Part shown: positions 1 to 32,000 of the stretch, one piece after another
How the letters are laid out: each line of letters starts with the position of its first letter
How positions within the stretch are numbered: position 1 is the first letter of the stretch
Assembly (NCBI RefSeq): GCF_000018785.1
Contig: NC_010163.1
Coordinates: 330,001-362,000 of the forward strand
Length of the DNA stretch: 32,000 nucleotides
DNA from: Acholeplasma laidlawii PG-8A
Lineage (GTDB): Bacteria > Bacillota_I > Bacilli_A > Acholeplasmatales > Acholeplasmataceae
Direction: 5' to 3'
Notes under the pieces: model-generated
Seen by the model: only the letters and a program-made list of their open reading frames with translations
Databases searched by the model: none
Told to the model about the DNA's origin: nothing
Translations under genes and position numbers: made by a program

Positions 1-75
1 GTTGAAAACTACAACGATTTAAAAGAAGGTGACGTGATTGAAGCGTCTATTGAAAGAGAAGTGGAGGTAAATTAA
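1..75 (+). CDS. infB: 3' end of translation initiation factor IF-2 (partial; continues upstream of the window)
   Basis: Frame 1 is open from the window edge to TAA at 73-75 (VENYNDLKEGDVIEASIEREVEVN*). The tail resembles an IF-2 C-terminus and lies 2 nt upstream of rbfA, the conserved infB-rbfA arrangement. Only 24 codons are visible. Confidence 0.55.
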   Translation, partial: VENYNDLKEGDVIEASIEREVEVN

Positions 76-77
76 TT

Positions 78-425
78 ATGAGTATTAATGTCGATCGTTT
101 AGCTTCAAGAATCTTTAGAGAATTAGTTCATATCGTAAATGATGTGATTAAAAACACTCAAATTGGTTATATTACACTTACAGAAACTAAAGTCACTAAA
201 GATAAAAGTTACTGTTATGTTTACTACACCATCATTGATGATAGTGTAGAAGCCAAAAAGAAAGTTCAAGATCTTTTAGATGCAGGTAAAAAAGAAATTC
301 GTATGAAGTTAGCATCTAAAGTTAACGACATTCGAAAAATTCCTGATTTAGTCTTTAAATATGATGAAGCATTAGCTTATGGTAATCATATTGATAAATT
401 ACTTTCGGATATCAATAAAAATTAA
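78..425 (+). CDS. rbfA: ribosome-binding factor A
   Basis: The 115-aa ORF has a typical RbfA N-terminus (RLASRIFRELVHIVNDVIKN...IGYITLTETKVTKD) and typical size. It lies directly after infB. Confidence 0.9.
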   Translation: MSINVDRLASRIFRELVHIVNDVIKNTQIGYITLTETKVTKDKSYCYVYYTIIDDSVEAKKKVQDLLDAGKKEIRMKLASKVNDIRKIPDLVFKYDEALAYGNHIDKLLSDINKN

Positions 426-430
426 TAATG

Positions 431-468
431 AAAAATGCGAGTACTTAAATTAAAGTACTCGCATTTTT
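431..468. terminator. bidirectional rho-independent terminator between convergent rbfA and the beta-propeller gene
   Basis: An 11-bp perfect stem (436-446 TGCGAGTACTT / 453-463 AAGTACTCGCA) is flanked by an A-run (431-435) and a T-run (464-468). Confidence 0.8.
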
Positions 469-469
469 A

Positions 470-2455
470 TTATAGGACAGGATGATTTAATGTATAAGTT
501 TCTGTAACCACTTTAGTCTCACCATCAAATAATACGATACCACTCGATGAGAATGTATAAAAGATATTATTGATGTAGATACCTCTATCAATTTGATTGG
601 TATACTCGGTACTAGCGTGTGTGATGATATAAGGGTTTTGAATAATTGGTGATGTATTAAAATCTATATAAAATAGATAATATTGACTAGAGTATTCATA
701 ATAACCAAGGTCTTCATTAAATTCGCCAGTGTTTGCAGCAAACCCGATAAAACCGTGATCTGGTGAAACAAGAATAGCTTTATGGTTACTTAATGCTTCA
801 CTATAACTCCATCCGACATTTTCATCTGGATTGCTTAAAAGATAAGTTTCTAAAGGTGCGGTGGTATTCGTTGTATTGTATGCTGATATCTTCACATTAA
901 AGGTTTCATCATAACCAATACCTATGAGATGTGTTTCATCCCAAACATGTAAGTAAGTATTATATCCTGGTTCTTCAATCTCATTTAAAATCTTAATGTC
1001 TTTTGGATTACTAATATCTATGGTGTATAAAGGATCTATTTGTCTATAGGTTACAACATAGGCTAAATATTTATCAAAACGCACGGATGTTACACGCTCT
1101 TCTGGTTTACCAATACCTTCATCTAATAATCCGTAGTGTTCAAGTGTATCCTGTGTTTCATGTTCTTTTAATACATATAATCTATTTTTATCTGTTTGAC
1201 CCCATGAACGTGTTGTAACTACACGAAGTAATCCTTCATATTCATCTAGCCAAAATTGGTTTTCTATATAACCTTCTAATATAGTAGAACCACTATAGTT
1301 TACTTTGTGTGTATCACTATCAATTGAAAATTTAGTAATATGTGTGCCTGTTACCACAGTATTTAGTGTTGGGTAATATGTAAACATACCAGCGATGTAA
1401 AGACTTGTTTTAGTCATATAGATGTGGCCGTATACACCAACAACGGTTGTATGATCTAAAGTGAGTGTATCTAGATTTAAGGATGAAATGGTTGTCATAT
1501 TATATGCAGGAATTGCATCAAAGATTAAAATGTCTTCATACCCTACATAAGAGGTGTGAGTTTCTCCGTCCTTGTTTATAGTAAATTGTGGTCTAAGTTC
1601 ATCTTTTGAGATTCTGTTATAAGAAACCATATAAAGAGTGTCATCAATGATGCGGTGTGCTTGAATATCACCAATGGTCTTAAGTTCATAATCTAAAGAT
1701 AAATCTGTTCGATCATAAATACGCACAATGGAACTATATCTATACCCATAAAAATAACTGCTAGGTAAAATCAGTGCTGCATCATTAAATGCATAATATG
1801 TATCAAGGTTTTCTTCAAAATAACCTATAACAACAAGACTATCTGTAGTTAAATAAAATTCAGTAATGTAGACATCTAATAAATCAAGACCTTGTTTTTT
1901 AGTCAGACTACCATCTGGATTCACTTCATAACGGTAGAGTCTATTACTTTGATATCTTGGTGTATAAAAAATCTCATAACCATCTGTTTTAATAATGTCT
2001 GCTTCATCTACACCTAATACTTGTAGGTTTGTACCTACAACATCAGGTGCTTTGGCACCAGGGTTTGCTTCTTGGTCGACGGCGTCTTCACCAATAACCC
2101 AGTTTCCTGGAAAGAAGTCATACAAACTAAATCCATCACCAGCATCTATTTTATTTCTTAAGGTATGCTCATTTCGAACAATTCTAGCATTTAATAATGT
2201 TTTATCATGGTATGTTTGAGGTAAATCAAAGGTGCCTGTAATAATAAACACACCAAGTATAACCATCAATGTTAGACCAATAAGACCTCGTCTAACCGGT
2301 CTTACAATATTTTGTTGTCTAACATGTGTAATGTGGTGTTTATCTTGATAATTTTTTAGTCTTTGGTTCCACTTATATTCATAAATAGATCGTAAGATTA
2401 AAAACGAAATAATGAGTCCAACTATAATAGTCGCTATAACTCCATATGTGTTCAT
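470..2455 (-). CDS. membrane-anchored extracellular beta-propeller domain protein (PF09826-like)
   Basis: 661-aa ORF. It has two N-terminal hydrophobic segments (aa ~5-24 and ~57-76) separated by a K/R/H-rich loop. The remainder carries motifs I recognise from the secreted bacterial/archaeal beta-propeller family (GTNLQVLGVDEADIIKTDGYEIFY; DPLYTIDISNPKDIKILNEIEEPGYNTYLHVW). A GGAGG RBS lies inside the end of the upstream gene, with a 3-nt gap to the LytTR stop. Confidence 0.65.
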   Translation of the reverse strand: MNTYGVIATIIVGLIISFLILRSIYEYKWNQRLKNYQDKHHITHVRQQNIVRPVRRGLIGLTLMVILGVFIITGTFDLPQTYHDKTLLNARIVRNEHTLRNKIDAGDGFSLYDFFPGNWVIGEDAVDQEANPGAKAPDVVGTNLQVLGVDEADIIKTDGYEIFYTPRYQSNRLYRYEVNPDGSLTKKQGLDLLDVYITEFYLTTDSLVVIGYFEENLDTYYAFNDAALILPSSYFYGYRYSSIVRIYDRTDLSLDYELKTIGDIQAHRIIDDTLYMVSYNRISKDELRPQFTINKDGETHTSYVGYEDILIFDAIPAYNMTTISSLNLDTLTLDHTTVVGVYGHIYMTKTSLYIAGMFTYYPTLNTVVTGTHITKFSIDSDTHKVNYSGSTILEGYIENQFWLDEYEGLLRVVTTRSWGQTDKNRLYVLKEHETQDTLEHYGLLDEGIGKPEERVTSVRFDKYLAYVVTYRQIDPLYTIDISNPKDIKILNEIEEPGYNTYLHVWDETHLIGIGYDETFNVKISAYNTTNTTAPLETYLLSNPDENVGWSYSEALSNHKAILVSPDHGFIGFAANTGEFNEDLGYYEYSSQYYLFYIDFNTSPIIQNPYIITHASTEYTNQIDRGIYINNIFYTFSSSGIVLFDGETKVVTETYTLNHPVL

Positions 2456-2458
2456 AGA

Positions 2459-2962
2459 TTAACCTCCTATGCCTAAGGCATCTTTAAAGGGTTTGACATA
2501 ACTACGACTAACATCAATTTTTAGTCCATTAACCAATTCTAATTCGAGTTTAGCATTTAGCTTTGGTCGTATATAAAGTATTTTTTCCAAGTTTACTAAA
2601 AAAGATTTTGCGATTCTAATAATTTGATAAGACTGAAGCAGTCCTTCTAATTGATATAACGGTTGATTAATATAGATTTTTCCTCTTTTAGTCGTATGAA
2701 CTATAATTTCTACACCAAAGGATTCTATATATATGATTTCTCTTATAAAAAGTTTGACCCAACCATCACTTGTCTCAAATATAAATGCTTGTCTACTAAT
2801 AGTAACCTTTCTTAAAATACTTTCTAGGACTTCAAGTGATGTATCATCAACTAATAAAGTAATTGAACCATCATCATGATTTGTGATGTCTAAACTAGAT
2901 GATTCTAGATCATCTGTTATAAGGCTCAAATCAGATTTATCAATTAAGACTTTAATCATCAT
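2459..2962 (-). CDS. stand-alone LytTR-domain DNA-binding protein (no receiver domain)
   Basis: 167-aa ORF. The C-terminal ~100 aa match the LytTR pattern (FIREIIYIESFG...IIVHT...YQLEGLL....IIRIAKSFLVNLEKI....LELVNGLKIDVSRSY). The N-terminal ~55 aa are acidic and far too short for a REC domain. Confidence 0.75.
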   Translation of the reverse strand: MMIKVLIDKSDLSLITDDLESSSLDITNHDDGSITLLVDDTSLEVLESILRKVTISRQAFIFETSDGWVKLFIREIIYIESFGVEIIVHTTKRGKIYINQPLYQLEGLLQSYQIIRIAKSFLVNLEKILYIRPKLNAKLELELVNGLKIDVSRSYVKPFKDALGIGG

Positions 2963-3020
2963 TATCTTCCCTTCATCTAGATTTTACAAAAACCTAGTTT
3001 AAAGTAGCAAGGTTTATCTT

Positions 3021-3051
3021 ATAAGTTACATGAATTTATAAATAACTTACA
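3021..3051. promoter_or_regulatory. candidate LytTR operator: two 10-bp repeats spaced 21 bp start to start
   Basis: ATAAGTTACA (3021-3030) and ATAACTTACA (3042-3051) match at 9 of 10 positions and are separated by an 11-bp spacer. They lie ~60-90 bp upstream of the LytTR gene start (2962, minus strand). The geometry resembles AgrA/ComE-type LytTR sites. Confidence 0.35.
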
Positions 3052-3174
3052 GTAGAACACTTTAGATGTATTTTACCACTCAACTGTATAAACCTAGCTA
3101 AACAGTGTTAAAAACACTTAAAAACTGTAAAAATGCGCATAGAAATGATATAATTTATTATGGTAGGTGACTAG

Positions 3175-5439
3175 ATGATTGCTCGCGTGATTGTGGATAT
3201 AAAACATCAAAGTGTGAATCAAACATTTGATTATTTAGTTCACGAAAAAGATCAACTTCATATTCAAAAAGGTATGCGTGTAATTGTACCTTTTACAGAT
3301 AATAATATATTACGTTTAGGTTTTGTCTATGATATTATAAGTGCATCTGATTTAGCACATAAGTATGTTCATGAAATATTAGACATTGAACCTATTTTTA
3401 ATGATGAATTATTTTTAATGATGGATAAACTGATAGAAGACCCAAATGCACTCATTGCAGAAGCCTTTGAAACCGTGATACCTAAACAATTATTAATTCA
3501 TTATGAGAAAAAGGCTACTTTGTTAGAACCTAAACAACTACCGGATGATTTAGTGCCGTTTTTCAAACAAGGTGTTTGGACTTTGCTTAAAAAAGATGAA
3601 GTTTATTATAACCGTTTAAAAACATTAGAACAAAAAGGTATAGTTGAATTAAAAACCGTATTAAAGACAAGAAATAAGAAACCTTTAATAACCTATGTAA
3701 GAATCGATAACAGAAACTATCATGGTACACCAAAACAACACGAAGTACTAGATATTTTAAGTGCGCACTCACAAATGAAAAAAGCAGATCTCGTAGCAAA
3801 CTCTAGTGCATCGATTGTAAATACGTTAATCAAAAAAGCTGTTATTGAAGTATTTTATGAATCAGATAAGTTAGAAGTAGCTAATTTTAACAAAACAACA
3901 AAACTACCTGTGATTAATGAAGATTTAAAAGACCAAATCAAAGATATGATGGATGCAAAACATCAAGTTTATGTGAGTCAGTATCAAGATACCAAGTTAG
4001 ACCCTTTCTTTTTCCATTTGATTCATGAAGTGATTTCACAGGGTAAGCAAGTGCTTATCATGGTGCCTGAAAACTTTATGATTGCTTCTGTTAAGTCATC
4101 ACTTGAAAAAGTCTTTAGGGAAGAACTTATTATTGGTTTAAATCGTGGTCAAACAGATAAACAAATGATGTTAAAGTACAGTGCAATTTTAGATAATGAA
4201 ACTAAAATTGTCGTCGGTGCACGTTCATCTGTATTTACAAGTTTTAGTGATCTAGGTTTAATCATCATAACGGATAGTAATAATCACAGTTACCGTGCAC
4301 ATGAAGGTATTTATTATCATGCATTAGAGATTGCTGAAATAAGAGCTAGATATCATGGTATACCACTTTATTTAAGTGCGAGTTCAATATCCTTAGATAA
4401 CTATGTTAAGATACAACAAAAAACACATGAGTTACTAAATCTACAAGAAGAAGTCTATAAATCCATTGAACTTATAGATATGAAAGAAGAACTAAAAAAA
4501 GGAAATACCAAATTAGTTAGTCTAAGTTTAAATGATGCCATACTAAATACATTAGATCAAAATAAAAAAGTATTATTAATATTAAACCAAAAAGGGTATG
4601 CACCCTTTGTAATGTGTAGGACATGTTCGCATGTACCTGTAGATCCAGAAACTGGAATCCCTTTAAGATTTGATGAAAAACAAAATATTTTAAAATCTAA
4701 TTTGACAAAATATCAACTGGAGTTTACTAAAACATGCCCTGTATGCGGTAAACATACAGTGAAGTCTGTAGGTAGTGGTATTGATCAACTTATAACTTAC
4801 TTACATAAAGCATATCCTACGAAAGAGATATTAAAAGTCGATAGTGAGGCTATTAGTAATAAGACTTATCATGATAAAATTGAAGATCTTAGTCAAATCG
4901 ATATCATTGTAGGTACACAGATGGCACTGAAATCTAATTTAGAAGATAAAATAGATTTAGTGGGTATTTTGATGATTGATCAGTGGTTAAAATTACCCAA
5001 ATTTGATGCCTATGAAGCAACTTATGAACTACTTAGCCAAGCAAAATTTATCACTAAAGATAAACTGATTATTCAAAGTTATGATCCAACACATTTTGTT
5101 TTAAAAAGCATTATAGGTGATGGAAGTACATATTATAAAGAAGAACTAAGTCGTAGAAGACTTTCTAAATTACCACCATATTATCAAGTGCTACAACTAC
5201 GCATTGAAGGTATGAGTTATTTAAAGACTTTCCAATATGCACTCTCATTAAAAACTTCATTAGAAAAAATGGGACTTACTGTTTTAGGTCCAACCTCATC
5301 TGTATTACTAAAACAATTAGAAAATTATAGAGTTTTATTAACGATTAAATACCAAGGTAGTTTAAAAACGTTTAATCATTTACTAAAATCTAACAAAGAC
5401 ATAAAATTATATATGAACCATGATTTATCATGGTATTAA
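3175..5439 (+). CDS. priA: primosomal protein N' (PriA) homolog with degenerate helicase motifs
   Basis: The 754-aa ORF is collinear with PriA: N-terminal 3'-DNA-binding-like region (VIVDIKHQSVNQTFDYLV...GMRVIVPF), QGKQVLIMVPE (motif Ia), DIIVGTQMALKS, and a CxxC...CxxC insertion. It lies upstream of fmt, as in many Firmicutes. Confidence 0.8.
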   Translation: MIARVIVDIKHQSVNQTFDYLVHEKDQLHIQKGMRVIVPFTDNNILRLGFVYDIISASDLAHKYVHEILDIEPIFNDELFLMMDKLIEDPNALIAEAFETVIPKQLLIHYEKKATLLEPKQLPDDLVPFFKQGVWTLLKKDEVYYNRLKTLEQKGIVELKTVLKTRNKKPLITYVRIDNRNYHGTPKQHEVLDILSAHSQMKKADLVANSSASIVNTLIKKAVIEVFYESDKLEVANFNKTTKLPVINEDLKDQIKDMMDAKHQVYVSQYQDTKLDPFFFHLIHEVISQGKQVLIMVPENFMIASVKSSLEKVFREELIIGLNRGQTDKQMMLKYSAILDNETKIVVGARSSVFTSFSDLGLIIITDSNNHSYRAHEGIYYHALEIAEIRARYHGIPLYLSASSISLDNYVKIQQKTHELLNLQEEVYKSIELIDMKEELKKGNTKLVSLSLNDAILNTLDQNKKVLLILNQKGYAPFVMCRTCSHVPVDPETGIPLRFDEKQNILKSNLTKYQLEFTKTCPVCGKHTVKSVGSGIDQLITYLHKAYPTKEILKVDSEAISNKTYHDKIEDLSQIDIIVGTQMALKSNLEDKIDLVGILMIDQWLKLPKFDAYEATYELLSQAKFITKDKLIIQSYDPTHFVLKSIIGDGSTYYKEELSRRRLSKLPPYYQVLQLRIEGMSYLKTFQYALSLKTSLEKMGLTVLGPTSSVLLKQLENYRVLLTIKYQGSLKTFNHLLKSNKDIKLYMNHDLSWY

Positions 5440-5450
5440 AGGAGTAAATT

Positions 5451-6365
5451 ATGATTGTATTTATGGGTACCCCAGAGTTTTCAGTACCAATTCTAGAAAT
5501 GTTGATTGAAGAAAAATATCCGGTTGGGCTAGTTGTTACACAACCAGATAGATTTGTTGGTAGAAAAAAGATATTAACACCATCACCAGTTAAGTCGCTT
5601 GCTTTAGCACATAACATTGAGGTTTTTCAACCTGAAAAATTACGTCAGGATTATCAACACATCATTGATTTAAAGCCCAGCTTAATTATTACAGCAAGCT
5701 ATGGTCAAATACTTCCTAAAGCCCTTTTAGAAGCAATACCAGCAATTAACATTCATGGTTCATTATTACCTAAATACCGTGGTGGTGCACCCATTCAATA
5801 TGCATTATTTAATGGGGACGATAAAACCGGTATTACCTTAATGGAAATGGTCTATAAAATGGATGCCGGTGCTATGATTAAAAAGGTAGAAGTAGACATA
5901 GAACCTCTAGATGATTACGGCACTTTATCTAATAAGTTATCACTAGCAGGTAGAGATCTATTAAAAGAAAATCTAATGAGTGTTTTAAATAAAACGTATC
6001 AAAGCACACCGCAAAATGAGGATGAAGTGACGTTTGCATTTACACTTAAATATAGTGATGAAGCACTTGATTTTAACAAGTCAGCATCATGGAATCATAA
6101 CCGTATTAGAGGTTTAAGTCCTAACGTTGGTGCACATTTTAACATCAAAAACACTACGGTTAAGGTGTTTAAATCAGCAATAAGTGATATAATAGACATT
6201 CAAAGAGGTGAAATTCGTATAGAAAATAAAAGAATATTTATTGGTACGAGTGATAGAGCCATAGAGTTAATTGAATTACAACAATCAGGTAAAAAACAAA
6301 TGAAGGTTAAAGATTATTTAAATGGGCAAAGCCTATTTATTAACGGAGGAAAAATAGATGAGTAA
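5451..6365 (+). CDS. fmt: methionyl-tRNA formyltransferase
   Basis: The 304-aa ORF has the hallmarks MIVFMGTPEFSVPILEML, VVTQPDR..GR, INIHGSLLPKYRGGAPIQ. Confidence 0.93.
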   Translation: MIVFMGTPEFSVPILEMLIEEKYPVGLVVTQPDRFVGRKKILTPSPVKSLALAHNIEVFQPEKLRQDYQHIIDLKPSLIITASYGQILPKALLEAIPAINIHGSLLPKYRGGAPIQYALFNGDDKTGITLMEMVYKMDAGAMIKKVEVDIEPLDDYGTLSNKLSLAGRDLLKENLMSVLNKTYQSTPQNEDEVTFAFTLKYSDEALDFNKSASWNHNRIRGLSPNVGAHFNIKNTTVKVFKSAISDIIDIQRGEIRIENKRIFIGTSDRAIELIELQQSGKKQMKVKDYLNGQSLFINGGKIDE

Positions 6366-6936
6366 ACCGAAACTCTTATATAACCGAGATGAGATGTTAA
6401 AAATTAACATCGACACCTTGAAAAATAGATGTAATGTATCTGTTCTGGATATTGCAAAGATTGCACAGCAACAACAATCTAAATATTATCCTGGTATTGA
6501 TATTAACTTATGTGTGGAATCTGTAGAAAAAATATTAACATTTAGAGATGTTTTCCACCACATTCAATTTGCTGCAGAAGTTGATAGACTTGCTGAAGAA
6601 AAAATGTTTAAAGGACCAATACAAGATATTTTATTCTATGATCTTGGACTATTTGGTATTGATGAAACCATAGGTTTAGATGTTGCTAGAAACTATGGTG
6701 CGATTGGACAAACAAACTTTGGTGACATTGATGTCAATAAACATGGTATCGTTAAAAGATTAAATGATGCTGGTAAAACAGAAGGTATTGTACATACAAT
6801 GATGGATGATATTGTAGGTGCTATTGCTGCGGCTGCATCTACTCGTGTTGCTCAAGTGATGAACGAAGATATTGCACTTGAAAATCCAAGTTACCAAAAA
6901 ATTAGCTTATTTGATTTGAAAAAAAGGAAAAGATAA
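6358..6936 (+). CDS. phosphatidylglycerophosphatase A family protein (YutG/LtrC-like)
   Basis: The 192-aa ORF resembles B. subtilis YutG-type PgpA proteins (GIDETIGLDVARNYGAIGQTNFG.IDV.K.GI.K.LND......VHTMMDDIVGAIAAAASTRVAQ). It overlaps the fmt stop by 8 nt. Confidence 0.6.
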   Translation: MSKPKLLYNRDEMLKINIDTLKNRCNVSVLDIAKIAQQQQSKYYPGIDINLCVESVEKILTFRDVFHHIQFAAEVDRLAEEKMFKGPIQDILFYDLGLFGIDETIGLDVARNYGAIGQTNFGDIDVNKHGIVKRLNDAGKTEGIVHTMMDDIVGAIAAAASTRVAQVMNEDIALENPSYQKISLFDLKKRKR

Positions 6937-6939
6937 TAT

Positions 6940-8259
6940 ATGGGCTTAAAGAACCAAAAGCATAGGTTAAAGGGCTTTGGAAAAAAGCTGTTTTCTAAAT
7001 ATTTTGGTTTTGAAACTGGAATTGATATTGCTAATGACGTAGCTGTTTTATATAGACGAAATGTAGTTATTAAAAACATCGTATTTATATCAAACTTGCT
7101 TTATTCTTTAGTATTTTTCATTCTAGGCTTTAGTGTTGCCAATCCGACAACCGATTGGATTTTTGCTATTGCTGCTCTACCAATTACGTATACAGTAGGT
7201 AGACTACAATCTAAGCTTATCGACTTAGACCACAATGATTTAACAAAACAACAGATTGCGATGTATGTATCTAGTTTTTGGATTTTTATATCATCTGTGA
7301 TGGTTTATATCCGTGTTTATGCAGTCGGACAAAATGCGCCGTTTGAAACAGCAAGTTATGTATTAATATTTTATGCTTTAGTTCAAATATCGCTTTATCA
7401 AGACAAAAGGTTACTAGCAAACTCATTTGTTTCATTAGTTGGGTTTGTTACATTAATACATATATCAATAACTTATAATTTCTTTAATTTAGGTCTTACT
7501 TGGCAAGAGTTCTTATCAACGATATTTACCGATCCAGTACTAGCCATTCAAGTAGCTGACTTAGCCTTAAGAACAGTTATATTTATATTATTTTATTTAA
7601 TCAATTATATTATTGTTTCTATTGGACAATCCATCCAAGAAGAAAGAAAAAAGGAATTAAACAAACGCCGTGAAGTACAAATGGACTTCACGCATATCGT
7701 TAGATCTTTATTTAACGTTGTATTTCAATCTGCAAGCACCATATTAAACGAAAGACATGCCTATAATGTTGCATCAGTTGCATCAAAAATAGCTACATTT
7801 TATCACTTGGATGAACAAGATAAAATTGAGTTAGAAAAATACGCACTGATTCATTTAAGATTTGATGAAATCAAGGATTTAATGATAGAAACAGATAGTT
7901 ACGATGAACATACCTATGAAGTATTAAAAGAAAAGACAGATTTAGGTGCAAAAATTGGTAAAAGAATTCAACTTGCTCAAAAATCTAATGATATTATTAG
8001 AGCACATTATGAAAGAAGTGCTGATGAAGCATTTGCTCAACAAATGAATAAAATCCAATTTGAGATACCAAATCAAATTATCTTACTGGCGGATTGCTAT
8101 GTTTCTTTAAGAAGTTTATCAACATACTATCATCCAAACAGCCACCCACAAACGATGGACTTGTTTAAGAAACAATTAACACCATATTTTGATTATTCAT
8201 TAAGAGAAACATTCTTTAAATACAACACAGAAATTGATCAACTTTATCATGATTTATAA
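6940..8259 (+). CDS. polytopic membrane protein with a C-terminal degenerate HD-GYP-like domain
   Basis: 439-aa ORF. It has about six hydrophobic segments in aa 40-230. The cytoplasmic C-terminus aligns by eye to the HD-GYP layout (ERHAYNVASVASKIA.., YALIHLRFDE, AHYERSADE, ILLADCYVSLRS). Confidence 0.5.
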   Translation: MGLKNQKHRLKGFGKKLFSKYFGFETGIDIANDVAVLYRRNVVIKNIVFISNLLYSLVFFILGFSVANPTTDWIFAIAALPITYTVGRLQSKLIDLDHNDLTKQQIAMYVSSFWIFISSVMVYIRVYAVGQNAPFETASYVLIFYALVQISLYQDKRLLANSFVSLVGFVTLIHISITYNFFNLGLTWQEFLSTIFTDPVLAIQVADLALRTVIFILFYLINYIIVSIGQSIQEERKKELNKRREVQMDFTHIVRSLFNVVFQSASTILNERHAYNVASVASKIATFYHLDEQDKIELEKYALIHLRFDEIKDLMIETDSYDEHTYEVLKEKTDLGAKIGKRIQLAQKSNDIIRAHYERSADEAFAQQMNKIQFEIPNQIILLADCYVSLRSLSTYYHPNSHPQTMDLFKKQLTPYFDYSLRETFFKYNTEIDQLYHDL

Positions 8260-8288
8260 AACATATTTTACATAATTATGTATCTTAG

Positions 8289-8317
8289 TTTACAAAATAT
8301 CTAATAAAGGTTATCAT
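8289..8317 (+). promoter_or_regulatory. sigma-A type promoter of the metK leader
   Basis: TTTACA (8289-8294), 17-bp spacer, TATCAT (8312-8317). This puts the start ~10-15 nt before the riboswitch P1 helix. Confidence 0.5.
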
Positions 8318-8336
8318 ATAAACAATTCAATAAAAA

Positions 8337-8466
8337 CTTATTCAGAGCAGGTGAGGTGATCAGTCCTTTGACCCTGCAGCAACCTACTTAAATTAGGTGC
8401 TCAACTGACAGGGGGCTAACCCACCAATAAGGAGATTTCATCACTTCCTTCTTGGGAAGTGTTTTT
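8337..8466 (+). promoter_or_regulatory. SAM-I (S-box) riboswitch with intrinsic terminator
   Basis: The P1 arms are CTTATT (8337-8342) and AATAAG (8426-8431). The conserved S-box core is present (GAGGTGA kink-turn-like, AGCAACC...GGTGCTCAA). The terminator hairpin is CACTTCC (8442-8448) / GGAAGTG (8455-8461) followed by T5. It lies directly upstream of metK. Confidence 0.85.
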
Positions 8467-8496
8467 ATTAAGTAATGGAAGAAAGAGGTAAATATT

Positions 8497-9657
8497 ATGA
8501 GTTATATTTTTTCAAGCGAAAGTGTGTCTAAAGGACATCCAGATAAAGTGGCGGATTTTATAGCAGATTCAGTATTAGATTTAGTATTAAAAAATGACCC
8601 TAAAGCACGTTGTGCGATTGAGGTTGCTTTAGCACACACAACTGTTTATATTTTTGGTGAGGTATCAACAAGTTATATATTAACAGATGAAATCATTATT
8701 GAAACTGCAAAAAAAGCAATCGATTTTTGTGGTTATAATGATGAGAAATTCATCTTTGATGCAAAATCAGCAACCTATCATGTAAACATTCATAAACAAA
8801 GTGCAGATATCGCGCTAGGGGTTGATGAAACAGATAATAAAGAACAAGGTGCAGGGGATCAAGGTATTATGTTTGGTTATGCTAAAGATGATACGAAAGA
8901 ACTTTTACCTTTACCGATTTTTCTAGCACATGAATTAACTAAGCGTTTAGCTTTTGTTAGAGAAGAAGGTATTGTATCCGGACTTGGACCAGATGGTAAA
9001 TCTCAAGTATCTGTTTTATATAATGAAAACCATGAACCACTGGAAGTTACAGCGATTGTATTATCTACACAACATGAAGCATCCAAAACACTTGAAAGTG
9101 TTAAAGCAGACATGATGAAACATGTTATCTTAGAAGTCATTCCAAAACATTTAATTACAGATAACACTAAATACTATATTAATCCAACCGGTAGATTCGT
9201 CATTGGTGGACCAGTAGGAGATAGTGGCTTAACAGGTCGTAAACTTATTGTAGACACTTACGGTGGATACTCACGCCACGGTGGTGGTGCATTTAGTGGT
9301 AAAGATGCATCTAAAGTAGACAGATCAGCATCTTATATGGCAAGATACTTAGCAAAACAAGTCGTAGGAAGTGGTATTGCAAAAACTTGTGAAATCCAAT
9401 TAGCTTATGCTATTGGTGTTGCAGAACCTGTAAGTTTATATGTAAACACTTTTGGTACATCTAAAGTAAGTAATGAGGTAATTGCTGAAACAATCTCCAA
9501 ACACTTTGATTTAAGACCTAAAGCAATTATTAATTATCTTGGACTTACGAACCCAATTTTCAAACAAACCACACATAATGGCCATTTTGGTAAGTTAGAA
9601 TCTAATTTAAGTTGGGAAAAATTAGATAAAATTGAAATTTTCGAACAATTAGTATAA
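8497..9657 (+). CDS. metK: S-adenosylmethionine synthetase
   Basis: The 386-aa ORF has the hallmarks FSSESVSKGHPDKVAD, GAGDQGIMFGYA, GGGAFSGKD.SKVDRSA. Confidence 0.97.
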   Translation: MSYIFSSESVSKGHPDKVADFIADSVLDLVLKNDPKARCAIEVALAHTTVYIFGEVSTSYILTDEIIIETAKKAIDFCGYNDEKFIFDAKSATYHVNIHKQSADIALGVDETDNKEQGAGDQGIMFGYAKDDTKELLPLPIFLAHELTKRLAFVREEGIVSGLGPDGKSQVSVLYNENHEPLEVTAIVLSTQHEASKTLESVKADMMKHVILEVIPKHLITDNTKYYINPTGRFVIGGPVGDSGLTGRKLIVDTYGGYSRHGGGAFSGKDASKVDRSASYMARYLAKQVVGSGIAKTCEIQLAYAIGVAEPVSLYVNTFGTSKVSNEVIAETISKHFDLRPKAIINYLGLTNPIFKQTTHNGHFGKLESNLSWEKLDKIEIFEQLV

Positions 9658-9705
9658 AATACATATATTCACTAACCATACGCAGCTTGAGAGGGTGACA
9701 GTAAG

Positions 9706-10275
9706 ATGGACAATTTATTAATTTTTTACATTACAGCAGGTATAGTCGTACTGATTCTTGTAATTATATGGGTTTGGTATCTAATTAATGCTAATAGTTT
9801 TAAAAAGAATAAACAAAATATTGCAGATCTCATGATAGATATAGATGACATCATCGTGAATAAACATAACCTGTTAAATCTTATGATAGAACAAACAAAA
9901 AGAAGTTTAGCAATTGAAGCTAAGGTACTAAATGAGATGCTTGAAATAGCGGTCATTACAAATTCAGATAGTGTTGAACAAAAACAAGATATATCATTTC
10001 AATTAACTCAATCTATGCACATGTTATATGAAATGATTACAGAACATAAAGATTTAAAAACATCAAAAGCGATTAAAGAAAAACTAGATGATTGGATTAT
10101 CCTAGAAGAAAGCCTGCAAAGCACTAGAAAATTATATAATACAAATGTTTCTAGTTTTAATCACAAAATTGTAGCATTTCCTTCAAACATTATAGCGAAA
10201 ATAAAAAAGTATAAAAGAATCGATTTCTTTGAAGTTGATATCTTACTGACTAAAGAAGAAGTAGATAGTTTATAA
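9706..10275 (+). CDS. lemA: LemA family membrane protein
   Basis: The 189-aa ORF has a single N-terminal TM and a LemA-type C-terminal motif (RKLYNTNVSSFNHKIVAFPSNIIAKI..YKRIDFFE). Confidence 0.8.
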   Translation: MDNLLIFYITAGIVVLILVIIWVWYLINANSFKKNKQNIADLMIDIDDIIVNKHNLLNLMIEQTKRSLAIEAKVLNEMLEIAVITNSDSVEQKQDISFQLTQSMHMLYEMITEHKDLKTSKAIKEKLDDWIILEESLQSTRKLYNTNVSSFNHKIVAFPSNIIAKIKKYKRIDFFEVDILLTKEEVDSL

Positions 10276-10284
10276 AGATTACCA

Positions 10285-10317
10285 AAGAGGATACTAAAAT
10301 GTATCCTCTTATTGTTT
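10285..10317 (+). terminator. rho-independent terminator after lemA
   Basis: A 10-bp perfect stem AAGAGGATAC (10285-10294) / GTATCCTCTT (10301-10310) has a 6-nt loop, followed by a T-rich tail. Confidence 0.65.
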
Positions 10318-10598
10318 ATATACACAACTTTTAATAAAAATAATATAAAAAAAAGGAATTAAAAGTAAATGATGTATTTAGTATAAAAAAACACGATATT
10401 TATGTAAAAATCATCTGAAATAGTGGGGATTATTTGGAGAAATCATATTAAATATGGTATCATTTAGTGATGTCATCTATAGATGATTGATAAGTAAACC
10501 ATGATAAGGTATGATTTGGGTTTTATGCCAAATCGTTTTAGATTAAATAAAGAATAATGAAGTACACATAAACTTAAACAAGTAAAGGAAGTGATGTT

Positions 10599-13067
10599 AT
10601 GTTTGGACTATTTGATTCGACCAAAAAAGCAGTAAAAAAATATAACAAAGTAGCTCATAAAATTATGGCTTTAGAAGATACAATGAAAGCAATGAGTGAC
10701 GAAGCATTAAAAAATCAAACTAAAATTTTTAAAGATCGTATTAAAAATGGAGAAACTTTAGACGATATTTTAGTTGAAGCATTTGCAACAGTTAGAGAAG
10801 CCTCAAAACGTGTAACTGGGCTAACACCATATTTTGTACAATTAGTTGGTGGTATGTCGATTCACGATGGTAATATTGCTGAAATGAGAACAGGTGAAGG
10901 TAAAACCTTAACCGCTGTTTTACCTGCATATTTAAATGCTTTAAATGGTGATGGTGTGCATATTGTTACAGTCAACGAATACTTAGCTAAACGTGAAGCT
11001 GAAGGCGAAATTGGTGACCTATTTAGATTCTTAGGATTAACTGTAGGTTTAAATATTAGAGATTTAGATAGAGAAGGTAAAAAGGCAGCATATGCTTGTG
11101 ATATTATGTACTCTACAAACTCTGAGTTAGGCTTTGATTACTTAAGAGATCACATGGTCTTATATCATAAAGATATGGTTGCACAAAGAGGCTACCCATA
11201 CGCAATTATTGATGAGGTTGACTCGATTTTAATTGATGAGGCTAGAACACCTTTGATTATCTCTGGACCTGCTAAACAAACTCAAAACTTATACCAACAA
11301 TCTGATCGTTTTGTAAAATCTTTAAGTGATCATGAATATGAATTAGATGTAGAGTCAAATACTGTCGAGTTAACACCTGAAGGTATTGCTAAAGCAGAAA
11401 GCGTATTTAATATTGAAAACTTATATGACTTAAGTCATGTATCTTTATTACATCACATCAACAATGCTTTAAAAGCTAATTTCACCATGTTTAGAGACAA
11501 AGAATATATGGTTGTAGAAGGTGAAGTTTTAATTATTGACCAATTTACAGGTCGTGTACTAAAGGGTAGACAATTTAGTGAAGGTCTACACCAAGCACTT
11601 GAAGCCAAAGAAAACGTTGAAATTAAAAAAGAAACTGTTACAGTAGCTACAATTACGTACCAAAACTTCTTTAGAATGTATAAAAAACTATCTGGTATGA
11701 CCGGTACTGCAAAGACTGAAGAAGATGAATTTATAGAAATTTATAACATGAGTGTTATTGAAATTCCTACAAACAAACCAGTCATTAGAGAAGATGCTAA
11801 AGATTACTTCTTTGTAACAGCAGAAGAAAAATATCAAGCATTAATTGAAGAAATCAAACGTAGACACGAGATTGGGCAACCCATATTAATTGGTACAATT
11901 GCAGTCGAAACATCAGAATTTTTAAGTATGGAATTACGCAAACATCGTATTAACCATGAAGTATTAAACGCTAAAAACCATGAAAGAGAAGCTGAAATTG
12001 TTGCTAAAGCTGGTCAAAAAGGTGCGGTTACAATCGCGACCAACATGGCTGGACGTGGTACCGACATTAAACTTGGTGAAGGTGTAGTGGAACTTGGTGG
12101 TTTAGCAGTATTAGGTTCTGAAAAACACGATGCTAGACGTATTGATAATCAGTTAAGAGGTCGTTCTGGACGTCAAGGGGATCCTGGTTTTTCAAGATTC
12201 TACTTATCTGCAGAAGATGAACTCATGGTACGTCGTGGAGGAGACCGTTTTAGAACAATTATTGAAACACTTCAACGTGCCCAAGCAACCGGTGAACCAG
12301 TAACTTCTAAGATGATTACATCTTTAATTACTGGTGCACAAAAACGTAGTGAAGGTGTCAACTCAGAAATTAGAAAAAACGTCTTAAGATATGACGATGT
12401 TTTAAGAGTGCAAAGAGAAATTATTTATGCTGAACGTACATCTATTTTAACTAAAGAAACTGTTGAAGAAGAAGTCATTAAGTTTATTGAAACAATTGTT
12501 GAAGCTGAAATTGATGAGTTTATCATTCCTCACGGAAGAAATAAATTTGAAATTAAAGATGAAGCAATTGTTCACCATTTTGAAAGTTTCTTAATACCTA
12601 AAGGTATGGTTAAAATTGAAGATGTAAATGAAATGGATGAAGTAGAAATTGTCAACCATTATAAAGATCTTGCGATTAAATTATTAGTAAGTAAAAAAGA
12701 AGTTGTACCTCAAGAAGTGTACAATGAGTTTTTAAAAGTAATCATGTTACGTGTAATTGATACTTATTGGATGCGTCATATTGATGCAATGAGTGAGTTA
12801 CGACAAGGTGTTAGACTACAATCATACGGTCAACAAAATCCGTTAATTATTTACCAAAAAGAAGGTAAACGTATGTTTGATGAAATGCGCTACAATATTT
12901 CAAAAGATATTGCTAGATATGCTGCACTGGGTCGTATTGAATTAAATGTTAGCCGTGAAGCGGTTGTTAAAAATACAAGCACAAACCAAGGTGAAGATGC
13001 TTCTAAACAAAAACGTAAACAACCTAAGCGTGCTCACAGAAGTCAATTACCGTGGAATAGAAGGTAG
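10599..13067 (+). CDS. secA: preprotein translocase ATPase SecA
   Basis: The 822-aa ORF has the hallmarks MRTGEGKTLT (Walker A), IIDEVDSILIDEARTPLIISG, TNMAGRGTDIKLG, LRGRSGRQGDPG. There is no C-terminal Cys-rich zinc tail. Confidence 0.97.
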   Translation: MFGLFDSTKKAVKKYNKVAHKIMALEDTMKAMSDEALKNQTKIFKDRIKNGETLDDILVEAFATVREASKRVTGLTPYFVQLVGGMSIHDGNIAEMRTGEGKTLTAVLPAYLNALNGDGVHIVTVNEYLAKREAEGEIGDLFRFLGLTVGLNIRDLDREGKKAAYACDIMYSTNSELGFDYLRDHMVLYHKDMVAQRGYPYAIIDEVDSILIDEARTPLIISGPAKQTQNLYQQSDRFVKSLSDHEYELDVESNTVELTPEGIAKAESVFNIENLYDLSHVSLLHHINNALKANFTMFRDKEYMVVEGEVLIIDQFTGRVLKGRQFSEGLHQALEAKENVEIKKETVTVATITYQNFFRMYKKLSGMTGTAKTEEDEFIEIYNMSVIEIPTNKPVIREDAKDYFFVTAEEKYQALIEEIKRRHEIGQPILIGTIAVETSEFLSMELRKHRINHEVLNAKNHEREAEIVAKAGQKGAVTIATNMAGRGTDIKLGEGVVELGGLAVLGSEKHDARRIDNQLRGRSGRQGDPGFSRFYLSAEDELMVRRGGDRFRTIIETLQRAQATGEPVTSKMITSLITGAQKRSEGVNSEIRKNVLRYDDVLRVQREIIYAERTSILTKETVEEEVIKFIETIVEAEIDEFIIPHGRNKFEIKDEAIVHHFESFLIPKGMVKIEDVNEMDEVEIVNHYKDLAIKLLVSKKEVVPQEVYNEFLKVIMLRVIDTYWMRHIDAMSELRQGVRLQSYGQQNPLIIYQKEGKRMFDEMRYNISKDIARYAALGRIELNVSREAVVKNTSTNQGEDASKQKRKQPKRAHRSQLPWNRR

Positions 13068-13069
13068 TT

Positions 13070-14167
13070 ATGGAAAAGTACGAAGTAAATAAGACACTAG
13101 AACTTTTTGAAACAAAAATTAAAGATTTAGAAAATGCTTTAGATTTAGATGCTATTAATAACAGATTAAAAGAAATCGAACCCATCATGGCAAATCCTAA
13201 TTTTTGGAATGATTCAAATCAAGCAAAAAAGATTAGCCAAGAATTAAATCAACTTACAGAGAAAAAACAAACTATTACATCGATTCAAAACCAATATGAG
13301 GATGCCTTAATGTGGCTTGAAGAAGCCAAAGAAGGTACTGAGAGTTGGGATATTTTAGAAGCTGAAATTGATTCACTTCAAAAAAAGATATCTGAGTTTG
13401 AAATTGAAGTATTACTCAATGGAGAATATGATCATAACAATGCAATCTTAGAACTTCATCCAGGTGCTGGTGGTACAGAGTCCATGGACTGGTGTGGTAT
13501 TTTAATGCGTATGTATGAACGCTTTGCTGGCTATAAAGGTTATAAGGTAGAAATACTAAACTACTTAGCGGGTGAAGAAGCAGGTGTTAAATCTGTTACA
13601 TTACGTATTTCTGGTCCATATGCTTATGGTAATTTAAAGTCTGAACGTGGTGTTCACAGATTAGTTCGTATCTCACCATTTGACTCCAATAAAAGAAGAC
13701 ATACTTCCTTTGTTTCATGTGATGTAGCACCTGAAATTGATGAAACAAGTGAAGTTGAATTAAAAGATGATGATATTCGTATGGATACATTCCAATCCTC
13801 TGGTGCAGGTGGTCAGTCGGTTAACACAACTTACTCTGCTGTAAGATTAACACATATACCAACTGGTATTGTTGTTAATATTCAAAATGAACGTAGTCAG
13901 ATTAAGAATAAAGAAGCAGCAATGCAAATTTTAAAATCTAAACTGATACAAAAAGAACTAGAAGAAAAACAAGCGAAGTTAAATGCCCTTAAGGGTGAAA
14001 AATCAGATATTGGTTGGGGTAGTCAAATTAGATCTTATGTATTCCAACCTTATCAAATGGTCAAAGACCACAGAACTAATTATGAAGTTGGTAATATTCA
14101 GTCTGTCATGGATGGAGATATTGACGGTTTCATTAATGCTTATTTAAAGAGTAAAGCCTATGAATAA
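13070..14167 (+). CDS. prfB: peptide chain release factor 2 (single uninterrupted ORF, no +1 frameshift site)
   Basis: The 365-aa ORF carries the RF2-specific SPF tripeptide (RISPFDS) and GGQ (SGAGGQSVN). It lies 2 nt after the secA stop, the conserved secA-prfB pair. Confidence 0.95.
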   Translation: MEKYEVNKTLELFETKIKDLENALDLDAINNRLKEIEPIMANPNFWNDSNQAKKISQELNQLTEKKQTITSIQNQYEDALMWLEEAKEGTESWDILEAEIDSLQKKISEFEIEVLLNGEYDHNNAILELHPGAGGTESMDWCGILMRMYERFAGYKGYKVEILNYLAGEEAGVKSVTLRISGPYAYGNLKSERGVHRLVRISPFDSNKRRHTSFVSCDVAPEIDETSEVELKDDDIRMDTFQSSGAGGQSVNTTYSAVRLTHIPTGIVVNIQNERSQIKNKEAAMQILKSKLIQKELEEKQAKLNALKGEKSDIGWGSQIRSYVFQPYQMVKDHRTNYEVGNIQSVMDGDIDGFINAYLKSKAYE

Positions 14168-15029
14168 AGAAATGATTAAATCATATGCACTCATTACTCT
14201 AGGCGTATTTTTACTACATTTAGCATTTTACTTTTTTATGCAACCAATGGGTTTAATCACAGGTGGTATGATGGGACTTAGTTTAATGCTTGAACCATTA
14301 ATTCCATTTTCTACAGGTATTACCTATCTCATGTTAAATATTGTAGCACTTACAATTGGCGGTATTTTATTTGGTAAAGATTTCTTTTTAAAGACTGTAT
14401 TTGCAAGTATTTTGTCACCTGTTTTAGTGACATTATTTGAAGTTTTAAAGATAGAAGATACACTTATACTAAATCAAATTGATCTACACTATCAACTCTT
14501 AGTAGCTAGTATTGCTAGTGGGGTATTAGCTGGTGTGGGTATTGGTCTAGTCTTAAGATATAATGCAACCACAGGTGGTATGGATATCTTTCAAAAGATT
14601 ATCAATAAATATTTAAAAGTACCATTTTCAGTTGCAGTTTATCTAACCGATGGTTTAATTATTTTACTTGGTGCATTTATAAGTCTACAAAATGGGTTAT
14701 TTGCTATTTTAGCTATGTTATTAACAGCATATATGTTAGAAAAAACAGCGATATTTGGAAGAAACGCCTTTGCACTGATGATTATTACCAAAAAACATGA
14801 TGAGATTAAAGAAGCAATTTATGAACGTATAGACAGAGGTGTAACAAGATTAAAAGCTATTGGTGGCTACTCTGGTATTGAAAAAGAATTAGTACTTACT
14901 ACGATGAATCGCCAACAACTCTATATTGCTAAAGAGTTTATTACACAAATAGATCCAAACGCATTTACACTCATTATCTCAACAAAAGAAGTATTAGGTG
15001 AAGGTTTTCACCGTGACGATCTCACATGA
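14160..15029 (+). CDS. YitT family membrane protein (with C-terminal DUF2179-like domain)
   Basis: The 289-aa ORF has five or six TM segments and a YitT-like soluble tail (RLKAIGGYSG.EKELVLTTM.RQQL...KEFI..IDPNAFTLI....EVLGEGF). Its start overlaps the prfB stop. Confidence 0.75.
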   Translation: MNKEMIKSYALITLGVFLLHLAFYFFMQPMGLITGGMMGLSLMLEPLIPFSTGITYLMLNIVALTIGGILFGKDFFLKTVFASILSPVLVTLFEVLKIEDTLILNQIDLHYQLLVASIASGVLAGVGIGLVLRYNATTGGMDIFQKIINKYLKVPFSVAVYLTDGLIILLGAFISLQNGLFAILAMLLTAYMLEKTAIFGRNAFALMIITKKHDEIKEAIYERIDRGVTRLKAIGGYSGIEKELVLTTMNRQQLYIAKEFITQIDPNAFTLIISTKEVLGEGFHRDDLT

Positions 15030-15595
15030 TAGTCAAAGAGGTTAGAAAACTTAAAACCAATTACCAAGTTGAATTTCAAAATGGTTATAAGTTAACAATT
15101 GATGAAGATACGTTAGTCCAATATAGATTAAGACCAGGTATTGAAGTAGAATCTGTTGAAGTCTTACAAAAAGCAATGGAAAAACATAAACTACTCAATA
15201 AGGCGATTAAATTTGCTTCCTATGGTAAGTCTGAAAATCAAGTGATTAAGTACCTAAATGAACAAGGTATGCATAATACGTATGATGCCATTATGACCCT
15301 TAAAAAAATGCGTATCATTGATGACTATAAAATGATTCGAGGACTTCAAAATAAGGGGTACTCTTATCTACAGTTAGAAGAAAAGTTAAAGTTTTATCAA
15401 TTTGAACAAAAAGACATCGACTACGCCTTAGAAAATTATAATGAAAGAATTCCTTTATATAAACAGTTTAAGTTAGCACTTAAAAAGTATGAAAAGGAAA
15501 CAGATTATAAAAAGAAACAACAAAAAATCTATCGTTATTTAATGTCTAAAGGCTTTAATGAAGATAGTGTGATGTCAGTTATGAATATCAGCTAA
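15026..15595 (+). CDS. recX: RecX family regulatory protein
   Basis: The 189-aa basic helical protein has a Firmicute RecX-type N-terminus (V..V.......Y.V.F.NGY.LTIDEDTLV.YRL..G.EV) followed by helical repeats. It is start/stop coupled to yitT through ATGA. Confidence 0.55.
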   Translation: MIVKEVRKLKTNYQVEFQNGYKLTIDEDTLVQYRLRPGIEVESVEVLQKAMEKHKLLNKAIKFASYGKSENQVIKYLNEQGMHNTYDAIMTLKKMRIIDDYKMIRGLQNKGYSYLQLEEKLKFYQFEQKDIDYALENYNERIPLYKQFKLALKKYEKETDYKKKQQKIYRYLMSKGFNEDSVMSVMNIS

Positions 15596-15628
15596 AAAAA
15601 TGAGCACATTTAATATGTGCTCATTTAT
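15596..15628. terminator. bidirectional terminator between convergent recX and the HAD hydrolase gene
   Basis: A 10-bp perfect stem ATGAGCACAT (15600-15609) / ATGTGCTCAT (15615-15624) is flanked by an A-run upstream and T-rich sequence downstream. Confidence 0.8.
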
Positions 15629-15631
15629 ATT

Positions 15632-16444
15632 TTATAGATTAAAGTATTGTTCTAAGAAGTGGCCAACACCGGCATTATCATTGTCTATATCTAGGATTTT
15701 ATCTGCAACAGCTTTTAACTCTGCTGTACCATTTGGCATTGCAAGACCAAGAGCTACACCTTGAATCATTTCAATATCATTTAGACCATCACCAAATGCT
15801 ATAGTGTTTTTCTTATCAATTCCAAAATGATCTGCTACCCATAGAATAGCTGATAATTTAGATGAACCAGTCTTGTAGATTTCATACACTGCATGTTTAG
15901 AATCACTACCCCATAATCTAAAACCGACTTCATCCTTTAAATCATTATTTATATAAGATTCAAAGTTTTGCATAAATGCATTTTCAACTAAGTAAATCAT
16001 ACCGGTTGGTGTATGTTGTAGTTGGTCAAATTCTGCGTGGATAATTTTAGCATTTTGACTCCCCATAAATATATTATGTAATCTATCTAAATATTTGTAA
16101 GCATAGATATGATCACCATAAGAATAAAATGCAGATACAAGATGTTCTTTAGTATATAAAAATAATTTATGTGCAACTTCAACTGTTATACCATCGGTTA
16201 CAATTTGAAATTTAGGATTTTTAGGTTCTCTAATGTTACCACCATTATCAGTTATTACAGGTGTTGATAAATCAAGTTCGTTGTAGATATCAATAGTTGC
16301 ATGAAATGGTCTACCTGTTGCAAGTACTACCATATGACCTTTGTCTAAGAGTTTATGTATCATTTCTTTATTCTTTAAAGGTATTTTTGAATCATTATTT
16401 AATAACGTGCCGTCTAAATCTATAGCAATTAAGTGTCTTTCCAT
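15632..16444 (-). CDS. Cof-type HAD-IIB family hydrolase (sugar-phosphate phosphatase-like)
   Basis: The 270-aa ORF has the motifs IAIDLDGTLL (motif I), ATGRP (motif II) and FGDGLNDIEM (motif IV). Confidence 0.85.
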   Translation of the reverse strand: MERHLIAIDLDGTLLNNDSKIPLKNKEMIHKLLDKGHMVVLATGRPFHATIDIYNELDLSTPVITDNGGNIREPKNPKFQIVTDGITVEVAHKLFLYTKEHLVSAFYSYGDHIYAYKYLDRLHNIFMGSQNAKIIHAEFDQLQHTPTGMIYLVENAFMQNFESYINNDLKDEVGFRLWGSDSKHAVYEIYKTGSSKLSAILWVADHFGIDKKNTIAFGDGLNDIEMIQGVALGLAMPNGTAELKAVADKILDIDNDNAGVGHFLEQYFNL

Positions 16445-16566
16445 TATGAAACCTCCATCATTTGTTAAAGTCCATTATCGCATATAATAATGCTTCTTAC
16501 AAGTTTATAAGCCCAATTATGGCATAAATATAGTATAATTTATGTAAAGGATGGTATAAATAACTT

Positions 16567-17343
16567 ATGATATGGGACTTGGGTTTTATTGAACTAAATA
16601 TTGGCTGGCTCATTACCTTTTTTTCAGGGGTTTTATTTGGCGTTATTTTACTATCTTTATGGTATCTTGTAGCAGTCATTGCCTCATTAAATAAAGGTTT
16701 AAGAGGTGCTAAAGTGCAGGAAGAAGACATTGATGAAAAAGAGATTCAATGGCTTATTGAAGATGCACATAAAACATTTAAAGATAAAAAATTAAGAACT
16801 GAAGCGGGTTATGGACCGCATTTGATGAATGTGGCTTTAGAATTAAGTGCAGATATTGCTACTAAGTTTTACCCTAAAAGTAAATATCCATATTTAGAAC
16901 TATCACTCGATGAATCCTTAGTACTACTAAAGTATGTAGCGGATCGTTTTAATGAGTTATTAGAAAAACCCATCTTAAAGATGTTTAAAGGTATTACCTT
17001 AAGAAGATTATTTACATTAAGTGAAGCTAAAACTAAAATTGATAATAATCTCCTAGTTAAAGCGACTAATAAGTTAAAGGTGAATGAAATTATTAAACAG
17101 TCTATGATGGTACTAAATGTTGTAAACCCAGTGTACTGGTTTAGAAGATTAGTGTTAAATAATGTAACTCATGCCATTATGATTAAATTAGGTTTAGTAG
17201 TAATTTCACTAACTGGTGAGGAAACGTATAAAATATACTCTAAGAAAGTATTTAATCAAGATAAGACAATAGACTCGGGCATCGAAGAATTATATAAAGG
17301 CATTGAAGCAGATTTAAAGGGGGAAGAGAATCTTGAAGCGTAA
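16567..17343 (+). CDS. hypothetical membrane protein, translationally coupled to ftsK
   Basis: The 258-aa ORF has an N-terminal ~30-aa hydrophobic stretch (IGWLITFFSGVLFGVILLSLWYLVAVIASL). I recognise no family. Its end overlaps the ftsK TTG start by 11 nt. Confidence 0.5.
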   Translation: MIWDLGFIELNIGWLITFFSGVLFGVILLSLWYLVAVIASLNKGLRGAKVQEEDIDEKEIQWLIEDAHKTFKDKKLRTEAGYGPHLMNVALELSADIATKFYPKSKYPYLELSLDESLVLLKYVADRFNELLEKPILKMFKGITLRRLFTLSEAKTKIDNNLLVKATNKLKVNEIIKQSMMVLNVVNPVYWFRRLVLNNVTHAIMIKLGLVVISLTGEETYKIYSKKVFNQDKTIDSGIEELYKGIEADLKGEENLEA

Positions 17344-19414
17344 AAAGAGACAAAAAGATGTATATCAAGAAGTGTTTACAATACCTCAAATACCTAAAAT
17401 AGATGGTATACGTAAACAACATAAATATGTTAAGGAAGGATTTATCTCTCCGCTTTTTGGTAGTGACGTAAAAGATGAAATTCATGTACCGTTTGTTGTC
17501 AGAGTCATTGGTGATAAGGTAAAAAAATATGACGCCTTTAGAACTGTACCTAAAATGGATGATGATGCCAATATTCAAAAAACTGGTAATAAATATTATG
17601 AATTTAAAGATGGTATTATTTCTAAAGAAACTAGAAAACAAATTTTCGGTATAGATTCTTATAAACATAAAAACCAAGATGCACCTGTAAAAGAAGATGT
17701 AGCCTTTGAACCAAAAATTGAAGAAGAGATTCAACCAATTAAAATGAATCACGTGGAAACACCTGAAAATACACTACCACCTTGGATGCGTGGTAAACAT
17801 ATTGAGACAACACCAGAAATTGGTGGTCTTGATGTGGATACATTTAAGCGTCCAAGTAAAGGAATTCAAATTAAAGCTAATTTTGGTGAGGAAATTAGTG
17901 AAGATTATCCAGAACAAGCACCCCCTAAATATGTTGAACCTAAGAAAACGGAAGTTAGACAAGCATTTAGAGCACACACACCTACTAGTAATTATCAACT
18001 GCCACCATTAACATTACTTAAAAAAGTAGAAAGAAGCGCAGATGATAAACCTGAATGGTTAGTAGAACAAGTTGAACGTATTAATCAAACCTTAATTGAT
18101 CACGCTGTTGAAGGTGAAGTGGCTCAATCTAAAAAAGGTCCAACAGTTACAAGACATGAGATTTCTCTAGAACCTGGTGTTCCGGTAAAACGTATTACAA
18201 GTCTTCAAGATAACTTAATGATGAATTTAGCTGCTAAAACACTACGTATTGAAGCACCAATTCCTGGTAAACCATTTGTTGGTATTGAAGTACCAAATAA
18301 GATTGCTGATATAGTATCCTTTGGTAATGTTGTAGATACAGATGAATTTTTAGAAGATCATAAACATCCACTTAAAGTAGCTTTAGGGGAAGATATTGAT
18401 GGTACAAACATTTATGTAGATATCGCTAAAATGCCACACGGTTTAATCGCTGGTGGTACCGGATCTGGTAAGTCTGTTTGTGTGAACTCCATATTAATTT
18501 CTTTATTATTAAAGAACAGACCAGAGGACTTAAAACTAATTTTAATTGACCCTAAAATGGTAGAACTTACACCTTATAATGATCTACCTCATTTAATCAC
18601 GCCTGTTATTACAGATCCAAAAATGGCTGCAACAGCACTAAACTGGGTTGTTGATGAAATGGAAGATCGCTATAAAAAATTTGCAGGTACAAGATCAAGA
18701 GATATAGGTAGTTTTAATGAGAATGTTAAAAAGGGATTTATTGATGAACAAAAAATGCCTTTAATTTTAATCGTCATTGATGAGTTAGCTGACCTTATGA
18801 TGGTTGCTGCACATGATGTTGAAAATGCTATTCAACGTATCACTCAAAAAGCACGTGCAGCAGGGATTCACTTACTTGTAGCAACACAAAGACCAACAGT
18901 CGATGTCATTAGAGGTACGATAAAGTCAAATATTCCTACACGTATTGCATTTAGAGTGGCAAGCTTTACAGACTCTACAACCATTTTAGATGGTGCAGGG
19001 GCTGAGCAATTACTTGGTCGAGGCGATATGCTTTTAAAAGAAGCTGAAAGACCAATTAGATTACAAGGTGCTTATATTTCAAATAACGAAATTGATGCCG
19101 TTATTGATTTTATCAGACAACAAACAACGCCACAATATATCTTAAAACATGAAGATTTAAGACATATTGTACAAGCAAAAGATACCATTGATGATGATCT
19201 ATTCGCACAAGTTGCAGAATATGTAGTAAGTGAAAATAGTTGTTCTATCAATGGTATTCAAAAAGAATATAATATTGGTTTTAACCGTGCACAAAAAATA
19301 GCTACCTTATTAGAACAATATGGTATTGTCTCCCCTGCACAAGGAACCAAAGCGCGTGAAGTCTTAATTGATATGTTAAGCTTACGAGAAATTTTAGAAA
19401 AGTTGGGATTATAA
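17333..19414 (+). CDS. ftsK: FtsK/SpoIIIE-family DNA translocase lacking N-terminal membrane segments (SftA-like architecture)
   Basis: 693-aa ORF. The motor domain has Walker A GGTGSGKS and Walker B LIVIDELADL, plus ATQRP..DVI.G.IK.N.P.RIAF.V. A C-terminal gamma winged-helix domain is present (SINGIQKEYNIGFNRAQKIATLLEQYGIV). The start is TTG with an AGGGGGAAGAG RBS. The first ~230 aa contain no hydrophobic segment. Confidence 0.9.
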   Translation: MKRKKRQKDVYQEVFTIPQIPKIDGIRKQHKYVKEGFISPLFGSDVKDEIHVPFVVRVIGDKVKKYDAFRTVPKMDDDANIQKTGNKYYEFKDGIISKETRKQIFGIDSYKHKNQDAPVKEDVAFEPKIEEEIQPIKMNHVETPENTLPPWMRGKHIETTPEIGGLDVDTFKRPSKGIQIKANFGEEISEDYPEQAPPKYVEPKKTEVRQAFRAHTPTSNYQLPPLTLLKKVERSADDKPEWLVEQVERINQTLIDHAVEGEVAQSKKGPTVTRHEISLEPGVPVKRITSLQDNLMMNLAAKTLRIEAPIPGKPFVGIEVPNKIADIVSFGNVVDTDEFLEDHKHPLKVALGEDIDGTNIYVDIAKMPHGLIAGGTGSGKSVCVNSILISLLLKNRPEDLKLILIDPKMVELTPYNDLPHLITPVITDPKMAATALNWVVDEMEDRYKKFAGTRSRDIGSFNENVKKGFIDEQKMPLILIVIDELADLMMVAAHDVENAIQRITQKARAAGIHLLVATQRPTVDVIRGTIKSNIPTRIAFRVASFTDSTTILDGAGAEQLLGRGDMLLKEAERPIRLQGAYISNNEIDAVIDFIRQQTTPQYILKHEDLRHIVQAKDTIDDDLFAQVAEYVVSENSCSINGIQKEYNIGFNRAQKIATLLEQYGIVSPAQGTKAREVLIDMLSLREILEKLGL

Positions 19415-20274
19415 TGAAACAGGTTCAATGGTTTCCAGGACATATGTTCAAGTCCTTGAGAGAAATCAAGGAAAAAATTAAACTCATGGATATGGTATTT
19501 TTGCTCGTTGATGCAAGATTACCGTTTAGTAGTATGAATCCAGAGATTCTTAAAATTGTTGGTGACAAACCAACACTTTTATTGTTCAACAAAATCGATT
19601 TAGCTGATAGAAAAACTGTCGATAAATGGGTAGAATTTTATGAAGCGCAAGGTTTTTATACCCTCCTTATTAATAGTAATGATGGCTTCAATGTAAATAA
19701 AATTTATAGTAGAAGTAAAGAAATCTTAGAAGAAAAGATATTAAGATCTAAAAATAAAGGTATGAAGTTTGACCGTGTACGTGGAATGATTTTAGGTATA
19801 CCAAATGTTGGTAAATCTACCTTGATCAATAAGTTAGTATCTAAAAAGGCAACAAACGTTGGAAATAAACCAGGGGTGACTAAATCCCAACAATGGATTA
19901 AAATCAACCCACACTTCGAACTCCTTGATACACCAGGTGTATTATGGCCAAAATTTGAAGATGAAACTGTAGGGTTTGCGCTTGCCATTACTGGTGCGAT
20001 TAAAGATGATACGCTGCCAATGAATCAAGTAGTCATTTATGCAATTAACTACTTAAAAGAATATTATCCAATACGTTTAAAAGAACGCTATGGTATTGAA
20101 AATGTTCAGGATTTAGATGAAGTTGAAATACTTGATCATATTGGTAAAGTAAGAGGTGCTATTGTTAAAGGTGGCGAAACTGATTATGACAGAGTATATA
20201 CGATATTATTAACAGATATAAGAAATAGAAATTTAGGAGCACTAAGCTTTGACCATAGACAATCTAGCATTTGA
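19414..20274 (+). CDS. rbgA: ribosome biogenesis GTPase A (YlqF/RbgA)
   Basis: The 286-aa ORF begins VQWFPGHM and has circularly permuted GTPase motifs (NKIDL ... GIPNVGKST ... DTPG). Confidence 0.92.
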   Translation: MKQVQWFPGHMFKSLREIKEKIKLMDMVFLLVDARLPFSSMNPEILKIVGDKPTLLLFNKIDLADRKTVDKWVEFYEAQGFYTLLINSNDGFNVNKIYSRSKEILEEKILRSKNKGMKFDRVRGMILGIPNVGKSTLINKLVSKKATNVGNKPGVTKSQQWIKINPHFELLDTPGVLWPKFEDETVGFALAITGAIKDDTLPMNQVVIYAINYLKEYYPIRLKERYGIENVQDLDEVEILDHIGKVRGAIVKGGETDYDRVYTILLTDIRNRNLGALSFDHRQSSI

Positions 20275-20857
20275 AAAAGCACTTTATGATAAAGGGTATA
20301 CCTATATTTGTGGTGTAGATGAAGCTGGACGTGGTCCACTAGCTGGTCCAGTTGTTGCTGCAGCTGTAATTTTCGAAAAAGGTTTTTATCATGAAGACAT
20401 TAATGATTCTAAAACTTTATCAGCTAAAAAACGTGAAACCTTATTTGAACTCATTAAACAACATGCACTTGCAATTGGTGTAAGTGTTGTAAATCATGAA
20501 GTGATTGATAAAATAAATATATTAGAAGCAGCAAGACATGCAATGGAAGATGCTATTTCAAAACTAAAGATTAAACCACAATACGCATTAACTGATCATA
20601 TGGATATAAAAGGTATACCTTATACCTCCATTAAACATGGCGACCAACTATCTATATCGATTGCTGCAGCAAGTATAATTGCTAAAGTGACTAGAGATAA
20701 ATTGATGGTGGATTATGATGAGGTTTATCCTCAATACGGATTTAAAGACCATAAAGGTTATGGTACAAGAAAACATTTAGAGGCTCTAAATTTGTATGGT
20801 GTATCACCAATTCACCGTAAAACTTTTGCGCCCGTGGCTAAGTTATTAAAACAATAA
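20249..20857 (+). CDS. rnhB: ribonuclease HII
   Basis: The 202-aa ORF carries GVDEAGRGPLAGPVVAAAV, DSK.L and SIAAASIIAKV.RD. The TTG start lies 9 nt after GGAG and overlaps the rbgA end. rbgA-rnhB is a conserved Firmicute pair. Confidence 0.92.
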   Translation: MTIDNLAFEKALYDKGYTYICGVDEAGRGPLAGPVVAAAVIFEKGFYHEDINDSKTLSAKKRETLFELIKQHALAIGVSVVNHEVIDKINILEAARHAMEDAISKLKIKPQYALTDHMDIKGIPYTSIKHGDQLSISIAAASIIAKVTRDKLMVDYDEVYPQYGFKDHKGYGTRKHLEALNLYGVSPIHRKTFAPVAKLLKQ

Positions 20858-20961
20858 TCATGTGAAATCATGGTTTTGTTTTTCTATATGGACTAAAAAA
20901 TGTAAAAAAAACCTTCTATATAATATATTTATATAGAATAAAATATAAGAAAATTGAATAC

Positions 20962-20989
20962 TTGACATCAAGAATTTTAATTATATAAT
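20962..20989 (+). promoter_or_regulatory. near-consensus sigma-A promoter of topA
   Basis: TTGACA (20962-20967), 16-bp spacer, TATAAT (20984-20989). Confidence 0.6.
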
Positions 20990-21024
20990 TGATAAGGTAT
21001 AAAACTAAAGAATTGAGGCAATCT

Positions 21025-22812
21025 ATGTCAGACAAAGTAATTATTGTAGAATCACCTGCAAAATCAAAAACTATCTCAAGTTATTTCAACGATGAAGTAA
21101 CTGTTTTATCATCGGTAGGTCATATTAGAGACCTAGCAACCTCTGGTAAGGGTGGTTTAGGTGTAGATGTAGATAACAATTTTGAACCTACCTATAAAAT
21201 CATTACTGGTAAAGGTAAACTGATTACTGATTTAAAGAAAAAAACAAAAGGTAAAGAAGTTTTAATTGCAACCGACCCGGACCGCGAAGGAGAAGCTATC
21301 GCTTGGCATATCGCTGATGAGTTAGGTCTAGATTTAAACGAACATAACCGTATTGTTTTTAAAGAAATCACAAAACCTGCAGTTATGGAAGCAATCAACC
21401 ATAAACGTCAAATCGATTTAGGATTAGTCAACTCTCAAGAAAGTAGACGTATTTTAGACAGAATCATTGGTTTTAAACTATCTGCATTTTTAAGAGACAA
21501 AATTAAATCCAGATCAGCTGGTCGTGTTCAAAGTGTGGCTTTAAAACTAATTGTGGACTTAGAACGTGAAATTGAAAAATTTGTGCCTGAAACATATTTC
21601 ACCATGCATGCACATTTTAATGACCATGTAGCAGATTATGTTATTCCAAAAGATACACGTATTGGATTAGAAGAAGCTACTAAAATTGTTGAAACATCAA
21701 CAAATCCATTTTTAGTAAGTGATATTACTCAAAAAGAAACAAAAAGAAACGCTAAACCACCTTACATGACATCTACCTTACTTCAAGATGGCGTAAACAG
21801 TCTATATATGAGCTCTAGCCGTGTGATGTCAGTTGCATCTGAACTTTATCAAGGTATTGAAATCAATGGTCAAATTATCGGTTTAATCACGTATATGAAA
21901 ACAGACTCTAATCGTTTATCTAAAGAGTTTGTAAATCCTGCAAAAGCATTCATTGAAACAAACTATGGAAAAGAATATGTTGGTTTTTATAAGACAAATA
22001 ATAAAGACTCTAGTCAGGATGCCCACGAAGCAATCAGACCTACAGATATTCATTTAACACCAGAAAAAATAGAGCAATACTTATCAAAAGACCAATTTAA
22101 ACTTTATAAGAGAATTTATGAACGTGCAGTAGGATCACTTATGGCACCTGCAGTATTTAACAATACTAAAATTACGCTAGATTCAAATGGCAATATTTAT
22201 ACAATGGATGGAAGTATTCAAGTATTTGATGGTCACTTAAAAGTAACAGGTGATAAATCAAAAGATAAATTCTTACCTGAATATAAAATTGGTGATAAAC
22301 TAAATGCTGATTTAGTTGAAAAGATTGAAAAACAAACCCAACCACCTGCTCGTTTTAATGAAGCATCACTCATTAAAGCATTAGAAGCAAACGGTATTGG
22401 TAGACCATCTACATATGCAAGTATCATTAAAACGATTAAAGCACGCGACTATGTTATTGTAGATGAAAAACGATTTATTCCAACAGAACAAGGAAAGCTG
22501 ACAGTAGATACCTTGAATCAATACTTTAATAAAATCATGAAAATTGATTATACATCTAATATGGAATCAGAACTTGACTTAATTGCAGATGGTAAAGTTG
22601 ATCATATTCAATTATTGAAAGATTTTTACAATAAATTTATGCCGATTTTAGAAGCTGCTCAACAAAATATGGAAAAAATAAAACCGGTTGTAACTGATAA
22701 AATATGTCCACTGTGCGGTGGAAACCTAGTTATTAGAAAATCTAGATATGGTGAGTTCTATGGTTGCAGCAATTTTCCGAAGTGTAAACACATTGAACAG
22801 ATGTCGGAATAA
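21025..22812 (+). CDS. topA: DNA topoisomerase I
   Basis: It has a TOPRIM N-terminus (VIIVESPAKSKTI..Y), DPDREGEAIAWH, the active-site region GLITYMKTDS, and one C-terminal zinc ribbon (CPLCGG...CSNFPKCKH). I chose the ATG at 21025 (GAGG RBS at 21015-21018) over the track's TTG at 20989, which overlaps the -10 box. Confidence 0.93.
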   Translation: MSDKVIIVESPAKSKTISSYFNDEVTVLSSVGHIRDLATSGKGGLGVDVDNNFEPTYKIITGKGKLITDLKKKTKGKEVLIATDPDREGEAIAWHIADELGLDLNEHNRIVFKEITKPAVMEAINHKRQIDLGLVNSQESRRILDRIIGFKLSAFLRDKIKSRSAGRVQSVALKLIVDLEREIEKFVPETYFTMHAHFNDHVADYVIPKDTRIGLEEATKIVETSTNPFLVSDITQKETKRNAKPPYMTSTLLQDGVNSLYMSSSRVMSVASELYQGIEINGQIIGLITYMKTDSNRLSKEFVNPAKAFIETNYGKEYVGFYKTNNKDSSQDAHEAIRPTDIHLTPEKIEQYLSKDQFKLYKRIYERAVGSLMAPAVFNNTKITLDSNGNIYTMDGSIQVFDGHLKVTGDKSKDKFLPEYKIGDKLNADLVEKIEKQTQPPARFNEASLIKALEANGIGRPSTYASIIKTIKARDYVIVDEKRFIPTEQGKLTVDTLNQYFNKIMKIDYTSNMESELDLIADGKVDHIQLLKDFYNKFMPILEAAQQNMEKIKPVVTDKICPLCGGNLVIRKSRYGEFYGCSNFPKCKHIEQMSE

Positions 22813-22845
22813 ATGTGTTATTAAATACATAAATACGCATTAAAC

Positions 22846-22874
22846 TTTACATAGAAAAAGAATAAGAATATAAT
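22846..22874 (+). promoter_or_regulatory. candidate promoter for the C-rich small RNA
   Basis: TTTACA (22846-22851), 17-bp spacer, TATAAT (22869-22874). The predicted start is near G22881. Confidence 0.45.
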
Positions 22875-22880
22875 GAAAAT

Positions 22881-22981
22881 GCATCCAAACTATTGGGTGC
22901 TACTTATCCCCTATTAGTGTACTTAGTACACAAATCCCCTTTAATGATCCCCTGGCCTTTAGTCAGGGGATCGCTTTTTTT
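22881..22981 (+). ncRNA. candidate ~100-nt small RNA with three ATCCCCT motifs (RsaE/RoxS-like architecture)
   Basis: A promoter lies upstream. Hairpin 1 is 22881-22886/22895-22900 and hairpin 2 is 22917-22922/22926-22931. ATCCCCT occurs at 22906-22912 and 22934-22940 (both predicted unpaired) and at 22947-22953 (in the terminator stem). A strong terminator with T7 follows. There is no ORF. Confidence 0.45.
22946..22981 (+). terminator. rho-independent terminator (ends topA transcription and the candidate sRNA)
   Basis: A GC-rich 9-bp stem GATCCCCTG (22946-22954) / CAGGGGATC (22964-22972) is followed by GC and T7 (22975-22981). Confidence 0.88.
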
Positions 22982-23052
22982 ATTATTAGTACCATTTAAT
23001 AATTCAAGTTCACTATGTTATAATAATACATATTACTAAAAAGGGATAAGTT

Positions 23053-25539
23053 ATGAAAAAATTAATATTACTGTTTTTATTGATGCCTATTTTAACTTCG
23101 TGTGAAATAGGCAAACCATTGATAGAGTTTGAATCTAATGGAGCGAATCACATCTCACCTATAGAATTTTTAGGTATAGAAAACCTACCTAGTCCAGAAA
23201 AGGAAGGACATACCTTTGAAGGCTGGTATTTGGATAACGGTTTAACGAATAAACTTATAGATGATGAACAAATCATTTCGAACACAAAGGTATACGCAAA
23301 ATGGATTGTTAACCAATACAACATCGAATTTGAAGTAGATGGTGGTATTGAAATCGATCCACTTACAAATGATTTTGGTGCAGATATTACAAATTTACCT
23401 TCACCTGAAAAAGAAGGGTATAGTTTTGATGGTTGGTATTTAGAAAGTAACTTAGCTACTTTATTTGAAAGTGATACAATGCCTTCTAAAAACATCGTAC
23501 TTTACGCAAAATGGAATATAAATAACTATGATATCAATTATTATTATGAAGGTGAACTATTAAGTAGTTTTACAGTGCCTTTTAATCAGATAGTTTTAGG
23601 AGAACATGCGTATGAAGCACCTAAAATTGAAGGTTATACATTTTTATCATGGAGTGTAGAACTACCAACACTTATGCCCGCTCATGACATTAGTATTGAT
23701 GCGATTTATGAAATTAACACCTATCAAGTCACTTACATAGACTATAATGGTGACATCTTATTAGAACTTGAAGTTGATTACAATTCAACAGCAGCATTAC
23801 CTGATGTACCAAATAATCAAGAAGGTTATCATTTTGTCAAATGGGATAAGACCAATGAAAAGATTTCATCAAATGTAACAATTAAAGCCGTTTATGAGAT
23901 AAATATATATGAAGTAACTATTTTAGACTACGATCAAACCTATCTTGGATCAGAGTCTATTGAACATGGTTCTATTTTCACAACAAGTATATTACCTCAA
24001 AACTATCCAGGGAAACTCTTTTTTGGATGGGATATAGGAACCGATATTATCACATCTGATCTTACAGTTGTTGCTGAATATAGTGATATCATTCATATTT
24101 CTTTTGAAGTAGATGGTGGATTAGAATTAGAAAATATACAAATACCAAAAGGTAAACCACTGAGTGTTGAACCAGTTACTTCCAAAATAGATTATTATTT
24201 TGTTAGTTGGTATCTAGATTCTGAATTTATTGAAATTTATTATCATGATCATATATTTACTTCAGATGCTACACTTTATGCAAAATATAGTGAAACAGCA
24301 CCAGAAGAAATAGTTATCATGCATGATAAATTAAATGAAGTAGATCCATTTCATCCATTTTATACAGCACCTGATAAAATGGAGCGACAAAAGGTTATTA
24401 AAGAAGTTGAAATAAGATTAAATGTTAAGGTTATATTTAAAGCATATCACGAACAAGCAGCTTATGGTAGAGACCGTATAAATAGTATTAAAAATAGTGC
24501 TATTGCAGGGGTTTTGATGGCTGATATATTATCAATTAACTCTGACTGGACAGTAGAACTTGTTAAAGCAGGTGCAATCGATCCTGTAGACAGATATATA
24601 ATGTTTTCTGGTGATTCAAAAATTTCTGAAAATTCCAAAATTTTAGGTATGTATAATGGCAGAATCTATACATTTACTGAAAACGAACCTACTGTAGACA
24701 AAGGTTTATTCTTCAATTTAGATTTATTGAGATCATTAGGTCTTGAAAACCCGGCTGAACTATTTAATCAAAACGGGTGGACTTGGTCGAACTTTGAAGC
24801 ATGGGCAACATCTGCTAAAACAGCTTTAGAAAGTTTAGGCAAAGAGTATAAGGTACTAGGTGGTAATCGTGCTTTATATGCTGAAAGCATAATTCCTTTA
24901 AATGGCAGTTCCTTAATTAACTATCGAAACGAAAGGGTTGAATTCCACTATGCAATTGCTGGAGAAACATATAGTTTCCTTCATGAATTGCATAAAAAAG
25001 GATTATTTGAAAACTCAGGAAGATATGATGCAGGTTCTCCTTTATGGTTATCTGGTAAAGTACTGATACATCCTGGTGAGTTATCTTTCTTAGATGCTTC
25101 AAATAGATGGAAGCATATTTCATTTGATTTAGGTTATGTGCCTTATCCAAGTAGTGATAATTATTTTGGAACATATCAATCAGCGATAAGTAATAAAGAT
25201 GTGTATGCTGTATCTACTAGTCAAAATGCTTATAAACAGGAACTCGCATTCAAAGTCTGGAATGAAATTCAAACTTGGAAAACAAAAGAAGATCAAATAA
25301 ATGACCTAAGCACTTTCTTACAAAATAGAATGAATGATGAAGCTTCAGTCTCAGCATATCTATCTATATATAATCAAATAACTATAGATCCAATAAACAG
25401 TCTAGGTATATTAAAAACCTCTAATTATAGTTGGTATACCGCTGCAAACCTGGCCATCATAAATGGCAATTGGAGGGATCAAATGGATATTATAAGACCA
25501 AGTTATGAAGATGCAGTTGAAACTTATTACGGATACTAA
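23053..25539 (+). CDS. surface lipoprotein: six Listeria/Bacteroides-type (Flg_new-like) repeats fused to a family-1-like solute-binding domain
   Basis: 828-aa ORF. The signal peptide has a lipobox (MKKLILLFLLMPILTS-C17). Repeats with the G(Y/H)xFxGWY...(V/L)YAKW signature follow. The C-terminal ~415 aa resemble sugar-type ABC substrate-binding proteins (NGWTWSNFEAWA, KVLGG, LGYVPYP). Confidence 0.75.
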   Translation: MKKLILLFLLMPILTSCEIGKPLIEFESNGANHISPIEFLGIENLPSPEKEGHTFEGWYLDNGLTNKLIDDEQIISNTKVYAKWIVNQYNIEFEVDGGIEIDPLTNDFGADITNLPSPEKEGYSFDGWYLESNLATLFESDTMPSKNIVLYAKWNINNYDINYYYEGELLSSFTVPFNQIVLGEHAYEAPKIEGYTFLSWSVELPTLMPAHDISIDAIYEINTYQVTYIDYNGDILLELEVDYNSTAALPDVPNNQEGYHFVKWDKTNEKISSNVTIKAVYEINIYEVTILDYDQTYLGSESIEHGSIFTTSILPQNYPGKLFFGWDIGTDIITSDLTVVAEYSDIIHISFEVDGGLELENIQIPKGKPLSVEPVTSKIDYYFVSWYLDSEFIEIYYHDHIFTSDATLYAKYSETAPEEIVIMHDKLNEVDPFHPFYTAPDKMERQKVIKEVEIRLNVKVIFKAYHEQAAYGRDRINSIKNSAIAGVLMADILSINSDWTVELVKAGAIDPVDRYIMFSGDSKISENSKILGMYNGRIYTFTENEPTVDKGLFFNLDLLRSLGLENPAELFNQNGWTWSNFEAWATSAKTALESLGKEYKVLGGNRALYAESIIPLNGSSLINYRNERVEFHYAIAGETYSFLHELHKKGLFENSGRYDAGSPLWLSGKVLIHPGELSFLDASNRWKHISFDLGYVPYPSSDNYFGTYQSAISNKDVYAVSTSQNAYKQELAFKVWNEIQTWKTKEDQINDLSTFLQNRMNDEASVSAYLSIYNQITIDPINSLGILKTSNYSWYTAANLAIINGNWRDQMDIIRPSYEDAVETYYGY
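23104..24288 (+). repeat. six tandem ~62-70-aa protein repeats (diverged at DNA level) within the lipoprotein gene
   Basis: Repeat units span aa 18-84, 85-154, 155-219, 220-281, 282-343 and 344-412. Each ends in an aromatic (Y/W) after a hydrophobic strand and contains the EG(H/Y)xFxxW core. Units 1 and 2 share NLPSPEKEG(H/Y).F.GWYL. Confidence 0.7.
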
Positions 25540-25568
25540 ACACTATATTCATTTAAATTGATTATTTT

Positions 25569-25598
25569 AAAAAGTCTATCGCTGTCGATAGACTTTTA
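25569..25598 (+). terminator. rho-independent terminator after the lipoprotein gene
   Basis: Stem AAAAGTCTATCG (25570-25581) / CGATAGACTTTT (25586-25597) with a 4-nt loop CTGT. The T-run forms part of the right arm. Confidence 0.75.
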
Positions 25599-25716
25599 TC
25601 TTGTTAAGTTATGATTCATGTGTAAAACATACATACACTTACCTGAATTTTTATGTGTTCTATGCTAAAATAAACATAGTATACTTTTCATGAAAATAGT
25701 ATAAGGAGGATGAAGT

Positions 25717-26421
25717 ATGTTAGAAGCAATCTATCTAACTAAGGCATATGATAACTTACTCGTTTTAGATGGTGCATCATTTAAAGTTGAAAAAAATCAA
25801 ATTGTTGGTTTACTAGGGCCAAATGGTAGTGGTAAAACAACAATTATTAAACTCATCAATGATCTCATTAAACCCACGAGTGGTCATATCATATTTAAGG
25901 GACACAAATTAAATATAGAAGATAAATCAAATATTGCGTATTTACCAGAGCGTAGTGCGCTTAATATGAGTCAAACTGTTTTAGATGTTATAAAGATGTA
26001 TAAAGACTTCTTTAGTGATTTTAATCAAGAACATGCCAAGCACATATTAAAATTGTTTGAAGTACCTGTAACTAAAAGATTATCTCAATTATCAAAAGGT
26101 CAACGAGGTAAGGTACAACTTGCACTTACACTCGGTAGAAAAGTAGATTTATATATACTAGATGAACCGCTAGACGGTATGGATCCAGCATCCAGAGACT
26201 TAATCATGAAGATTGTCTTAAAATATAAAAAGGAAGATTCCACGGTTTTAATCTCTACACACCAAATTACTGATATAGAATCTTATTTAGATTACGTTAT
26301 TTTATTGAAAAACGGAAAAATAATTGAGGCAGATCTTGCAAAAAATTTAGAATCTAGACACAATCTGACTTTATCTGCTTATTTTAAGGAGGTCTATAAA
26401 TATGATGAAGAAATTATATAA
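25717..26421 (+). CDS. ABC transporter ATP-binding protein
   Basis: The 234-aa ORF has Walker A GPNGSGKTT, signature LSKGQRGK and Walker B LYILDEP. A GGAGG RBS is present. Confidence 0.9.
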   Translation: MLEAIYLTKAYDNLLVLDGASFKVEKNQIVGLLGPNGSGKTTIIKLINDLIKPTSGHIIFKGHKLNIEDKSNIAYLPERSALNMSQTVLDVIKMYKDFFSDFNQEHAKHILKLFEVPVTKRLSQLSKGQRGKVQLALTLGRKVDLYILDEPLDGMDPASRDLIMKIVLKYKKEDSTVLISTHQITDIESYLDYVILLKNGKIIEADLAKNLESRHNLTLSAYFKEVYKYDEEII

Positions 26422-27172
26422 ATGGGACCTTATTCACTTTTTTAATCAACTTAAATGGGTGTTTTTAGCTACTTTATTTGTCACAGCTTTAGCAGCTATA
26501 TTTAAAACCTTTAGTGATACAAATATCATTTGGGGATCGTTATATAATACAGCATTTATTATGAGTATCGCAGGTATCATCATTGGTTTAGTGTATAGTT
26601 TCTTTGCTATATTTCAAAGATACTACAACACTATTTTAAAAGATGAAGCATACTTTACGCACACATTACCCATTTCAAAGGGTAAGATATTACTTTCTAA
26701 AGTACTATCAGGTTTTTCATTATTTTTAATTGCAATATTGGTTGCAGCAGCACTACTTATTTGGATTGATGTGATCAATCTAAAAGAATTATTTAGTCTA
26801 CAGAGTATTGATCAAGGTCTGTTTTGGATGACAATACTAAGTATTTCATCGATGGTAATCATGTTCTTTGTTTTCATTGTAGTTATTTATGCAGCATTAA
26901 CCTTTGGATTTAGTTATAACAAACGCGAATGGTTATATGTATTTGTTTATTTCATTTTATACTATATGGCAAATCAATTCTTAAGTTTAATTAATTTTGG
27001 TATTAATCTTTTAATCAATCCAAATTTACTTGATGTAGAAAATACAGAAGTATTTACTGCATTAAGTGGTATATTGATTATTCAATTAATATGTTCAATT
27101 GGATTAGGTGTCCTAAACTTCTATATTGCAAGAATACTCATGATTAAAAGACTTAACTTAAAAAATGGTTAA
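26402..27172 (+). CDS. ABC-2-type integral membrane (permease-like) partner
   Basis: The 256-aa ORF has about six TM segments and the DEAYFTHTLPISK motif seen in permease partners of small Firmicute ABC-2 exporters. It overlaps the ATPase gene by 20 nt and has a GGAGG RBS. Confidence 0.6.
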   Translation: MMKKLYKWDLIHFFNQLKWVFLATLFVTALAAIFKTFSDTNIIWGSLYNTAFIMSIAGIIIGLVYSFFAIFQRYYNTILKDEAYFTHTLPISKGKILLSKVLSGFSLFLIAILVAAALLIWIDVINLKELFSLQSIDQGLFWMTILSISSMVIMFFVFIVVIYAALTFGFSYNKREWLYVFVYFILYYMANQFLSLINFGINLLINPNLLDVENTEVFTALSGILIIQLICSIGLGVLNFYIARILMIKRLNLKNG

Positions 27173-27177
27173 TACGT

Positions 27178-27210
27178 AAAAACTTCATCTTGATTAGGTG
27201 AAGTTTTTTT
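27178..27210 (+). terminator. probable rho-independent terminator after the ABC-2 pair
   Basis: Stem AAAAACTTCA (27178-27187) / TGAAGTTTTT (27199-27208) with an 11-nt loop and a T7 run. It is AT-rich and therefore weak. Confidence 0.5.
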
Positions 27211-27290
27211 ATTAAATCATTTTTGTATATCTTGATTTTGTGTATAATAATACTCAGGGTAAAACATTTTTATGATAAGGATAAGTATAT

Positions 27291-30119
27291 ATGTTAGAAC
27301 TAAGAAATATTGGAAAAACCTACGCTACCAAAAAGGGTGTTAGCGTTAAGGCTTTAGATAATGTCAGTGTCGTCTTTGGTAAGACTGGACTGGTTTTTGT
27401 CACAGGAAAATCCGGATCGGGTAAATCAACGCTCCTTAATTTAATTGGCGGACTAGACACTTATGATACTGGGGATATGATTATTAATCAAAAATCCAGT
27501 CAAGATTTTAAACAAAAGGATTTTGATTCCTATAGAAATACGATGGTTGGATTTATATTCCAAGAATATAATATTCTAGAAGAGTTTAGTGTTGCTCAAA
27601 ATATCGGTTTAGCACTTGCACTGCAAGGTCAAAAAGTGAGTGATGAAGCAGTCAATGATTTACTAAAAAAATTAGATATTGAAGGTTTAGGCAATCGTAG
27701 TCCAAATGAATTATCTGGTGGACAAAAACAAAGAGTAGCCATTGCGCGTGCACTAGTTAAAAACCCTCAAATTATTTTGGCAGATGAACCAACTGGTGCA
27801 CTAGATAGTAACACCGGTATTCAGTTACTTGAAACTCTAAAATCATTATCTAAAGACAGATTAGTCATTGTAATTTCTCATGATTTAGAGTTTGCACGTA
27901 AATATGCAGACAGAATTGTGCATTTTGTAGATGGTAAGATTGCTTATGATATTACTTATACTGGAGAAGAAAGCCAAAGTGATGAACCAGTTAAGTTTAC
28001 GGATAAAGGCATTACGATTGAACCTAAATATCAATTAACGGCAGAAGATTTAAAAGTAATCAATGCGTACTTACAAAACCAAACCAAACCGACACACATA
28101 AAGAAGATAAGTGATCAAACGTATAGTGGGTTTAGTACAACAGATACATCAGATATAGAACAAAGTAGTGAACCATTTAAGTTAGTAAAATCCAAACTAC
28201 CATTTAAAGCATCACTTTCTATGTCTTTAAATGCTTTAATACATAAAAAAATAAGACTGGTTTTTACAATACTTCTTACAACCATTTCTTTAGTTATGTT
28301 TGGTAGTGTAGATACACTATCAAACTTTAATGCAGAAGATAAATCCTATGAAGTATTTGAAAAAAATAACTATAACTATTTGATGCTTAAAAACTATAAA
28401 CGTGGTGGTGATAGTAGTTGGTATTACTATACTGAAGTGAATTTAGATGAGGAAGTTTTTCAAAGTGCTTCAGATTTATATAGTAACTCCATACTTATAC
28501 CCGTATATCCACTAAGTCTTAGTTTGGATGCATACATTAAATATGATTGGAATAAACCTAGTTTTTATGATGCATATTATTATACAAGCTTCATTGAAAT
28601 TGATAATGAAACACTTCTAGGTACAAACTTTGAAGTCACTGGTAGATTACCACAAAACTTGAATGAAGTTGTTGTACCAATGCACTTTTATCAAAGTGTA
28701 GCGTATTACGGTTTTAATAAAGAAGATAGTGTTAAAGATATTAATGAGATGGACGATCTCATTGGCGAGATGCTGTATTTTAATGAAAGAAATATGAAGA
28801 TTGTAGGTATTATAGACTACAAAGATGATTTATCAGTCTATGAGGAACTTAAAGTATCTGGTTGGAATCAAGGTGTTGATACACCTCAAAATTACTATAA
28901 GTATGTAAATCGATTAAGAGAAGGAACACTGGGACTATTTATATTTGGTGAAGGTTACTATGAAAGTCTTAGACACGTTAAGAATTCTCGTGTAGAGGCA
29001 GTTTTTTATTTAGAAAATGAACGGATGCATCAATTTAGCACGGTAGCTAAAATAACGGATGTAGATGCCGAAACTATTAAATACTTTGATAGTGTAGATC
29101 CATTGAATTTAGGTGAGAATGATATTGTAATTAATGAATATCATTTGGGTAACATGATACATCGAGATTTAGGTGATTATCAGTATAATACAATCATCGT
29201 GGATTTTCTAGTAGAAACCTACTATGATGAACTAAATTTATTATTAGCAGAACACTTTCCGATGTATGAGACAGTAGATGATATTCCTGACGAGGATAGA
29301 ATTGCTATCATTGGTTATGAATTATATGGATACATATCTGATGCAGAAAGATATACTAAAGCATTCAATGCTGTGGTTGAATTCTATCTATCAACAAGTG
29401 AAGCGCCTAGTTTTCAAGTTGATTTTTTCAAAGATTATTACACAAACTACCCAATTATAGGACTTCGTGTTGTAGGATTTACTAGTGATGAGGATAATGT
29501 TTATGCATACCATGTAAGTAATGAACTTTATGACGAATTATATATTGAAGGTGAAATAATCTATAACTTTATTCTAGTAAGCACTAAAGATATGAAGCGT
29601 GAAGATTTTAATAAGATGGTTCAACAAAGTATGAATAAAGGTTTGTTATATAAGGTATCCTTACAAGATGAAAATATTGATTACATGATTATGCTTAGTG
29701 AAACTGTATATGGTATGCAACAATTCTTTTTCTGGACAGCTGTCATACTTGCAGGATTTGCAGCACTCTTGATGTTTACCTTTATTAGTTCTAGTGTGAG
29801 CCATAGTAAACAAGAAATTGGCATCTTACGTGCAATTGGTGCAAGTAGTAGAGATGTCTTAGGCATTTTCTCAAAAGAAACACTGATGATTTCTATTATG
29901 AATGCGGTATTAGGTGTGATTGGGACTGTTATTATAACAAAACTCTTGAATGATTCTATGATATATAATCTAAATCTAGGTACCACACTATTTGATGTTG
30001 GCATCAGACAAATCATATTAGTTACCTTAATTAGTATTGTTATAGGCTATCTATCCAGTGCATTACCAGTCTTAAAAACAGCATCTAAAAAACCAATTGA
30101 TGCGATCAAAAATAAATAA
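27291..30119 (+). CDS. fused ABC ATPase / FtsX-type permease (MacB-like) with a very large extracytoplasmic domain
   Basis: 942-aa ORF. The N-terminal LolD/MacB-type ATPase has GKSGSGKST, LSGGQKQRVAIARAL and ILADEPTGALD. TM1 lies at aa ~322-342, followed by a ~470-aa hydrophilic domain and then three C-terminal FtsX-type TMs (aa ~812-935, IGILRAIGAS motif). Confidence 0.85.
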   Translation: MLELRNIGKTYATKKGVSVKALDNVSVVFGKTGLVFVTGKSGSGKSTLLNLIGGLDTYDTGDMIINQKSSQDFKQKDFDSYRNTMVGFIFQEYNILEEFSVAQNIGLALALQGQKVSDEAVNDLLKKLDIEGLGNRSPNELSGGQKQRVAIARALVKNPQIILADEPTGALDSNTGIQLLETLKSLSKDRLVIVISHDLEFARKYADRIVHFVDGKIAYDITYTGEESQSDEPVKFTDKGITIEPKYQLTAEDLKVINAYLQNQTKPTHIKKISDQTYSGFSTTDTSDIEQSSEPFKLVKSKLPFKASLSMSLNALIHKKIRLVFTILLTTISLVMFGSVDTLSNFNAEDKSYEVFEKNNYNYLMLKNYKRGGDSSWYYYTEVNLDEEVFQSASDLYSNSILIPVYPLSLSLDAYIKYDWNKPSFYDAYYYTSFIEIDNETLLGTNFEVTGRLPQNLNEVVVPMHFYQSVAYYGFNKEDSVKDINEMDDLIGEMLYFNERNMKIVGIIDYKDDLSVYEELKVSGWNQGVDTPQNYYKYVNRLREGTLGLFIFGEGYYESLRHVKNSRVEAVFYLENERMHQFSTVAKITDVDAETIKYFDSVDPLNLGENDIVINEYHLGNMIHRDLGDYQYNTIIVDFLVETYYDELNLLLAEHFPMYETVDDIPDEDRIAIIGYELYGYISDAERYTKAFNAVVEFYLSTSEAPSFQVDFFKDYYTNYPIIGLRVVGFTSDEDNVYAYHVSNELYDELYIEGEIIYNFILVSTKDMKREDFNKMVQQSMNKGLLYKVSLQDENIDYMIMLSETVYGMQQFFFWTAVILAGFAALLMFTFISSSVSHSKQEIGILRAIGASSRDVLGIFSKETLMISIMNAVLGVIGTVIITKLLNDSMIYNLNLGTTLFDVGIRQIILVTLISIVIGYLSSALPVLKTASKKPIDAIKNK

Positions 30120-30130
30120 GAAATGTAGTT

Positions 30131-30164
30131 AAAGGTAATAATATGTTTTTATTACCTTTTTTTC
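30131..30164 (+). terminator. rho-independent terminator after the MacB-like gene
   Basis: Stem AAAGGTAATAA (30131-30141) / TTATTACCTTT (30149-30159) with a 7-nt loop, followed by a T-run. Confidence 0.7.
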
Positions 30165-30240
30165 TTTTGGATTATAACTTCCTTTGACTTGAAGTTGGTA
30201 TAAATTCTATAATGTAACTATAGAATGAAGAGGCATACAT

Positions 30241-31110
30241 ATGAAAATACTTACAAATTTACATGATAAGAATAAGTTAGATGATTTACTCAAAGTAGCT
30301 GATGGTATCATTTTAGGTGATGCTAAATATGCCAAAACACTTACTAGTGACTTTGGTAGTGATACTATAAACCTTATTGAAAAGATTTATGAAGCAAAAA
30401 AAGAAGTTTTTGTTTTATTAAATAGAGTATTTACCGATAAAGAACTAGATTCCATTAAACCATATATTTTAAGTTTACCTGTGGATAAAATCACTGGTTT
30501 TATGGGTGCAGACTTAGGTTTAATTGATACTTTTAAAACTTTAAATATAGAACATAAATTTATCTATAACCCTGAAACCTTACTAACAAATGATGAGGAT
30601 TTTAATGATCTATCAAGTGAAGGTATTATGGGCGCATTTGTTTCTAAAGAAATTACTTTAGAAGACATTTTAGAAATTGGTCAACTAAAAAAATATAAGA
30701 TGTTTTACTTTGGACATGGTCACATGTCCATGTTCTACTCAAAAAGACCGATGCTAAAAACATTTAATGACCATAGAGGTTTGGATAATTACTTGCATGA
30801 TGATAAAACACTAACACTTACAGAAGAACGAAGACTTAACGAAGCATATCCTGTATTAGAAGACGATGCAGGTACGCATGTATTTCGTGGTACAGTCTTT
30901 AATAGTTTCAAAGTGATTGAACCCCTAAAGACTGTTGTTGATTATTTTATTGTGGATACATTATTTATGGATGATGATTATGCTTATAAATTAATCCCAA
31001 TGTATAAAAATAACGACTTTGACTTACAACTTATCACCGATTATAAACAAACACTACATGATGGATTCTTATTTGATGAGTCTACAATTAAGGGAGAGAA
31101 AAATGACTGA
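30241..31110 (+). CDS. peptidase U32 family protein, YrrN-like paralog lacking the Cys signature
   Basis: The 289-aa ORF has a U32/TIM-barrel-like layout. The position of the U32 signature reads MFYFGHGHMSMFYSKRPML, with no Cys. It overlaps the canonical U32 gene that follows by 8 nt, matching the B. subtilis yrrN-yrrO arrangement. Confidence 0.65.
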   Translation: MKILTNLHDKNKLDDLLKVADGIILGDAKYAKTLTSDFGSDTINLIEKIYEAKKEVFVLLNRVFTDKELDSIKPYILSLPVDKITGFMGADLGLIDTFKTLNIEHKFIYNPETLLTNDEDFNDLSSEGIMGAFVSKEITLEDILEIGQLKKYKMFYFGHGHMSMFYSKRPMLKTFNDHRGLDNYLHDDKTLTLTEERRLNEAYPVLEDDAGTHVFRGTVFNSFKVIEPLKTVVDYFIVDTLFMDDDYAYKLIPMYKNNDFDLQLITDYKQTLHDGFLFDESTIKGEKND

Positions 31111-32000
31111 ACTACTCGCTCCAGCTGGAGATTTAGATAAACTAAAGATTGCTATTATATATGGCGCAGATGCTGTATTTATTGGAGGTAAACAATTTAG
31201 TTTACGTGCCAATGCATCAAACTTTACAAAAGAAGATCTAATTGAAGGTTGTAAGTTCGCACATGATCGTGGCAAAAAAGTGTATGTTACAACAAACGTG
31301 ATACCACATCAAAAAGATAAAGAAGGCTTAATTGAATATTTAAAAATATTAGAAGAAGCTAAAGTAGATGCAATTATTGCAGCAAGTCCTTTAATTATTA
31401 ATACCGCTTTAAAACATACAAACCTAGAAGTGCATATTTCTACTCAACAATCAGCATTAAACGTCCCAACAGTAAACTATTGGTACAATAAAGGTGCTAC
31501 AAGGGTTGTTTTAGGACGTGATATTGATTTAAACGACATTGAACACATTACTAAACATGTAGACGCTGAAATCGAAGTATTTATCCATGGTGGTATGTGT
31601 GCAGGTTACAGTGGACGCTGTTCACTTTCTAACCACTTAACCAATAGAGATGCAAACCGTGGTGGATGTGCACACACATGCCGCTGGTTCTTTGAACTAC
31701 AAAAGAATGGAGAAATAGAAGCAGATATTCCATTTAGCATGGGTTCAAAAGATTTAAGTGCGGTTAAAGAAATTACTAGACTTATGGATATTGGTGTTTC
31801 ATCATTAAAAATTGAAGGCCGCATGAAATCACTACATTATATTGCAACAGTAGTAAATACGTATCGTCGTATTATTGATGAATATACTGAAACTGGTGCA
31901 ATCAAAAACTATGAACTTTATGAAGAAATGCTGAAAAATGCTGAAAATAGAGAAACATCTCATGGTTTCTTTTATGGACTACCTACTAAAGATCAACAAC
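31103..32000 (+). CDS. peptidase U32 family protein, YrrO/TrhP-like (partial; runs off the window end)
   Basis: The ORF starts at ATG 31103 (RBS AGGGAGAG) and is open to the window end, so it is absent from the ORF track. It begins MTELLAPAGDLDKLKIAIIYGADAVFIGG and contains the U32 signature EVFIHGGMCAGYSGRCSLS. Confidence 0.85.
   Translation, partial: MTELLAPAGDLDKLKIAIIYGADAVFIGGKQFSLRANASNFTKEDLIEGCKFAHDRGKKVYVTTNVIPHQKDKEGLIEYLKILEEAKVDAIIAASPLIINTALKHTNLEVHISTQQSALNVPTVNYWYNKGATRVVLGRDIDLNDIEHITKHVDAEIEVFIHGGMCAGYSGRCSLSNHLTNRDANRGGCAHTCRWFFELQKNGEIEADIPFSMGSKDLSAVKEITRLMDIGVSSLKIEGRMKSLHYIATVVNTYRRIIDEYTETGAIKNYELYEEMLKNAENRETSHGFFYGLPTKDQQ

Follow-up and report, generated by a model that had tools for sequence, protein, structure and literature searches.

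A LytTR regulator paired with a hairpin-anchored beta-propeller protein in Acholeplasma laidlawii: a putative LytTR regulatory system of a kind not described before

The closest described systems are the LytTR regulatory systems (LRS) of Streptococcus mutans, i.e. HdrRM, BrsRM and three others; a class of its own among bacterial signalling systems was proposed for the LRS in 2018, and few of them have been characterised (Zou et al., 2018; PMC6193735). The known LRS membrane proteins are small and lack an obvious sensor, and those that have been characterised are inhibitors in all cases. This inhibition was demonstrated by genetics and not as physical sequestration (PMC6193735), so that the original prediction for the locus studied here overstated the case in saying that the HdrRM and BrsRM membrane proteins sequester their regulators. 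Published LRS promoters carry direct repeats of ~9-11 bp with an 11-13 bp spacer, lying ~10 bp from the -35 element, and the 2018 catalogue takes a DUF3021 or DUF2154 domain on the membrane protein as the mark of the S. mutans type (PMC6193735). The same study lists putative novel or 'LRS-like' operons, including Staphylococcus aureus SACOL_RS12395/12400, Listeria monocytogenes lmo0984/0985 and the Bacteroides NfeD-DUF2154 type, and it found no domain common to LRS partners and anti-sigma-like proteins; no Mollicutes entry appears in the catalogue text that was examined (PMC6193735).

The window, by which we mean the whole 32,000-nt stretch analysed, covers positions 330,001-362,000 of the forward strand of Acholeplasma laidlawii PG-8A (GCF_000018785.1, NC_010163.1). 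As originally predicted, it holds a two-gene module on the minus strand between rbfA (78-425, plus strand) and priA (3175-5439, plus strand), and the open reading frames of gene 1 (2459-2962) and gene 2 (470-2455) were both recovered as first called. The gene 1 stop codon (TAA, 2459-2461) is separated by 3 nt from the gene 2 ATG (2453-2455), and the gene 2 ribosome-binding site, GGAGG (2463-2467, minus strand), lies within the 3' end of gene 1 (junction sequence ATAGGAGGTTAATCTATG), both details having been anticipated. Across 24 related pairs the intergenic gap ranges from -4 to +13 nt, with a median of 1. The operon has a single terminator, 3' of gene 2: a strong two-way intrinsic terminator (431-468, a 16-pair stem with A and T runs on either side) that also ends the convergent rbfA. 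The suggestion that the module is an accessory insertion fails, because its GC content equals that of the flanks and its position is syntenic in relatives: it stands at the same rbfA/priA junction where propeller identity is just 54-61%, and A. granularum has kept the priA side. A recent insertion or island is rejected on the same grounds.

Gene 1 (2459-2962, minus strand, with a ribosome-binding site AAGGGAAG at 2966-2973) encodes a stand-alone LytTR regulator of 167 aa. Its sole Pfam match is LytTR (PF04397, E 9e-21, residues 67-163, at 2474-2764), with no Pfam match to a receiver domain (PF00072), in agreement with the prediction of a LytTR protein that lacks a phospho-receiver. The NCBIfam LytR and BtsR models match the C-terminal LytTR part alone, and source annotations call the homologues 'LytR/AlgR family response regulator'; more distant matches of 242 aa do carry PF00072, unlike gene 1. 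In the AlphaFold model (pLDDT 89.6 overall) the C-terminal domain aligns with two LytTR structures, 3d6w and AgrA, at a TM-score on target of 0.83-0.88. The N-terminus, which had been described as a short acidic segment and not a receiver, is indeed acidic (net charge -7 over the first 60 residues) and unlike a receiver, but it is more than a short segment: residues 1-57 (2792-2962) form a domain of ~57 aa that is conserved among homologues and modelled as beta-alpha-beta-beta-alpha at a pLDDT of about 80-85. This domain cannot be superposed on the ComE receiver (rmsd 11-12 Å), and it has no significant counterpart in the PDB, where Foldseek returned only LytTR matches beside non-significant KH-like ones (E ~0.3), too little to assign its fold. 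Residues 1-62, searched against 1.84 billion representatives, gave seven matches, three of them to repetitive proteins and seemingly spurious, the other four to family members or fragments; judged by its sequence, the N-domain is clade-restricted. A degenerate receiver was also considered and was rejected on the lack of a Pfam receiver, the separate fold of the N-domain and the failure to superpose on ComE. No histidine kinase gene occurs in the 32-kb window, and gene 1 accordingly has neither of the hallmarks of a two-component response regulator (a PF00072 receiver and a cognate kinase); nor, as a LytTR protein, does it have regions 2 and 4 of the sigma-70 family.

Gene 2 (470-2455, minus strand) encodes a 661-aa membrane protein that runs from TM1 through a cytoplasmic loop, TM2 and a linker to a propeller, as judged from the reading frame, Pfam, hydropathy and AlphaFold. 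Hydropathy places two transmembrane segments at about residues 5-23 (TM1, 2387-2443) and 57-75 (TM2, 2231-2287), and the AlphaFold model has helices at 3-40 and 51-72 followed by an all-beta domain at 149-655, so that the predicted order of TM1, basic loop, TM2 and ectodomain is borne out by both. Since no positive charges stand ahead of TM1, the N-terminus is predicted to lie outside. The cytoplasmic segment (residues 24-56, 2288-2386, assigned from hydropathy, AlphaFold and alignment) is short, ~33 aa, with a net charge of +6 plus 3 His, and includes, next to the membrane, the conserved motif [DE]-x-[IL]-W-N-x-[KR]-L-x-x-[FY]. The motif is modelled by AlphaFold as a helix that extends TM1 on the predicted cytoplasmic side, and its L33 is invariant in an 18-sequence alignment of hairpins; we propose that the regulator makes contact with this cytoplasmic segment. 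The loop is basic in 22/22 pairs and the regulator N-domain acidic in 21/22, the remaining open reading frame being truncated; pair by pair, however, the two charges do not covary (rho -0.2, p 0.37), and a basic cytoplasmic loop is expected in any case by the positive-inside rule. A profile of the hairpin, run against 5.8 billion proteins in search of other ectodomains, found just 4 short fragments.

The predicted PF09826-like ectodomain is firmly recognised: residues 141-647 (515-2035) match PF09826 Beta_propel at E 1e-112 and 377.7 bits, against a gathering cut-off of 22.4, over model positions 3-494 of 495. No other Pfam family is found in gene 2 even at E<=1, and no NCBIfam family. The modelled propeller is all-beta with about 40 strands (manual count), and homologues with lipoprotein signals put the PF09826 domain outside the cell. 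The propeller has no sequence relatives in the PDB, and Foldseek returned generic propellers alone (best TM-score 0.37, sortilin). Neither a kinase domain nor any other enzymatic domain is recognised in gene 2 (Pfam E<=1, NCBIfam); an enzymatic role of the propeller is nonetheless conceivable. Literature searches on PF09826, Beta_propel or COG4880, or on a beta-propeller with LytTR or anti-sigma, returned nothing relevant, and with none describing a LytTR/PF09826 pair the earlier statement that no characterised LytTR/beta-propeller pairing is known holds.

Ahead of gene 1, on the minus strand, lie two direct repeats, which we regard as candidate operator half-sites: a distal one, TGTAAGTTATT (3041-3051), and a proximal one, TGTAACTTATA (3020-3030). 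They have a 21-bp period, and the proximal repeat stops 9 nt short of a -35-like hexamer, TTGCTA (3005-3010), with a -10-like hexamer, TAAAAT (2981-2986), 18 nt past it. In 9-mer notation the arrangement reads GTAAGTTAT-12-GTAACTTAT-10-TTGCTA-18-TAAAAT and is that of published LRS promoters, which gives the predicted analogy to HdrRM and BrsRM independent support. A TGYAWSTTATC-like repeat pair with a 20-21 bp period is present in 24/24 distinct upstream regions of related loci, although the p-values for this count are partly circular, since the consensus was drawn in part from the loci scored. These pairs begin 85-96 nt ahead of the start codon, and most of the loci have a CTTG -35 at 8-9 nt past the repeats and then a -10. 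The independent controls are a consensus-free test, by which 9/24 upstream regions hold significant direct repeats where about 1 is expected, and a scan of 228 kb from 28 related loci, in which 16/16 paired sites scoring at least 20/22 fall at the module's own promoter and 0 elsewhere. The 32-kb window likewise has a single paired site at this score, at the module's own promoter, and the paired-site scan found no further targets of the regulator in the window or in the sequences flanking the related loci. We infer that the gene 1 protein binds at these repeats.

Co-occurrence of the two genes in other genomes, whose failure was to count against the original prediction, was examined from either side, over those related loci that could be judged, and it holds. 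Hairpin-type propeller genes have an abutting LytTR gene upstream in 7/7 genome loci, and close LytTR relatives have an abutting hairpin-propeller gene downstream in 18/18 metagenome loci; A. granularum has the pair as well, as do two other genomes, and the pairing is kept down to about 35-40% identity. The adjacency of LytTR and PF09826 genes, which recurs at all judged related loci, is not due to chance. The pairing is confined to one Acholeplasmatales clade, so that the expectation of recurrence was right within this clade and wrong as a general rule: elsewhere, the gene ahead of a PF09826 propeller codes for an ECF sigma factor or an archaeal HTH protein, or there is no adjacent regulator. 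A sister group from gut metagenomes has the same regulator type, operator and two-TM N-terminus but another ectodomain, of about 150 aa, and its partner proteins are the best matches of the hairpin profile outside the propeller group within the fetched loci, if weak ones (E 0.004-0.4). This is consistent with an inner module that is conserved and a sensor that can be exchanged.

How the propeller is anchored varies with the regulator that precedes it. Among 80 propeller loci, compared by N-terminal anchor and upstream regulator, the two-TM hairpin accompanies LytTR in 7/7 real cases and is restricted to LytTR-linked proteins, an N-terminal tail with one TM accompanies an ECF sigma factor in 19/19 Bacillota loci, and forms with a signal peptide or lipoprotein anchor occur with LytTR or an ECF sigma factor in 0/41 (Fisher p 3e-9 and 8e-12 for the association). 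The cytoplasm-facing end of propeller proteins thus tracks the type of upstream regulator. The propeller can also serve as an ordinary surface protein, since lipoprotein-anchored paralogues stand without an adjacent regulator. Neither Pfam nor NCBIfam recognises an anti-sigma domain in the sigma-linked propeller proteins, and an anti-sigma role for them is therefore suggested by context only.

Set against the S. mutans systems, the module has the same gene order, with a receiver-less LytTR gene first and a co-transcribed membrane protein without a kinase domain second, the same placement of direct repeats ~10 bp ahead of the -35 and about two helical turns apart, and presumably the same positive autoregulation out of an off state. 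We thus find a receiver-less LytTR protein, a TM protein encoded directly downstream with no kinase or enzymatic domain, and the repeat layout, as in an LRS. Unlike the S. mutans membrane proteins, gene 2 has no DUF3021 or DUF2154 (Pfam, E<=1), which excludes an S. mutans-type LRS and leaves at most a 'putative novel LRS'; it also differs in having two TMs and a large extracellular propeller of ~500 aa. The regulator bears a distinct folded N-terminal domain, the half-site is TGYAWSTTATC as against the common ACCACTTAC type, and its host, an Acholeplasma relative, has no cell wall. The 'LRS-like' operons of Zou et al. illustrate that partners can differ wholly in sequence with the promoter design retained, but for none of them, unlike for gene 2, has a large globular ectodomain been described, nor has a domain common to anti-sigma-like proteins. 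AgrA, ComE, LytR and BtsR have the LytTR DNA-binding fold and direct-repeat operators in common with gene 1, whose system, unlike theirs, has no receiver, kinase partner or phosphorylation step. The parallel with ECF sigma/anti-sigma pairs lies in a small transcription factor gene directly ahead of a membrane protein gene, in a partner whose cytoplasmic part would hold the factor and whose outer part would sense, and in the PF09826 ectodomain itself, found on proteins right after ECF sigma genes at 19 Bacillota loci; in contrast to those pairs, the factor here is a LytTR protein and the anchor is a two-TM hairpin, not an N-terminal tail with one TM.

On balance, the module is probably a two-gene LRS of a previously undescribed type in which the membrane partner restrains the regulator. 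The gene 1 protein would bind the two direct repeats beside its own -35 and activate its own operon, creating a positive feedback loop, and gene 2 would be made in step with gene 1 because the genes are so tightly coupled. Its product would be held by the hairpin, with the basic loop of ~33 residues inside and the propeller of ~500 residues outside the cell. At rest, the regulator would be held inactive by the juxtamembrane helix that gene 2 exposes to the cytoplasm; this hold would end with an event at the propeller, such as ligand binding, damage or cleavage, and the freed regulator would switch on the operon and any other targets. We infer the sign of the regulation, the inhibition by gene 2, the contact surfaces and the signal in this scheme; the match between anchor type and regulator type gives the inhibition indirect support. 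Against the scheme stand the shortness of the cytoplasmic segment, the missing DUF3021 and DUF2154, the charges that do not covary, the lipoprotein-anchored paralogues and the weak similarity of the gut-group hairpins. Peptidoglycan damage is unlikely to be the signal, because the Acholeplasma relatives that carry the system have no wall.

The genes might instead comprise a dedicated activator and its cargo, the LytTR protein autoregulating the operon through the repeats and the propeller being no more than its product (an adhesin, enzyme or binding protein on the surface of the wall-less cell). We consider this rather unlikely, and equally so its corollary that gene 2 exerts no feedback and that the regulator takes some other input, perhaps via its N-domain. 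Such an arrangement would suit the lipoprotein-type propeller paralogues of related lineages, which work without an adjacent regulator, the regulator's own conserved N-domain, which could take an input, and the lack of covariation between loop and N-domain charges. It leaves unexplained, however, why a two-TM hairpin with a cytoplasmic motif replaces the signal peptide in LytTR-linked propellers only, why a cytoplasmic N-tail is present in 19/19 sigma-linked ones, and why the gut group has kept a hairpin-type N-terminus under a changed ectodomain.

The co-occurrence and anchor-type data support a partnership of either sign, and gene 2 could be a membrane co-activator needed for activity, the hairpin protein recruiting or activating the regulator once its propeller is engaged. 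This we judge improbable: the characterised LRS membrane proteins all inhibit, a membrane-held regulator would need to reach a chromosomal operator, and positive feedback through an activating partner offers no obvious resting off-state. It is more improbable still that gene 1 is the remnant of a degenerate two-component system, i.e. an orphan or decaying regulator that has lost most of its receiver and stands beside gene 2 incidentally. The annotation of the homologues as response regulators and the best NCBIfam matches, LytR and BtsR, would be in keeping with such an origin, but these matches are limited to the LytTR domain, the ~57-aa N-domain is conserved, folds confidently and fails to superpose on the ComE receiver, the pairing persists to about 35-40% identity, and no histidine kinase gene lies nearby.

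More tentatively, and less likely than not, PF09826 may be a portable extracytoplasmic sensor that has been joined to three unrelated kinds of control, by ECF sigma, LytTR and archaeal ArsR/TrmB-type HTH proteins, with a common signal and mode of release, being linked to ECF sigma factors through an N-tail and one TM and to LytTR through the two-TM hairpin. A new class of anti-LytTR factor would then be represented by the Acholeplasma hairpin and its W-N-x-[KR]-L juxtamembrane helix, and the propeller would be the first sensory domain common to LRS and ECF systems, one that the 2018 study did not find. That ECF-linked proteins also have it is relevant to the question of whether LRS and ECF systems arose independently or exchange sensor modules. 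Unlike the known LRS partners, gene 2 has a large, well-folded ectodomain with which a ligand could be sought directly, and its cytoplasmic part is so small, with a single juxtamembrane helix and ~33 loop residues, that it narrows down where the regulator could be held.

Gene 1 (2459-2962, 167 aa), encoding the LytTR regulator, and gene 2 (470-2455, 661 aa), encoding the propeller membrane protein, are adjacent minus-strand ORFs, as originally predicted, flanked by rbfA (78-425) and priA (3175-5439) on the plus strand. Pfam bore out both proposed domains: residues 67-163 of gene 1 match LytTR (E 9e-21; nothing else notable), and residues 141-647 of gene 2 match PF09826 Beta_propel (E 1e-112), with no second family found even at E<=1. 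In NCBIfam, gene 1 aligns only with the LytTR portion at the C-terminus of LytR and BtsR. Hydropathy places two TM segments in gene 2 at about residues 5-23 and 57-75, separated by a loop of 33 residues that contains three His and carries a net charge of +6, in keeping with the proposed TM1-basic loop-TM2 layout. The tight coupling that had been proposed is visible at the junction (ATAGGAGGTTAATCTATG), where 3 nt separate the gene 1 stop codon from the gene 2 ATG and the GGAGG of gene 2 is located within gene 1. A two-way terminator (431-468, both strands; a 16-pair hairpin between A and T runs) closes the operon and is common to the convergent transcripts of rbfA and the LytTR-propeller operon.

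We searched one genome per species with aligned gene 2 homologues and collected 80 propeller loci, and an alignment of gene 1 homologues against metagenome contigs yielded 18 loci with close relatives of the regulator (L081-L098; the regulator ORF of L098 is cut at its 5' end). Co-occurrence of LytTR and PF09826 genes across genomes, which the original prediction had put up for survey, was found from both sides. Seven propeller loci have a LytTR ORF abutting the propeller gene on its upstream side (L001, L003-L007, L019; L002, a truncated locus, was left out of judgement), exactly those whose propeller protein starts with a two-TM hairpin, and a hairpin-propeller gene abuts the LytTR relative downstream in 18/18 metagenome loci. 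The intergenic gap ranges from -4 to +13 nt (median 1, 24 pairs). The propeller gene of L005 is split into overlapping hairpin-part and propeller-part ORFs (2829-3401 and 3323-4993), which reflects either a frameshifted pseudogene or a misassembly of this MAG.

LytTR Regulatory Systems (LRSs) are defined by a LytTR regulator that lacks a receiver, a membrane inhibitor transcribed together with it, direct repeats and positive autoregulation through them, the repeats being 9-11 bp long, 11-13 bp apart and ending ~10 bp upstream of the -35 (Zou et al., 2018; PMC6193735). A putative promoter of this published design lies upstream of gene 1 on the minus strand, with a distal repeat TGTAAGTTATT (3051-3041), a proximal repeat TGTAACTTATA (3030-3020) 10 nt after it, a -35-like TTGCTA (3010-3005) 9 nt further on, and a -10-like TAAAAT (2986-2981) after another 18 nt, followed by the RBS and ATG. 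A consensus-free test found significant repeats of 19-22 bp period in 9/24 distinct upstream regions, where ~1 was expected, and eight of the nine begin 78-91 nt before the start codon. The half-site consensus TGYAWSTTATC was derived from a subset of the sequences scored and was therefore given a separate specificity control; with it, 24/24 regions show paired repeats of 20-21 bp period that begin 85-96 nt ahead of the start codon. Most loci continue with a CTTG-type -35 at a distance of 8-9 nt from the repeats, and then a -10. In the control, which covered both strands of 228 kb from 28 related loci, 16 pairs reached a score of 20/22 or more; all of them lay at the module's own promoter and none away from it, and the only such pair in the 32-kb window is 3020-3051. 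The conserved repeat layout and this control make autoregulation of the operon through the repeats, with DNA binding there presumed, well supported by comparison.

We surveyed by Pfam the 55 ORFs that directly precede a propeller gene in the same orientation: 19 are ECF-type sigma factors (the two examined both exceed the NCBIfam ECF superfamily cut-off), six are LytTR proteins (seven with L005), and ~7 are of ArsR- or TrmB-type HTH. Anchor type tracks regulator type (Fisher tests, p = 3e-9 and 8e-12). The hairpin occurs with LytTR in 7/8 cases in the per-locus table (in the remaining one, L023, the start codon is over-called), a cytoplasmic N-tail with one TM is found in 19/19 sigma-linked loci, and no sigma or LytTR gene lies upstream of any of the 41 signal-peptide, lipoprotein or N-anchor forms, the six of these that follow an HTH gene all being archaeal. 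Such tracking is expected if contact with the regulator is made by the cytoplasmic part. The LytTR-linked propellers have their closest relatives among lipoprotein-anchored propellers of related lineages, which also places the propeller outside the cell and the loop inside.

The sigma-linked loci, all in Bacillota (L016, L017, L024-L026, L029, L030, L034, L037, L040, L043, L046, L052, L053, L058, L070, L077, L079, L080), mostly have the propeller gene near position 5500-6000, directly after the ECF sigma gene and often overlapping it, with an N-tail of ~25-50 aa (longer in L034). The arrangement is anti-sigma-like, and its context suggests an anti-sigma role for the propeller proteins; in those checked, Pfam and NCBIfam found no recognised anti-sigma domain, and NCBIfam gives them no name. 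In six archaeal loci (L036, L039, L050, L055, L057, L068) a propeller with an N-terminal anchor and very short tail follows a small ArsR-/TrmB-type HTH gene, and one database protein (P0106) combines HTH domains and PF09826. A locus of Inordinaticella fortuita (L022, 3064-7551) may be a three-part version with membrane link and propeller as separate proteins: it holds a sigma-like ORF (4887-5384), a separate 119-aa ORF (5386-5745) and a lipoprotein-type propeller (5752-7551), with a second propeller paralogue upstream (3064-4770).

The gene 1 model is confident (pLDDT 89.6) and consists of a beta-alpha-beta-beta-alpha domain (residues 3-57) followed by a LytTR fold that superposes on 3d6w and AgrA. 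The N-terminus had been described as a short acidic segment rather than a receiver; its acidity (net charge -7 across the first 60 residues) and non-receiver nature stand, and the short segment gives way to a modelled folded domain. Conserved across the clade, this domain matches nothing significantly in PDB, and a search at single-sequence sensitivity did not detect it in other protein families. A ComE-like receiver was rejected, given a poor overall fit to full-length ComE (rmsd 11-12 A) and no superposition on the ComE receiver. In the gene 2 model (pLDDT 80.6), TM1 is a single helix running on to residue 40, so that the hairpin motif [DE]-x-[IL]-W-N-x-[KR]-L-x-x-[FY], with L33 invariant, is predicted to project past the membrane on the predicted cytoplasmic side. 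TM2 (51-72) and a disordered stretch (107-135) precede an all-beta domain of ~40 strands by manual count; the propeller has no sequence relatives in PDB, and its fold matches are generic propellers only.

Human-gut metagenome loci (L099-L116) encode a LytTR protein of 148 aa that belongs to the same clade, followed by a 220-241-aa protein that combines two TM segments at its N-terminus with an ectodomain of ~150 aa lacking any Pfam match. Members of this group are L099-L109, L112-L114 and L116, with the LytTR gene at 3501-3947 in most. They share the module's TGYAWSTTAT direct-repeat operator and -35 spacing (in L114, TGCAACTTATC-9-TGCAGGTTATA-8-CTTGTC). Among 4127 ORFs, the gut partners are the best matches to the propeller-group hairpin profile outside the propeller group, weak as these are (E 0.004-0.4), and the alignment spans TM1 and the juxtamembrane helix. 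This sister group apparently keeps the inner module and swaps the sensor. Two LytTR ORFs of the gut group measure 439 and 384 aa (L116, 2454-3773; L118, 1260-2414), through either long N-terminal extensions or over-called start codons.

We think it rather probable that the module is an LRS-type switch, in which the gene 1 regulator would activate its own operon via the repeats, the gene 2 hairpin protein, made in step with it, would hold it inactive via the juxtamembrane segment, and an event at the propeller would release it. Counting against such a switch are the lack of charge covariation in a pair-by-pair comparison, the very short cytoplasmic segment of gene 2, the existence of free-standing propeller paralogues, and the result that Pfam finds in gene 2 neither DUF3021 nor DUF2154, the membrane-domain criterion by which it differs from S. 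mutans-type LRSs. An unlikely alternative, though one to be taken seriously, is an activator with its cargo and no feedback from the propeller protein; the link between anchor and regulator type is the main argument for a putative partnership and against such a plain operon. That gene 2 is a co-activating rather than an inhibitory partner seems improbable, and that gene 1 is a decayed response regulator highly improbable.

The module is not a two-component system, nor is it an ECF system. As read here it would operate as LRSs do, and it shows four of that family's sequence-level features; the S. mutans-type membrane domain is absent. Whereas no domain common to LRS membrane proteins and ECF anti-sigma factors was reported in 2018, which was read as a sign of independent origin (PMC6193735), PF09826 appears to be such a domain, its sigma-linked role being judged from context. 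The accessible parts of the 2018 LRS catalogue (PMC6193735) hold no Mollicutes entries. A search of the openly available literature found no published LytTR/PF09826 pairing and no PF09826 protein as a regulator partner, in agreement with the original prediction, which knew of no characterised LytTR/beta-propeller pairing.

The closest homologues of the module come from genomes and metagenomes of Acholeplasma and Acholeplasmataceae. Its placement had been read as suggesting an accessory insertion, an idea that fails, and recent insertion is rejected: module GC (0.316-0.317) equals that of the surroundings, and two relatives whose propellers are only 54-61% identical carry the pair at the same position (rimP-nusA-ylxR-L7Ae-infB-rbfA / priA-fmt-pgpA). 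A. granularum retains the priA side, with an ISL3-family transposase fragment (L161, 7617-8120) just past the module's 3' end, in the place of rbfA in the window; in Mariniplasma and other more distant lineages the pair adjoins different genes. Shared position, matching GC and these other neighbours together indicate that the module is an old resident of the rbfA/priA position in the Acholeplasma clade and that the pair moves as a two-gene unit over longer timescales. Elsewhere the window consists of ordinary chromosomal genes (fmt, pgpA, metK, lemA, secA, a release factor, recX, ftsK, rnhB, topA and ABC transporters). It also encodes, on the plus strand, a multi-TM protein of 439 aa that matches no Pfam family at 1e-5 (6940-8259). 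A gene of equal length, likewise without Pfam match, comes after pgpA in A. granularum and in two more relatives (L161, L163, L165). Two further plus-strand genes encode an 828-aa protein with Listeria-Bacteroides repeats, probably a surface protein (23053-25539), and a fusion of 942 aa between an ABC ATPase and an FtsX-type permease (27291-30119).

Follow-up and report, generated by a model that had tools for sequence, protein, structure and literature searches.

The spacer of 240 nt between the topA stop codon (22812) and the ATG of the next gene (23053) in Acholeplasma laidlawii PG-8A raises two questions: does it house a small RNA (sRNA) with its own transcription, and if so, how would such an RNA act? 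The original prediction described a unit of about 100 nt with a near-consensus promoter, a strong terminator and three ATCCCCT motifs, and likened it to the RsaE/RoxS sRNAs. We examined this unit within the window, meaning the whole 32,000-nt stretch of DNA that was analysed, together with published transcription start sites (TSSs) and homologous loci. The features of the locus and its candidate targets are given in Table 1.

Table 1. Positions, in window coordinates, of the elements of the sRNA locus and of two candidate target sites.
Feature	Position	Strand	Description
Pre-promoter block	22814..22845	+	TGTG...ACATA..CGCATTAAA; conserved in the A. laidlawii/A. oculi subclade (alignment)
Promoter	22846..22874	+	Sigma-70-type; -35 TTTACA 22846-22851, 17-nt spacer, -10 TATAAT 22869-22874
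sRNA transcription unit	22881-22981	+	Promoter, three hairpins, T-tract
Transcription start site	22881 (G)	+	6 nt after the -10 box; first base of hairpin 1
Hairpin 1	22881..22900	+	GCAUCCAA-ACUA-UUGGGUGC; begins at +1; 8 pairs
Linker 1	22901..22916	+	Single-stranded; motif 1 (ATCCCCT 22906-22912); proposed seed 1
Hairpin 2	22917..22931	+	GUGUAC-UUA-GUACAC; 7 modelled pairs
Linker 2	22932..22944	+	Single-stranded; motif 2 (ATCCCCT 22934-22940); proposed seed 2
Intrinsic terminator	22945..22981	+	Stem 22945-22973, then T-tract CTTTTTTT; motif 3 (22947-22953) in 5' arm
Candidate target: ftsK RBS	17314..17323	+	UUAAAGGGG(G), complementary to motif 2 (CCCCUUUAA)
Candidate target: ACL_0340 RBS	23035..23051	+	Gene ATG 23053

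The predicted promoter was borne out, with a score of 11/12 that ranked second best within positions 20000-26000. Both hexamers and the 17-nt spacing were kept in homologs, while the spacer sequence itself in three Acholeplasma MAGs had only 50-67% identity to that of the window; 18 of 19 inspected upstream regions kept the promoter. Primary 5' ends of PG-8A have been mapped by Fisunov et al. 2016 (PMC5138195, Table_1.XLS). Because treatment with Terminator exonuclease had enriched their libraries in 5'-triphosphate ends (PMC5138195), the reported ends are primary ends. On the plus strand they include 350996, assigned to ACL_0339 (topA), and both 352882 and 353031, which are tagged ACL_0340 (PMC5138195). 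Genome positions were converted to window positions by subtracting 330001. The offset was checked against the plus-strand TSSs in the window, all of which (11/11) fell on purines 6 nt after a -10 box.

After conversion, the published TSS at 352882 fell on G22881, so that the primary transcript begins exactly at the start of the structure described below. A transcript starting near 22881 was what the original prediction had proposed to look for. The second site, 353031, fell at 23030, where transcription starts from the lipoprotein gene's own promoter. At 352882 the control libraries had counts of 30.9 and 20.5 and the heat libraries 43.1 and 26.2 (PMC5138195), showing unchanged expression under heat shock, the sole condition in the published data. 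These counts lie in about the top fifth of the roughly 265 start sites in part 1 of the table (PMC5138195); the lipoprotein-gene TSS at 353031 was weaker, with counts of about 1-5 (PMC5138195). Fisunov and colleagues read the TSS at 352882 as a distal promoter of ACL_0340 (PMC5138195). Our results show that it instead marks an sRNA transcribed independently from its own sigma-70-type promoter at G22881, which corrects the existing annotation of this site as a second promoter of ACL_0340.

The strong terminator predicted to close the unit of about 100 nt was also recovered, with a stem of 12 pairs, 7 of them G-C. In agreement with the original prediction, no terminator-like site was found between the topA stop codon and the sRNA element. 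Since topA lacks a terminator of its own, topA transcripts should end at the sRNA terminator, and the sRNA terminator probably does end these transcripts as well. It had been proposed that the RNA could arise by processing of the topA 3'UTR. Such processing need not be the only origin, given that the 5' end comes from libraries treated with Terminator exonuclease. Read-through from topA is likely, and processing of a topA precursor is a possible source of sRNA that is not required for the RNA to exist.

Upstream of the promoter, the conserved pre-promoter block may be a candidate regulator-binding site or an UP-like element. Lineages whose TopA is about 60% identical lack it, and there the topA stop codon abuts the -35 hexamer. 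We also considered, and rejected, a palindrome of the Rex, CRP or ResD type located upstream of the -35 hexamer; in view of its variable spacing and the loss of the block from distant homologs, it stands as an observation only.

The 105-nt RNA folded into three hairpins with a minimum free energy (MFE) of -37.5 kcal/mol, compared with -18.7 ± 2.7 kcal/mol for shuffled sequences (z = -7.0). The computed fold matched the one drawn by hand in the original prediction, with motifs 1 and 2 in linkers and motif 3 in the terminator stem. RNAalifold returned the same three hairpins from MAFFT alignments of 13 and of 21 distinct sequences, and each of 13 homologs folded alone (13/13) took the same fold as the window RNA. 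In a model-based alignment, 95.4% of cells were paired and compensatory changes were seen in 17 of 27 pairs. Hairpin 1 had 96% of its cells paired and compensatory changes in 3 pairs. Hairpin 2 also had compensatory changes in 3 pairs, such as UGUGCA/UGCACA (L125) and GUGUAU/AUACAC (L109, L162), and the terminator had them in 11 of 12. None of 500 column shuffles reached any of five covariation measures, and when partners were slid by 1-3 columns the share of paired cells fell to 33-45%. We conclude that the element is almost certainly a genuine structured small RNA.

The stem sequence of hairpin 1 was unusually conserved, and across the 21 homologs the stems of hairpins 1 and 2 were nearly invariant in sequence while the terminator covaried freely. 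Sequence conservation of these two stems exceeds what pairing alone explains.

We found 21 distinct homologs, including those of A. oculi, A. hippikon, A. equirhinis, Alteracholeplasma palmae and several MAGs. TopA of the window was 100% identical to A. laidlawii TopA. The first four relatives retrieved through TopA, namely strain 8195 (97% TopA identity) and three Acholeplasma MAGs (83-85%), all carried the element in the same place (4/4). Between the window and the three MAGs, the RNA core (22881-22944) was 98.4% identical, compared with 75-80% for the last 600 nt of topA, 56-62% for topA third codon positions and about 55% for the 3' flank of the sRNA.

A metagenome scan by a two-motif pattern gave 76 loci, a set biased towards intact motifs. 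A covariance model derived from the five sequences obtained first matched 13 of these, with scores of 50-136 bits; the remaining pattern loci were rejected by the model as chance matches. In 10 of these 13 homologs topA lay directly upstream, with TopA identity down to 57%. Because of this bias, a second set (the TopA-ascertained set) was gathered from the topA loci of named species and MAGs, with the motif playing no part in the choice. Among the Acholeplasmataceae loci retrieved in this way (60-97% TopA identity), 12 of 13 had the sRNA directly after topA. In A. oculi, A. hippikon, A. equirhinis, A. palmae and four MAGs (about 60% TopA identity), the RNA was found right after topA at 73-110 bits. 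It was absent at topA in A. granularum, where the topA neighbourhood is rearranged. With models R1 and R2, no homolog adjoined topA at 76 loci from other lineages (TopA identity ≤53%), and no second copy was found in the window or in topA flanks of about 20 kb (L001-L004) or 8 kb (L157-L165).

Two metagenomic homologs occurred without topA: one (L100) between a histidine kinase gene and tpx, the other (L109) between a class II aldolase gene and U32 peptidase genes. The sRNA is thus an independent gene. The order in the ancestor was apparently ftsK-(lepB)-ylqF-rnhB-topA-sRNA-tpx-ftsY-ylxM-ffh. Insertions after the sRNA were seen in the A. laidlawii clade.

The three ATCCCCT motifs were confirmed on the plus strand at exactly 22906, 22934 and 22947. 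On both strands of the window together the heptamer occurred 6 times against 1.8 expected, a number reached by 0 of 100 shuffles. CCCC was depleted overall (31 matches vs 46 expected). On the plus strand outside the sRNA it occurred at seven sites (1200, 5470, 15909, 16061, 17921/2, 19332 and 30922), and the original count of two other runs was too low.

Motif 1 (UUAUCCCCUAUU) and motif 2 (AAAUCCCCU) were each unchanged in 21/21 homologs, with a differing 3' flank after motif 2 (UUUAA, UUAAU, UGAAG). Both were also unchanged in the eight TopA-ascertained, pattern-independent homologs L158-L165. In the window RNA the unpaired probability was 1.0 for motifs 1 and 2 and 0.0 for motif 3. In homologs folded singly, both CCCC runs were unpaired with a probability of 0.97-1.0 in 13/13, and the invariant unpaired tracts measured 12 nt and 9 nt. 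The original prediction had suggested a conservation check on the spacer downstream of topA; across the 21 homologs its first two motifs are invariant and its stems show compensatory changes.

A role for the third motif was not supported. In homologs it gave way to GACCCUC, GACCCGC, GACCUCC, GGUCUUC and similar sequences, with compensation in the stem, and it was absent in several. Because the terminator stem evolves freely and motif 3 is replaced within it, the third ATCCCCT is a chance feature of a G+C-rich stem: it is ordinary terminator stem and no third seed.

These results suggest that the element is probably a trans-acting base-pairing sRNA with its own transcription and a predicted length of about 100 nt, silencing genes through G-rich ribosome-binding sites (RBSs). 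Unpaired UCCC/CCCC stretches of RsaE/RoxS, LhrC, FsrA and RNAIII pair with Shine-Dalgarno (SD) sequences (PMC4409812, PMC4132741). By analogy, the two C-rich motifs in the unpaired linkers would, with similar likelihood, be seeds for G-rich RBSs. The sigma-70-type promoter gives rise to an RNA that opens with a hairpin and is predicted to close at the strong intrinsic terminator, and hairpin 1 at its 5' end may shield it from 5'-end-dependent decay. Under this model, UUAUCCCCUAUU and AAAUCCCCU would be the seeds and GGGG-type SD regions (AAAGGGGAU or AUAGGGGAUAA) their partners; such sites would be rare in the A. laidlawii genome. Seed pairing would stop ribosome loading and/or open the mRNA to RNases. 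UCCCCU pairs perfectly only with GGGG-type SDs, and the usual GGAGG leaves an A·C mismatch, so that a small subset of genes would be picked. We assume that a strong C:G seed acts independently of an Hfq-type chaperone.

Candidate targets within the 32-kb window were scanned with RNAduplex over 12,708 segments of 45 nt and about 27 translation-initiation regions. Two of these regions, those of ACL_0340 and ftsK, fell in the top 0.2% of predicted duplex energies. The ACL_0340 RBS GGGAUAAGU (23043-23051) would form nine contiguous perfect pairs with ACUUAUCCC of the sRNA and 5 more at 23035-23039, with a predicted duplex energy of -16.0 kcal/mol (top 0.2%). Neither strain 8195 nor other species have this gene, which is therefore at most a strain-specific target.

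Pairing with the ftsK RBS had been put forward in the original prediction, and it fared well as a prediction and less well in conservation. The RBS AAAGGGGGAAG lies at 17316-17326, inside the upstream ORF, and its predicted duplex of -13.7 kcal/mol was in the top 0.1% and was the second-best motif-2 site in the window. The complementarity is only partly conserved: the site AAAGGGGG was kept in three of four relatives (L001, L003 and L004), and L002 has AAAGGAG. On the basis of the modelled duplex, ftsK is a plausible target. Among the neighbouring genes (ylqF, rnhB, topA, tpx, ftsY, ylxM, ffh, ABC, U32) no consistent conserved complementarity was found, and topA scored only -5.3 and -4.2 kcal/mol. 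A search of the window for longer complementarity (15-16-nt reverse complements with ≤3 mismatches) gave nothing above chance.

The shared terminator would give topA and the sRNA linked outputs. Every topA transcript should carry the sRNA as its 3' end and would hold it in embedded form, and the internal promoter would produce free sRNA. It is conceivable, at long odds, that topA and the sRNA form a two-output module in which the ratio of free to mRNA-embedded seed tunes translation of genes with GGGG-type SDs such as ftsK, which encodes the DNA translocase. DNA supercoiling, acting through topA transcription, would set that ratio. If true, an RNA would couple chromosome topology and segregation in a lineage that has no known RNA chaperone, and the arrangement would be ancient in the Acholeplasmataceae.

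We weighed base-pairing against the possibility that the RNA binds or sequesters a protein, with the linkers and the stems of hairpins 1 and 2 forming a surface for an RNA-binding protein (of KH, S1 or CSD type, for example) or for the ribosome. The near-invariance of these stems beside a freely covarying terminator fits such a role, as does the lack of a conserved target among the neighbouring genes, and the authors of the LhrC study raised the same option for a UCCC sRNA (PMC4132741). However, none of our results indicates a partner protein, pairing of UCCC/CCCC with SD sequences has repeatedly been shown in low-GC Gram-positive bacteria, and two RBSs in the window have near-perfect complementarity to the sRNA over 9-10 nt. 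Protein binding as the main function is possible and, on this evidence, rather doubtful.

A cis-acting role, either as a topA 3'UTR/terminator module affecting mRNA stability or termination or as a leader/attenuator of the downstream gene (ancestrally tpx), is unlikely. The tight linkage to topA in 12/13 TopA-ascertained loci, with no terminator in between, is consistent with the first form. The ancestral order topA, sRNA, tpx, in which the gap from terminator to tpx is merely 50-60 nt, and the published assignment of the start site to the downstream gene are consistent with the second. The conserved promoter with its mapped primary TSS and the occurrence of the RNA without topA in L100 and L109 argue against both. 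A terminator alone, moreover, would not hold unpaired tracts of 12 nt and 9 nt invariant. The gene after the sRNA varies and may be tpx, an ABC ATPase gene, a U32 peptidase gene, a lipoprotein gene or nothing. In the window it is ACL_0340, which encodes a strain-specific lipoprotein of 828 aa with Listeria-Bacteroides repeats, and strain 8195 has nothing in its place. Each downstream gene has its own -10 box just past the T-tract. Because the downstream gene differs between loci and carries a promoter of its own, the sRNA is not its leader, and this reading was rejected. No antiterminator fold was seen either: the MFE structure had a frequency of 0.16 and the centroid was near-identical to the MFE structure.

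The resemblance to RsaE/RoxS stood as a matter of design and failed as a matter of family membership: the RNA has C-rich motifs placed to oppose SD sequences, and the proposed covariance search found no match to the RsaE model (RF01820) at E≤10, either at 22780-23060 (281-nt search) or at four divergent homolog loci, and none at gathering thresholds in the whole window. Like RsaE/RoxS, the sRNA is a Firmicute RNA of about 100 nt with its own promoter, an intrinsic terminator and several C-rich regions, and both have an unpaired CCCCUUU just upstream of the terminator. The C-rich regions of RsaE/RoxS pair with G-rich SD sequences (PMC4409812). RoxS has a duplicated 10-nt sequence, CCCCUUUGUU, which contains CRR1 and CRR3, and CRR1 lies in a hairpin loop (PMC4409812). 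The sRNA lacks the CCCCUUUGUU duplication; its motifs are UAUCCCCUAUUA and AAAUCCCCUUUAAU, and the common part is only CCCCU(UU). It has three hairpins with both seeds in linkers, whereas RsaE has two hairpins with CRR1 in a loop, and its genomic context after topA differs. The RsaE/RoxS promoter is under ResD/SrrA, with a conserved box near -65, and Rex. A TGTG-containing block is present at about -67 in the A. laidlawii subclade and absent in more distant homologs.

That the sRNA is a diverged RsaE/RoxS orthologue in the Acholeplasma lineage is therefore very improbable. The core AUCCCCUUU a few nt upstream of the terminator, the second CCCC motif and a host within the Bacilli would fit common descent, and the ancestral neighbour tpx, encoding thiol peroxidase, offers a lead (no more) towards RoxS, which is tied to redox stress. 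Against this stand the lack of an RsaE match, the different architecture, the missing GUUU extension of the RsaE repeat and the ease with which a short C-rich seed can arise by convergence.

A small protein from the 48-aa ORF listed at 22893-23039, which starts inside hairpin 1 (TTG 22893), is scarcely credible: the start codon is at the same place in many homologs, but it has no SD sequence and is buried in a stem, the ORF crosses the terminator into unrelated flanks, a loop substitution in L004 cuts it to 10 aa, distant homologs change frame (GATYPLL vs LLIPY) with lengths from 10 to 48 aa, and loop indels are not multiples of three.

The reading as a trans-acting sRNA with C-rich seeds has several implications. 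In the literature searched, we found no description of this sRNA or of any trans-acting sRNA in Acholeplasma, and in the accessible part of the Breaker-lab screen of intergenic regions the single motif given for PG-8A is uORFC-13-1, which is unrelated. The RNA would be the first C-rich anti-SD sRNA from the Acholeplasmataceae/Mollicutes, and it adds a family missing from Rfam 15. Its design, a C-rich seed against a G-rich SD, would reach beyond the Bacillales, by descent or by convergence. Mollicutes and the related Acholeplasma have few transcription factors, and we know of no Hfq- or ProQ-type RNA chaperone in them. With its mapped 5' end, family-wide conservation, covariation and two invariant seeds, the RNA is an unusually well-defined entry point to post-transcriptional control in this group. 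Genetic tools for A. laidlawii have been described (PMC10805103), making deletion, seed mutation and target capture feasible.

Among known Rfam families, the best match, a weak one, was LhrC. A cmscan of the whole window with 4227 Rfam 15 families at gathering thresholds placed no family at the sRNA. The best Rfam match in the 281-nt search was LhrC (RF00616), at 28.7 bits and E = 0.014 against a gathering score of 110, and it was absent at E≤10 in the divergent homologs L091, L142, L125 and L127. In both LhrC and the sRNA a hairpin is followed by a C-rich single-stranded stretch and then a terminator, and the UCCC motifs are redundant; those of LhrC bind the G-rich RBSs of its targets (PMC4132741). 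LhrC has 5-7 copies, whereas the sRNA had one copy per stretch examined (the window and the topA flanks). In LhrC, UCCC lies in loop A, the linker and the terminator loop; the third C-run of the sRNA lies in the terminator stem and is unconserved.

The sRNA also resembles the wider class of UCCC-motif sRNAs (S. aureus Rsa RNAs, RNAIII, SprD, B. subtilis FsrA and CsfG) in having C-rich seeds in unpaired regions of a G-poor RNA and predicted SD targets. Hfq-independent action is typical of these sRNAs in low-GC Gram-positive bacteria. The families of this class are mutually unrelated in sequence, and the invariant tracts that form the proposed seeds of the sRNA are longer, at 12 and 9 nt. The position of the sRNA directly after a coding gene that lacks its own terminator, with a shared 3' sequence expected, is reminiscent of MicL and DapZ of enterobacteria, 3'-end sRNAs that have their own promoter and a terminator in common with an mRNA. 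The promoters of MicL and DapZ lie inside the coding sequence, whereas that of the sRNA follows the topA stop codon. The sRNA is an independent unit, with its own promoter, a primary 5' end and an intrinsic terminator, and it keeps at least two C-rich motifs unpaired. Because it had no Rfam match at threshold and its architecture differs, we file it by function with the C-rich anti-SD sRNAs and outside RsaE and LhrC. On the best reading of these comparisons, it is a new family in the Acholeplasmataceae within the known Firmicute class of C-rich anti-Shine-Dalgarno sRNAs.

The stem sequences of hairpin 1 (22881-22900) and hairpin 2 (22917-22931) of the C-rich RNA downstream of topA were nearly invariant across 21 homologs, unlike the terminator stem, which showed free covariation. 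This near-invariance is not accounted for by structure alone.

Gene content 3' of the sRNA differed among loci. Strain 8195 (L001 11958-12060) does not possess the lipoprotein gene found in the window: its sRNA terminator is followed almost at once by sequence matching the terminator located 3' of that gene (window 25570-25597). The thiol peroxidase gene tpx was found only 50-60 nt 3' of the sRNA in loci L161-L165, L100, L125 and L091, and sRNA followed by tpx is apparently the ancestral gene order. At these loci tpx has its own -10 box, often extended, and a GGAGG-type RBS; no conserved complementarity between this RBS and the unpaired C-rich motifs of the sRNA was seen among them.

Features and their coordinates, in window numbering unless a locus is named.
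Feature	Coordinates	Strand	Remarks
Block between topA stop and -35	22814-22845	+	TGTG..ACATA..CGCATTAAA; subclade conservation
SAM riboswitch	8335-8433	+	Rfam RF00162, 45.3 bits
Lipoprotein gene	23053-25539		828 aa; Listeria-Bacteroides repeats; absent from strain 8195
Weak covariance model match	L048 6794-6878	+	21 bits; Firmicutes bacterium UBA4996, ~3 kb upstream of topA

Of the TopA-ascertained Acholeplasma loci, only that of A. granularum (L157 4788-4891) lacked the sRNA at topA. The neighbours of topA differ there, with a convergent ROK-family gene beginning ~100 nt past topA, and the sRNA may lie elsewhere in this genome. In UBA4996 the weak match comprises a UUCCCCUUU tract with a terminator after it. 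It may be just a terminator, or it may be some unrelated C-rich sRNA.

Published primary transcription start sites (PMC5138195 Table_1.XLS; Fisunov 2016) fitted the window best when 330001, not 330000, was subtracted, so the numbering of the table and that of the window differ by one base. The published start at 338325 corresponds to window 8324, ~10 nt 5' of the SAM riboswitch, which provides independent support for the mapping of these coordinates to PG-8A.

Upstream of the sRNA promoter, the block that precedes the -35 is kept in the A. laidlawii/A. oculi subclade, and the more distant sRNA homologs do not carry it. It could be a regulator-binding site, although the spacing of its half-sites varies. 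At the -35 itself (window 22846-22851 and its equivalents in homologs), 18 of 19 promoters shared one invariant sequence, CTTTAC(A/T), which departs from the consensus. A. laidlawii promoters typically carry TTGACA at this position.
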